A stretch of 64,000 nt of DNA from Selaginella moellendorffii (GCF_000143415.4 NW_003314263.1:808165-872164); one strand, 5' to 3'. Shown: positions 1-64,000, counted from the first letter of the stretch. Notes: generated by a model not told the origin, from the letters alone. Numbers and translations: made by a program.

Positions 1-1711
1 GATCCAGCGATCCATTGGGCAGGAACTCGTAGACGAGCAATCGCGTCGCGGCTCCCTCGGCGCAAAATCCCACCAGGCGCATCAGATTCATGTGGTGCGT
101 GCTCCCGATCGTCGCTACCTCGGTACGAAACTCCTTCTCCCCCTGGAAAATCCCCTCGAGCTTCTTCACGGCTATGGCGGTCTTGCTCACAGGGAGCGCG
201 AGGGATCCCTTGTACACGGGGCCAAATCCTCCCTCGCCAATCCTCGTCTGGAAGTTATACGTCGCGTTCTGGAGCTCCTTGTACGTGAATCTCATCGGCG
301 CGCCAGAGGCATAGTCCAGGATGGCGTGCCGCGCGGCTTCCTGGACCCGTCTCGAGTACCGCCGGCGGTACACCGCCCATCCCACCGCCAGCTCCGCCAG
401 CACCAGCGCCGCCACTGTGACGCCCACGGCAATGCCGATTGCCCGCCCCTGATTCGACGATCGCGGCTCTGACGAGACCGATGTGGGTGGAGAATTCGCG
501 GCCGAGGTACACACCTTGAGGAAGGCGGTGGATTGGATCGAGGGGGACGAGTAGCCGCTCATGGACGTCGATCGAAACTGGACACAGTGGCCGGATCCAT
601 CGTTTGGGACGAGGCAGCCAAAGCAGCTGGAATCGCCGCGGCAATTGCTCGTGCACTGCTCGCTGTTGCTGTTCGATGTCACGGTGGATCCACTGTCGAG
701 CCAAGCGGTGGAGTTCGTCGCGATCAGCTGGTTGCTCTCGGTGGCACAATCGCTGGCCACATTCCCGGTGTTGGTGCATCCAGCGTTACGCCGGCTGGGA
801 TCCACGAAGCCCAGCCCAGTCGGGCAGTCGCATACCGTGCGGTATGCCACCGGTGCCTGGGACGGTACCGCGCGGTACGAGCATATGCCGTAGTTGCCAC
901 AGTAGTTGTACACCTGGCACTGGTCAGACACCGCCTGCCACCGCGCGGACCATACCGCCTCGATTAGAGTGTACAGCCGGAGGTTGCCATCGTCGTCGAG
1001 CGTGAGGCGGCGGCTTTGCCCTGGCCCATAATCCTCCGGGAAGAACTGGCGCACTGTGGAGGTGGCGTTGAGATTGAGCACGCCATTGACATCCACCACC
1101 GCATTCGTGGGAATCGAGGAATTTCCACTCCCATCGGTGTCGCTGCTCCAGTACTGCGCGCTTCTCCAGCGAAGCGTGAGATTGCCCGATTGATCCATGG
1201 TGAGGGTGTAGCCGCCGGCGCGCGAGGTGAGATTGCGGCCCCTGGGGAGGAATTGGCCGGGGAGGAGCGTGCTGCTGGGATGATCGAAGCTGCTCCACAC
1301 GACCTGGCCGCTGGAGTTCCGGAGCGCGAGATTACCTGATTCTTGGAGCTGCCCGGACGAAGCCCCAGTGGCGCCGCTCGTCCACGATGTGGTGCTGGCG
1401 CCGTCGCGCACCGCCAGGGATCCATCGCTGGAGAGCTGGAGGATTGCGCCGGCGCGTGACGCCGGGGCGGCAGTGTCCCACACCAAGACTTGCTGCGAAT
1501 CCGCGCGGTACCAAATCCCTAGCTCGAATTCCCCGGGGCTGCGCGGCGATGGCGCAAATCCGAGGGAGAAGCTGCCGCTGGAGATCGATGCTGCCGCGCC
1601 CGCGGTGGCGATCGTTTGCCCTGACGCGAATTGGTCCTGCGCGAGAGAGGAGGGGAGAGAACAAGAGATCCAGAGTATGGCTATGGCGGAGGAGAGGAGA
1701 GCATCCACCAT
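1..1711 (-). CDS. G-type (bulb) lectin S-receptor-like Ser/Thr kinase; intronless as far as visible, 3' end outside window
   Basis: Manual translation from ATG 1711. Signal peptide MVDALLSSAIAILWISC; B-lectin motifs (SFSLGF, LGIWY, LQESGNLAL, VWSSFDHP..TLLPGQ); a TM segment; kinase subdomains (IGEGGFGPVYKG, AVKKL, EKEFRTEV, RLVGFC, LLVYEFLPNGSLD). It is absent from the ORF track because the frame runs off the window edge. Confidence 0.93.
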   Translation of the reverse strand, partial: MVDALLSSAIAILWISCSLPSSLAQDQFASGQTIATAGAAASISSGSFSLGFAPSPRSPGEFELGIWYRADSQQVLVWDTAAPASRAGAILQLSSDGSLAVRDGASTTSWTSGATGASSGQLQESGNLALRNSSGQVVWSSFDHPSSTLLPGQFLPRGRNLTSRAGGYTLTMDQSGNLTLRWRSAQYWSSDTDGSGNSSIPTNAVVDVNGVLNLNATSTVRQFFPEDYGPGQSRRLTLDDDGNLRLYTLIEAVWSARWQAVSDQCQVYNYCGNYGICSYRAVPSQAPVAYRTVCDCPTGLGFVDPSRRNAGCTNTGNVASDCATESNQLIATNSTAWLDSGSTVTSNSNSEQCTSNCRGDSSCFGCLVPNDGSGHCVQFRSTSMSGYSSPSIQSTAFLKVCTSAANSPPTSVSSEPRSSNQGRAIGIAVGVTVAALVLAELAVGWAVYRRRYSRRVQEAARHAILDYASGAPMRFTYKELQNATYNFQTRIGEGGFGPVYKGSLALPVSKTAIAVKKLEGIFQGEKEFRTEVATIGSTHHMNLMRLVGFCAEGAATRLLVYEFLPNGSLD

Positions 1712-1907
1712 TCTTTCTTCCTCCTCGTGCTCTCACTCGAATTCCATGAGTGGTGATTAGGCTATTGTATGTAGCTTGTCGCGATACACATTCAAAGACT
1801 TTGGGCAGCAGCGCGTTTTTGTCTCATTTTTTTTCCGTTCGTTCACACCTTTGATTGATAAATGAAGGTTTAGGGCTTTTCGGGTTTTAGGGTTCTTCGA
1901 TGCCGGG

Positions 1908-3192
1908 ATGGAGGGCGCACTGCCCGGGGCGATTCCGTGGCCTGCGCCGTGGAAGCTTTGTATCGCTGGCTGGAGCAATCAACCGGCGATCGACGAATGC
2001 GCTCCATTTTCATCGATTTTGCGTCAGATGCCTGTGGACACACAACGAGGTCTGTCCGAGTGGGATGGCTTTAGTCCGATCTAGCACTGTCCGAATGCAA
2101 GCGAAGGAAGAGCTTTTTCTGTTTTAGGAGGGCGATTGGAAGCCCACGCGATTGAAATGGAGGATTGTGGTTTCGTATGACGGCACTCGTTTCTCTGGTA
2201 ACACTTTTATCTCTCCTCGGTTGCTTGTCTCGCTGATCGAGAGGTTTGATCTCAAGGGTGGCAGTACCAGCCGGATTTTCCAACCGTCCAAGGATTGATC
2301 GAGGATGCACTGACAAAGCTAACGCGTTACACCCGAGAAGAGCTCCTCATGGCGGCCGCAAGTAGGACGGATGCTGGAGTTCACGCTCTGGGCCAGGTAA
2401 GTTCACCCTCTTCTTCTCTTCGATCTTTTACAACTACTTTCTCTATCTCTCTCCAGGTCGCGCATTTCCATTCTCCTGCTTGTATCGGCGACTTGAGCCG
2501 GATCCATCGGGGCCTAAACGGCACGCTTCCTCACGAGATTCGTGTTCGTGAAATCTCTCCAGCGAAATCTAGCTTTCACGCCCAGGCTTGTGCTCGGACA
2601 AAGAGGTACCAGTACAAACTTTTTGTGGCTCCGGTCATGGATCCACTCTTGCGCTTGTACGCTTACCACGTACCTGAGAGGCTCGACGTTGCTGCTATGG
2701 CGGAAGCTTGCGGCTACTTCGTTGGGAAGCACGACTTCTCGACGTTTAGCAACTCATCGACGCTCCGGCCCCTGCAAAATCCCGTTCGAGAGATCTTGCG
2801 TTTCGATCTGCTGGAGCAGGCAAGCGTGGTTTCGTTTGCTCAAGAATCGGCTTTTAATCTCTTCTCTCTTGTGGCAGGGTCCAGTTCTTTGCTTCGAAAT
2901 CGAAGGCACGGGATTCTTCCACAAGCAAATAAGAAACATGGTTCGTTTTCTCTTCACTTTCTTCTTGGATCTCTCAAATTCCTTCGTGGAATTTCGTCAG
3001 GTGGGATTGATCGTTGCGATCGGCAAAGGAGAGCACGAGGCTCGAGTGATTCCAGAGCTCTTGGCTATGAAAGATCGCCAAAAACTAGCTAGAGTTTCTA
3101 TCACTGCTCCCTCCCGAGGACTCACGCTTGTCTCCGTCCACTACGACCAAAGCGATCTTGACTTGCCGGAAAATCTACTGTGTAGAAAGTAA
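1908..3192 (+). CDS. tRNA pseudouridine synthase, TruA/Pus1-3 family (multi-exon)
   Basis: Exon motifs WRIVVSYDGTRFSG, WQYQP..PTVQG, SRTDAGVHALGQ, FVGKHDFSTF, FEIEGTGFFHKQIRNMVG and TAPSRGLTL, separated by short introns. The start codon is approximate. Confidence 0.9.
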
Positions 3193-4739
3193 AACGAAGA
3201 ATATGCTTCGAATTTTTTAAAGTTCTTGACAAGAAATCCCGGAGCTTGCATCACTCCCGCGCTCGGCATGCAAGGCGCCATTGAAGAGCGCCAGCATCGC
3301 AACCCAATTCACCCCTTCTCGATGCAGCCATGAAGTAGCGTCTGGCTGGAAGGTTGTTGGGGCTGATCGCGAGGATTGTTCTTCTTCTGGAATCGAAATC
3401 GACATCGCCCTCGACATCAGATGAATCGATCGCTACTCTCGACGAGCTTCCAGGGAAAGGAGAAGATGCTGACGAGCGAGACGAGCACTCCAGCGCTTCT
3501 AGCGGTGCAGAGGAGATCTTGACTGAGATTGACAAGGGTATTGGCTGGAGCGATCACATTGGCGGGGTGAGGATGGCGAGCACGATGCTGATCGTGGCGA
3601 TGATCAGTGCCGCCGGCACCGATAATGGGAGAGCTGGATCGTAGATGACGACTGTGGTGAACGTCACAGCCAGGCCCACGAAACTAAAGGCCCATCATCA
3701 GCGGGAAGATGGGTGGTTGATCGCGCTGGGAGTGCGTGTATCTCGCGAATTCTGGAAGCAGCAGTAGATCTGGCATACAAATTCGAGGGAGGAGAGAAAA
3801 AAACTCGAGTGCAAACGAGAACTTCCGAAGTATCCTCGAAAAGAACTTGGCTGCTCCCTTTGTGTGCAATCCTCTACTACGTGCGGTGATCTCCATCAGA
3901 CACAGAGATTCCTGTAGTTCTTACGTAGTGCATGTCGCCTATCTCTATCACAAACGAGCCAAGGTGTTAGATCCTCAGGGGGTTTCTGGAAAGATGCCGA
4001 CTGGGCCACGGCCTGGAGCAGCTCGGCCAGCCGCCTAGCCGTATCTCTGCAGCTTCATTCCTGGGAACTGGTTGATCATTTATGGTACAGGATCAGTGGT
4101 GGCTTGTTCAACGAGACATCAGCTATCTACAAACATATTTCCGAATGGAAGATGTTCTTCTGAGACATTCAACTTGGGTGACGATGCGGCTGGGCGCTGG
4201 ACCGCTTTCGGGGAGGGCTTTGTGTGACAGCCAAGCTTTGCTCGTCCTGCTCGGGACGATCGGACCTGAGAAAGGAAGAATATGCCGCAAAATGGCATTG
4301 CATCGAAGGTAGTTATTGTTTCGAAGAGAAAAGCTCCATATAACGCTGGCTTTCTAGATCGCAACCTAGGATCTCAAACTCTTGGAATTTTAGAAAGCAT
4401 TTGCAGCGGACGAGGACAATACAAGACCGACTTCCTTTGTTTCTAAGATATGATCTTCATTGTCCCGAGGGATTGCTAGTCTTCACTCATGGTCATCATC
4501 TGGGTTTTTTGTTGAAGTTTTTCCTGGTTGTTTAGACTGAGACGCTGTGCAAGATGGAAGAGTGTGGAACCAATTGTGGCCTATCTGCCGGGAACTGAAA
4601 TCTCGGCATAGGAACAAGCTTTTGCTTGGAGAAAGGTCGGAGGAGAGGCTACAGGAGCAGACTTGGTATAGATTTAGATTTCCAACCAGCCTCAAATATC
4701 AAGTTCAAGGGTATCTGATGTCTTCGTAGTGAAAAGCTT

Positions 4740-5100
4740 GATCACAATGTACTCCAAGTTTGAGGCACGCCACGATCAAGAGCTCGGGTGGCAAAGCCGG
4801 ATCTACTTTCCTGGAACGCGAATATCCTGCTACGTCGACAATGAGGTTGCTCTAGAACTCTTATGAGGTGGGCTCGCCCTCGGCACTCTCGGCCCTGGCA
4901 TCCACAGAAGCTGGAGAAACAATCGGTCTCGCTGGAGAGATGCTGGGCTCTCCACTCTCGGGCTCGGAGATCCGGCAAGGACGATGGATTCCCTGCCAAC
5001 GGCATCTTGTTCTACTCCAAGTGTAGGAAGACGTTCGTACGGAAGACGGTGGATTGCAAACGAAGTGACGTGGCTCGAGTTGAATTGCCACCTTCTAAAA
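4740..5100 (+). pseudogene. PPR-gene fragment, upstream part of a repeated PPR+WOX module
   Basis: PPR-like words (LITMYSK, KPDLLSWNA, NGILFYSKC) in broken frames. Similar sequence occurs at about 29060, 33060 and 42890. Confidence 0.55.
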
Positions 5101-5385
5101 GGTATGGATCAAGCTGGAGTCCGTCTTCCTTAACATTCTTTACGTAGTTCCCCCAGACGACACGTACACCAGCCATTTACCACATATTCATACGTTACGT
5201 ATTAATATATGTAGGCCGCAGCGAAGTGTTTATTTGTGGCGTATTTACTGGCTCGCCCCAAAGTAAGTAAAAATGGTTGACGCAAGGCAATATCAGGTGG
5301 AAACACAATAAGACAGATTTTTCTTTCCGTCATTTCTCCAGGATCCTTCTCTCTGTTGTTTTCACCCCCTGCATCTCTAGATAGA

Positions 5386-6387
5386 ATGCCGAGGCGCAAG
5401 CAGCAGGCATCGCGGGCATCGTCCGTGTCTGATCAGATCGATCAGGAGCGCAGGGAGATGCGCCTGGAGATTAAGGCATTGCATGTGCATCACAGAAGTA
5501 TCTTTCTCTCTCTCTTTGCTCACCTCGATCGTTTGTTTTCGTTTTGCTTGCAAGCACACTGACATAGCAATCGTTCTTCCGTGCAAGGTCAAAGGAATAA
5601 CACCAATATCTCTTCGGAGCCAGCGCCGCCGAGGCCCGTAGGCGTGCAGCAACGATGGGAGCCAAACAGCTACCAGCTGCAAATCTTGGAGGAGTTCTAC
5701 GCCAAAGCGACGCCGCCATCGCCGGAGAACATCGCCAATATAGCCGAGCTCGTCGGCCAGGTCGACCATTCCAAAGTGTACTACTGGTTCAGTAACAAGA
5801 AGTCCCGCGAGAAACGCAAGCGCCGCCGCCTTGAGGAGGCCGCCGCATCCGCCTCTTCCTCTCCTGCGTTTTCTGCCATCGCCACCACGGCCGCTGCTTC
5901 ATCCGGTAAATTACCTCGCGCGCCGCTTCAGAGGAAGAATGGATCATATCTTTCTCTCTTTTTCTCTCGTTTGGATCCATCCCATCGGTCTTTCTCCTGA
6001 TAGAGAAGTCTCAGAGCCAGAAGCCGTAGCTTTGCTTCCAATCCTTGTTCTAAAAAACGGTGCCATTTTTTTTTCTGTGCAGGGTCGGAGCAATCGCACC
6101 ATCAGTCGTACGCTGACCAGATTGTGAATGACGGTAGTTTTCTCCCAGGTAAGCTCCTTGGATAGTTCCTTCACGAGCTCTTTTTTTTCTTTTTTTTCAG
6201 ATGCGTGCCTGTTTGAAACCAACGTGACGCTGGAGCAGCCCCGAATCGTAAGTAAGACGAAGGAGGGATATGCCTGACCATATTCTTTTTTTGTTTCTAG
6301 ATTCCGTCGCACGAAGAAGAATCACCATTGCAGTTGAGTCTCGGTTGGAGCTTTGCCAACCTGGACGAGCACTGGGAATTCTCGTGA
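5386..6387 (+). CDS. WOX-like homeodomain protein, 5 exons (5386-5497, 5588-5905, 6083-6148, 6201-6247, 6301-6387), 209 aa
   Basis: Homeodomain QRWEPNSYQLQILEEFY...VYYWFSNKKSREKRKRR resembles the WOX consensus. All four predicted introns are GT-AG with consistent phases (1,1,1,0), giving 630 nt ending in TGA. Confidence 0.8.
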
Positions 6388-9300
6388 TCCATTCTTCAAA
6401 AAGAATTGTTGATGATATCTTAACCAAATCTTTTTTATCGTTGATCCAGTGTTTTGATAGATCGGACTCTAAGACTGTCGCCGTTAGGTGATCCGGCTCT
6501 GACCATGGAGTTCGTCTTCGATTGTGGCGCTGGCGGTCGATCTTGACATCGATAACATGCAGCAGGCTTCCAAAGCGGCGATTATATTTGTTGCTGATGA
6601 TTTGCATGTCTTTGCTTGCACTGTAGGGAAATGGAAACTGGACGATTATCGAAACGTCATTCTAAGTAGCACATTCTGGCCGAAGATCTAGGCAGGCACC
6701 GCTGACTGACAAAACATTCTGAGACAGTGTGTTTCATGCTGCACGTGGTGTCATTCGATCATATGTGAGGTTAAACTGTTGTGGTATTCTTTCAAGGCAA
6801 CCAAGTGCTTGAGACCATGCTCTACTTGGATAGCATTGATTCCAGCAAAGATCTCTGTCCTGCTAGATTTGAAACGTTTGCTTCTGTTTCTAGGAAGTTC
6901 GGCATTCCAAGGCATAAAGAACGCATGGAGCAGCTGGAAGATCACCCCTGGAATTCTTCATGATCCATTCTTCTGAAATGTTGACGTATAACATATTCTT
7001 ATGCAAATCTTTTTTCCACCACGTTCAAGGTGACTATGTCGGTGCAGTTGAAGATCCGGTCGCTAGCGAGCATGGCGGGATCTTCCTCGCCGAAAGCTTT
7101 AGATTCACAACCTTTACAACGTTGAAAAAGTCGGCATCTGTGAGTTTGAGAGCTTAAAACAACGGTAGCAACCTTGGTGGCCTGTCTCGAAAGCTTGCTC
7201 AGCTCAAAAAGAATCGAAGCTCCTGGGATCCAGCTGCTGGCTCTTGGTCCTGTCAGTTGGGCTTGGACGACGACGCACAGTCGATTTTTCCGAATGACAA
7301 GTTTGTTGCGAGGCAAGCTACCGCCTTTTCTCTCTGGTTGAGTGCTTACGTTTCCACAGAGGCGAGATATGCAAGCAAAGGCCATTGAGAAACACCTCAA
7401 GTTCTCAGATGAAAGTTCGAGCAAAGGTACGACAAGTATGAGAACAAATTTCACAAGCGTATCATGCTCAAGAAATGTCTCACTTAAGAAAGATTTCTTT
7501 TGAAAATGCCATCACCTGGGTTGGTTCTCGACTCTTGTACCTCGCGCAGCTCCATATTGTGCTTTAGATGCCTGGTGGTGGCAAAAGTGTTGACGATCCT
7601 GAGCAAATGTTGCAAGATAGGGGAATGAAAAACTTCAATCAAGACGGATATAACTGTCGGCTCCAAAGACGTAGTCAAATCCCACTAGATGCTTGTCAAG
7701 AATGAAAGTTCCCCCACTCAAGCTTTTCATAGGCAATCACTGTAATAAAAAAAACGAACAATTCATCAATGAGAACTATGGAGAAAGTCATGTGATAGCA
7801 AAGCCGTGTCCTGCTGAAGCGCAACGTTTTTCCACATGATTTAGAAGCGACCCAAATCATCCCCAAACTTGTTGTAGAATTCCTATGGTATCACTGTGAT
7901 CAGTCCTGACGACTTTGCAGCAACCAATCCTTCTACCCAAATGGCTAAACAGTCCTACAAACCAGAGGAGTGTAAAAAAAATGAGAGAAAAATGAGAAAG
8001 AAGAGAAAATGAGTCAAAATTAAATTGAAGATCATAAGATAGACTTATATTGGTATAAAACTTCCTCATAGATAAAGCTACAGTACTAGTACTAATGCTT
8101 TAACTTCAAACAATTAAATTGAACATCACCATACTCAATTAAAGTGTAGGGCCACCAAGATTAAATCAAGATTAGTGAGAGCTCACTATTCTCATAGAGT
8201 TTAACAAAATATAAAATGCAATTTACCGCATAATGTTTTAAAAAAAGTATAAAGGTCATTTTTCTAAAAAAGTATAATAGCTTTTTCTATTCCAAACTTT
8301 ACATAACTCAATTGTCTTAACCCCAAAAGTTAGTATCCCTTTCGGCTTGCATTATACAAATTATATATTAAGGTTTAGGCTAACTAAAGTCAAATATAAC
8401 CTTTCACTAGTTTGTACTAACTTACAAAACGAAATGGTTTTCAAAAAAAAATAATCAATAGATCAGCCATTGGAAAAACTTAAGAAAATTTATGGAAAAT
8501 TTCCATTATAGAGAAAGAATGACTTTCAGTCTAAGAATACAAACTTCTTTCTACCTAGAACTTTACATAAGTTCACCTCAATATGAATTTTCATGACTCA
8601 ATAGTATGTCTAAATATCAAATATCATGCCCATATTTTTTATATCCAATACCAACATTCGTAAAATGCAAAATGAATATTCAATGCTTGATCACAAAGAC
8701 TATATCTTCAAATATCCATATTGCACTAACACTTTTCTTCAACCACTTTCAAGATCTAATGTGAAGCCAAAACACTAACAAGAAAAATGATATGGAAAAT
8801 CAAGATCTAAAGAAAATTTTTCATCTCTTGAAATAACAATGCCACTTCTACTAACATAAATGTTAGTGATGTCAATGCCTTAATTACACACTTGCTCTAT
8901 CCAACAATCTATTCCAAGTGCTAATGAATAAACTAATAAGCCATAGTAAATGAATGTTATAACCTTTTTAACACCTTAATGGGCAACTTCTCAAAAACCA
9001 AAGTACTAGTATACATTTAGCATATTATAATCACTTTTGAGAACTTAGTCAAAACTACTTTAATATTACTATTTGCAAGTAGATTACCTTTATTATCAAC
9101 CATTTTGGGGTTGATCATCATTTAACCAAGCAACTTCGTAAACACATTGTTCACTATCACATTGATATGATTAAAAATCACAATAATTTGATCATCAATT
9201 GAGCAACACCATAAGCAAACCCATATTGTTACTTCAAAAGTTTATGTGAGTATCAAGTGCCAACTCGATTCAATAAAATACAATATAAATGCTACACCCT

Positions 9301-10652
9301 ACCAATAAAGATTTACAATAATGAACACATTAATTTTTGTTTATAATAAGGACAAGTTCATGCCACTCTCTTTCCAACAAAACTCAAAACTAATCATACA
9401 CCAATCTACTCAAGGAGCAATAGCAAGGTTTCATAAAAAAGAATTGAGCATTACAATTCAAATCTTCAATAGCAAGCCTAGATAAAATGGTTTAGCACTT
9501 CACTATTATCCATCCCATGACTCACCACTTGTAATACCATCATAATTAACATATATCAAGATAGGGACTCTTCATTGCATAATGTGAATATGAGCAATGA
9601 GTTAACACTTTATTGTAAATTATTTCTCCAAGAAAAGAAGATAATTTATGTGTTTAATCTTTCATCATTGATGACTTTCTTTCCAAACCCTATTTTGACT
9701 AAACCTTAAATTTGCTTTCACACTACTTTCAGTCTAATCCAAGAAAAATTTATGAGAGAGCATGGCAATAACTACTTGAACCAATAGATTAATCCCTACA
9801 GTCTTAATTGATCCACTCATAATCATGTCTAGAAAGAACCCATTAGTGCTATAGTTATAGACTAACCTATTCACCATTTATAGCAAACCCAAGGAAGGTT
9901 TACTTTTACCCACAGTACGTGGAATAACTCATGGAACCACCGATAAACTAACATTAATCCTGCCAATTCAAAGTGTAACTTTCAATTGCTAATGTGCCTC
10001 ATTCACAAGCCCAAACGCAAACTTGTGCAAATGGAACATCTCAATCCATCTTATGAGCCCAAGCACAAGCTCACATAATATCACATAAAAGGTAACCAAA
10101 ATCTATATCCAAGGAATGAATGCAAAGTCATAGCATCCAAACGTGTACCCACTTGGATTATCATTTTCATCTTTACATATGCAATAAGATTAATTGCCTA
10201 ATCTTATTGGATAGTACTCATGGTGATTTATCATGGGATAACCATGAAGCAAAACCTAAACCCTTCATCTGCCATGTGTCATATGCCACATGCCACATGC
10301 CATATGTCCAAGGAAAACGAAGTGGAACTCAAGTCTCAAGGCCTTGAGCCACTGAATGAAGGAATAGAGCTAAACTCCTAAGCATGGAGCCAAGGAATAA
10401 CAAAACTGGAGCACAAAATGACTTCCGAGTATACAACTCAAAGAGTGAAAAAACAAGAGCATAGAGCCATTTGGAACAATCCTAGAGCATCCCATATCCA
10501 ATGCCAGGACCAACACACATAATGGAGCTAAATAGAGTCTAGTGCTATTTTAGCATATCGGTGGCTTAATGTGAGGATATGGGTATTCCATTAGCTAGCA
10601 TGGTGTGAAACTTGGGCTTGGACCCAAGCCAAACAAAAAAGAAAGACAAACA

Positions 10653-10697
10653 CCCCCCCCCCCTCCCCCCTCCCCCCTCCCCCCTCCCCCCTCCCCC
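10653..10697. repeat. Poly-C / (CCCCCCT)n simple repeat
   Basis: Seen directly in the sequence. Confidence 0.9.
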
Positions 10698-11805
10698 CTC
10701 CCCCCTCCCCTTCCCTCTTGAGGAATACATGCTTTAGGCTTTTACCCTAGCCATCCTTAATACCAAGAGTTAAGTCTCTAAGACTAATTTGAAACTTACT
10801 AAATATATAATGGTGCTAAATTGTGAATTTGGGCATGGGACAAACACTATTGTGTTTAGGACAATTTTTACATTCCGTAGATATGCTAAATTGACAAATC
10901 TAGACACTTTCCATAAATAGCAATTAAAACCGAATAGAACTAACACAAAGTGCATGATAGCGAGGATGTTTGATAGACACAGTAAGCTATTAATTAACGA
11001 ATATTGAGGGACCAAACTCAATATCACAGGGGTTCCCAACACTAGCAAGTGCAAGTCAACAAATGAGTTTCTTTAACCAAATCAAGTATGTTTGACTAAT
11101 AGCATTTAGGAATTCCACCCTTATACTCATATGGTCAAGTGCACACGTGAAGACCAATTTCTCAACTAGCTTAAATGAAGATTGAAAAAGGGACTAGTAA
11201 TACCGACCTCCTGCCATCATAGCAATAAGGAAAGAATATCCAAAAAGATTAGCCGATAGATAACTTTCGATACCCGCAATCACATTCACGACATCTAACC
11301 TCCTTATTCCAATAAGCAATCTTATAAAGTTAGCTTCCACCATTTCAATCAATTATACCAAACTTTTATCTAGTTATTTTATAGTCATTAAGTCCTATAA
11401 CTCATTGTTAGTGCTTTCACACCTTTATCAACATTTGGTCAAAGCACTTAAATCCCTTACCTTCCAATTTAGACTATGTTAATCCCATTTCTATTGTGGT
11501 TCTTTTCATAAACTAGTCAGTTTGACCTCCAAACATCTCTTCTTCAGATACTTTATATCTCTACACTATTGATTTTACAAGCCTATCCTCATGACACATC
11601 CACTTGTGTCTAAATCTTTGCTAAGACCATAATAATTGTTTCTTATGCTAACTACTATTTAGCACTGCATTATAGTGTTCAAACATAACTCTTCATAAAA
11701 GTTAATTTCTTTTGTGAACACCTTTTCACAACTTTAGTATGCCATCTTCTACTATCAATAAAATACTTATTATTTTCATATTTGAACCTCATGATTCTTG
11801 TAATT

Positions 11806-12381
11806 TATAAACTCCTAAATTTGGACTTCCCAAGAGGTCACCTAGCCTAGTATTATTCAAACCCAATGACATTTAACCCCAAGTATCCTAAAACCCTTAA
11901 CCGATTAGAAAAGGGGATGCACTCTTGTTCATGGGCACTTTCCCTCTATATTTGAAACCTTATGGATCGTCTCTCGAATTATTCTCTTTGGTTGCTTACA
12001 ATCCACTATGCTTCCCTGTAAGTTTACGCCCTTGTGAATGGAAGCTAAGAGCCGCAGCTGTTCTGAGAGCCCTGCTCTTTTGACACCCTACCCCTCGGGT
12101 CGAGCTTAGCCGGGAGCAAACTAAACCTACCAAATGTCAATCAACATGTGGTGTGATTCCTTTAGCCAACCAATAGAGTCGAACTCAAGACCCCTTTAAT
12201 ACCAAATGTAAACTTTTAAATTTGGACTTCCCAGCCCAATACTATTCAAACCCAATGACGCTTAACCCTAAGTATCCCAAGACCCTTAACAAATTGAAAA
12301 CACTCTTGTTCATGGGCCTTTTCCCTCTATATTTAAATTCTTATAGATCGTCTTTCAAGTTGTTCTCTTTAGTTGCTTACA
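11806..12381 (-). mobile_element. Old Cassandra-type TRIM (LTR-internal-LTR)
   Basis: Reverse complement of the 15494-16078 unit with many transitions. Flanks TAATT/TAGTC look like a decayed 5-bp TSD. Confidence 0.85.
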
Positions 12382-13275
12382 TAGTCCTTCACTAGGTACA
12401 ACACACTTTAGTTCAAACATATTTCTTCCAAGCAATTAGAACCATCTTATAACTCTACTAAGTTATCTAGTTTTTAGACTTTGCTAATCCAATAACCCAA
12501 AATGTCCTTGCCTCATGATTACTTTTGAGGTGTTACCACACTTGAATACAACCTTTGTATTTATGTTTTATTCATAAAAATCATATTTATTCTAACACTT
12601 AATTATTATTTGTTCTATGTAGGCTACTTTTACCTCTTAGAATTATCCTTCTACATCATAAAAATGCCAACTCATCCTCTAAATACACCTCTAACTCCTT
12701 AGATGGTTTTAGCATTGATTAAAGGTAGCCTTAGCTACTATTGCAAGGATATATGTTCTTGTCTATATTTGACCTCTTATGGTCATTAGCTCCATTCTCT
12801 AATTCTTGAGCACCATTCTTAATCATATGAGCATAATTTTATAACTCCTTTATTGTCTAGGAGTTTCTATTATTCTTGTGATCCCAACTATAGTTGTTTA
12901 CCACAACTATATTATCTAGTTTGTTATGTCAAATATTTATATGGATCATATCCTCAACTTTTTTAGGAAATCTTTTTTACTATTCCTAATATCCAAAGGC
13001 TATTCCTTTATTAACCCCTTTCTATCCACCACATTGCATACATGTTCACATATAAATTAAAGTGGAGAGCTATACCTTCCAAACACATTACTCCTCAAGG
13101 ATAAACCCACTTCTGGGACCGTCCGATATTAATATCAAATAGTGATATACTTTACTATCAATAAGAGTCAGATTAAGGAATAGTTCTAATACCAAATTGT
13201 AAGTGACTAAATTTTTTATTTGACTTTAATCACTTAACAATGCCTTTGACATTTTGAAGGAGTTTCACTTATATT

Positions 13276-13868
13276 TATAAGCTTATGAATTTGGACTTCC
13301 CGGAAGGTCACTTAGCCCAATACTATTCAAATCCAAAGACACTTAACCCCAAGTATCCCAAGACCCTTAATCGATTAGAAAAAGGGGTGCACTTTTGTTT
13401 ATGGGCCCTTTTCCTTTATATTTGAACATTATGGATCATCTCTTGAGTCGTTTCCTTTGGTTGCTTACAATCTACTACGCCTCCTTACAAGTTCACGCCT
13501 TCGTGAATGGAAGCTGAGAGTCGCAGCTCTCCCGAGAGCCCCACTCTCTTGACACCCTACCCCTTAGGTCAAGCCCAGCCGGGAGCAAACTGGATCTTCC
13601 AAATGTCAATTAACATGTGGTGTGATTCCTTTAACCAACCAACAAAGTTGGCTTAAGACCTCTCTAATACCAAATGTAAGGTCCTGAATTTGAACTTCCC
13701 GGGAGGTCACCTAGCCCAATACTATTCAAACCCAATGACGCTTAACCCTAAATATCCCAAGACCCTTAACCAATTGGAAAAGGGAGTGCACTTTTGTTCA
13801 TGGGCTCTTTCCCTTTATATTTGAATTTTATGGATCGTTTTTTGAGTCGTTACTTTTGGTTGCTTATA
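13276..13868 (-). mobile_element. Old Cassandra-type TRIM (LTR-internal-LTR)
   Basis: Two LTRs and an ~205-bp internal domain with PBS/PPT. Flanks ATATT/ATATC (TSD with one mismatch). Confidence 0.88.
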
Positions 13869-15493
13869 ATATCCTCCATAGGTTCTTATTTGCATTGGGG
13901 TACTTGCTTACTCCTAAATGTGATCTCAAGATCATATCAACTTTGCACTTAGTCTAAGTGCTCCATGTGTTTAGTTTCATTTTTAAGACCCAAAGGTACT
14001 ATCAATATCTTAGCCTGTTATGTGAAAGCTATATTTATTTGCCCTTGTCTCATTAGTAATCTAAGACCACCCACAATATGGTCCCATCTCTTTGAGACTG
14101 GGCCATCTATTTATAAGTGGTCATCTCATAACAATATCTTAGCATCTTTAGGATGACCTAAGATATAAGGAACATCACCCCTCCAATATCTTTTTTTCGA
14201 TTTCCATGAAATTTCTTTCTGTCTATAGCAATGCTTGCTAACACCATTATTAGTGTTGGGCCTGAAGGCTTATTTTCTTTCCATAGTCTGGGATTTTATG
14301 ATGACATTTCAAAACACTATAGCCCAATGCAAGCCACGTGGGTACTACCCCCACTTTTTACCACTAGGGTGCCCCAACTTATGTGGCTAGAGTGAGGCTC
14401 CAATAAGCCATACAAGGTATCCAAGTAAGTAGTGCCACTCACACTTGGATTGAGTGTATTGACCATCCGTTTTCTTGAGGGAGTTAAAGTTAGCTTTTGA
14501 ACACTTCACCAAATTACCCCACTTATCCATCCATGTTCACTTTAGACTTTGACTCCTTGATGGTTTTATCATCACCCACCATATAGGTGTAACCTTCCTT
14601 GGTCATACTGGCTATTCCTGGCTAAATTAATTCCACTAAAGACTATCTCATAAGGATTCACCAAAACCCCTAGGTTCTGAGAGACAATTGCTTGGGCTTT
14701 CACCCTTGAATTCAGACTTAAACTCAAACTCAAACTTCGACTCAGAATCAGACTTGGTTTTAGATTGGGTCTCGGTCTCAATCTCAGTCTCAGACTCTTT
14801 CCCAAACTCTGCCTTCGGGCTTCATCTTGGATTCCTTCTAGGACTCCAACTTGGACTCCTTCTCAAACTTCATCCAAACTCTTTCTTAGATTCCATTTGG
14901 AACTCCTTATATTCCTTCTTGGACTCCATCTCAACCATCTTGAACTCCATCTTGGGCCCAATTTTGACAATTCCGCAAGTTACAACACTCATTATGTGTT
15001 GGTGATTTTCTTATCCCCTTTTCAAGACTCACTTCTCAATTGCTTCATGCTTCATGCTTCATGTGCTTCATGCTTCCACTAAAAATTTTTTAACACTTTT
15101 TTGGGAGTTCCATTCTTGCTCTCGACTTCCCAAGTTAAAATTTTTAGTCTAAACGTGTTATGCTTATTTGGCTTTTGTTTTGACCACTACCATATGGCAT
15201 ACTTTGGGGTCCACTTTGGGACTAAAGGATTTGTGTCTCAATTTTAGGACTTTCAACCTCACAACCAGAGCAACAATCAACTAAAATAAATTTGTAGGAA
15301 TAAATTGGTGGTAACCAGGCATCAAGTCTTGGAGACAAGATATTAACTTCTAGTGGCTAAAACTAGGGGAAGATACTAAATACTTGGGGATTCAGATTGA
15401 TACTAAGTTAGTGTAGTGCTTCAAGATGACACCTTGCTTTGGAGGATAAAAACATCAATCCAAAAATGTGCTCCCAAAAACTCGGCTTCCCAG

Positions 15494-15688
15494 TGTAAGC
15501 AACCAAAGGGAACGACTTGAGAGACGATCCATAGGGGTTCAAATATAGAGGGAAAGGGCCCATGAATAAGAGTGCACCCCCTTTTCCAAACGGTTAAGGG
15601 TCTTGGGATATTTGGGGTTAAGTGTCCTTGGGTTTGAATAGTACTGGGCTGGGTGACCTCCTGGGAAGTCCAAACTCAGGAGCTTACA
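15494..15688 (+). repeat. LTR1, containing a 5S rRNA-derived internal control region (about 15616-15671)
   Basis: GTTAAGTGTCCTTGGGTTTGAATAGTACTGGGCTGGGTGACCTCCTGGGAAGTCC matches the plant 5S segment GTTAAGCGTGCTTGGGCGAGAGTAGTACTAGGATGGGTGACCTCCTGGGAAGTCC (A box to C box; recalled consensus). Confidence 0.92.
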
Positions 15689-15690
15689 TT

Positions 15691-15701
15691 TGGTATCAGA
15701 G
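15691..15701 (+). promoter_or_regulatory. Primer-binding site for initiator Met-tRNA
   Basis: TGGTATCAGAG located 2 nt after the terminal CA of LTR1. Confidence 0.9.
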
Positions 15702-15894
15702 GGGTCTTGGGTCCGACTCTGTTGGTTGGCTTAGGGGAATCACACCACATGTTGATTGACATCTGGCTGGTCCAGTTTGCTCCCGCTGGGCTCGACCCGA
15801 GGGGTAGGGTGTCAAGAGAGCGAGGCTCTCGGGAGAGCTGCGGCTCTCAGCTTCCGTTCACGAGGGCGTGAACTTGCAGGGAAGCGTGGTGGAT

Positions 15895-16078
15895 TGTAAG
15901 CAACCAAAGGGAACGACTTGAGAGACGATCCATAGGGGTTCAAATATAGAGGGAAAGGGCCCATGAATAAGAGTGCACCCCCTTTTCCAAACGGTTAAGG
16001 GTCTTGGGATATTTGGGGTTAAGTGTCCTTGGGTTTGAATAGTACTGGGCTGGGTGACCTCCCGGGAAGTCCAAACTC
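15895..16078 (+). repeat. LTR2, lacking its last 11 nt and fused to the antisense gag-protease ORF
   Basis: Matches LTR3 up to ...CCAAACTC, then switches to gypsy protease-coding sequence. Confidence 0.9.
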
Positions 16079-17491
16079 TATAGTCCTTGGTTCGCCTAGC
16101 CGCTGCACCGTTAGTCCGGCTTGCCGGACTATGTCTGCAGCCACAAAATTATCCGAAGCACCCGTGTCAATAAGGATCTTAACAAAGCTACCTCCGAGCT
16201 TCCCTCGGAGGGCTAGTAGATGTCGCGAACGACTCTCTACCAAAGTTGCTCGTGTAATGAGTAACTTTGAGTTAGGGACTGGATCACATACCTCAGTTTG
16301 GACTTCACCCGACTTGATGGCCATATTGGCTCTGGCCTTCTTCGGGTAGGGACATTCCCTCGAGAAGTGTCCCACTTCGCCGCAGTTGTAGCATACGTTG
16401 TTGCCCACGCTGCTATACGACTTGACCTTCTTATCCGTGGGTTTGTCTTTTTTCGCTTGGCTTCCCCACGTACTCGCTCGCTGGCCACTGGCTTTGCCTT
16501 TCCGGAACCCCGAGGACTCATTCTTAGAGAAACTCTTCTTGAATTTCCCCTTGCTATATGTTCCCCTCGGTTTGGCCCCTTTGTGAAACGTGGATCCCGA
16601 CCCCGTCGTGTTCCCCTTTCGCAGGTTATCGTTGAAATGCACCTTGATGGCCGCATCCAACGCTTCCTTGTAGTTGGTCGGGTTCCAGCGCATCACCTCA
16701 CCGCGAGCCCAGGTTTGCAAACCTGATATAAAGGCATGGAACGCATCCATATCCCCCATGTCCGTGACAAGTATCCTCTTTGCCATGAACCCATTCACAT
16801 ATTCCTGGATGGTTCCAGTCTGCTTCAGCCTACTCAACTCATCTCTTAGATGCAAAGTGGCATTCGGAGGAACGTATATCGCGCGGATCCTCGCCTTCAT
16901 CATGTCCCAGGTGGCCACCGGTCCTTTGTTGGCCTCCGTTGTTCTCCACCAAGACTTGGCATTATCTGCCAAGTATGGTTTTGCACATGGGACCTTCTCC
17001 GAGCTCGGTAACCGCAACGCTCGGAAGTAGTCCTCCATATCGTAAAACCAATCCTCCACAACCTTATAGTCGTTCACTCCCTTGAACACCGGTGGGGGCT
17101 TTGGTTTGTACTTGGGAACTGCCTGAGGGACTGATTCCACTTCGGTCTGTTCGACCTTGTCTGGTTTTGCCTCAGTCCCTGCCAAAGGGTCCGCACCTTC
17201 TGCGCTGCCAGCATCCGCAGTCTTTCGCTTTTTCTTCCGCTTCTCGTCACGCTTTAACTTGCGTACGAGAGTCTCCAGCAGGGCATTAGTCTGTGCCAAC
17301 TGTCCTTCTAGCACGTCCAATCGAGCCTTGGACGACCGAACCTCGCCACCGGACTCCTGTTTGGAAGTTTCCTCACTGGAGTCCTCCTCATGCAAGGATT
17401 CCTCATCCATAGCCTCTTGTTCAACCGGAGGCTCCAGCTCCGGCGGAGGTTCCGTCTCCGCCTGGGTTCGCTTACGCCCTGCCCTTGCCAT
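16019..17491 (-). CDS. gag: Ty3/gypsy Gag (capsid + CCHC knuckle) with the N-terminal half of an aspartic protease, 490 aa
   Basis: Retrotrans_gag-like region (AKSWW..., LKQTGTIQEYVNGF, AFISGL), knuckle CYNCGEVGHFSREC and LIDTGASDNFV. The last ~20 codons and the stop come from LTR2. Confidence 0.93.
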   Translation of the reverse strand: MARAGRKRTQAETEPPPELEPPVEQEAMDEESLHEEDSSEETSKQESGGEVRSSKARLDVLEGQLAQTNALLETLVRKLKRDEKRKKKRKTADAGSAEGADPLAGTEAKPDKVEQTEVESVPQAVPKYKPKPPPVFKGVNDYKVVEDWFYDMEDYFRALRLPSSEKVPCAKPYLADNAKSWWRTTEANKGPVATWDMMKARIRAIYVPPNATLHLRDELSRLKQTGTIQEYVNGFMAKRILVTDMGDMDAFHAFISGLQTWARGEVMRWNPTNYKEALDAAIKVHFNDNLRKGNTTGSGSTFHKGAKPRGTYSKGKFKKSFSKNESSGFRKGKASGQRASTWGSQAKKDKPTDKKVKSYSSVGNNVCYNCGEVGHFSRECPYPKKARANMAIKSGEVQTEVCDPVPNSKLLITRATLVESRSRHLLALRGKLGGSFVKILIDTGASDNFVAADIVRQAGLTVQRLGEPRTIEFGLPGRSPSPVLFKPKDT

Positions 17492-17529
17492 CTCCCAGCA
17501 ATCCGCCTCTATCCTTCGCTAGAACTGAG

Positions 17530-18409
17530 ATAAAGGCTCCGAACATCCCTTGGTACCACAAGACTTGTTCATGGGACCCTCTAAATCCCAAGTCTTGAGT
17601 GCAACACTTGCTTCGGGACGCCGGGGCGAAACACCGTGGCCTAACGGCCCGGTATGGGTACCTCTCGCCCCCCACTTCCATCCTGAAGGAAGGCCCAAGC
17701 CCCTAGGAAGGGCGAGGACCAATGAGCCGCATGGTACTCAAGTGGGGCACCACTCCACATGAGCCGGGAGCACCGCAATCGGTTTCCCTTTCGGGAGTGG
17801 GAGCTGCTCTTGAGCACTTCCTTGGATGGCCCCTCCGGCACCAGCCAAGTCCATGCTCACTCCCACCCAAGGCCCCTTAGTCCCAGTCCCAACCTCAAGT
17901 CGGTTTGGAAGCCCAACTGGAGAGTCCCTTCAAAACTGGTTCCTGGACCTCACTATCCCTACTATACTTTTGGAACCCCCTGCAGCCCCCCCCCCCTGGG
18001 GGACGCACGCTTTGGGCTTTCACCCCTTGACCCGTATTAGTATTTGGACTTAGTCTCTGGCTCGATCTCGGATCCGATTTCGGATCCGACTTCGGATTCG
18101 GTCTCGGACTCGATCGCGGACTCGATCTCGGACCCGATCTCGGGCCCGACCTCGGACTCGACTTCGGACTCGGTCTCGGACCCGATTTCGGATCTCGGAC
18201 TCCGTCTCGAACTCGGTCTCGAACTCGGACTCGAACTCGGTCCCCGAGTCGGTCTTGGACTCGATTCCGGACTCTATCTCGAACTCGGTCCTAGAGTCGG
18301 TCTTGGACTCGATCTTTGACTTGGTCCCATCCGATGAACTCTTTGTCATTTTGGTCATGCTTTCGGGGTTCCCTTAGCCTACGACACCTCGGCGAGTTGG
18401 TTCCTTACA
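17530..18409 (-). repeat. Internal gypsy LTR-like segment preceded by a PPT; contains degenerate hexamer repeats (18050-18320)
   Basis: Minus strand reads GGGGTGGTGGAGT|TGTAAGGAACCAA at 18409. A homologous decayed copy lies at 14300-15000. The 3' boundary and PBS are not clear. Confidence 0.6.
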
Positions 18410-18812
18410 ACTCCACCACCCCTAGAAGAAGTTCGATGCCCACATCGAACGTCTCTTTTTTATCCTACGACTTGTTGACCATGTCTCCGGGGGCATCCCC
18501 CCACTTAGCGGTGTGCCTAAGTTAGCCTCCCCGGCCAAGAGCTCATGACAATGGAATATAGGTGTCCCTATACTCCTCCCCTCACCACGCCCTAGTATGG
18601 GGTCGGGACTTGAACCCAGCCTTGCTTTACTAGGGGGTTGGGACTCGAACCCAACCTCCGTAGAATACGTCTACGGTTTCGACATCCCCGCAAGGAGTCG
18701 GGCGTAGCTCCCTACGCCTGGTCAACCTAGCTAACCCATGCTAATTAGCTTACCTTCGGCGCGCCATCGGGTCCCAACATATGCCATTGCTCAACTTCTC
18801 AAATTGATACTT

Positions 18813-20891
18813 TTAATTGAACTTTGCATAAGTACATAGAGTTCTGCCATGCAGAAATTCCTCCACTAGATCTCGCGCGTTCGCTAGGTTCTCCTCCGGT
18901 TCCCATGTTGCTTCGCAGTGTGGAAATCCTTTCCACTTCACATGGAACTCTCTCACCTCACGTCCTTGTCGCTTGCTCTTGCGCGCATTGAGGATGGCCT
19001 CGACTTCGTATTCCTCCTCCCCTTGGATAACCTCAGGTAAAGGTCTTACTTGGTCCTTGCGAAGCGGGTCCTCAAAATACGGCTTGAGTAAGTTTACGTG
19101 GAACACGGGATGCATCTTCCCCATCTCTCGAGGAAGTCGGAGACGGTAAGCCACTTTACCGATTCGAGCCTCAATCTCGTAAGGCCCCGCGAACCTGCTT
19201 AAGGAACTCAAGATCAATTCATTTGCAGGAATACATGCATTTTTACCTTTGGGTCAACTTCCGGCTGATCCCACTTGGTAGCCTGAGGTTCTTGGTGTTC
19301 AGCCACACCTTCTCCCTAGCTTGGAACTCCACATCTCGACGCTTTTGGTTCGCGTACTTAGTTTGCCTTTGTTGAGCCCGTTCCAAGGAATCCTTCACTA
19401 TATTCCAAATGTTGAGTCTTTCCGCCGTGAATGCCTCCACTGCGGGTAACTCTCCATGATACTCGGCCACGCCGAGTTCCACAGGACCTTCAATAGCTCG
19501 CCCATTGATGACTTCCCATGGACTCACCCCGATGCTCGAATGTGGTGAGTTGTTATAACACATTTCCGCAAGTCCCAAATGACTTACCCAGTCGGTCTGG
19601 TCTCCCGAGACATAGCATCGCAAATAATCCTCCAGCTGCCTATTCACCCTTTCCGTTTGTCCATCTGTCAAGAAGTGTTAATGCCATCAATCTTGACTCA
19701 ATACTCATTACCTGTCTGTGGGTGATAGGCCGTGTTGAATTTCAACTTGGTGCGATACTGTTCTAGGAGTGTCCTCCAGAACCTACTGGTGAAGATCTTA
19801 TCTCGATCAGAGATAATCTCTTCCGGCCTTCCCCGCACTCGAACCACTTGTTCGAAGAATAGCTTCGCCACACCTTCCGCATCCACATCCGTTGTGGTGG
19901 GTATGAAATGTGCCATCTTTGAAAATCGGTCCACCACCACGAATATCGCATCGAACCCCTCGCTTGGGGGTAGTCCCGTGATGAAGTCCATCGTGAGACA
20001 TTTCCACGGACGATCTGGAATGGGGATGCTTTGCAACAAGCCCCCACTAGCCTTCGTCACGGCTTTGACCTGCTGACATGTTGGACATGTCTTTACATAG
20101 TCTTGGACGTCCTTAGCCATATCTGGCCAGTGATACTTCCTTTTGAGTAAGCCCATCGTCTTGGGCACTCCGCCGTGTCCCGCGAGAGGTCCGTCATGAC
20201 ACTCTTCCAAGGCTACTTTCCTTAGTTCCCCTTCTGGAACATACACCCTCGTTTGCTTGTAATATATGAGTCCGTTGCGTTCCGCATAGCCCGTTTTCTC
20301 TTCCGTTGGCAGCTCACCTCTCTGGTGAGCTTCCCGCGCCTCCAGATTCCTCAGCAACACTTCTTGTGCTAGACCATCACTCTCGTATGCGGTCCGCACA
20401 TCGTCCCAAAAGGTTGCAGTAGCGCTAGATATCGCCAACTTCAAGCTCTCTTTTCGACTTAGCGCATCTGCCACGATGTTGCTCTTCCCAGGCTTGTACA
20501 GGATCTTGCAATCAAACTCGGCCAAAGCATTGGCCCACCGACCTTGTTTTCCCCTTAGGTCGGGCTGTGACAAGAAGTGTTTCGTTGCCACATTGTCCGT
20601 GTAAACCTTGAAGTGTCTCCCAAGGTAGTGTCGCCACTCCTTGAGCGCCTTGACCACCGCAAACAATTCCTTCTCGTGGGCAGGCCACTTCCGTTGAGCC
20701 TTGTCCAGCTTCTTCGAGAAGAACGCTACTGGATGGTTGTCTTGCTTCAAAACTGCGCCCAACGCAAAGTCCGAAGCATCCGTGTCTACCTCAAAGTCCT
20801 TACCAAAGTCTGGTAATGCCAACACCGGAGCCTTCCTCAACTTCCCTTTGAGGTGAATGCCATCTAAGCCATAAGTATACCATGACCCCAT
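18813..20891 (-). CDS. RNase H-integrase-chromodomain protein, 3 exons (20891-19712, 19664-19247, 19194-18813), 659 aa
   Basis: RH motifs DTDASDFALGAVL, EKELFAV, YTDN, ADALSR. Integrase HHCC and D-D-E motifs (MDFITGLP, ISDRD, QTERVN). GPY/F module. Chromodomain EYEVEAIL...VKWKGF...TWEPEENL. Removing GT-AG segments of 47 and 52 nt restores HPQT-DGQTER and KLTQ-RFAGPY. Confidence 0.85.
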
Positions 20892-21249
20892 GGACTCTTG
20901 CTTTTTTTTCCTTAGATTCCTTTGATTTATTTTTGTTTTGCTATGATAGACTTTCTCACCACTTTTGGTTGCAATGGACACCTATATCAATAACAATCAA
21001 CAATTTTTATTTTATCATCGTGGACTCCATGGCAATCAGTCCAAAGTCATTGGTGGCATGTCATTTTTAACACCCTTGATCCCCTGGTTGTTCACCATAA
21101 GCCTTGTTACCAAGTGGATTGCAATCATGAAGGCATGGCATCTTCACTTCTAGGACCAGAAAATAATGCCATGGCGGAAAGTGATAGAGCTCGATAACTA
21201 GTTAGTTGACGTTCACGAGGGTGTGATCTTGCAGGGAAGCGTGGTGGAT

Positions 21250-21444
21250 TGTAAGCAACCAAAGGGAACGACTTGAGAGACGATCCATAGGGGTTCAAAT
21301 ATAGAGGGAAAGGGCCCATGAATAAGAGTGCACCCCCTTTTCCAAACGGTTAAGGGTCTTGGGATATTTGGGGTTAAGTGTCCTTGGGTTTGAATAGTAC
21401 TGGGCTGGGTGACCTCCCGGGAAGTCCAAACTCAGGAGCTTACA
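21250..21444 (+). repeat. LTR3 (5S-derived), preceded by the last 40 bp of the Cassandra internal domain (21210-21249)
   Basis: Near-identical to LTR1 and followed by the TSD CCCAG. Confidence 0.92.
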
Positions 21445-21449
21445 CCCAG

Positions 21450-23700
21450 CAGCGAGAGTGGTTGTGGCCAAGAGCATCATTTTAGTACCACTTTTTGATC
21501 TAGCACATTCTTGAACACACTCCTAAATAGGTATGCATGATGGTATGTAAATTTGTGTGGCAAGGTATACTTGTTATAGGGAGAATCATGGTGAAAGTTG
21601 CCTAGCAATCCACAATACATTTGTGAGTCTTGGGAGGACTTGGAATTGTTAATCTGAGTGACATGGCAAAGGCACTATAGTACAAAATTCTCCCAATATG
21701 CCTTCAACTAGGTAATCAATTGTGAAGACTCATGTTTAGGCAAAGTCTACTAATGATCTGGCCTAGGCATTACATTGTGAGACAATGGGTGGAGGATTTG
21801 CATTGGCTTTTTGTTGAAGGGCCAAACAAGTGGTCAAGGGAGGCATATTGGTCCAAGTGATTTTGAGATTGTAGAGCAAGTTTCTAATTAATCAAGAGAT
21901 GCTAGGTGGGGCTGAAAATTGGCTGAACTAGCCTCTATTCTTTAACAATCTCTTCAAAGTAGATGGTAAGACATTAAGTAGGGAAGAGCACTACACCATA
22001 TAGAAAAAGCTACACTTGAGGTTTTCAAATTAATAGGGGTGTTGAACAAAGACATGAGGAAGACAACAAGGCATATGCAAGTCTTTAACCTAGGACAATG
22101 GAGGAAGGTTCACTTGGATCTTTTTTGCATCATCCAAGTAGTGAGCAAGGGAAAGAAAGGGAAACTTTGGCCAAGGCAATGTCTCAAACCTATAGATATT
22201 GTGGCTCTACAGCATGACATGGAATTGGATGGGGAACAAGTTAGACTAGGAGCTTGGACACAGGTATTTATGGCCCTAAGGAGGATGGCAATATGGAGGT
22301 GTGGTTTGTTGTGTCTCTAGAACATAATATTAATTGTCCCTTTTTGGTTGTGAGAGGCAATATATTGTTGTTGGCATGTCGATAGTGACAGATGATGAAG
22401 TCAAGGGGAGGATTCAAGTGGTAAGTGGTAGTTATTCAATTGATGGTCATGCTTGAGGGGGATGGCATACTCAACTAGTGGTGACAATAGTTGATTGAGC
22501 ATCTAGACTAGGATCCCTTAACATGGAAATGAATAGCAAAGAACTTCTTCTCATTTGAAGTCAATGAAGCACAAAATGGTCTCTTGACAAGTAAGGAGGA
22601 GGTCTATGGGGAAAACCCTAAGCTATGGAAGAAGTGGATTTAGCAAGGAGTCAAGGCAAACCAAGTGGTGAACAACATATTTACCTTCTGGAAACTACCA
22701 ATATAGGAGAAGGTTAAGACCACCTCTTGGTTGGTGGTGACCAATAGGCTACTAGTGGGATAGTGGTTTCAGGATGAAGCATGCTAACGGTGCAAAGAGT
22801 GTGGCAAACGAGTGTGGCATGTTCTGTGGGAATGTGATGTGGCGAAAGAGGTATGCAATAGATTCTCAAGATGACATAAGAATTAAAAGACATTCTAGAG
22901 TTCAAAGCTATTCTTTACTAGTTCAAAGGAGTAAGAGGTTTGGCTAATGGTCCAACTTGGAGATACATTCAGTGTTGAGGATGGCATGGATGAGGTATGT
23001 GAGTCTGGTGAGATATGACAAAAGCTAAAGTTGGCATGTTGGTTTGGGAAGTGATTGGCCATGAGTGTTGGGATAAAGAGTGACAAGAGTGCAAGCATTT
23101 TAGGAGGTGCATAATCACTATCATTTTGACAACATCTAAACAATAGTTTGATTGGTCATTGATCAAATGAAAGAAAGAGAGCGAGCTATGGATGTTTGAT
23201 AGTGTTATCTTTCTCTTCCTTTCGTGGTCTTTACACGGATGCTTCCAGAAATTATGTGGAGATCTTGCGGAGATGTGCCAAAATGCGGAATTGGTAGAGG
23301 GTGGCCTCGATTGTAGCCAGGATTGTGGAAACTTGCTGTGGCAGATGTATGCCAGGGGCGCTGTGGACGTTATTGCTAGGAGTGTACAAGGACTCCCAGA
23401 GGGGAGGATGAGTGGCACATTAGGTGTTTAAGCTGGATCTTGAGAGACTATATACATTGCTATGTTTGATATACAAGCTGCATGATCAAACTTGTCGTCC
23501 GGCAGTAGAAGTAAAACTCGCTAGTCGAGAGTTTCAAAACTCAAAAAGGTGGCCTCTACTTTTCATCCAAGCCGAGAATCATTCAGCAGTGATGGCAATA
23601 ACACTATTGTGCTGGAGGTCATCATTGAGACACCAAAACACTTTAGAACACCAGGAGGTGGTGTTTGGTGTTACGAAGGCAATAGATAAGGCCCAAGGGA
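21450..23700 (-). mobile_element. Decayed LINE-like remnant, probable target of the composite insertion
   Basis: Weak minus-strand RT-like words (HYLDD near 22130-22145, a PGPDG-like word near 22510). No intact ORF. Confidence 0.35.
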
Positions 23701-24219
23701 CTAAGTCCCTAGCAAATGATAGATAGAAGGTGTTATCTAAATGTCCAAAGTTGCAAAGATGAAAGAATATATGATAGTGGCCTTATGGTGGAGACTTATT
23801 CTTACAGCTATGCACTTCTATTATGGCATCTTAAAAGAATGGGTGAAACCCAGTTGACTTAGAGGGGTGGAGGAATAGATGGCTCCCATGTTTTGAAAGA
23901 GTGGACAACAATAGAATTTGCTAGCAGTAGCCCCTCCTTGACTCTGTTTTACATTTGGCTTGGAGGGGGGGGGGGGGGGCGAGATTTGGATATCGATATG
24001 ATTTGAAAGATCAGTTGAGATACAAGACAATCACATAAGTAGCTTGTTGAGAGGTTAGGATATCTAGTTTTATTATTAGTCCCATTGGAATATAAGGAAT
24101 ATACATGTTTATCTAGACCACTCACTCTTGTATATAAGCTAGAGTTTTGGGCTAATAGGATATACATATTTTTATATTTCATACACTTATAGTAATATTT
24201 TATATTTATATTCTTAATG

Positions 24220-24228
<9 letters not shown>

Positions 24229-24287
<59 letters not shown>
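24229..24287. repeat. (TA)n microsatellite
   Basis: Seen directly in the sequence. Confidence 0.97.
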
Positions 24288-24290
<3 letters not shown>

Positions 24291-24311
24291 ATAAGAAATC
24301 AAAAGCTTTTA

Positions 24312-25187
24312 TTATGGAAAATGTTTTAATACTTTATTATCATTTGAGCCAATTATATATACAAATCCATCATCATCCACAGATAGTATTGTTGATTTAC
24401 AACTTCGACAATTAATATCTATAAACCATATGTCTGCATCTTTATAATCTTTTATTACTAATTTTCTTGTCTCTAAAAGTAACCAGCAATCAATATCTTT
24501 GTTAGTGGTCGGACTTTCCCATAAAATATGCATTCTCTTCCATGTTAACACTAAATTACAATTTTTCTGAAGAGTTAATTCATAATATCCATTTGGAGAA
24601 ACTAGTGAATTCAACTTGAGTAAATAGGATCCTATCTCAAATTTTTCACCACTCGTAAGTGTAGACCTGTAAATCCAACAATTATTAACAGCTGTATTTA
24701 TATAAGTTTTATTATTATTCACCGCGATACTCATAGAGTTATATCTTCTAGCATTTAATAGTTTGTATTTTATACCAACATAATCCAAAGTAGCAGCTAT
24801 AAGACCATAATTTCCCACTCGAGCTTCTTTTAAGATATCAAATAAAAGCTGATTAAGTTTTCCAATAATTTCTTCTCCTGATGCCCCTATCCCTGTCTGT
24901 CTCCATGCCATATTACACATCCCATTAGGATTTTTACTGTATATCCATATGGTAATTTCAATAACTTTATTTGATAAAGAAAGAGTTTCAGTCCAAGTAA
25001 ATGCATTATAGTATTTATATGTTTCTTCGATTTTAGTATCCATCATATCCACTAAAAACTTTCCAATTTCATTAATATCACTTCTAGTAATAAAACCATA
25101 AAGTGTAAGAGCATCCCAATTTACATCTGCTTGAACAGTCAAATCTGCTAATTTGAGAATCACTAGTAGAACAATAGCTAGCTTCAT
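24312..25187 (-). CDS. Secreted protein with an unrecognised N-terminal domain and a C-terminal bulb-type lectin domain, ~291 aa, intronless, very AT-rich
   Basis: Signal peptide MKLAIVLLVILKLADLTVQA. The C-terminus (LVSPNGYYELTLQKNCNLVL..LWES..LVIKD..IW..LSVDDDGFVYI) fits the B-lectin repeat pattern. Confidence 0.7.
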   Translation of the reverse strand: MKLAIVLLVILKLADLTVQADVNWDALTLYGFITRSDINEIGKFLVDMMDTKIEETYKYYNAFTWTETLSLSNKVIEITIWIYSKNPNGMCNMAWRQTGIGASGEEIIGKLNQLLFDILKEARVGNYGLIAATLDYVGIKYKLLNARRYNSMSIAVNNNKTYINTAVNNCWIYRSTLTSGEKFEIGSYLLKLNSLVSPNGYYELTLQKNCNLVLTWKRMHILWESPTTNKDIDCWLLLETRKLVIKDYKDADIWFIDINCRSCKSTILSVDDDGFVYIIGSNDNKVLKHFP

Positions 25188-25352
25188 GGAAAAGACACAG
25201 AAATGTCCAAATAAAATTATCACCAGCTATTTTGTATCCATCAGAAATAATATTATAAATGTACTAAAAGCACTATTACAAGACTGTGAACCATTAGCTT
25301 CATATAGTGTATCGCGTGTCTTGCGGCTAATAAAACAATTTTCATAGGGAAA

Positions 25353-26990
25353 CTATGAAACTAACTTTAGTTTCTTCTTCCTTCGCTCATCAACTGTGTC
25401 GTCATAGCTGTCATTGGAGTGATCCGAGAAGGATGACAAGCTCTCGCCCGCACTCACGAATTCGACAAATGCCTCGGGATCAGTGACCTTGACCACCTCA
25501 GAGCTGATGCCCGATGAAGAATTGCAGCTCAGCATTGCATCTTCACTGGTGCTAGAAGAATAGCTTACGTTGCAGTTGTTCCTGGCGACCGAAACGTTCC
25601 TTAAGACCATGTTCATGGCTCAAGGAGGCGGCATGAGCACCCTAAAAGATTACCTACCTATGCTGTGGAGCAACATCTGTGTCTCTTGAGGCATCATCCC
25701 TGTCATCTCCTGGCCTAAAAGAATGAAACGAAGTGCTACTATAAATTTGAAAGCATGGAAAAAATACCTTGGACTTCTGTCTGTCCACTCATCATGTATG
25801 TATGCTTGTATAAAAGATTTTGAATTTGCACATGCCCACCACAGATCATAGGAGAAACTGATCCCTTGAGAGTCTCTACTTAAAAGTGGGGATTATTAAT
25901 GTAAAGCAGCGTGTCATATTACCCAGCAGCAAAGCACATGGCTACAATGCCCTGGGATTCTTAATTCCTCTCAGGAGTCACTTTCACAACAGCACACAAT
26001 GCTACTACTTGAGGAGGAGAAAAGGGAAAAAAGAAGAAAAAACCATGCACTCACAAACAACAAGAAGGAATGAATTTCAACAAGGAGTGAGATGGCGATG
26101 GTGATCCGAAATATTTCGGTGCTCGAGCTCTGCAATTACCAAAAGGAGGAGGAGGAGATTAGCGCCACCGCCGGCGCCCCCTACCCCGCGATCGCCGCCT
26201 TCGCCATTGCCATCGCGATCGCCCCGGCTGAGCCACGCCGTCAAGAATGCCGCATTGGCGGCCCGGGGCATGGACAAGCGCCTGGAGAGAAGATCGCCGC
26301 TGGTGCTCGAGAGGAACGACGATGCCGCCAGTACATGGATAGAAAGAGAATATTCGCAAATCAAACCACAAATCGTGTGAAATAAAAGGTTATATTGCTC
26401 ATCTAAAACGTGACAATACATTCACATCTGTGGCCAAGTTTTGAAGAACCTGTGCAGAATGCTCGCCAAACAACAGCGGATTCCTCTTCTTGGACTTGAG
26501 AAGGATCTCCAGCACCCGGCTCACGTCCACGGAGCTCTTGTTGCTGCTACCGCTCGAAGGGATGGTCATCCCCATGAGAACGCTGTTGAGCTGCTGGTGG
26601 TGTTGGTGGTGATCGGGAGCAATGCTTCTGCTACTGGAGATGGGGTGCAACTAGCAAGATTACTGCAATGGATCCCCATGGAGAGAATTTCATAGGCGCA
26701 GAGAGCTACACGATCGATCGATCGATGGAGTGGGCTCGCTAGAAATATTTTGCCTTCTCGAGTGACACCTGTCCAGGCGTCTTATGACGTGGACAACGTA
26801 CTTTTGCTTCCCTGCTCGCCACGTGGCAAAGCCATAAACCCTAATGGCGCTACGAGCGGCGGGATTCTCTCACGCTCGTTGCCAGGTCTGGATTTAGCTG
26901 CATTGCCACTGCGACTGCGAGTGGCTATGGAGCGAGATGCCATACTTGGAGCTTGTTCTTGGCCTCTGCTCCCGAGGGGCAATCCATGAC
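25353..26990 (-). pseudogene. Mosaic of gene fragments, including a SMAX1/D53-like (SMXL) piece
   Basis: DVSRVLEILLKSKKRNPLLFG (about 26460-26530) resembles the SMXL motif. The neighbouring GC-rich pieces are frameshifted and look unrelated. Confidence 0.45.
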
Positions 26991-28329
26991 AGCGGGTGTT
27001 GGTCGCTGCAGCAACTCAATAATTATTTGCTGTATAATAAATTCCTTTAATTAATCCTAAATTAGATAATTATATGTGTTTTAAATAATATAATTAATAA
27101 AAATAAGAAAATGATTAATATACTAAGTGAGACCTCCAAATGGTCTCACTTTAACAAAAATAGGCTTTCTTGTATGCTGATAAAAACAAAATTAATATAA
27201 AGTGTAAGGAAGAAAAATTTGTGAGTAGCAGTTGAGAAAATGGTTTATCCTGAAGTTTTTTTAAATTGTTTTTTGCAGTTGTAATTTATAATAGTCAGTA
27301 AATTTTTTTTATTGTTTAATAATTATATTTTGGTAGTGTTACAGTTGTGAGTGCTCAGGATATAGGAATAGGTATATTAATTAAACTTTAGACCCCTATT
27401 TATATACAACAATGGATGGACCAAATTCAATTTCAAATAAATGTTTTATATGCTTTAATACAAGTAATTAATGTATTACTTAGGTAAAATATTACCTAGG
27501 TAATATTTTACCTAACCTAGGCAAAATATTGAAGTTCCTCTATCATGCTTGAATATTTTAGGATATTTTACCATTTAACAGTTATTATTCATTTAAATTA
27601 ATTTATTAATTTTTATATTCATAATTTATAAACTTCTCTAAACACTTGAATTCTGGTTAATATGTAATAAGATTAATCCTGTGTTTATTATAAACTTCTA
27701 ATTGATCAATACTATTTTACACATTTTTAAACAAGATTTTTTAATCAAAAATTAAATGTAATTCTTTTCTTTACACCCATCTAATTGAGGGTTAGAGGAT
27801 GGGTAACTTAAAAAAATAGTTACAAGAAGTGATACTTATAACTGCACTCTCATATCCATAGAAGCTGAAGAAACAATCGGTGAAAATAGTCTTCATAAAT
27901 ACCCCATCCAAGATTTCTACACCAAGTGGGTGCAACAAATTTTCAATTTGATCTCCTAGAAGGACATTGTGCTTATGAGTGATTGAGAGATTCTGGGAAA
28001 GTGAGGATTCTTTTGATACTGTTCACTCTCTAGATGCTAGAGCAAGAGAGAGAAATTGAGTAAGAACGTGCAAACAACTTTATTTTCATAGATACTATCA
28101 GTTTAGTGGTTTAATTTGTGTTACTGTCTCAATATTAAGATTCACTGTGATTCTACTATATCTTTGATTTTTCATGAGTCTGTTTGTTGTTTTGGCATGG
28201 TGGAGTGCAAATCTCAACCAACTTCAACAACAACAATCTTTTATTCTTTTTCCTGAAGTTGGAGAATATTAGAGCTTATTATTTATATTGATAACTATAC
28301 ACAACTTAATATTGCTTTTATTACCAATT

Positions 28330-28520
28330 CCCTTCAACAATACCTATCATTCATTGGGAAGCTGCAAAACTAGTTCTTCGTTATCTTAAAGGTACTATCA
28401 ACCTTGACATAAGTTATACTACCTCTAAGAATTTTCTTGATGCTTGCTTATACTGATTCTGATTAGGCAGGTATTATTGTCACTCCACATTATCACTCCA
28501 AGTGGTAGTTGCTTCTTGAT
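28330..28520 (+). mobile_element. Ty1/copia RT-RNaseH remnant in AT-rich debris (27-29 kb)
   Basis: Translates as HWEAAKLVLRYLKGT ... AYTDSD*AG. Confidence 0.7.
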
Positions 28521-29059
28521 AATATCTCCAAATGTTTATATTGCATTGCTGCTAATCTTGTCTCCCAGGAAATCGGTGTCTCGTTTATATCATCTTCGTC
28601 ACCTGCTCAACTATTGTACAGTTTAGTTCTGTTGTTTAGCCAGAACATATGATTTCCAAGCTTGGATAGAAAGATGTGTCATTTCCTGGATGAGCATGCA
28701 GGATTCAAAGGAGTTAACTTGAAAACGATAATCATTTATTAATAAATTAATTCATAATTTAAATTCTATCATAAATATAAAATATTGATATCATTAATAA
28801 TTTTTTGAGATTTTAGTTTGATTTCTCAATCATAGATTCAAGATTCTCCGTATTTTTATGTGAATATGAGATAATTTTACAAAGGAAATTTAAATTTGAA
28901 AGATGACAACAAAGATAAATGGCAAGAAATTGTGAGCAACACAAACAAAAATATCATTTTTAATCATTCAAAGGTTATTCTTCATTTCACCACAAACATC
29001 ATTTTTATCCTTCCTCAATTCACCAACATTTTAATCTTTCAACTCACAAAAAATCATTC

Positions 29060-30480
29060 ACAATCTACTCCAAGTTTGAGGCTCGCTAAGTTTTGAACGG
29101 CGGACTATGATCAAGAGCTCGGGTGGCCAAGCCAGATCTAGTTTCCTGGAACACGTTGATATACGGCTATGTCGACCGGGTGGAGTTTCATCGTCGTGTT
29201 GCTCCATCCTGGCCCCAAGAGAAGTTAAGGTGAAGCGCCTGAAGAAAGGTATGACTATACACTCCCAGGCATGAAGGTTGGACGAATGGATTTGCCGCCG
29301 CCATCTCGGTCTACTCCAAGTGTGGGAAGAAGCTAGCAAAGCAGGTACGGAAGACGGTGGATTGCAGACGAAGTGACGTGGCTCGAGTTTCAGTAGCTGA
29401 CTCGCCATCTTTATCCTTGAAGTGTGAAAGCGTCGCAGACCAAGCTGCCTTAGCCATCCCTCTGGGGAGCCGGAGGGGGCTTTGCGTAGTCCCCCCCGGA
29501 CGACACCGACATCGTCGTCGGCCACCAGCCTTTCACCCGGTTCCTGCTAATGTTCCAGCCCAGCGCCGCCGAGGCCCGTGCAGCAGCGATGGGAGCCAAG
29601 CAGCGACCAGCTGCAAATCTTGGAGGATTTCTAAGCCAAAGCGACGCCGCCATCGCCGGAGAACATTGCCAAGATAGCCGAGCTCGTCGGCCAGGTCGAC
29701 CATTCCAAAGTGTACTAACAAGAAGTCCCGCGAGAAACGCAAGCGCCGCCGCCTTGAGGACGAGGCCAACGCCGCCTCCGGCGCATCCGCCTCTTTATCC
29801 CCTGCGTCCTCCGCCATCGCCACCACCGCCGCTCCGGTATATCACCTCGCTCGCCGCTTTAGAGGAAGAATGGATCATGTCTTTTCCTATCGGTCTTTCT
29901 CCTGGATCTTTATTTCTTCTGTCCTGATAGATAGAGAAGTCTCAGAGCGAGCAGCCGTAGCTTTGCTTTCTAGTCCATCCTTGTTCTAAAAACGGTGCCA
30001 TTTTTTTCTGTGCAGGGTTCAGTTGTACGCTGACCAGATCGTGAATGACGGTAGTTCTCTCCCAGGTAAGCTCCTTGGATAGTTTCCTTCACGAGCTCTT
30101 TCTTTCTTTTTTTTTTCTTTCTCTTGCCTGTTTGAGACCACCAACGTGACGCCGGAGCAGCCCCGAATCGTAAGTAAGACGAAGGAGGGATATGCCTGAC
30201 CATATTCTTTTTGTGTTTCTAGATTCCGTAGTACGAAGAAGAATTGCCGTTGCAAAGTCTCGGTTGGCAACCTGGACGAGCACTGGGAATTCTCATTCTT
30301 CAAAAGAATCGTTGATAATATCTTAACCAAATCAGTTTTATCTTTGATCAGATTTCTCGGGATTTGCAGGCGTTTGCTTGCACTACAGGGAATGGAACGC
30401 ACCGCTGAAAGCCAAAAATCATTCCGAGACAGTGTGTTTCATGAAGCACTTGGTGTCATTCGAATGTGAAGTTAAATTGT
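29060..30480 (+). pseudogene. PPR fragment + WOX-like pseudogene (module copy 2)
   Basis: Collinear with 4740-6780, including introns. Exon 1 is missing, there are frameshifts, and the WF codons of helix 3 are deleted (GTGTACTAACAAG). Confidence 0.8.
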
Positions 30481-31359
30481 TGCAAGAATGTCCGTGATGC
30501 ATAAAACAATATGGCAGCATAGCGTGCTCCCCTTCCTCGCGAATTCTTTCAAAAGCTTCGGTATCGCCCAAGATTGGACAATTCCGGTGACAGCCGCCAG
30601 CGATCAGGAAATTCCACGCCACAACGTCCTTCCAGTCACGCTGAATTGAAATTGAAGACATGCTGCGCCATTGTGGTTCTCGTTTAGCCCTTTTGCAGCC
30701 GTCCGATTTAGGGCAATCTGACGGCTGACATTCAAATGCAGTCTTCGATAAAATGAAGAGTATACCACCGCTCGAGGACAACTATATTTGTGTTTAATAG
30801 AGGCTTTTGACACAAGCAAAAAGAAAGACAATACCTATTGAAGTGCAGCAGCCGATTCTAAGAGCTCGTAAGTAACTTGCTTCTGATCATGTGTGCGGTG
30901 CATGCTCGACCAAGAGCGCTCTGAGAATAGCGCATAATACAAACGGCAGTCTAAACAACCTTCAACAAAACACCCAAAAATAATAATTCTAACCTCTGGG
31001 CTTTCACAAAAGATTTGCGGTTGACGACAAATCAAGTTGATGAACTTCCCGTTTCAGATATTCCTCTCGACTCGTTAGTTGAGTTCAAAGCATTTGGAAT
31101 CAATTGCAGAATTTTCCTGGAATACATTCTGTCCAACTAGAGCATGGTCGGAAGCACTTGATTGCCTTGATAACAATTTAAGCTCACACCAAGGTCAAGA
31201 GGAGATTTATATTGAATAATATACCACTGCATGATGAAGGAATGCTGTCTCCCTAGTCAGCGGTGCCTGGCTACATCTTCGGCCAGGAAGCATGAAAAGA
31301 GGGAACTCACTGGCCAGAGAAGCCCAGTGTCGATTGAAGATCAAAAAACACACGATCGC

Positions 31360-32182
31360 ATGAAGAATTGCAGGGTTGATCCTCCAGCTGCGAGGCGCGT
31401 TCTTCGTGCGCCAAAAGTTCCTAGGAACAAACAGAAGAAGTAAAAAAACAGACGAGAGGATATTATGCACCGTAAGGCATATCCAACCTTACCAGAGTCT
31501 CCGGCGTCCCGCCGCGCTGGTTGCTGGGAACCATTTCGGAGAGCGTCGCGCCATCGTCAAATGAGGCCAGGAAATCGAGGGTTCGATGGGCAGCAGCATA
31601 GACTGCCCGCCGGACCCTGCACAGAAACACGTTGGATTGAAAGAAAAGAAAGAAAGCAAAGATCGTCTTGCCCAGTCCTCTTTTTTTTTCCTTGTCGCAT
31701 CCGGGATTGAAGATATGATCCATTCTTCTTCAAGAAAAGTGTAGGAGGATGAAGCGACGGCGGTGGCGATGGCGGAGGCCGCGGGGAAGGAAGAGGCGGA
31801 GTTGGCATCGCGGCAGCGCTTGGCCCTCTTGTTTACGAACCAGTAGTATACTTTCACTTTCAGGCAATCGTCGGACGAGCGCCGCTATCTCGACGATTTC
31901 CTCGAGCGATGGGCGCGTCTCTATCGCGCAGCTGCTCGCTGTTAGGCCGCTATCACTGCGCACGCTGCACGGGCCTCCTCGGCGCTGGAACAGAGAAGAT
32001 TTCGGTGTTTGTCCTGCAATCTGCGGCAGAACGATTCTATGTCAGTGCTTGCAAGAAGCACAACGGAAAAATTTTAAAAAAAACCGAGAGCGGGAGAGAA
32101 CGATACTTCTGTGGATGCTGCGATCGCGCTCCACATGATCAGATTCAGACGATACCGGCGATGAAACCTCGCGCCGCCTCAT
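31360..32182 (-). pseudogene. Divergent inverted WOX-like pseudogene (copy 3)
   Basis: KVYYWFVNKRAKR is retained. The RW codons have mutated to TGA TAG and there are deletions. Confidence 0.72.
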
Positions 32183-33059
32183 TCGATAAATAGAAAAAAA
32201 ATGCACTATACAAATGCTTCTGTAAATTGTAAATGTCTGAGTTTATCGGGAAAATACATACGTTACGTATTAGTATATGTAGGCCGGCGCATCCCAAAGC
32301 AAGTAAACATCGTTGACGCAAGTGATGTCCTCGACAACAAATATCAGGTGGAAACACAATAAGGACATGCTGGATCTTTTTTTGTGCCATTTCTCCAGCT
32401 CTTATGCAATCTCTCCTCTTTTTTTTTTTTTGAGTTGTTCTTTGCTGTTAATTAATCCCCTGATCTCTAGATAAAATACCGAGGTGCAAGCAGCAGGGAT
32501 CCACAGGCATTGTCCATGTCTGATCAGATTATTATGATATGTTAACTTTTTATGCTTAAGTTATAATTTTCAACTATTTTCTATCAATAAATAGGTTTAG
32601 AACAATTGTGAGTGCATGGAATGGCCCTCACACAATAAATTTTAGTTGAAAATAGAGTTTTCTTTTTAAGAGTATTTTATAAAATTTGAAATTTTCATAT
32701 GTGTTATTAGGTAGCATTGCAATTTGCAACTATTAAATTAAAACTAAAGTGTATGTTGCAACATTTCTAGCCATAAATTTCAAAATGATATATATGAACT
32801 AAATTATTAGTTGGAATATATAATATGCCTACTTATAACTCATAATTTCATAATGAAAGATTTTGTTTAGTCACAAATGTTTTCTTTCTCACTGTTTTAT
32901 GTATGAGAGTTTATCTTCGTCATATGTATCTTGATCTATATAACTTCTATATTACACAAGTAAAATTTAGAAAATCATGATGGGAATATCCAAAGTTCTT
33001 TGAAGGATCATTTTAATTATTATGTCAATCAAATTCGAGAGTGTTCGTGGTGCACAACT

Positions 33060-33550
33060 TGATCACAATGTACTCCAAGCTTAAGGCTCGCCAAGCTTCA
33101 ACAGGCACGCCACGATCAAGAGCTTGGCAAAGCTAGATTTAGTTTCCTGGAACGCGTTGATCTCCAGCAATGAGGTTGCCTTAGAACTCTTGGTCGTCGC
33201 GTTGCTCCAACTTGGCCTCGATAAAGGTGAAGCGCTTGAAGAAAGGTACACTCCCAGGCCTTTGACAGGATGGTGGCCAAGAGCATGGACGAGCTGGATC
33301 CGGATATGCGGAGAATGGCCAGGCCGAGGTGGGCTTCGTGGCTGCGCTCACCCTCGGCCTTGGCATCCACAGAAGCTGGAGAAACGATCGGTCTCGCTGG
33401 AGAGTTGCCGGGCTCTCCACTCTCGGGCTCGGAGCTCCGGCGTAAAGCTGGAGGACGATGGATTCGCTGCCAACGCCACTCCAAGTGTGGGAAGAAGCTC
33501 GCACGGAAGACGGTGCTTACGGGTGGCCGACGTGACGTGGCTCGACTTTA
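33060..33550 (+). pseudogene. PPR fragment (module copy)
   Basis: LITMYSK, KLDLVSWNALISS; close match to 4740-5080. Confidence 0.65.
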
Positions 33551-35231
33551 AGTAACTTCGCAACTCCTCTGGGGCTTTGCGTAGTTTCCTCTTCGTCATC
33601 GGCCACCAGCCCCCGCTGAAGAACGCTGCCTAGCTGAGCCTGTGCTTGCGCCGGATCGTGGCCATCACTTGTCTCGTTCCGGGGAGTGGAGGCGGCATTG
33701 CGTTAGAGCGCTCATTCGCCGCAAGGATGGACATCATTGCCGGACGCGTTGGTATTCCCTTGAGCGACGTCTTGCGTGAGTGAGGCCTCTCTTTTCCTTT
33801 TTGGTGATAAAACTAGTCACGGATTGATCCAAGGCTCATATGTATTTGGCTGATGTATGTGACGTGCTCTGCGCTCACTCTGTGGTAAGCTCGTTTCCAC
33901 TACTCGTTGACGGCTTCTTATACTTTGTATGCGTTTTATTGCAGGTATTGAAGGTTGCTTGCACTCTGTAGCGAGAGCATTCATATGAACATAGCCTTCT
34001 CAGATCTTCACTCCTTGCTCGTCTTGTTGACAGGTTTGCTCTTCATTACACTCACTGGTAGATTTCATAACCTCTTCAGAGAAGAGCACTTTGCCTATCC
34101 TCACGACGATATGGACGAGAAGCGGCTCGGGGCACTGGCAGGGGCAAGCTTTTCTTTGGCCTGGAGCGGAACTGGTGGACCGGGTTTCGTCATGCGTTAC
34201 CTCTGCAAGAGCCCAGAGATGGCGGACAGGATCATTGCCTGGGACGTCCCTCTGAAGCGGTTTCCTGTTTCTTTCGTGGCTCTGGATCGATTGTTACTCC
34301 TGCAGATGCAAGGTTGTACCAGACAAGAAAGGAGAGAGAGGGTTTGTGCAAGGTGCTAACAAAGAAGCTTGTGAGGATGACGACTTATCTAACAATGCAG
34401 GATGATCTTCAAGAAACTCCGAGGTTCGCCTGTTTTGGCAACCGACGACGACAATGGGGAGGAGCTGACGCAGTCCTGAGTGGGTTGCCGAGACCATCTT
34501 TGTTCTGGCCTATCTTCTCACGGACCAGATCCTTGCTGACAAGCTCGTCTTCCCGGGAGAGAAACTGAGCCACGTTGTGGCAGGGGCCAGAGGTACGTTC
34601 TCGTAATTTTGCATGTCTTCTAATTTGGTGACGGACTGTGTAGCAAAACCAGGAGTATTCGAAAGAGCCGACTTCGAAAGATGGCTGCAAGCGGGCATTC
34701 CCGAGTGGCACGAGCTGTGCGAGGCCTGCGTTGGGAAGCCTGTCTAAGCCAGCACCGAGTTTGTGCTTGGACCCGGGGGACAGCAGACTTCCAGACCAGG
34801 AACGATGTGCTCGCAGGCAGGCGCTTGAAGAGGCACAATTTTTCGGAGAGAAGTGGCTCGAGTCGTGTGGGAGGCGATGGTATAGCAGTCGTGATCGTCT
34901 TCCGCACAGCGAACCAAAGTGGCTGGTGTGGACGACGGAGGATGGGTACATTTGAAGATGGCGGTCCCTGCGATTACAACGTCAAGCGAATTGTCAATTT
35001 TACTGGATTGGACCGCCTGTAGGCGGGCCGTAAGCGTTCATTTGTGCGTGTTTACTGGCGCGTCCCAAAGTAAGTAAAACTGGTTGACGCGATGTCCTCA
35101 CCATCAAATATCAGGTGGAAACACAATAACAAGGACACGTCTTTCTAGATCTTTCTCTTTGCCATTTCTCCAGCTCCCCTCTCTTTTCTTTCTTTCTTCG
35201 CTGTTGATCGATCCCCGTATCTCCAGATAGA

Positions 35232-36012
35232 ATGCCGAGGCGCGCAAGCAGCAGGCATCGCTGGCATCGTCCGTGTCTGATCAGATCGATAAGGAGCGCA
35301 GGGAGATGCGCCTGAAGATTAATCATAGAAGTATCTTTCTCTTTCTCGCTCACCTCGATCGTTTTGTTTTCGTTTTGCTGTTTCCAAGCACACTCACATA
35401 GCAATCGTTCTTCCGCAAGGTCAAAGGAATAACATCAGGAGCCAGCGCGGCCGAGGCCCGTGCAGCAGCGATGGGAGCCAAACAGCGACCAGCTGCAAAT
35501 CTTGGAGGAGTTTTACGCGAACTCGACGCCGCCATCGCCAGAGATAACCGACCTCGTCGGTCGCTACGGCGCGGTTGACCATTCCAATGTGTACTACTGG
35601 TTCACCAACAAGAACTCCCGCGAGAAACGCAAGCGCCGCCGCCTTGAGGAGGCCCCTGCGTCTCCCGCTATCGCCCCCACCCGCTTCATCACGTACATCG
35701 CCTCGCATGCCGCTTCAGATGAAGAATGGATCACAACTTCTCTCTCTCTTTCCCTCTCTTTCGATCAATCCCATCGGTCTTTCACCTTCTTGTCCCTGAG
35801 AGATAGAGAAGTCTCAGAGCGAGCTTTGCTTTCTAGTTTCTTTTCTTCCAATAAAAACGGTGCCATTTTTTCTGTGCAGGCTCGCTCCATCAGTCGTACG
35901 CTCCCCAGATCGTGAATGACGGCAGTTCTCTCCCAGGTAAGCTCCTTGGATACTTTTCTTCACGAACTCTTTTGATTTTTCTTTCTCTTCAGATGGGTGC
36001 CTTGAGACCAAC
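35232..36012 (+). pseudogene. WOX-like copy 4, homeodomain open but gene probably disrupted
   Basis: QRWEPNSDQLQILEEFY...YGAVDHSNVYYWFTNKNSREKRKRR. There is a 2-nt insertion in exon 1, and exon 4 is cut by an AT-rich insertion. Confidence 0.72.
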
Positions 36013-36539
36013 GAGAAAATAGTCAAAAGTCACATGATATTAACAAAATATTTCCATGGAAAACCCATACAAAATATAGAATATAGATTTGTATAGCAAA
36101 GTTGCAGAAGTAAATCATTAACATATAAATGATATAATTTTTCCTTTTGGTGATATATAATTTAATAGTGCATTTTTTAAATTTCCTCTTCAAATGGCTT
36201 CATGGCAATAAAGGTTATTATATTTTATGTGATACTTTGTATAACCTTTAACATCGTGTTAACATGATGATTTACATGATATTTTTGGTATCGCATCATA
36301 CAAAGAGACAACTATTTATTTATATTGAATTTGATTAAACTTTTGTAATGGAGTTTTTTTAGCTTAAGTCCATCAATTGGTATAAGTATACAGTTTCACA
36401 TAAAGATTGTGATAAAAAACAATTTCTTTCACCAAAATTAATATATAAAAGTTTGAGGAAAACACAAGTCAAATTTAGTAAAAGGATATGAAATTAGTGA
36501 AAAATATGAAAAAACAAGACAGGAAAGTGATAAAATTGG

Positions 36540-36755
36540 TATAATTTAAACAATTAAAAAGAATGACTCAAGAGGTAATCATAGGGTTTAAATATATATA
36601 AATAAGAGTGTATTTATTTTTTCAATTGGTTATAATTATTGAGATGTTTAGGATTAAGCATCTTTGGATTCAAATTCAAAAACTTATATTTGGTATCAAA
36701 AAGTTCTTCTATTCAACTTTGTTGGTTAGCAAAGGAATTACACCACATATTGAGA
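36540..36755 (+). mobile_element. Very old Cassandra-type LTR/PBS remnant
   Basis: AT-shifted match to LTR1 and the start of the internal domain (...CTTATATTTGGTATCA..., GGAATTACACCACAT). Confidence 0.6.
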
Positions 36756-36814
36756 TTAACATATAGAATTAAAAGATAATTAAATTAAAAATTAATTATT
36801 TCTATATTCTATAA

Positions 36815-37095
36815 TGATTATAATTTTCAAATACACTTTGGTTATAAGCACTTTATTGATCCAAAGAAATTTCATCTTTAAAATACTAAATGTGTTTAAA
36901 TATGATTGATTATATTTGAAACTTAGATTGCAATGACAAAATAACATATAGAACTAAACATTTTATAGTGATTATAATTTTCAAATACACTTTGATTATA
37001 CATACTATATTGATCCTAAAGAAATCCCATCTTCAAAATATTAAATGTGTTCAAACATGGTTGATCATACTTGAAACTTAGATTGTAATAACAAT
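36815..37095. repeat. Direct duplication of ~125 bp (period ~154 bp)
   Basis: TGATTATAATTTTCAAATACACTTTG...GAAACTTAGATTG occurs twice. Confidence 0.8.
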
Positions 37096-39489
37096 TTTAG
37101 AAGTTATAATTATTTATGAAAATTTTAAATAGTGAACCAAATTTTTTTAATCCTAAGTGATAACAAGTTTAAAAGGTTTAGAGTGAAAAGTTTTTTAAAA
37201 TAAAAAAGTGGGGTACAAGTACATTTTATAGATGATATTATAAACTTTAAAGTTTTTATAATTGAAATTAAAAAACTTAAATAATAGCTAAAGTTATTGT
37301 ATATATTTATTTATTATCTATTTTGTAATTTTTTTTATACACATGGGTTTGTAAGATATGTTATTATTTATAAAAACTATTCAAATAAGTTAGTGGTTTT
37401 CAAGGAAATAAAAAAAAGTATATCAATAACAAGGATGATCAATAGTTTGAAAAAAAACTTAGAGTATTACTCTAGAGATTAAAATTAAATTTCACTTCTC
37501 TCAAAATATTTTATTAAGTTTAATTTGTGAAGTGAATTTTATTTATGTAATCATTGGTCTAATTTATGTTTGATAGTGTAGTGAATATTAGTTAATTGAT
37601 TTTTATCGAATTAGTTCTTAAACTTATATATATATGCAATACAGAAGACGAAGATGACTTATCAAATAATAGATTTAACTTTCCCGATGATGTAAACAAT
37701 AGAAGTGGTAATAGCTCCAAGAAAAATGATAAAGAAGAAATTACTGATGTATTGAATATATCATTAATTTATATTATTTCTATATAGTTTTTGTTTTCTT
37801 AAGTAAACCTGTAAGGAAAGTGGATATACCTAAAATATGCTTGGATATTTTAGGATACTCTACCATCTATCAGTTGTTATTCATTTAGATTAATTTTATA
37901 TTTATAATTTATAAAATTTTCTAAACACTTTCTAGTATATTTTAGTTTATTCTATGATATAATAGGAGATATTTAATAATATTAATCTTATGTTTATAAA
38001 ATATATATGTTTATAATTATAAACTTCTATTTGATTAATTATAAAAAAAATACTACTATTAAGAAAACCAAGCATGGCCATGCAGAAATTATTTAAAATG
38101 TCCACTTAGCTACTTTTTATAAGTTTTTTTAAATTTTTAATTTCTAGCAAAATCTTAGTCTGGATTTTCAACTCAAAACTCCTCAACACAAATTAAACTA
38201 TAGTGTTAGACTTCTGTTAGCACCTCCACCTATAAATCTTTGATGTACTGTCTCTTAAATATGTCGTTTCTCTCTTTAATGTGGTTAATTAAATTTAGAT
38301 TCAGATAATATCTTAGATGATGAGATTAAGAAATCTTTGTGATTCTAGTGGGAGAATCAAGAGTGAGGCAATCCAGAGAGCTTGGACGAGTTCAAGAAAA
38401 TCACTAGTGAGACAAGGAAGTGAAATGTTTTTGGGATAACAATCCAAAATTTTGGAAGATTGGGACATCATAAACAGTAGACTCTTGAGGATAAAAAGGC
38501 AAGGGTGGCGTGATGGTGGTCAAGTTAGGCCTCACCTAAAGAACAATTATGACCCTTTGGTATTAAGAACAAGTTTCCATCTTATTTAGAAAGCAGAGAG
38601 TGTTCTTTGAGAGAAATGTTTTTGTACTTTATGAACAATTATAGTCCATTAGTGTTTTTAAGCTTGTAGTAGCAATTTAAGTGTGTTGGAAGAAGTTTTA
38701 GAGTGTCTAGAGAGGGTTCTGAGGTCATGGGAGGAAATCTTAAAGTTGTTCATGATTGGTTATGGAAACACAATGATCTTGAGCATATTAGAAGTCTTGA
38801 GAGAGATCTCTAGTGAGTTGGAGTGACCAAGAGCAAGTCCTAGTGCAAGAAAGAGCTCATCACTTTTGTGGGCAAGTTGGGTCATTAAAAATTAGACTAG
38901 TGGTGTTCCCAGATATGAACAAAATAGTGCATGAGAGAGAGCCAAAACGCCAAAGGGCATTTTTATTATGGCTGAGAAGTTATAAGAAAAATTCACTAAA
39001 GAATCTGTGTACAACATAAGAAGTTAAAAGTAAGAAAGATTCACTAGAGAATCTGTACTTGGCATCTCTTTGGTGCTACAAGTTGGTGGCAGGCTACAAG
39101 AAGGCCCTTGGAGCTGCAACTGATAATCCAAACGAGCTCAAGAGCATTCAGGGCAAGAAGAAGAAAAGAGAAGAGAAGAAGTAGCCAGATAAATTGGATT
39201 ACAACTAACTTTAATTGTTAATCCCTAAGATGAAGCTATAGGATATATTTATCCTTGTCTTTGTCATTTCCCTTGTTCTTCTTCTTGCAATCTCTCGCCA
39301 AGTGGCCAGATGTGTGGCTGTAATGGCAAACTCCATGAAAACCAGTAGCAAGAGGCAGGTGTGTCAAGAAGATGCGCCAGAGCATGCTAAAGGGAGGTGA
39401 GGTGGTTGCAACGCACGCGATCGTCCACGACAGGCACCAGCCAATTCACCCATTAGCCCAGAATATCGGCCCATATAAACAGCCATGGT

Positions 39490-40480
39490 CATTCATTTCC
39501 ATCTGGATGAATTGTACGATGATCTTTGTGAATACCCAGAGCGGGTATTTGGCCACCGTTAAAGAGATTTAAGAGTCCTTGCCTGATCAAGACGTGGTGG
39601 CTTGGACGGTGATGGGGCAAGCCTACGCTTGCCAAGGCTTTTCCGTCCTTGCTAAGAACATCTTTAAGAATCCAGTCTCGTGGAGCGTGATGCTCTTTAC
39701 ATATGCCGAGAATGGGCAGTTTGACGAGGCCGTGAAGATCTGTGTCCTGCGCAACTCTCACGCAAGTTTACAACTTGGGTGATCTCGGCCGCGCCAGGAG
39801 CGTGTTCGAGAGCATGAAACTACGCAGCTTGGTTTCCCCATGGTGTTACAACTGAGCAATGGAATCTTCCAGCTTATGAATCTTGAGGGCGTCAAGCCAG
39901 GGGAGGTGACGTTCCGGAGCGTCTCGTGCCCGAGGGGTTGGAACACATCAGAGCACAGAACTCTGAGTGCCAAGGAGCTCGTCAACTTGATGCCATTCCT
40001 TCCAGAACGCGTGATCTGGATGTCGCTGCTGGGAGCTTGGCGCCTCCACCGACATGCCGATTGTGCCGAGCGATCTTCAAGATGGAGCCTGGCTACACGA
40101 CTGCCTACGTCGTTTTCTCGAACATGTACTCGTCGATCGGGAGGAGGGACAAGGTCTCGATGATCTGGAACCTCATGAAGTCGAGGTGAGTGAGAAAACT
40201 TCCGGGGATCAGCAACATTGACAGCGAAGTTCACAGTTTCGTGGTGGGGGATCTTTCGTATCCTCGCAGTGAAGACATCTTCGGGGAACTCTAGAGGCTG
40301 GCCGCTGGCTATGTTCCTGACACGAATGAGATCTTGTACGACGTTGGCGAGGAGCAAAAGGAGGAGTTGCTGCACTACCACAGCGAGAAGATGGCTGTGG
40401 CTTTTGGATTGATCAGCACGCAGCAAGGGTCGCCGCTGAGGATCATCATGAACTTGTGGGTGTGTGCGCTCAGGTGGGAC
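39490..40480 (+). pseudogene. PLS-class PPR-E-DYW pseudogene
   Basis: PDQDVVAWT, MPFLPERVIWMSLLGA, AYVVFSNMY and [29 protein letters not shown] spread over shifted frames. Confidence 0.8.
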
Positions 40481-40710
40481 GATCTATAACTGTGACAGAT
40501 GCTAGTCGGCTCTATCGCTTGAGCACGTTCTCTTGCGGAAACTACTGGTGACTTTGCTCGGCTCGTTCGAGAGACGGATGCGAGCGGAGGAGCCCATGAG
40601 CAATTTTCTAGCATTGAGGTAGAGTTCCATCTTTGCTTCATGGAATGCGAGCGACAAGCTTGCAACGAATCCACAACTAAGGAGAAAAGAATTTTATAAA
40701 CGGAACAATC

Positions 40711-41364
40711 TCAATCAAAGTTGGATCGGACTTGGTTGATGCTACGCTCGCCCAAGAAGAACGTCTTCTCGAGGACCTCGTCCGGGACCTCTGGTCGGGA
40801 TCCAAACATGGATCTGGCAATGAACTGGATTCCGGGAAGCTGGGAGTTGAGAGTGGCGATGATCTTGGCATTGGTACGTCCTACGTTCATCTGCCAGTGG
40901 ATCAATCCGCGAGGAATCACCATGACTTCTCCCCTGTTCATCACTCGAGCAAACAGACGATTATCCGCTGTGACGATGGCGGCGTAAATGGTCCCTTCTT
41001 CTACGTAGACCATCTCCGAGGCTCTGGGATGGGTGTGTGGAGGGATGATTCCTTCGGGGAGAAAGTCGAGCCTAGCGATGGAGAGACCCAAAGTGTTGAG
41101 GCCTGGAAATCTCAGCACAGTTCCAAAGATGGCACCTGAGCGGTTGATGTTTGTGGTGTTGGAGGAGTTGACGATTCCGCTGTAGATGAAGTCGTCGACC
41201 GTGACTGCGGAGGCGTTCCTGCATGGGAATCCATTGATCCCGGGGACAACGTTGAGATCTCCGATGCAAAAATCCTGGAGTGGATCTGGATCGGATGAAA
41301 CTACTGTCCACACGAAGAATGAGAGCAAAGCAATTGAGAGAGCGTGAGATCTGGACACAGCCAT
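40711..41364 (-). CDS. Germin-like protein (cupin), intronless, 217 aa
   Basis: Signal peptide, DPDPLQDFC, PGLNTLG, PPHTHPRASE, PRGLIHWQ. Confidence 0.95.
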   Translation of the reverse strand: MAVSRSHALSIALLSFFVWTVVSSDPDPLQDFCIGDLNVVPGINGFPCRNASAVTVDDFIYSGIVNSSNTTNINRSGAIFGTVLRFPGLNTLGLSIARLDFLPEGIIPPHTHPRASEMVYVEEGTIYAAIVTADNRLFARVMNRGEVMVIPRGLIHWQMNVGRTNAKIIATLNSQLPGIQFIARSMFGSRPEVPDEVLEKTFFLGERSINQVRSNFD

Positions 41365-41719
41365 AGTCGATCAAGAGGGGAGAAATCTTTAATTGGAGAC
41401 GAGGATCGCTGTATTTGTGATGAACCATTGCCTTGAATGATATATATACGTCGAAATTGTGGTCGTACTTGGATGCTGCGCGTACACACTAATTTGGAAA
41501 GCCGAGTGAGCCACCATGTTGGAACACCGAGTTTCAATCACATTTTCTTGGTCAAGGTCAGCGAAAATCAGTTTTGAATGTATGCCGTCAGATTGTTTTA
41601 AATCGGACGGCTGTATATCAAAGGGCTAAAAGAAAATGGCTCATCGGCAGTAATTATTTTGATCGATCGAAGTAGCTTGGGTCTTTCGCTAGAAACGTTT
41701 CGTGAGAGTGGAATGGTGC

Positions 41720-43200
41720 ATAGAAATCTTGATCACGGCATTGTCTCATAGAGTTCGATGGCGACCAGTGTAGATATTCGTCTCCGGCATTGCTTTTGGT
41801 TGTTCGTGGCAGCCGTGGCTGTGGACATGTTTGCAAAGTGTGGGAACTCAAATCAGGCACTGACCTTCGATAGCATGGCTTTCCATGACGTGGTCTCGTG
41901 GAATGCACTGATGCAAGGCTACGTCTTAGATGGCAAAGAAGACTTTGCTCTCGATCTCTTCTCGCAAATCCAGACATCTCGAGAAGCTACGGCGGACGCG
42001 CGGACTTTCATGGAGTGTCGCAAGTCGAAAAGGCTGGATTTGTGGTGGAGAATGGAGGACAAAGATTTCTCCAGACCGGTTTGATCATGGGATACGTTTC
42101 GAGTGGACAAGCCTGCGACGCTCTCAGACTCGTCGAGTTGATGACCACCGGCTCATTACCTCTCGACCAAAAGCTCGTTGCTGGAATCGCTGTTCACGAG
42201 GAAGAAACCAAGCTTGTAGAAGTGGAAAGTCTTATCAAGGTTTCACCCGTCAGCTCCGACTTGTTTGGCCAAGGACATGTACGCAAAGTCTGGAGCCTCG
42301 CCAAGTTTTCGATGGGATAACTCCCCGGAGTGCAGTAATGGGATACGTCGAGAATGGCAAGCCAGAGCAGGCACTCGACGTCTTCCAGCTGATAAAAGAG
42401 AGCCCGATCCTCCAAACGCTCGAAGATACGTTGCTGCGTTGCTAGCCTGTTCTCTATAAGCTTCAAGAGAGCAAAAAGATAATCGGTGGAAGCATCGTGA
42501 ATCTGAGCAGTCTGGAAGCCGGGATGAGTCTCCATTGTCAAGCTTTCAAGCAGGAACTCAGCTGCGACGTCTTTGTTGCGAATACTTTGTCGACATGTAC
42601 ACCAAGTGCGGGAGTATGCAAGACGGCTCAACCGGACGTAGTCTCGTGGACGTCTTTGATCCTGGGATTTAGAGGGAATGGACAGAGAAGGGTCGCTTAG
42701 AGCCGCTGTTCAAGATGGGAGAGTGTGGGAACTTGCGGTGGACTTACGTACCCCGGCCTGTGGGAACTTGAGTGCCGAGGACCGAAAGCTCGGCATAGGA
42801 CGAGCTTTTGCTTGGATGGAGAAAGTTCGGGAAATACACTAGCAGGTCGTGAGGAGAGGATACGTCTCGGACTGTTCATGGTGAACAACTTGAGCCATAC
42901 TCCCAAGTGTGGGAGGGCTCGCCAAGTCTTCCCACGATCAAGAGCTCGGGTGGCGGTGGTGATGTGAAGCCGGATCTAGTCTCCTGGAACGCGTTGATAC
43001 CCGGCTGCGTCGACAATGGTGGCGCCGAGGTTGCTCTTCGCACGAGTGGAGTCGCCGGACTCTCGGACTTTCGTCCTAGCGCTCTCTCTGGACTTGCTCC
43101 ATCTTGGCCTCAAGAGAAGCTCAAGGTGAAGAGCCTGGAGAAAGGTATGGCTATACACTGCCAGGCCGTCAAGGCTGGGACAGATCAACAGGCTTTGACA
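41720..43200 (+). pseudogene. Degenerate PPR gene
   Basis: VDMFAKCG, DVVSWNALMQGYV, DVFVANTL, DVVSWTSLILG, with frameshifts and stops. Confidence 0.8.
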
Positions 43201-44439
43201 TAAGAGCTCGGTGGCATGGACGTGTTCGATATTCGGATTTCACTGGTCTCTCTCAAGAAAAGTACGAGAAGCTGCGAAAACGCTGCCTGTCCGAGCCTGT
43301 GTTCGCTTGTCTCGCCCTGGGGAGTGGCGGCGGCATTGTGTTAGAGCGCTCATCCGCCGCAAGGACGCAGTGAACGAGTGAGGCGAACTTTTTTTCCTTT
43401 CGTCTTGCTTTACCTTTTCTGGAACTACAGCGACCATCCGTGGCGCCAGCGGCCGAAGGCCGCTAGATCAGAGCTCTGATGATAACAACCGCTTTTACAG
43501 GTCAGGGATTGATCGAAGGCTTCTATTCATATGTATTCAGTGATACATGTGAAGTGTGCGTGCTTCCGGTAAGCAACTCGTTCACGGCTTCTTATACTAA
43601 AGTTGTGTTGCAGGTATCAAAGGTCCTGCTTATGGTGCACTGCCCACACTCTCTAGCGAGAGCATGCATATGAACACGCGGCTTCCAGGTATGTAGCCTT
43701 CGTTGCTCGTCCATCAATCAAATGTTCACTCCTTGCTCGTCTTCCTTCTTCGCAGTGGACATGTCGTTGACAGGTTTGCTCTTCATCTCAGTACGTAGAT
43801 TTCATGAACTCTGGTGTTTGTCACTTGCACTTGTCCTCTCCGCACTACGATATGGACGAGCAGCGGCTCGGGGGACTGCGTGATTGCTGGAGGGGCAAGC
43901 CTTTCTTTGGCCTGGTAACTGGTGGACCGAAAACATGCTCTGGACGATGGGCGACTTGTGGTGTGCGGGTTTCGTCATACGAGCCCGGAGATGGACAGGA
44001 TTATTGCCGGGGACCAGAGGTTTAAGAACAAGAGAAAGGTTGCAAGTACTAACAAAACTTTATGCATGAAGTGAGGGTGTACGAGGATGACGACTTACCT
44101 CCTGGCTTCGAGAAACTCTGAGGTCGGCCTGTTTTTGCAAATGACAATGACGATGGGAAGGAGCTGACACAGGAGTGGGCTACCGAGACCATCTTTGTTC
44201 TGGCCGAGGGCGCTCTTCTCACCCTTGCCGGCAAGCTCGTCAGTGCCCAGTTTCAAAAATGGCTTGACCTTCAGGCCGCTCAGTGAGCCTCTAAGTAGCA
44301 GGCTCAAGCTAGGGAGCGTGATCCCGGCAGCTCCAGCACTTTCTACTATGCTTCTACTCTTCCAACATTGAAGAAAGCCATCCTTAAGCTTCCTTCCACA
44401 GTTTTTCAACTACTCTTCTCACAAGAGTGAGATATTCTA

Positions 44440-45760
44440 GTCCCCAAGAATTTACATAAAGCTCTCCAGTCCAGAGCGAGAGCAGTGAAAGGCAGCTGCA
44501 AATTCAAAGTACTCATCCCTGATAGAGAATGACACTTGGGAGCTTGTTGACTTACCCTTGGGCAAGTCAATCAAGACAATGTGAATTTTTTGCATCAAAT
44601 CGGGCATGTTGTGAAGTATAAGGCCAAATTAGTAATAAAATTCTTAGATAAAAGGACTGGAACAACGAAATGTTCTCTTTAGTCTTGAAGATAGCCTCCA
44701 TCCACCCAGTGAAATTTAGAAATGGAGCAGCTTAATGTCACTACAATGTGTCTCTATGGAGATCTGGATGAGGAAGCTTATGTTCGTCAGCCAGAAGGAT
44801 ACGTTATCCCAAGCAAGGAGCACAAGGTGTGCAAGCTTAAGAAGGCTTTATATGGATTAAAGCAGTCTCTGAGGCAGTGGTATGTCAAGACGAATAGCTA
44901 CCTCCTTTCTATCGGCTTTCTCAACACCTTAGCAGACATATATGTCTATTTATGCAAGTCAGAATTGATTTGCATTTATCTTGCTCTATATGTGGAGGAC
45001 TGTGTTCTCTTTGGTCCCACAAAAAAATGTTAAGTGTGAGCTCCAAGCATGCTTCAAGATGGTGGATCTTGGCCCTGCTCGTTTTTGCTTAGGCATCAAG
45101 ATCTGGCAAGATAGGTAGCACAGTTCAATTCAGCTCTCCCAGCAGAAGTATACAAAGGGGAGGAGATCCCGAGCTGAACAAGGCTGCTACCCTTATGGAA
45201 GTTGTGCTCCATCTCAGCAAGACACAAACACCTCAGACACCTGAAGAACAACAGCAGATGCATCGCATTTCTTATTGCCAGATGGTGGGAAGTCTTCTGT
45301 ATCTTGGTATGTATATGGCCCAGATTTGGTGTTTGCAGTTGGTTAAGTCTCTCAGTTTCTAGAGAATCATGGCTACATCCATTGCCTTGCCATCAAATGT
45401 CTCGCTACCTCAAGGGACTTAAAACATTTACTCTTCACTACAGCATAGTCCCTTAAGTTATAAATGATGTGGTCACTTGGTGTAGCAAACGGCAGACAAT
45501 CATTGCTCTTTCATCAACAGAGGCTGAATATGTTACAACTAACCATGTAGACTAGGTGTGCACATGGTTACATCAGCTTTTCGATGGAACTGACAATTGT
45601 CTATTGTGACAATCTTGGAGCTACAGTGCTAACCACACCATTAAGGGCATAATCAGCAAGTTATCAAGCTTGTGCACTGTCCCACAATGGACCACATTGT
45701 TGATATCTTCATAAAAAGCCAGCTTTGTTCAAGAAGCATATCTAGGTGTTAGGCATGTAA
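44440..45760 (+). mobile_element. Ty1/copia pol remnant (RT, RNase H)
   Basis: LYGDLDEEAYVRQPEGY...VCKLKKALYGLKQSLRQWY, LYVEDC, WCSKRQTIIALSSTEAEY, YCDN. Confidence 0.9.
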
Positions 45761-46414
45761 TAGAGCTTTTGAGTGAGCACTTCTATGCTTGGATGGAACT
45801 CTTAAAAAAGTATTCAAAAAATAAAAATGAAGTGATCGATAAATAAATCTTAAAAAAAAAGACACAACAAGAATTAATACATAGCAAGTGTTGTAACATA
45901 TAAAAGTGTAGAGTTTAAATCCAAGACCAACTCAAAGAGTCTAATACTGAGTTCAAAATTAAGTTCAAGGCTAAATCCAAAATAAAAGGCAAAAACCGAG
46001 TTTCAGAGTCATTTCTTCATGAGAGACAGTTAATTGGTAGGCAGTTGGCCAGCAGCTCATATATGTAACTTTGTTTCTTTCATATATGCAAAAGAGAGTT
46101 ATGGGGATATTGCATGTCTTCTTTCTCTAGTTCATCACAGCCACTGGCTCATCATGGCCTGGAGAGCCATCCTACTTCCACTTCTTAGACATGACGTTGA
46201 TCTGCTTAACATCTTCCCCAACTCATTGCCAACTTTCTCTAGAGACGAATAAACTTGCCACAGGCTCTCTAGCACGAGTGGCATGAACAGAGGCTTCCTT
46301 GAGTTGGTTGCAGCGGACTTAGCCCCCTCTTATCTTGTGTTCCTTGTCCTCTGTTACCCCCATTAAAAGCCCAACACTCACATTCCCAGCTACCAGAGAG
46401 AAATCCATAAAAAT

Positions 46415-46697
46415 GCTTTATTTCGTTAAAATGGAACTTATTCAGTAGAGTGGGACATTAATTAGCATGTGTCCACATGCCATTTCCTAGTACTTAATTA
46501 ATATTTATTAATATTTCTATCAGTTTTTTAATTTATTTTTTATATTTCACAATATTATAACACAAAATCATATGAAAAGTTTTTAATTTATAAATTATAA
46601 AGCTAAAACTTTAATTTTTTATTGTTGTTATAAAAATGGCATGTGGCCACACACCATAAGTGGGATAATGAAAAGTTCCACTTTAACAAAATAAAGC
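46415..46697. mobile_element. MITE-like element (~283 bp)
   Basis: TIRs GCTTTATTTCGTTAAAATGGAACTT / AAGTTCCACTTTAACAAAATAAAGC, a subterminal IR (CCACATGCCATTT / AAATGGCATGTGG), an AT-rich core, and flanks ATAAAAAT / ATAAAAAC. Confidence 0.7.
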
Positions 46698-46819
46698 ATA
46701 AAACCACTCAACGAGGTTTCCTCTTCTTCGTGCCAGAGAAACTATTGCCATCGTATGAAACCACAAGCTTTCTTCACCACCCTTGCTCCAAGTCGCTGGA
46801 TTGCCACCACGTTGTAAGG

Positions 46820-47500
46820 CTTCCATAGATCTCTCTTTGTTGGCTTGTCTTGCTGATCAAGGGGTTTGGCATTACCAGCCGGATTCCAAGGCTTGATCAA
46901 TGATGCAAAAAAAGGCTGCAAGTAGGACAGATGGTGGGAGTTCACGCTATGGGCCAAGTAACTTCATCATGATCTTAAGGATTGATTATTTCTGTATCTC
47001 TCCAGGTTGCACAAGTCCATTCTCCTGCTTGTATCAGAGACTTGAGCAGATCCATCAAGGCCTGAACGGCACACTTCCATAGCTAGAGTGGGTTCCGTTT
47101 GCTCAAGAACTGACTAATCTCTAATCGAAGGCACAGGAAGCAAATACGTTTCTTCTTCACTTTATTCTTGGATTTTTCAAGTTCCTTATTTCCATCAGGC
47201 CGCAAAGCGTAGAATCTTGGCTCTGAAAGATCGCCAAGAGTACTCAAAATTGTACTGAAGAATATGCTTCGAAGTTTTGAAATTTAGAGCGCCAAGTAGA
47301 ATATTCCCACCCACAAACTATGCTGCATCGATCCAGGGATGAGAGTAGCGAGGTGAGGAGATCGGAGCGATGACATTTTGGTGGTGAGGATCGAGCCCGA
47401 TACTGATGATGTCTGGAGGAGCTGGATCGGATTGGAGATGTGGCGGCTAGGCCCACGAAACTAAATGCAGCCATCATCGGTGCGAAGATGATCGCGCTGG
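46820..47500 (+). pseudogene. Deleted duplicate of the TruA gene and its 3' flank
   Basis: Patchy match to 2200-3730 that includes intron sequence (e.g. LEQIHQGLNGTLP). Confidence 0.7.
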
Positions 47501-47551
47501 AGGAAGGAGGGCAACCCTAGAGCTCGCGCGCGAGGGTTTCGTACCGCCCGG

Positions 47552-48992
47552 GCCTGTTTTAGGGTAGCGTATAGCAGTATACCAGCTAGATTCCAGATTT
47601 TTCTAAGAACTAGAGCTTTCCCATTAGTATCTTGGAAGTACAAGGCGCAAAGAAAAATAATGCACGATGAAAGAAACAAACTTTCTAGCTAACATCGAAA
47701 GACCTGAAAGAACTTCTTCGATGCAAATGCCCAGTTTGGGTATTTTGCGCACCCCGGGGGCATATTCTTCCTTCCTCCATTTAGAATAGTATTATCATAT
47801 TGCGGTTTAGACCCTCTCTAAGCCCGACGCAAGATAAGCATCAGTGATACCTTCACAGCTACCTTAGTGATTTCTTCTTGGTGGCAAGAAACCCGTCCAT
47901 ATACCCAATGTTACCCGTCTGTATCTACGTATGTAAATATCCATTATTTCTTTGGGCGTGATCAATTCTTAGTTCTTACACTCTACTATCGAAAAAATTC
48001 TGCAATGTGATCCACGAGAATCTGGAACCTCGCTCGCGTACGAGCCTTACAGTTGGTAAAAAAAAAAAAAGAATACGAATTTATCAATGAATCAATATAT
48101 ACCAGAATATACTCTCCAAGCCTGGACGCGCCATAGATACAAATCCAAACCATATATGTCAGAAATGTGTACAGGTGCACTCTAACAGAATGTTGTGATC
48201 ATGGGGACTTACGATGGATCGAGGCTGTCCAAACACTTGCGATCCATCCTGTCCGTCCAGCACATCTTCGTGCTTCCTGAGCGCGCGAGCGTGGAGAGCT
48301 CACAAAGGGGACGATGGCCGGCAGTGTGTGGGCGAATTCGAAGCTCATTGCGATCGGCTGTGCGGCTCTCGCAGCAGCGCTTGCCAGCCGCCCAGAAACG
48401 TCCCTCCCTTCCCAGTGGCTGCGACCAGAGCGCGCGTGGATCCGAATGCGGCGACGAGTGTGCGGTTTGGCAGCGTCCGAGGCCGCTCGCTCGCGCTCGC
48501 CAGGAAATCGCGCGGTAACGATTTTGAGCCTTGGGAACTGGTTGGTGGTGCGTGGTCCAGGCTCGGTGCTGGCTCGTACGAGCTGGATTTCCTGCGACGA
48601 CGATTCCGACTGGAAGGCGTTCTTCGGCGACAAGTTGGTGGTGCTGAAATGGCTACAGTTTGTGGCGACATTCGACTTGGGCGACGACGCGGATGGGCGC
48701 TGGCACGATTTGGAGAAGGCCTGCTTTGTGTGGCAGCCAGGCTTTGCTCGTCCCTGAGGAAGGAGGAATATGCCCGCGGGGTGCGCAAAATACCCAAACT
48801 GGGCATTTGCATCGAAGAAGTTCTTTCAAGTCTTTCTATGTTAGCTAGCAAGTTTGTTTCTTTCATCGTGCATTGTTTTTCTTTGCGCATCATCGCGCCT
48901 TGTACTTCCGAGATACTAATGGGAAAGCTCTAGTTCTTAGAAAATTCTGGAATCTAGCTGGTATAATGCTATACACTACCCTAAAGACAGGC
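47552..48992. repeat. Long inverted repeat (arms 47552-47777 and 48756-48992), foldback/MULE-like
   Basis: The two ~230-bp arms are clear reverse complements with scattered mismatches. No TSD was found. Confidence 0.85.
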
Positions 48993-49003
48993 AATTAGGG
49001 TTT

Positions 49004-51778
49004 ATGGTCAGCGATGGAGGCCTGCGACTGCGAGAGAGGACGCGCAACATCTGTATCCTCGCCCACGTCGATCACGGCAAGACGACGCTGGCGGACCATC
49101 TCATCGCCGCCGCCGGCGATGGCGTCGTCCACCCCAAGCAAGCGGGTAAGCTTCGCTACCTCGACTTCCTCGACGACGAGCAGCAGCGCTGCATCACCAT
49201 CAAGAGCGCCTCCATTGCCCTCCGCTACCGCGATCACGCCATCAATCTCATCGACTCGCCGGGGCACATCGATTTCTGCGGCGAGGTCTCCACGGCAGTG
49301 AGGTTGAGCGATGGAGCGCTCGTTTTGGTGGATGTTTGCGAGGGAATCCACGTCCAGACCCACGCTGTGCTCCGCCAGGCATGGCTGGAGAGGGTGGCGC
49401 CGTGCTTGGTGCTCAACAAGGTGGACAGGCTCGTTACGGAGCTCAAGCTCTCGCCGCTCGAGGCCTACCGGAGAATGGAGCGGATCATCGCCGAGGTGAA
49501 CGGCATTGTCAGTGGCTTTCGATCCGAGAGCTACTTCTTCCGCGACGGAGAACAGCACGAAGAAGAGAGTGGTTTTGCGGACTTCTCTCCGGTGGCTGGG
49601 AATGTGGCCTTTGCGAGTGCTCTGGACGGGTGGGCTTTTAGAACACACGATCTTGTGGAAGTTTGCGAGATAAAGCTGGATCACTGTGTGACTGCTCGGG
49701 AGCTGGAAGAGAAGCTATGGGGGGACTTCTTCTTGGTAACAGAGGACAAGAAACACAAGATTGTGTCCGAGCAGGAGCTTCCAAACGGGGCCAAGACCGC
49801 TGCCCCCAACACGAGGAAGCCTCTGTTCGTGCGACTCATCCTGGAGAGCTTGTGGCAAGTTTACTCGTCGCTAGAGAAAGTTGGCGACGAGTCGGGAAAG
49901 ATCCTGAGCAAGGTGACCAACGTCATGAAGCTCTCGGTTCCAGAGCGAGAGCTACGAAGTGGAGGCAGGGCGTCTCTCCAGGCCGTGATGAGCCGATGGC
50001 TTCCACTCTCGGACAAGCTCCTCGACATGGTTGTCCAAGCTCTCCCGGACCCGGCTCGAGCACAGGCTTACAGAAGCAATCATTTACTCCCGCCAAGAGC
50101 AGCGTCGTCTTTTTCGACCCTGATCAGCCCGAGCCAGCAGCAACTTCTCGACGAGATTGAGCATGCACGAATGTCGGTAAAAAAGTGTGATGACAGCCGC
50201 GGAGCTCCTTGTGTGGTTTACGTCTCCAAGATGTTCGCGGTCCCGGCTTCGATGATTCCTCGTGGTCGAGGAGATGAAGAAGACGAGTGCTTCTTGGCAT
50301 TCGCGAGGGTGTTTAGCGGGGTCCTTGTTGCTGGCCAGAGAGTCTACGTGCTTTCGGATGTCTACGATCCAACCGTGGATACGGACAAACGGAGCTTTGA
50401 GGTGGCGACTGTCACGGCTCTCTACGTGATGATCGGCCAAGGACTCAAGCCCGTGGACAAGGCAGCGGCTGGAAACGTGGTGGCGATCCAGGGACTTGGG
50501 GAAGAGGTTCTCAAGACGGCGACACTTAGCTCATCTCCAAACTGCTGGCCACTCGCGGGCTTAAGTTTCCAGGCGGCTCCGATAGTGAGGGTGGCGGTGG
50601 AGCCGTCGAATCCTGCGAACTTGGCACAGCTTTTGAAGGGACTCAAGCTTCTCAACCGTGCCGATCCCATGGTCCAGGTGACTTTCTCGAGCACTGGTGA
50701 GTACGTGCTCTCAGCAGCAGGCGAAGTTCATCTCGAGCTCTGCGTGAAAGAGCTGAGGGAGAGGTTTGCTCGCGTGGAGCTTGAAGTCTCGGCTCCTCTG
50801 GTAGCATTCCGAGAAACCATTGACGACGACAGTGCGATCACGAGCGAGCGATCGGAGGAAGAAGAACAGGAAGAAGGAAGAAAGGAGAGATGCGTGAGCT
50901 TCACCACTCCAAACCGCAGGTACACAGGAAGTGTTGAGGTTTGGAGGCTGCCAAGCTCGGTGCTGGAAGCCATCGAGAGCTCGGGCCTCGTCAAAACCGG
51001 CAAGGAGACTTGTTGCTCCGAGACTCTAGCAGCTCATCTTCTCGCGAATCCAGCAACAAAGAGGGAGCTCTTGGGCGAAATCATCTGGTCGTGCTGTGGA
51101 GCCAATCTCCTCGTTTCATCGCCGGAGCTCCTGCAAAGCTGTGGCAGCGAGGAAGACAGTGCGAGCCTGGAGAGCAGCATTGTGACGGGCTTTCAGCTGG
51201 CCTGTACCGCCGGTCCGCTGTGCAAGGAGCCACTGTGGGGACTGGCCTTCAGGATCAAGGTGGCGACTTGCAGCAATGCTGGCCATGGTGGCGTTGAAAA
51301 CTCGGGACAAGTTATCAAGGTGATCAAGGAGGCGTGCCTGGAAGCAGTGGCGAAGAGAAATCCCAGGCTTGTGGAGGCGATGTACCTGTGCGAGGTGAGC
51401 ACAAGCTCCTTGTTCCTGGGACAAATGTATGGAGTTTTGGCGAGGAGGCGGGCGAGGGTGGTGAAGGAGGAGATGGCGGAAGGGAGGGACGTGTTTGCGG
51501 TGGTGGCGTTTGTGCCCGTGGCGGAGAGCTTTGGCCTGGCGGAGGAGCTGAGAAAGAGGACGTCTGGAGCGGCCAGCCCCCAGCTGCGGTTTAGTCACTG
51601 GGAAGTAGCCGAGGACGATGGAGATGATGAACTGGAGATGGCAGAGAGGGACGAAGAACAAGGAGGGGGATTTGCGAAGCGGTTGATTGACGCAGTGAGG
51701 AGACGAAAGGGATTGGCTGTCAAGGAAAATCTTGTGAGGCATGCCGCGAAGCAAAGAACCTTGGCTAGAAAAGTCTAA
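49004..51778 (+). CDS. EFL1: Elongation factor-like GTPase 1 (ribosome maturation, Ria1/EFL1), intronless, 924 aa
   Basis: NICILAHVDHGKTTLADHL, DSPGHIDF, NKVDRL, AAGEVHLE, PVAESFG, LRKRTSGAASPQL and C-terminal KQRTLARKV. Confidence 0.95.
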   Translation: MVSDGGLRLRERTRNICILAHVDHGKTTLADHLIAAAGDGVVHPKQAGKLRYLDFLDDEQQRCITIKSASIALRYRDHAINLIDSPGHIDFCGEVSTAVRLSDGALVLVDVCEGIHVQTHAVLRQAWLERVAPCLVLNKVDRLVTELKLSPLEAYRRMERIIAEVNGIVSGFRSESYFFRDGEQHEEESGFADFSPVAGNVAFASALDGWAFRTHDLVEVCEIKLDHCVTARELEEKLWGDFFLVTEDKKHKIVSEQELPNGAKTAAPNTRKPLFVRLILESLWQVYSSLEKVGDESGKILSKVTNVMKLSVPERELRSGGRASLQAVMSRWLPLSDKLLDMVVQALPDPARAQAYRSNHLLPPRAASSFSTLISPSQQQLLDEIEHARMSVKKCDDSRGAPCVVYVSKMFAVPASMIPRGRGDEEDECFLAFARVFSGVLVAGQRVYVLSDVYDPTVDTDKRSFEVATVTALYVMIGQGLKPVDKAAAGNVVAIQGLGEEVLKTATLSSSPNCWPLAGLSFQAAPIVRVAVEPSNPANLAQLLKGLKLLNRADPMVQVTFSSTGEYVLSAAGEVHLELCVKELRERFARVELEVSAPLVAFRETIDDDSAITSERSEEEEQEEGRKERCVSFTTPNRRYTGSVEVWRLPSSVLEAIESSGLVKTGKETCCSETLAAHLLANPATKRELLGEIIWSCCGANLLVSSPELLQSCGSEEDSASLESSIVTGFQLACTAGPLCKEPLWGLAFRIKVATCSNAGHGGVENSGQVIKVIKEACLEAVAKRNPRLVEAMYLCEVSTSSLFLGQMYGVLARRRARVVKEEMAEGRDVFAVVAFVPVAESFGLAEELRKRTSGAASPQLRFSHWEVAEDDGDDELEMAERDEEQGGGFAKRLIDAVRRRKGLAVKENLVRHAAKQRTLARKV

Positions 51779-52107
51779 TAGTCCTTTGACATGTTCTTTC
51801 GAATATTTGGAAGATTCGTTTTTCAAAGATACCAAATAATCCCTAACCCTAAAATTGGAGCGCAAAGTTTAGTCACGTAGCAGACTTCTAGTGGTAGCCA
51901 CAGACTTTCAGGCAGCAGCAGCAGCGCAAGAGCAGTAGTTAAGTAGCGCGGGCAGAAAGTAGCAGAGTGAGACGTCGGTAACGAGACATAGCATACGATA
52001 GAGTTAAAGCAGGCAGAAAGAAGCGTAGTAAGGAAGGCTACAAGCAGGGAACGAAGAACAGCAGTGAGACCAAGTGAAGAATTAACAGTCAGATAGCAGG
52101 AGACCAA

Positions 52108-52464
52108 TCATTCAGGACGAAGTACTCCTCGGTTGGATTCCACCGCTTCATTGAAATGGTGGCGGGAAGAAGAGCTCCAATCTTTGTAGTTTTCTTTTTC
52201 TACACTTGTAAATATCCATTCCAAACTATAGTCTTTCAAGTTCGTGATCGCCCCCCCTTTCGTGATTAGCTTTGAAAAAGAAAATAAATGGAGATCCGAT
52301 TTTTGGCCATTGTTTGATGAGGCCATGCCACTTTTGCTGATCACGAGTGACGAGCTCATGAAGTAAACATTGGCTAACAACCGGCTGCGACCGTATAAAG
52401 TCATGCCAAGCAAAGGGCGCCTCCACGCAAAGACCCCCTTTGACAAAACACCTCTCTCTGCCAA
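52108..52464 (-). mobile_element. Possible LINE RT C-terminal fragment
   Basis: AWRRPLLGMTLYGRSRLLANVY ... KGG resembles the W..LS..GR..L.N / GGLG motifs of L1-type RTs. The match is weak. Confidence 0.3.
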
Positions 52465-52545
52465 GAGCTGCTTTTTTATTTAGCTAGTGGCTAGTGATCT
52501 TTTCCTCGTTTTCATTCTAGCTCTGTGGATCATACGGGCCGAGCG

Positions 52546-53669
52546 ATGGCGAGAAATCTTCGCAGCTTCGCCGCGTTTCTTGCGATTTTCTTGACGTTTT
52601 TAATCCACTCGAGCGGTACTGCACTCATTGCTTGAACTGATCATTCCATTCCATCCAATTGAGCTCTCTTCTTATGAAACTCTTTTATCTCTTTGCTTTC
52701 GTGCTTGTTTAGATGCTGCTGATCGAGAGTATGACTACTCCAACAACAGCCCGCGCGGGCCGCAGCGATGGGCGAGCCTCCACCGATCGTGGACGCTGTG
52801 CAGCTCCGGCTCACTCCAGTCGCCCATCAATCTCACCAAAGAGACGGTCTTGCGCGACAAAACCCTGCACAAGCTCGACTCCAATTACAACTCCACTGCC
52901 ATCGCTACGGTTCTCGACTGGAAAGAGGACGTGGTCGTAAGTTACACTCCGAGATCTTTGATCTTTGACCTTCTCCTGGCAAATGATATACTTTGTTTTC
53001 TTTGTTCCAGCTTAACTTCCCAGACAATGCTGGTGATTTGATGATCAACGCGACCCAGTACAAGCTCGTCCAGATCCGTATCCACTCGCCCAGCGAGCAT
53101 ATGCTGGAAGGAAAAACGTAAGCTTTTCTCTTCGGAAATGAAATTAAATTTTGGTTTTTCTCTTGAAAAGGTTTCCTGCCGAAGTTCATCTCGTTCATAA
53201 CAGCACTGACGGCTCCAGCCGCATTGCGATCGTGGCATTCTACTTCAAGCTCGGGCGTCCAAACACTTTCATTGGCCAGGTAGGAATATTTCATTCTTTC
53301 TTGGATTTCTATTCAAATTATTGACAAAATATTCAAACTGATAATATGGATTTTTATAAGGTGATCGATGCACTCAACTCCACCCAAAACTCGGGCGAGC
53401 TCAACCCAACGCTACTCAAGATGGTGGGCAGGCCGTACTACCGCTACTCGGGCTCGCTGACCAGCCCACCCTGTACGGAGGGCGTTGACTGGTACGTGGT
53501 CAAGAAGAACCGCCGCATGTCCGTTGACCAGTTCCAGTTCATCCACAGCTATGTCAACGTAAGTCAATCACAGTGAAGTTCTAATCAACCTCACTTTTTT
53601 ACTCCATAGGGAAGCAACGCAAGGCCCATGCAGCCTGCCAATGGACGAGAAATCGAAGCTTACAAATAG
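52546..53669 (+). CDS. Alpha-carbonic anhydrase family protein (secreted, multi-exon)
   Basis: Signal peptide, GPQRW, QSPINL, HSPSEH, EVHLVH, YYRYSGSLTSPPCTEGV, NARPMQ. Confidence 0.92.
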
Positions 53670-53989
53670 TACGTGAACAAGAATATACCATGTACGGCAT
53701 AAAGAATATGCCCAGGAATATAAAAGAAGTCTTGCCCTACCGTACAGTGCTTGCGTGTTCCAACGGCCGCGCCTGTTAAAATTTGAAAATCCCGGAGAGG
53801 AGAAAGAGATTAGGTCTTTCTTCTCTCCTCTTTCTCCCGATCGATCCATCCACGATGCGACGCCGCCTCCAAATCCACTCGGCCGGCCAGTTGGGCTGAA
53901 AGGATGCGCGGCGCGGCGCATCGAGAAGCGAGGTGATTGATCCCTTTCTCCAATTCTTTGTAGCCCCGAAGAACCATACCATCGCGGCC

Positions 53990-55694
53990 ATGGCGAGCTT
54001 GAGCGTCTCCGGCCTGGCGCTGCCGCAGTGCGCCTCCATGCTGCGCGAGAAGCAGCGGATGTGCTCCGGGAATTGCAGCACCAGTGGATCCACCAGCGGC
54101 AGCGCTAGCGGGAGTGGCGGGTCTTACAGCACTAGATTCGCATTTGGAGGAGGAGGAGGAGGAGCGTCATCGTCGTCAGTAGCGAGGAGAGATTGGAGGC
54201 CTGTGCAAACTAGAAGAACAGCCACCACCGTCACCATGACACTGGGAGGAAGCTTTGATACCTTTCGGGACAATGATGGAGCACCGCCCACGCGTTTCCA
54301 GCGAAGTGGATACCTCCTCGGCCAGCCCTTGAAGAGCCTGGATCCCGGCTTGCACCTCGGCCCGGAACTTCCACGCCTCCACCAGCGGAAGGGTCCTTCG
54401 TTCCTCAAGCCTGGAAGAATCGGAGTTAAGCGAGAGAGCAGCGATCCGGATGGAACTTACGAGACCACCAAGAAGGAGGTGACCAAGGCGGCGAAGCGGC
54501 TCAAGGACGACAAAGGTGGCGGCACGGGCAGGATCGCCGTCTACTTCGTCTCCTGGTGGGGGCTCAACATCATCTTCAACGTTTACAACAAGAAGGTGCT
54601 CAACGTTTACCCGTTTCCGTGGCTCACCTCCGTCATGGCGCTCTTCGCCGGGACCGTCATCATGCTCGGCTCGTGGATGACGGGATGCATCCAAGCTCCC
54701 GACACGGACATGCAGTTCTGGCAGAATCTCTTCCCTGTAAGAACCAAAGAACTCATCAGTCAGTCCACGAACTTGAAGTAACAAAACCAAAGAGAGCGTA
54801 GGAACTCACTCACCTTGAAAGCTTTCAGGTGGCAGTGGCGCATTCCATTGGACACGTCGCGGCGACCATCAGCATGGCGAGGAGTGCTGTGGCCTTCACG
54901 CAGATCATCAAGAGCGCGGAGCCCGCGTTTAGCGTGGTGCTGTCGCGACTCTTCCTCGGAGAAAGGTATCCTCTTCCCGTCTACTTATCACTCCTGCCAG
55001 TCGTTGGAGGTTGCTGCTTGTCCGCCGTCACCGAGCTCAACTTCGACATGATAGGTACTTTCTTCTTCTTCGCTTGCCTCTTTTCTTCGACTTATTGAGC
55101 TCCTGTTTGTCACAGGTTTCTTGGGAGCCAACGTCTCCAACGTTGCCTTTGTCTTCCGGAACTTCTTCTCCAAGAGAGGCATGAGCAAGAAGGTCAGCGG
55201 CCTCAACTACTACGGCTGCCTGTGCATCATGTCTCTGGCCATCTTGACGCCCTTCGCAATCGCCATAGAAGGCTTTCACAACTGGAACGTTGGCTGGCAA
55301 ACTGCGTCTCGAGCAATCGGTCCCCCATTCCTCTGGTAACGTTGGTCACTTCCAAACTTGAGACTCTGCCTTCCCCGTCGTTCTTTCTTTCTCACGCCGT
55401 CCGTCTGCTAACCAGGTGGGTGATCGCACAGAGCGTCTTCTACCACTTGTACAACCAAGTCTCGTATATGTCGCTGGACCAGATATCTCCGCTGACTTTC
55501 AGCATTGGTAACACCATGAAGAGAGTTTCTGTCATTGCGGCGTCCATCTTCATCTTCAAGACTCCGGTGCAGCCTGTGAATCTGATTGGTGCAGCCATTG
55601 CGATTTTTGGAACCTTCTTGTACTCACAGGTAGACAAAAGGTTGTTCGCTGTGAACTCCCTCACTGTTCCTTTCTTTTGCAGGCAAACAAGTGA
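53990..55694 (+). CDS. Plastid phosphate translocator, glucose-6-phosphate/phosphate (GPT) type, multi-exon
   Basis: Transit peptide; WWGLNIIFNVYNKKVLN, GHVAATISM, IIKSAEPAFSV, YHLYNQVSYMSLDQISPLTFSIGNTMKR. Confidence 0.92.
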
Positions 55695-55893
55695 AAATTA
55701 GCTTTTGTCAGCCGTGCTACAAGAGAGAATGAGAGAAGATTGAAAGTACCTGTTTTCTGAGACTTCGCAGGGAGAATGCATTGACGCTGATCTGTTTTGT
55801 TCGAGACAAACTGTTACTGTTATCGCATTGCAAGTGTTAGCTGTAATTAAAAAATATAGAAAGATCGTCAGTAGCCAGACACGCGTGAATTTC

Positions 55894-56692
55894 TCACAAG
55901 GGAAGCAGCAACACGGGGCAAGGAACGAATTCTGCGAGGAGGTTCCCATCAATGTGCTTGGAATGAATGCATTCCATGCTGAGAACGACCAAGTCCAGCC
56001 CCATGTCATCCGCAACTTCTCCTATTACCACTGCTGCTTTCTTGCCTTCTCCAATCTTTTCCAGCATCCCATAGTCTTGGATTCCTCCTACAAAAGAAAA
56101 ATGTATCACAAGTTTACCAATGAATATCAATCCCAACCTTCTTCCAGGTGCCAGCGAATTGTTTGAAGTCTCTGCTCGTAGTCTTTCTCCTTTTTCTCCT
56201 CATCAATCACTGCAGCCAGGCAAATTCATAATGGACGTGATGGACCCAAAAAACGAAGTTACGTACCCACAACTGTGATCTTTGCGCCATACTTCTTCGC
56301 TAGAGACGTAGCTGTTGCCGCGGCCTACACTCGCAAGAACAAAAAGAAAAACAAAGAAAGAAACAGCACTCAGAAACAATCGAAGAAAAAAACTGAGTTT
56401 TTGCAACCTGACGAGTCGAATCCGACAGATACGGGTTCTTATCGATGATGGGCAGTAGAACATGTTGAAACTCTTTCGCTATTGCTGGAGCTCCGTCTGC
56501 ATTACAGTGAATCGGCAACTCGAGAGACAAAAAAGAATCCGACTTACCAGTAGCACTACTGCTGCACCGAGCCACCCGAAAGCGTTGGGGACGAATCGAG
56601 TAGCATCTAGACCGATTTGCTGGAGCCTGGAACGAAAAGCAAGACAAAGAAGAAGAGGCTGAAAGGCCGATCCGGCTGATGTTGCTCATCAT
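55894..56692 (-). CDS. Plastid-targeted universal-stress-protein-like (USP fold) protein, multi-exon
   Basis: Ser-rich N-terminus; FQHVLLPIIDKNPYLS; IGEVADDMGLDLVVLSM...LLAEFVPCPVLLLPL. Confidence 0.82.
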
Positions 56693-56845
56693 CGTCGCCC
56701 AAAACCAAGGAAGAGAAACCAAAACCCACAAAGTCCACTTGGACAGTAGCTAGGGCTTTCCAGACTCTTCCCCTTCCTAAATCCTGCTTCCTGCCTAGCT
56801 ATGGAAACTAAAACCAGTGTAAACTAAAGTTGAATTTCCCTGTCC

Positions 56846-58527
56846 CTAAGAGAAGCTTGCTTCCTGTGCTATCCTTCTAACTTCATCTACCTGGGAAATG
56901 ATCGCATCTGTGCTTTCGATCGGTACCTCTACTGCTAATTGCAAGCTGTGTCTGATGATGCTGCTTGACGTTGTCGTCGTTTTCTTTTTGCTGCTCGGTG
57001 TGGTCTTCTTCGCAGACCCTGGCTTTGGTGGCTTGCCTCTCGGCTTCTTTTCTGCGGCTTCTCCCGGGGAGTTGGACTTGCTGTGGCCGTTTCCATTTCC
57101 TGCTTCCTGACCACCCGCATCAGTCTCCTGGTGGGAAAAAAGCAAGGCAAACTTTTGAGAAAGAACGAGATCAATTAGACATGGAGGCACCTGTTTCAGA
57201 GGTTCCATCTGCAGTCTCCCGCCTGCTGCTGCTGCAATCGCTGCCACTGCCTCCATTTCGTGGGTACCGGCAAAAGGAGCGGCCGACATCGGCTGCGGAG
57301 GCGTATGGTCCTTCCAATCCGTGATTGGGAATGCAAAGTCCGGACCAAAGTTGAATCGAACCGTGCAGTTTGGCTCGTTCGGAAGCGTGTACATTGAAGC
57401 AGCAGGAAAGTACCGTCCTGCGTAGATATCTTTGTAAGCACAGCCCTGGTACACACCGTTTCTAAAGAACACAATCTCGCCTCCTGAAAACAGAAAGCAC
57501 CAAGACGTCGTTACAAAAAGGTGAAAAGAAACAAGAGTCGATACAAACCAGGCAAAGGCTTGAGAGGCTCCTCTTTCGTCTCGGCAGTGTAAGGCAAGCC
57601 TTTGAAGCTCACAATCTCCGGTGGCTTTGGAGCAAGAGCAGCACCATTCGGCAAGTTGATGTAGAAGCCAATCGTGTCACCTTCAACGTAGGCTTCTCCA
57701 TAAGGCTCCCTGAGCGCTGCATGGACTTTACTCCCTTCCAGGTCCCGGTAGCCATATCCATGACTGTCGTATCCAACCGGGGCCTGGACATCACCCTTCT
57801 GCGTACACCACCCAAGCCGCGTGTGCCCAGTCTTCCCCAAGTGCTCCACAGTGATCTCAAAGTACCAAGCTCCTTCCACAACACCCCGAGTAGCTCGGAC
57901 CATCCGGTACCCTTTGATACTCCCAGCCGAGAGCTGGTCGGCGCTGAGCTCCACCTTCTCGGCCTTCTGGAACTTGGAGAGCAAAACTGGCAAGTCCGGC
58001 CCATCCTCGATCTTGGGAACAACGGGATTGAGGTAGACCGAGTTCTCATTCTCCAGAGCCTTCGCCTGTGTCTTGCTGCCCCCCTTTTTGCTGCTCTTCC
58101 TCGTCGTGCTCTTGCTCCAAACATTGGTGTTTCTCTTCTTTGGCTTCTTCGCTGCCGCCGCGGATGCCCCCTCGTCCCCCTGCTTGCGTTTCTGGCTCAC
58201 CTTTCCCTTCTTCTTGTTGTTGCCTCCCTCAGCAGCTGGAATCTCCATCTCTGGAGTCTCTGGCACTGGAGTCCCGGGGGCGGCCTCCTCCTCCTCCTCC
58301 TCATTCCCATCCCCACGATTCACATTCTCGATCGGCACTGCGTCGGTAGCATCCGGAGTGGAATTTGGATCCCTACTCACCCCTTCGTCGTCATCGCCCG
58401 CCGCATTCGGGCTGTTGTTGTTGTCATCGTCGTCGTCGCCGAGCCGGAGCGATGGCGTGCGATCCTCGTCCTCCATCTCCTCGTCGCCGCCCTCGCCCTG
58501 CTCCGCGAGCTCCTCCTCCATCGTCAT
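56846..58527 (-). CDS. ASH2R: ASH2-like SPRY-domain COMPASS subunit (TRAUCO/ASH2R)
   Basis: [51 protein letters not shown]. Intron at about 57485-57549; the 3' splicing is uncertain. Confidence 0.92.
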
Positions 58528-58614
58528 CACCTAAAACCCTAAAAATATTTTCACGCGAATATGCCCAACGAATAATCTTACTCCGGGAAAAGGGAAACTC
58601 TTGTTCTTCGTGCT

Positions 58615-59101
58615 CTAGCTCTTGAGCCTCTTGGCGAATCGCGCGATCACTTGGAACTCGTCCAGATGCTGTGACAAGAAGAGATAGAAACGATCGATTA
58701 GTGGAGCGCTTTGCTGTGGGGCTTACCTCTTGGGACGCGAAATGTCGGATCACGGCTTCTAGCAGCTGCTCCTTGGAAGAATTGGGGCTAACAGGCTGCA
58801 AGAAAATCAGGACGCGAGAAAGAGAAGCGATCGTTCGATGCGTACGAGTTTGAAATGGCGCCGGTACCGCCGCAGCGCCGCCGTCTCCAGCTTGCTCAGA
58901 TCCACAATCTGATCCAAGAAATATCCATCGATGATTGATCGATCGATCGAAAGAGGGAGAGAAAGAGGAGAAAGAAGATAAAAATCTATCGATCGATCAG
59001 AAAACTCTCACCGTTTCTTGCCGAGATCCCGTCGCTGCTGCTGCCGCTCTTGGATCAATGTGAGTGGACGATCGCTTCGCGGAGGAGGATTTCCCGTTCA
59101 T
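58615..59101 (-). CDS. Small SAP30-like protein (Sin3-binding domain), 4 exons
   Basis: Manual splice gives MNGKSS...QET / IVDLSKLETAALRRYRRHFKL / PVSPNSSKEQLLEAVIRHFASQE / HLDEFQVIARFAKRLKS*, with all introns GT-AG. Confidence 0.85.
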
Positions 59102-59146
59102 GGAACTGGCGATGGATCGAAATCTTTCGCTAGGGATATTCGAGCG

Positions 59147-59823
59147 ATGGAAGGAAGAAAGGGGTATATTTTTGGGCTTGGCCTTGTTTGGATTTTAGGG
59201 ATTGGATTGGGGAAAGGAGGAAGGATGCTGATCGAGGCGGACGTCTACGAGGATTACATCCTTTGCGACAAGCAGCGAGCTCGCAGCGATGGCGGCGATG
59301 ATGGCCGCGACCGCGGTGATGACGATCGCGCCTCCCAAGAATCATGCGTCGTCGATCCTCCTCCTCCAGTGCCGGCGCCAGTGATTCCCGAGAAGAAGGA
59401 GGCGGTGGAAGAAGAATCGCAGAGCGCCGCCAAGATCATCGATTCCTCGGCGGCGCTGCGATGGATGCAAGAGCTCGGCCGCGATTACAAGGCGTATCGG
59501 CTCCAGAGCCTGGGATTTCTCGTCCTTAGCACCGTGCTCTTCGCGGCTCTCCTGGCGATCGTCGTGTGGCAGCACAACCAGATCCTCGTCTTGAAAGAGG
59601 TAAGTCTCTAGAATTTTTTTCTTTCCTCCATCGATTGATTGATCGATCCGATCGCTTTGTTTTCCAGAGGGTGGAGTATCTCTCCCAGGCGGCGTACATC
59701 CAGGAGACCCCCATCACGATCTCCCGCCCGCGCTGCACGACCCTCTTCCCGAGCTCCCTGTGCGAGACCAGCAAGGAGCTGCTAGGGCGCTTGCGATCGC
59801 GCTTGATCAACGAGTTTGCCTAG
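59147..59823 (+). CDS. Unknown membrane protein, 2 exons (start may be 59225)
   Basis: GC-rich ORF with TM segment LGFLVLSTVLFAALLAIVVW and a GT-AG intron at about 59600-59667. Confidence 0.6.
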
Positions 59824-59940
59824 ATTCTCTAGAGATTTCCAGCGATTTCTATCCCCCCGATAGAAATCGAGAGAACTTCTTCGTCATTGTCACTCTCACA
59901 TACATTGTCTAAATTCCATTTTTCTCTTTTCCGCAAGTAC

Positions 59941-60102
59941 TCACTCTTTGATCTGATCGCGCTCGCGCTCCCGCGACAGCATCATCGGCGAATTCCTGTC
60001 GGGCTGCCGATTGACGAAGATCAAGTAGCCAGTGACGCCCAGCACGATCGCGGTGAAGATGTAGAGCCCTCGCGTGTTGAGCCGCGTCCTTCGATCCTCC
60101 AT
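59941..60102 (-). CDS. 53-aa single-pass membrane microprotein
   Basis: MEDRRTRLNTRGLYIFTAIVLGVTGYLIFVNRQPDRNSPMMLSRERERDQIKE*, with GC3-rich codons and telo-box-like motifs upstream. Confidence 0.55.
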   Translation of the reverse strand: MEDRRTRLNTRGLYIFTAIVLGVTGYLIFVNRQPDRNSPMMLSRERERDQIKE

Positions 60103-60414
60103 CGCCTGACCCTAATTCTAGGGTTCGTAAGCAACTAACGGCTGGGATGCAACCCATCCGACGGGCACGATTCAACCACCCAACAATAGATACACCCAAC
60201 AATATTTCTTTTAATCAGTCAAAAAAACAAAAAAATAGAGAGAAATTTACAACCATCCGACACGAGAGCGCTCGGCCTCGCCAATTCGGACCCTTTTTTG
60301 GTTTGGCTGTTTAGCTGTTCTTCGTCTTTGATCCAGAGGAATAAATGCGATGCGTGAGGAGAAATCGGGGAAATCGGGAAGAAAATCGAGAAGGGCAGCC
60401 GAGAAATCGATTGA

Positions 60415-61395
60415 TCAGTAGAGAGATTGAGAAGAGGAAGAAGAATCGGGGGAGGAGGACGAACTGGGCGATGAATTGGAGGAGATGGGCGGAGAGGAGG
60501 CCGATCGTCGAGTCTGCCTGGTGTTGTAGGAGTAGCAGTGGAGGCATTTGTGAGCAACAATGTGAAATGGTACCTCGGAGGATCCACCGCAATCGTTGCA
60601 CAGGATCCACACCAGCTTGTTGCGGTAGGCATCGGGCATGGGCGTGGCGGCGATCTCCTGATCCAGCCTCTCCCACGCCGAGCTCATGTCACACACCGAC
60701 TTGGAGCACACCGGGCACGAGAACTGCGCGTGGAGGGTCATCTCGCGGAGGCACTCGCTGTGGATGGTGTGGCCGCAGCGCAGAACCGTGATGTCGCTGG
60801 TGGAATCGAAGAGGTAGTCGAAGCAAACCGGGCAATTGTGGTGCATCGAGTTCTCCACGCACGAATGCCCCTTTTGGAGCGCCACCGCGTAGCAGCAGCC
60901 ACACTTGTCGCAGTGGAAGAACTTCTCCTGCCCGCCGACGCGGCAGATGCCACACGAATCGCAGTGGAACTGGCCCTTGCTCACGTCGTCGTCGAAGAAG
61001 CGGCAGATCGAGCAGTAGTAGTCGCCCATGGAGACGCCGCAGCCGGAGCAGACCTGGTGGACATCCTGCTCCAATCCACACAGCGAGCAGATGACGCGCT
61101 CTACCTTGTGCCGGGGGAGGTCGTGGCGCTTGGAGGGATCGGCCTCGTTGGCGTTCATGGCCTCGTTGTGGCAGTGGCGGCAATTGAAGATCCCGTTGCA
61201 GCAGGGAGCCCGGATCAAGCAGCGCCGGCGGTAATGCGCACAGCCATACTCCATGACGCCCTCCTTGAGCGCCCGGATCTGCTCTTCCACGCCGCGTGCC
61301 AGGGATTCCTGGCTGAAAACCTCCGCCGCCGTCGCGATCTCGATCTGGTGCGACAGCGTCGAATGCAAGCCGGATTCTACCACCGCCACGGACAT
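60415..61395 (-). CDS. CHY/CTCHY zinc finger + RING-H2 E3 ligase (MIEL1/PIRH2 family), intronless
   Basis: [55 protein letters not shown]. Confidence 0.95.
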
Positions 61396-63151
61396 CTTGG
61401 AAATCTTGGCGCTCCTCTCACTGGACTGGATCAAACCCTAGCCCCCATCCGCCATAGCCAACAAGAACAAAACAGCCGGCCACATATATAGGGCAACGGG
61501 GATCGAGGGAAACTGTTTTCGTGGCATTCCGATCCGGAATCGTCATCGGATCCGACGGTCAGGATGGCGCCGTTCCTGCGGCGCGGGATTTATGTCCATC
61601 GGACGGTTACGGTTTCTGTCCCTTTGTTCGTTGGGCGGTTGAGATTTGTCCTAGGGCAACTTGGCCTGATGATGAGATAGAGTAGGCCATTTTAGATCTC
61701 GTCTGATTGGCCGTTACGATCGCCAATCACTCGCCACTTTTTTTTTTTTCCTGCATTTTTACTTTTCTTCGGATTTACGAGCGAAGCAAGAAAGAGTAGT
61801 CTTTGCTTGCCCAGTCTCATTCATAAAGAACATTGAAGAGGGAAAGAAAACGCTCAATCGCGATTCCATCCTTTTGGATTAATCTTGGAATCTCTACCTT
61901 GGATTGTAAAAGGAATAATTCATGAGGGCCCCGTAACCTTGTACATATTGGGATACCTAGGCCTAGTCTAAGTAAAAATGCGGTGGAGTCCCACCCATCC
62001 ACGCTCGCTTCCTTATCTCGCAAGGAACGGCGGCGGCGGGTGTGGGACACGCCGCGGCGTTAAATGCCCCACTTTGGCATTTGCCCCCGTCGTGGATCGT
62101 GTGATCAGCTCAAAGCTCTGCCCAATCCACGAACTCTCCAAGATTCTATCAAATCGATCCATGGAAGAATAGGGTTTTTAATCTTCTCTAGAGAACATGC
62201 TCTACGCAAAGATCAAGCAGTCAGGCGTGTCGGGAATGCCCAGACAAGCGCCAGACAAAAAAGCTAGGGCTTGTCTCCAATCCCCCAGTAGCTAGAATAT
62301 TCTTGCACTGGAATATCCCCCAGTTACAAGAATATTCTCGTGGTCACTGGACTGAAGCCGCTAACGACAAACGAGACGAAACAAACCTCTCCCAAAACGA
62401 AGAAGAAGAAGACGAAGACGAAAAAATCTTCCTTCTCGGCGGCGAGTACCTCTTCTTTTTTTTCTTTTCTTCCTTTTGTCCCGACTCCTTCCTCGAGAAC
62501 TTCCAAACGAGAAACGCTCCAATTGCTTGGCTTGCTTGCTTTGATTTGCTTCCTTGGCTGGCTTTGCTCCTGTCGATCGATCTAGGTAGCGGCGGCGCCA
62601 AGGGTCGGGTTTCCCGGTCTTGGGAGAGCTTTTCCTTTTCTTCTTTTGCTTCGAATCTCTTCACTGTTCCAAAGTCAATCTCTTGTCCCACAAGAAACGC
62701 AGCCGTGGTATAGCTAGTGGCGTGGAACACGCCGTTTCTTCAATGACTAGCTAGCTTTGCGTGTATCCTGTGAGAAAGACCCGTCTCTCCACTGCGCTAT
62801 GCCACCACCAAGTTCCACGAACTCTTCGTCTTCATCTTCTTCTCTTCCTCCTCTCCTTCCCAAATCCAAATCCCAATCCTGTGTGTCTCGTCTATCCATC
62901 TATATCTGTTGTTTCTCCGCTGTTTGTTTGTTGTGGTGTAAAGATCCCAATGCTTGTGAAAACTGTGAGAAGACACATCCCACTCCTCGGGGATTCCTTC
63001 CAAAATACTCCTGTTTTTTTCCTCCTCCTGCCTTGTTCCCTGTATCTTGCTAAAGAAAAACGGTGCCAGACCAGAGTTTGACCCGTTCGTCCGTCTGGTT
63101 CTTCTTTGTCGGCGCCACAACGAACTCCTCCTTGTTTTCTGTCCTTTCTGA

Positions 63152-64000
63152 CTAGTCGTTGCTGTTGCTGCTGCTGTTGCTCGAGTGGCTGTCGTTGGCA
63201 GTGTTGCTGGTCGCAGCAGCGGCCGTGGCCGGAAGAGATGGCGGCCTCTTTGTCTGCCTGGTGTTGAAAGAGCCGCAACCGGGGCACTTAAGCGCGAAAA
63301 TATGAAACGGTACCTCGTCTTTGTGATTGCAATCGTTGCACAGCATCCACACCGTCTTCCCCCTCAGGGCCTCCGGCATGGGAGTGGCAGCAATCTCCTT
63401 GTCTAGAGTTTGCCAGTACTCGGACAAATCCAGCACCGACCTGGAGCACATAGGACAAGTGTACCTCGAGTGCAACCGCATCTCATTGAAGCAGTCGGCG
63501 TGCATGGTGTGGCCGCACTGGAGCACGGTTATCTGCTTCACGGAGTCGAAGAGGAACTCAAAGCACACCGGGCAGTTGTGGTGCATTGCTCGCTCCACAC
63601 AGACGTGCTTGCCTTGGAGAGCCACCGAGTAGCAGCAGCCACAACGGTCGCAGTGGAAGAAGTTGTCCGCTCCTCCAACGCGACAAATGCCGCATGAGTC
63701 ACAGTGGTACTGGTGCTTGTCCGTGTCGTCGTCGAAAAGGTTGCACTTTGAGCAAAAGTAGCTCCCCATGCACACTCCACAGCCTTCGCAAACTTGCTGC
63801 ACGTCTTGCTCCGTGTCGCACAACAAGCAAATGACCCGCCTTATAGACTCGCGACGGATTTGGTGCCTCTCGCGAGGGTCAGCCTCCTCGCCCTTTGCTT
63901 CGTTGTGGCAATGCCGGCAACCAAAAACCTCGTTGCAACACGGAGCTCTGATACGGCACCGCCGCCTGTAGTGCGGACAACCATACTTCCTGCGACCCCT
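63152..64000 (-). CDS. Second MIEL1/PIRH2-family E3 ligase, 5' end outside window
   Basis: Open frame from the window edge: YGCPHYRRRCRIRAPCC ... HNCPVCFEFLFDS ... MLCNDC ... SFNTR. Confidence 0.95.
   Translation of the reverse strand, partial: RGRRKYGCPHYRRRCRIRAPCCNEVFGCRHCHNEAKGEEADPRERHQIRRESIRRVICLLCDTEQDVQQVCEGCGVCMGSYFCSKCNLFDDDTDKHQYHCDSCGICRVGGADNFFHCDRCGCCYSVALQGKHVCVERAMHHNCPVCFEFLFDSVKQITVLQCGHTMHADCFNEMRLHSRYTCPMCSRSVLDLSEYWQTLDKEIAATPMPEALRGKTVWMLCNDCNHKDEVPFHIFALKCPGCGSFNTRQTKRPPSLPATAAAATSNTANDSHSSNSSSNSND

Follow-up and report, generated by a model that had tools for sequence, protein, structure and literature searches.

The integrase gene of a high-copy Ty3/gypsy chromovirus of Selaginella moellendorffii is split by two inserts of 47 and 52 nt, and the evidence supports both as spliceosomal-type introns of a retrotransposon integrase: in DNA they occur throughout the family, and one contig of an RNA-type assembly lacks them to the exact base. 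Very probably, they are true U2-type mini-introns fixed in the family, which would use unspliced RNA as its template and spliced RNA as its integrase mRNA, the copy described here carrying them passively. This copy lies in a window of 64,000 nt (the whole stretch of DNA analysed), located on scaffold GL377567.1 of GCA_000143415.2, the v1.0 assembly of S. moellendorffii.

LTR retrotransposons replicate via RNA and are, therefore, expected to lose introns. Ogre and EVADE have been named as notable plant exceptions (PMC12786077). If the present reading is correct, a chromovirus of high copy number whose integrase has mini-introns beside the catalytic Glu would be a further and more extreme one.

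The integrase frame and its two inserts

An open reading frame search of the minus strand finds a Ty3/gypsy RNase H-integrase-chromodomain frame as three open pieces in succession (table 1), of which the first matches the Pfam families RT_RNaseH, Integrase_H2C2 and rve, and the third SH3_Tf2-1 (GPY/F region) and Chromo. That two minus-strand inserts (19711-19665 and 19246-19195) interrupt the integrase, as stated in an earlier note made from the sequence, has been borne out by the open reading frames, the Pfam matches and the alignment with homologues. For the latter, each exon was searched separately, and eight intronless homologues from other organisms, with 43-48% identity over piece 1, were compared. 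All of them encode the integrase in a single open reading frame, which in most includes the chromodomain, and all are collinear over both joints, with zero gap and zero overlap beyond the split codon.

Intron 1 is placed four codons 5′ of the catalytic Glu, and translation without removal of the inserts meets a stop four codons ahead of that residue. After exact removal, the second Asp (in ISDRD) and the Glu of DGQTE are 35 residues apart, as counted on the sequence, D(35)E being the canonical spacing of DDE integrases. The RNase H, HHCC, DDE, GPY/F and chromodomain elements named in the earlier note are all found. The accompanying claim of one frame of 1980 nt (659 codons) after exact removal holds in its arithmetic when counted from the ATG at 20891, the exons of the long frame adding up to 1270+418+382 = 2070 nt, a number divisible by 3, but not in its start: this ATG belongs, together with the 126 nt that open the long frame, to unrelated low-copy filler (20856-21209) outside the element, so that the start of the frame is fortuitous.

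The borders of intron 1 read ACAG/GTAATGAG...TTGACAG/AT and those of intron 2 AAAG/GTAAAA...TAAGCAG/GT. Both inserts begin with GTAA, end with CAG and follow an exon ending in AG, and thus conform to the U2-type rule (5′ GT and 3′ AG within consensus-like flanks); TTAAC in intron 1 and TTGAT in intron 2, read by eye, are candidate branch points. The GC content of the inserts is 0.35-0.36 versus 0.50-0.51 in the exons, and, across the 2,043 nt of the element's coding part, 47-nt windows with a GC content of 0.38 or less are found only at both inserts and at the stop-codon region. The sequence GACAG at both ends of intron 1, previously taken as a hint of gain by insertion with a target duplication, is too short a repeat to argue it, since CAG is expected both at the exon end and at the 3′ splice site and only two further bases match.

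The size and composition of the inserts (47 and 52 nt; GC 0.35-0.36) are comparable with those found in a host gene for carbonic anhydrase in the window, for which three introns of the GT-AG type were inferred, of 74, 53 and 81 nt and with a GC content of 0.22-0.38. They also fit the introns of S. moellendorffii in general, which are reported to be short, with lengths that cluster with those of fungi and are sharply unlike those of other land plants (PMC6157073). A second host gene considered as an intron control, of the EFL1 type, is intronless. This GTPase gene (49004-51778, plus strand) is a single exon of 924 codons, and its product shares only about 50-55% identity with named plant proteins (54% for Diphasiastrum).

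Table 1. Features of the gypsy fragment and of the Cassandra-type unit around it, in positions of the window.
Feature	Position	Strand	Remarks
Target-site duplication	15489..15493 and 21445-21449	+	CCCAG, left and right copies
Cassandra first LTR	15494-15688	+	195 bp, 5S-like segment
Cassandra PBS	15691	+	TGGTATCAGAGG; internal region to 15894
Cassandra second LTR	15895-16078	+	without last 11 nt
gag (CCHC knuckle) and protease start	16079..17491	-	cut at Cassandra LTR junction
Gypsy own LTR	17556..18409	-	TGTAAGG start at 18409; 12-nt tandem repeats, poly-G tract
Gypsy 3′ untranslated region	18410..18812	-	about 400 nt, two tRNA T-arm-like hairpins, PPT
Gypsy polypurine tract (PPT)	18423-18411	-	aggggtggtggag
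Piece 3	19217-18813	-	RFAGPYEIE... to gene end, chromodomain
Piece 2	19671-19243	-	TDGQTERVN...KLTQR, then stop
Piece 1	20981-19698	-	ends ...AYHPQT, then GNEY-stop
Exon 3	18813..19194	-	GPY/F (SH3-like) module and chromodomain, stop codon included
Intron 2	19195..19246	-	52 nt, GT..AG, phase 2, GC 0.35, immediate stop
Exon 2	19247..19664	-	integrase core, D-G-Q-T-E (catalytic Glu) to ...KLTQ + AG
Intron 1	19665..19711	-	47 nt, GT..AG, phase 1, GC 0.36, stop after 4 codons
Portion of exon 1 in the window copy	19712..20855	-	RNase H, HHCC zinc finger, both Asp of the integrase core, ...AYHPQT + G
Filler	20856..21209		354 nt, AT-rich, low copy: DNA depth 0-50 versus about 1,000,000 for the family
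Cassandra internal tail and 3′ LTR	21210..21444	+	last 40 nt (PPT), complete LTR 21250-21444

RNA and DNA reads over the joints

Four sequencing runs were compared over positions 18320-21500, namely two DNA runs (X1 and X4, the latter carrying a second organism label), an RNA-type assembly (X15), the RNA nature of which is the guess of a tool, and a raw RNA run (X22). The counts of X1 are saturated, and joints were judged among the best-supported ones listed, so that rare intronless copies in DNA could have escaped notice.

In the RNA-type assembly, a contig of 1083 nt (X15 record 9) aligns in three blocks that directly adjoin one another on the contig, namely 20037-19712, 19664-19245 and 19192-18856. 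What it leaves out is exactly 19665-19711 and 19193-19244, the latter being the same 52 nt as intron 2, shifted by the ambiguous GT. With 38 differences from the window copy (about 96% identity), the contig comes from another copy of the family; among the 27 differences listed of the 38, 20 are synonymous and 7 non-synonymous, an excess which indicates that the exons evolve as coding sequence. Furthermore, the assembly covers the coding part evenly at about 9x and leaves the LTR uncovered, although the LTR is the most abundant part in DNA, a pattern that agrees with an RNA origin.

In DNA, the summed depth of X1 over the element is about 0.6-1.3 million, with per-site values of 0.50-0.57 million in the introns versus 0.66-0.94 million at nearby exon sites, and intron 2 is bridged by a contig of X4 (record 16) that shows 2 mismatches over 162 nt. 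Over the gene, X22 has only about 10 raw RNA reads, a number too small to reveal a joint or to speak against splicing; none of them contains a splice joint, and one lies inside intron 2, deriving from either unspliced RNA or contaminating DNA. The search for spliced RNA across both junctions that the earlier note had called for gave an exact skip of both inserts in one assembled contig and no joint among the few raw reads. The splicing reading rests on one RNA-type contig, and the evidence is thin but exact.

The same data could be read as ordinary small insertions in a dead, non-autonomous sub-lineage, the intron-free contig then representing a separate, intact lineage and no splicing taking place. 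The guessed RNA status of X15, the raw RNA reads just described and a published description that found no intact copy (PMC3350952) would all be compatible with such a history, which we nevertheless consider improbable. It would need two independent inserts that both happen to have GT, AG, an AG at the preceding exon end, AT-richness, the size of host introns and a base-exact absence elsewhere, and it is at odds with the preference of X15 for the coding part over the LTR that abounds in DNA. Moreover, the simplest origin of a DNA lineage free of introns would be retrocopying of spliced RNA, so that splicing would be implied again.

Structure of the locus

The domain set of a chromovirus is found by Pfam in the gypsy part (CCHC gag, protease, RNase H, HHCC-DDE integrase, GPY/F and chromodomain), and the reverse transcriptase is missing from the window copy; a tblastn search for a second copy of the integrase pieces within the window gave none. 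The window copy is a dead, truncated and circularly permuted fragment, consisting of RNase H, integrase and chromodomain, one LTR, gag and the start of the protease. Opening of either a one-LTR circle or a tandem pair within the protease-reverse transcriptase region would produce such a permutation. At 18409, where the LTR starts, the DNA contigs of X1 diverge into many different flanks; the 3′ end of the LTR is approximate, having been set just before a degenerate PBS-like sequence, TGGTACCAAGGG, recognized by alignment. A search for a tRNA-Met PBS with two mismatches allowed found one in the Cassandra part and none in the gypsy part.

Two adjacent tRNA T-arm-like hairpins, GGTTCGAGTCCCAACC and GGTTCAAGTCCCGACC, are found at 18600-18665 (minus strand) in the gypsy 3′ untranslated region. 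The number of these units seems variable, to judge from breaks at 18629 and 18662 in DNA contigs derived from other copies; ARAGORN predicted no tRNAs. The gypsy LTR contains, at 18034-18316, about 23 tandem 12-nt units resembling GACTCGATCTCG, beside which there is a tract of 13 G near 17990, and a similar short array is present at 14714-14785.

The fragment, 4.8 kb long, is in reverse orientation between the second LTR of a Cassandra-type unit and the filler. This unit has the features of a TRIM (195-bp LTRs, a tRNA-Met PBS, a PPT before each downstream LTR and a 5-bp target-site duplication), its three LTRs are 99% identical, and its coding content is foreign. The 5S-like segment of its LTRs gave no match to the Rfam 5S_rRNA model at the gathering level; in a permissive search, its scores of 35.2 and 34.4 bits (E 2e-5 and 3e-5) came close to the gathering score of 38 but stayed below it, the 3′ half being clearly 5S-like and 32 nt of the middle of the model being missing. 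The low copy number of the filler in the DNA runs suggests that the chimera is unique.

Within the Cassandra LTR (21373-21429), most RNA reads leave the LTR at 21373 and continue into true 5S rRNA sequence, so that cross-mapping of 5S rRNA accounts for most of the expression that this LTR seems to show. The window has two more complete TRIMs of the Cassandra type (11803-12397 and 13273-13883), which are in the opposite orientation and 81-87% identical to 15494-16078. Cassandra and the gypsy element have the PPT and LTR start in common (GTGGTGGA-TTGTAAGCAACCAA at 15870-15925, plus strand, versus GTGGTGGAGTTGTAAGGAACCAA at 18440-18385, minus strand) and similar PBS regions (TGGTATCAGAGGGGTCTTGGG at 15691-15711, plus strand, versus TGGTACCA-AGGGATGTTCGG at about 17556-17536, minus strand). 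These shared stretches fit the gypsy family as a possible helper of Cassandra.

The structure of the locus also bears on whether the gene might have been domesticated by the host, as a locally expressed gene with its own ATG and two introns for a 659-codon RNase H-integrase-chromodomain protein. The three exons are open, the splice sites of both introns are intact and the ATG at 20891 opens the frame, yet that ATG lies in the unrelated filler, and the fragment retains an LTR and gag and has very many near-identical relatives in its family. In addition, RNA reads are about one deep and not assignable to the window copy, and no gene model of such length and sequence was found in the protein collection. 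Domestication is, therefore, very improbable.

Introns across the family

The DNA depth of the introns is similar to that of the exons (about 0.5-1.0 million) versus 0-50 over the chimera-specific stretch at 20888-21208, which is, thus, shallower than the family sequence by a factor of thousands to about 10^4 in the DNA runs. It follows that nearly all intron-bearing copies are other than the Cassandra-flanked copy of the window. Homology among the family copies begins at 20855, where loose ends are seen in both X1 and X15. Beyond this position, 13 DNA contigs of X1 and the RNA-type contig of X15 share a common continuation, the reverse complement of which reads W-T-(V/A)-E-(C/R)-E-A-A-F-V, that is the linker between reverse transcriptase and RNase H of Ty3/gypsy pol. 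To judge from this motif, the other copies run upstream into a reverse transcriptase. Furthermore, the PPT, LTR, PBS-like site and gag that belong to the family itself have the same orientation as the integrase, which is, therefore, antisense to the foreign Cassandra LTRs only.

These findings contradict the explanation offered in the earlier note, namely that its antisense orientation relative to the LTR-defined RNA allowed the gene to gain introns and pass them on. According to that model, the RNA that is reverse transcribed is that of the Cassandra-bounded unit, in which splicing of the opposite strand never purges the introns, and ordinary gypsy copies should lack them. The gene is truly antisense to the flanking Cassandra LTRs and the whole unit of 5.95 kb is bounded by the CCCAG duplication. 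Against this stand the introns at family depth in DNA, where the chimera-specific stretch is single-copy or absent, the gypsy LTR in sense with the gene, the continuation into reverse transcriptase and the same breaks in the published canonical SM1-Galahad consensus (PMC3350952), so that the same introns do occur in canonical sense copies. Moreover, the plus strand has 23 runs of at least four T from the 5S-like start to the 3′ LTR, and Cassandra has been reported to be transcribed by polymerase III (PMC10886601), which such runs would presumably stop, making a full-length Cassandra-sense RNA of 5.9 kb unlikely. Retention through antisense orientation is, thus, the least credible of the alternatives, with hardly any probability left to it, and the position inside Cassandra explains nothing about the introns.

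Probable identity of the family and proposed mechanism

SM1-Galahad has been described in S. moellendorffii as a Ty3/gypsy chromovirus of the Galadriel clade, with hundreds of copies at about 95% identity, none of them intact, LTRs of more than 1 kb with poly-G tracts of variable length and a tRNA-Met PBS (Novikova et al. 2012, PMC3350952). Its open reading frames were given as one from gag to the core integrase, followed by two short ones, the last with a group I chromodomain of which the chromo box carries substitutions; the sister family SM2-Galahad has a single open reading frame (PMC3350952). The word ‘intron’ is absent from that paper, in which the breaks are read as separate open reading frames.

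The intron-bearing family fits SM1-Galahad, an assignment made by matching features. They share the three-frame layout, with the first frame ending inside the integrase core, the high copy number, LTR ends of the TG..CA type, a tract of 13 G and a substituted chromo box (F-H-V-K-W-K-G in the window copy). The fit is looser for the LTR, which measures about 855 bp in the window versus more than 1 kb, and for the degenerate PBS. Contrary to the published account, the breaks are here GT-AG segments that are exactly absent from an RNA-type contig. Searches of the protein collection with the exon pieces, together with an exhaustive representative search, retrieved nothing closer than 49-51% identity, and an exact-pattern scan of metagenome contigs over the joint of exon 1 and intron 1 gave 0 matches.

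In the mechanism favoured here, that of introns inherited by a sense-oriented family, the full-length unspliced RNA of a canonical copy would be the template for reverse transcription, by which the introns would be passed on. The same RNA would encode Gag, protease, reverse transcriptase and RNase H, together with only a dead integrase stub devoid of the catalytic Glu, while the spliced fraction would encode an integrase complete with GPY/F module and chromodomain. The efficiency of splicing by the host may then gate the supply of integrase, as in Ogre, and the unspliced RNA would probably be packaged selectively.

The wider proposition, that SM1-Galahad is a successful and possibly still active chromovirus for which splicing is obligatory to make integrase, and which gained its introns after the split from SM2-Galahad and inherits them via unspliced RNA, has, in our judgement, evenly balanced chances. 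If it holds, it would explain the reported lack of intact copies in the most abundant chromovirus of Selaginella and correct the published view, and it would offer an intron gain inside a retroelement that can be dated as later than the SM2-Galahad split. The family would also be a natural system for studying how unspliced RNA is chosen for packaging, and a window onto an integrase:Gag ratio set by splicing as well as onto the time and manner of intron origin.

Comparison with known systems

The unit that surrounds the fragment resembles Cassandra (Kalendar et al. 2008, to the extent covered in PMC10886601) in its 195-bp LTRs with a putative 5S-like segment, the tRNA-Met PBS, the PPT and the 5-bp target-site duplication. 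Unlike Cassandra, it has three LTRs, and 5.1 kb of foreign DNA, made up of the antisense gypsy fragment and the 354 nt of filler, takes the place of most of the second internal region.

With regard to the introns, the nearest parallel is Ogre of legumes (Steinbauerova et al. 2008, cited in PMC12786077), a plant Ty3/gypsy element the pol of which is also interrupted by a stop-bearing intron; spliced RNA alone gives the downstream pol products, and unspliced RNA must be the template for new copies. Ogre, however, belongs to the Tat lineage, and its one intron, which is much longer, separates the protease region from that of the reverse transcriptase, whereas the family in the window has two mini-introns of 47-52 nt inside the integrase of a chromovirus. 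Splicing also divides the RNA into different coding pools in EVADE and other Ty1/copia elements (Oberlin et al. 2017, PMC5580714) and in BARE (PMC3735527). In these, pol is spliced out, which yields a subgenomic mRNA for gag only, and the full-length RNA already encodes an intact polyprotein; the Selaginella family, in contrast, would need splicing to create an intact integrase.
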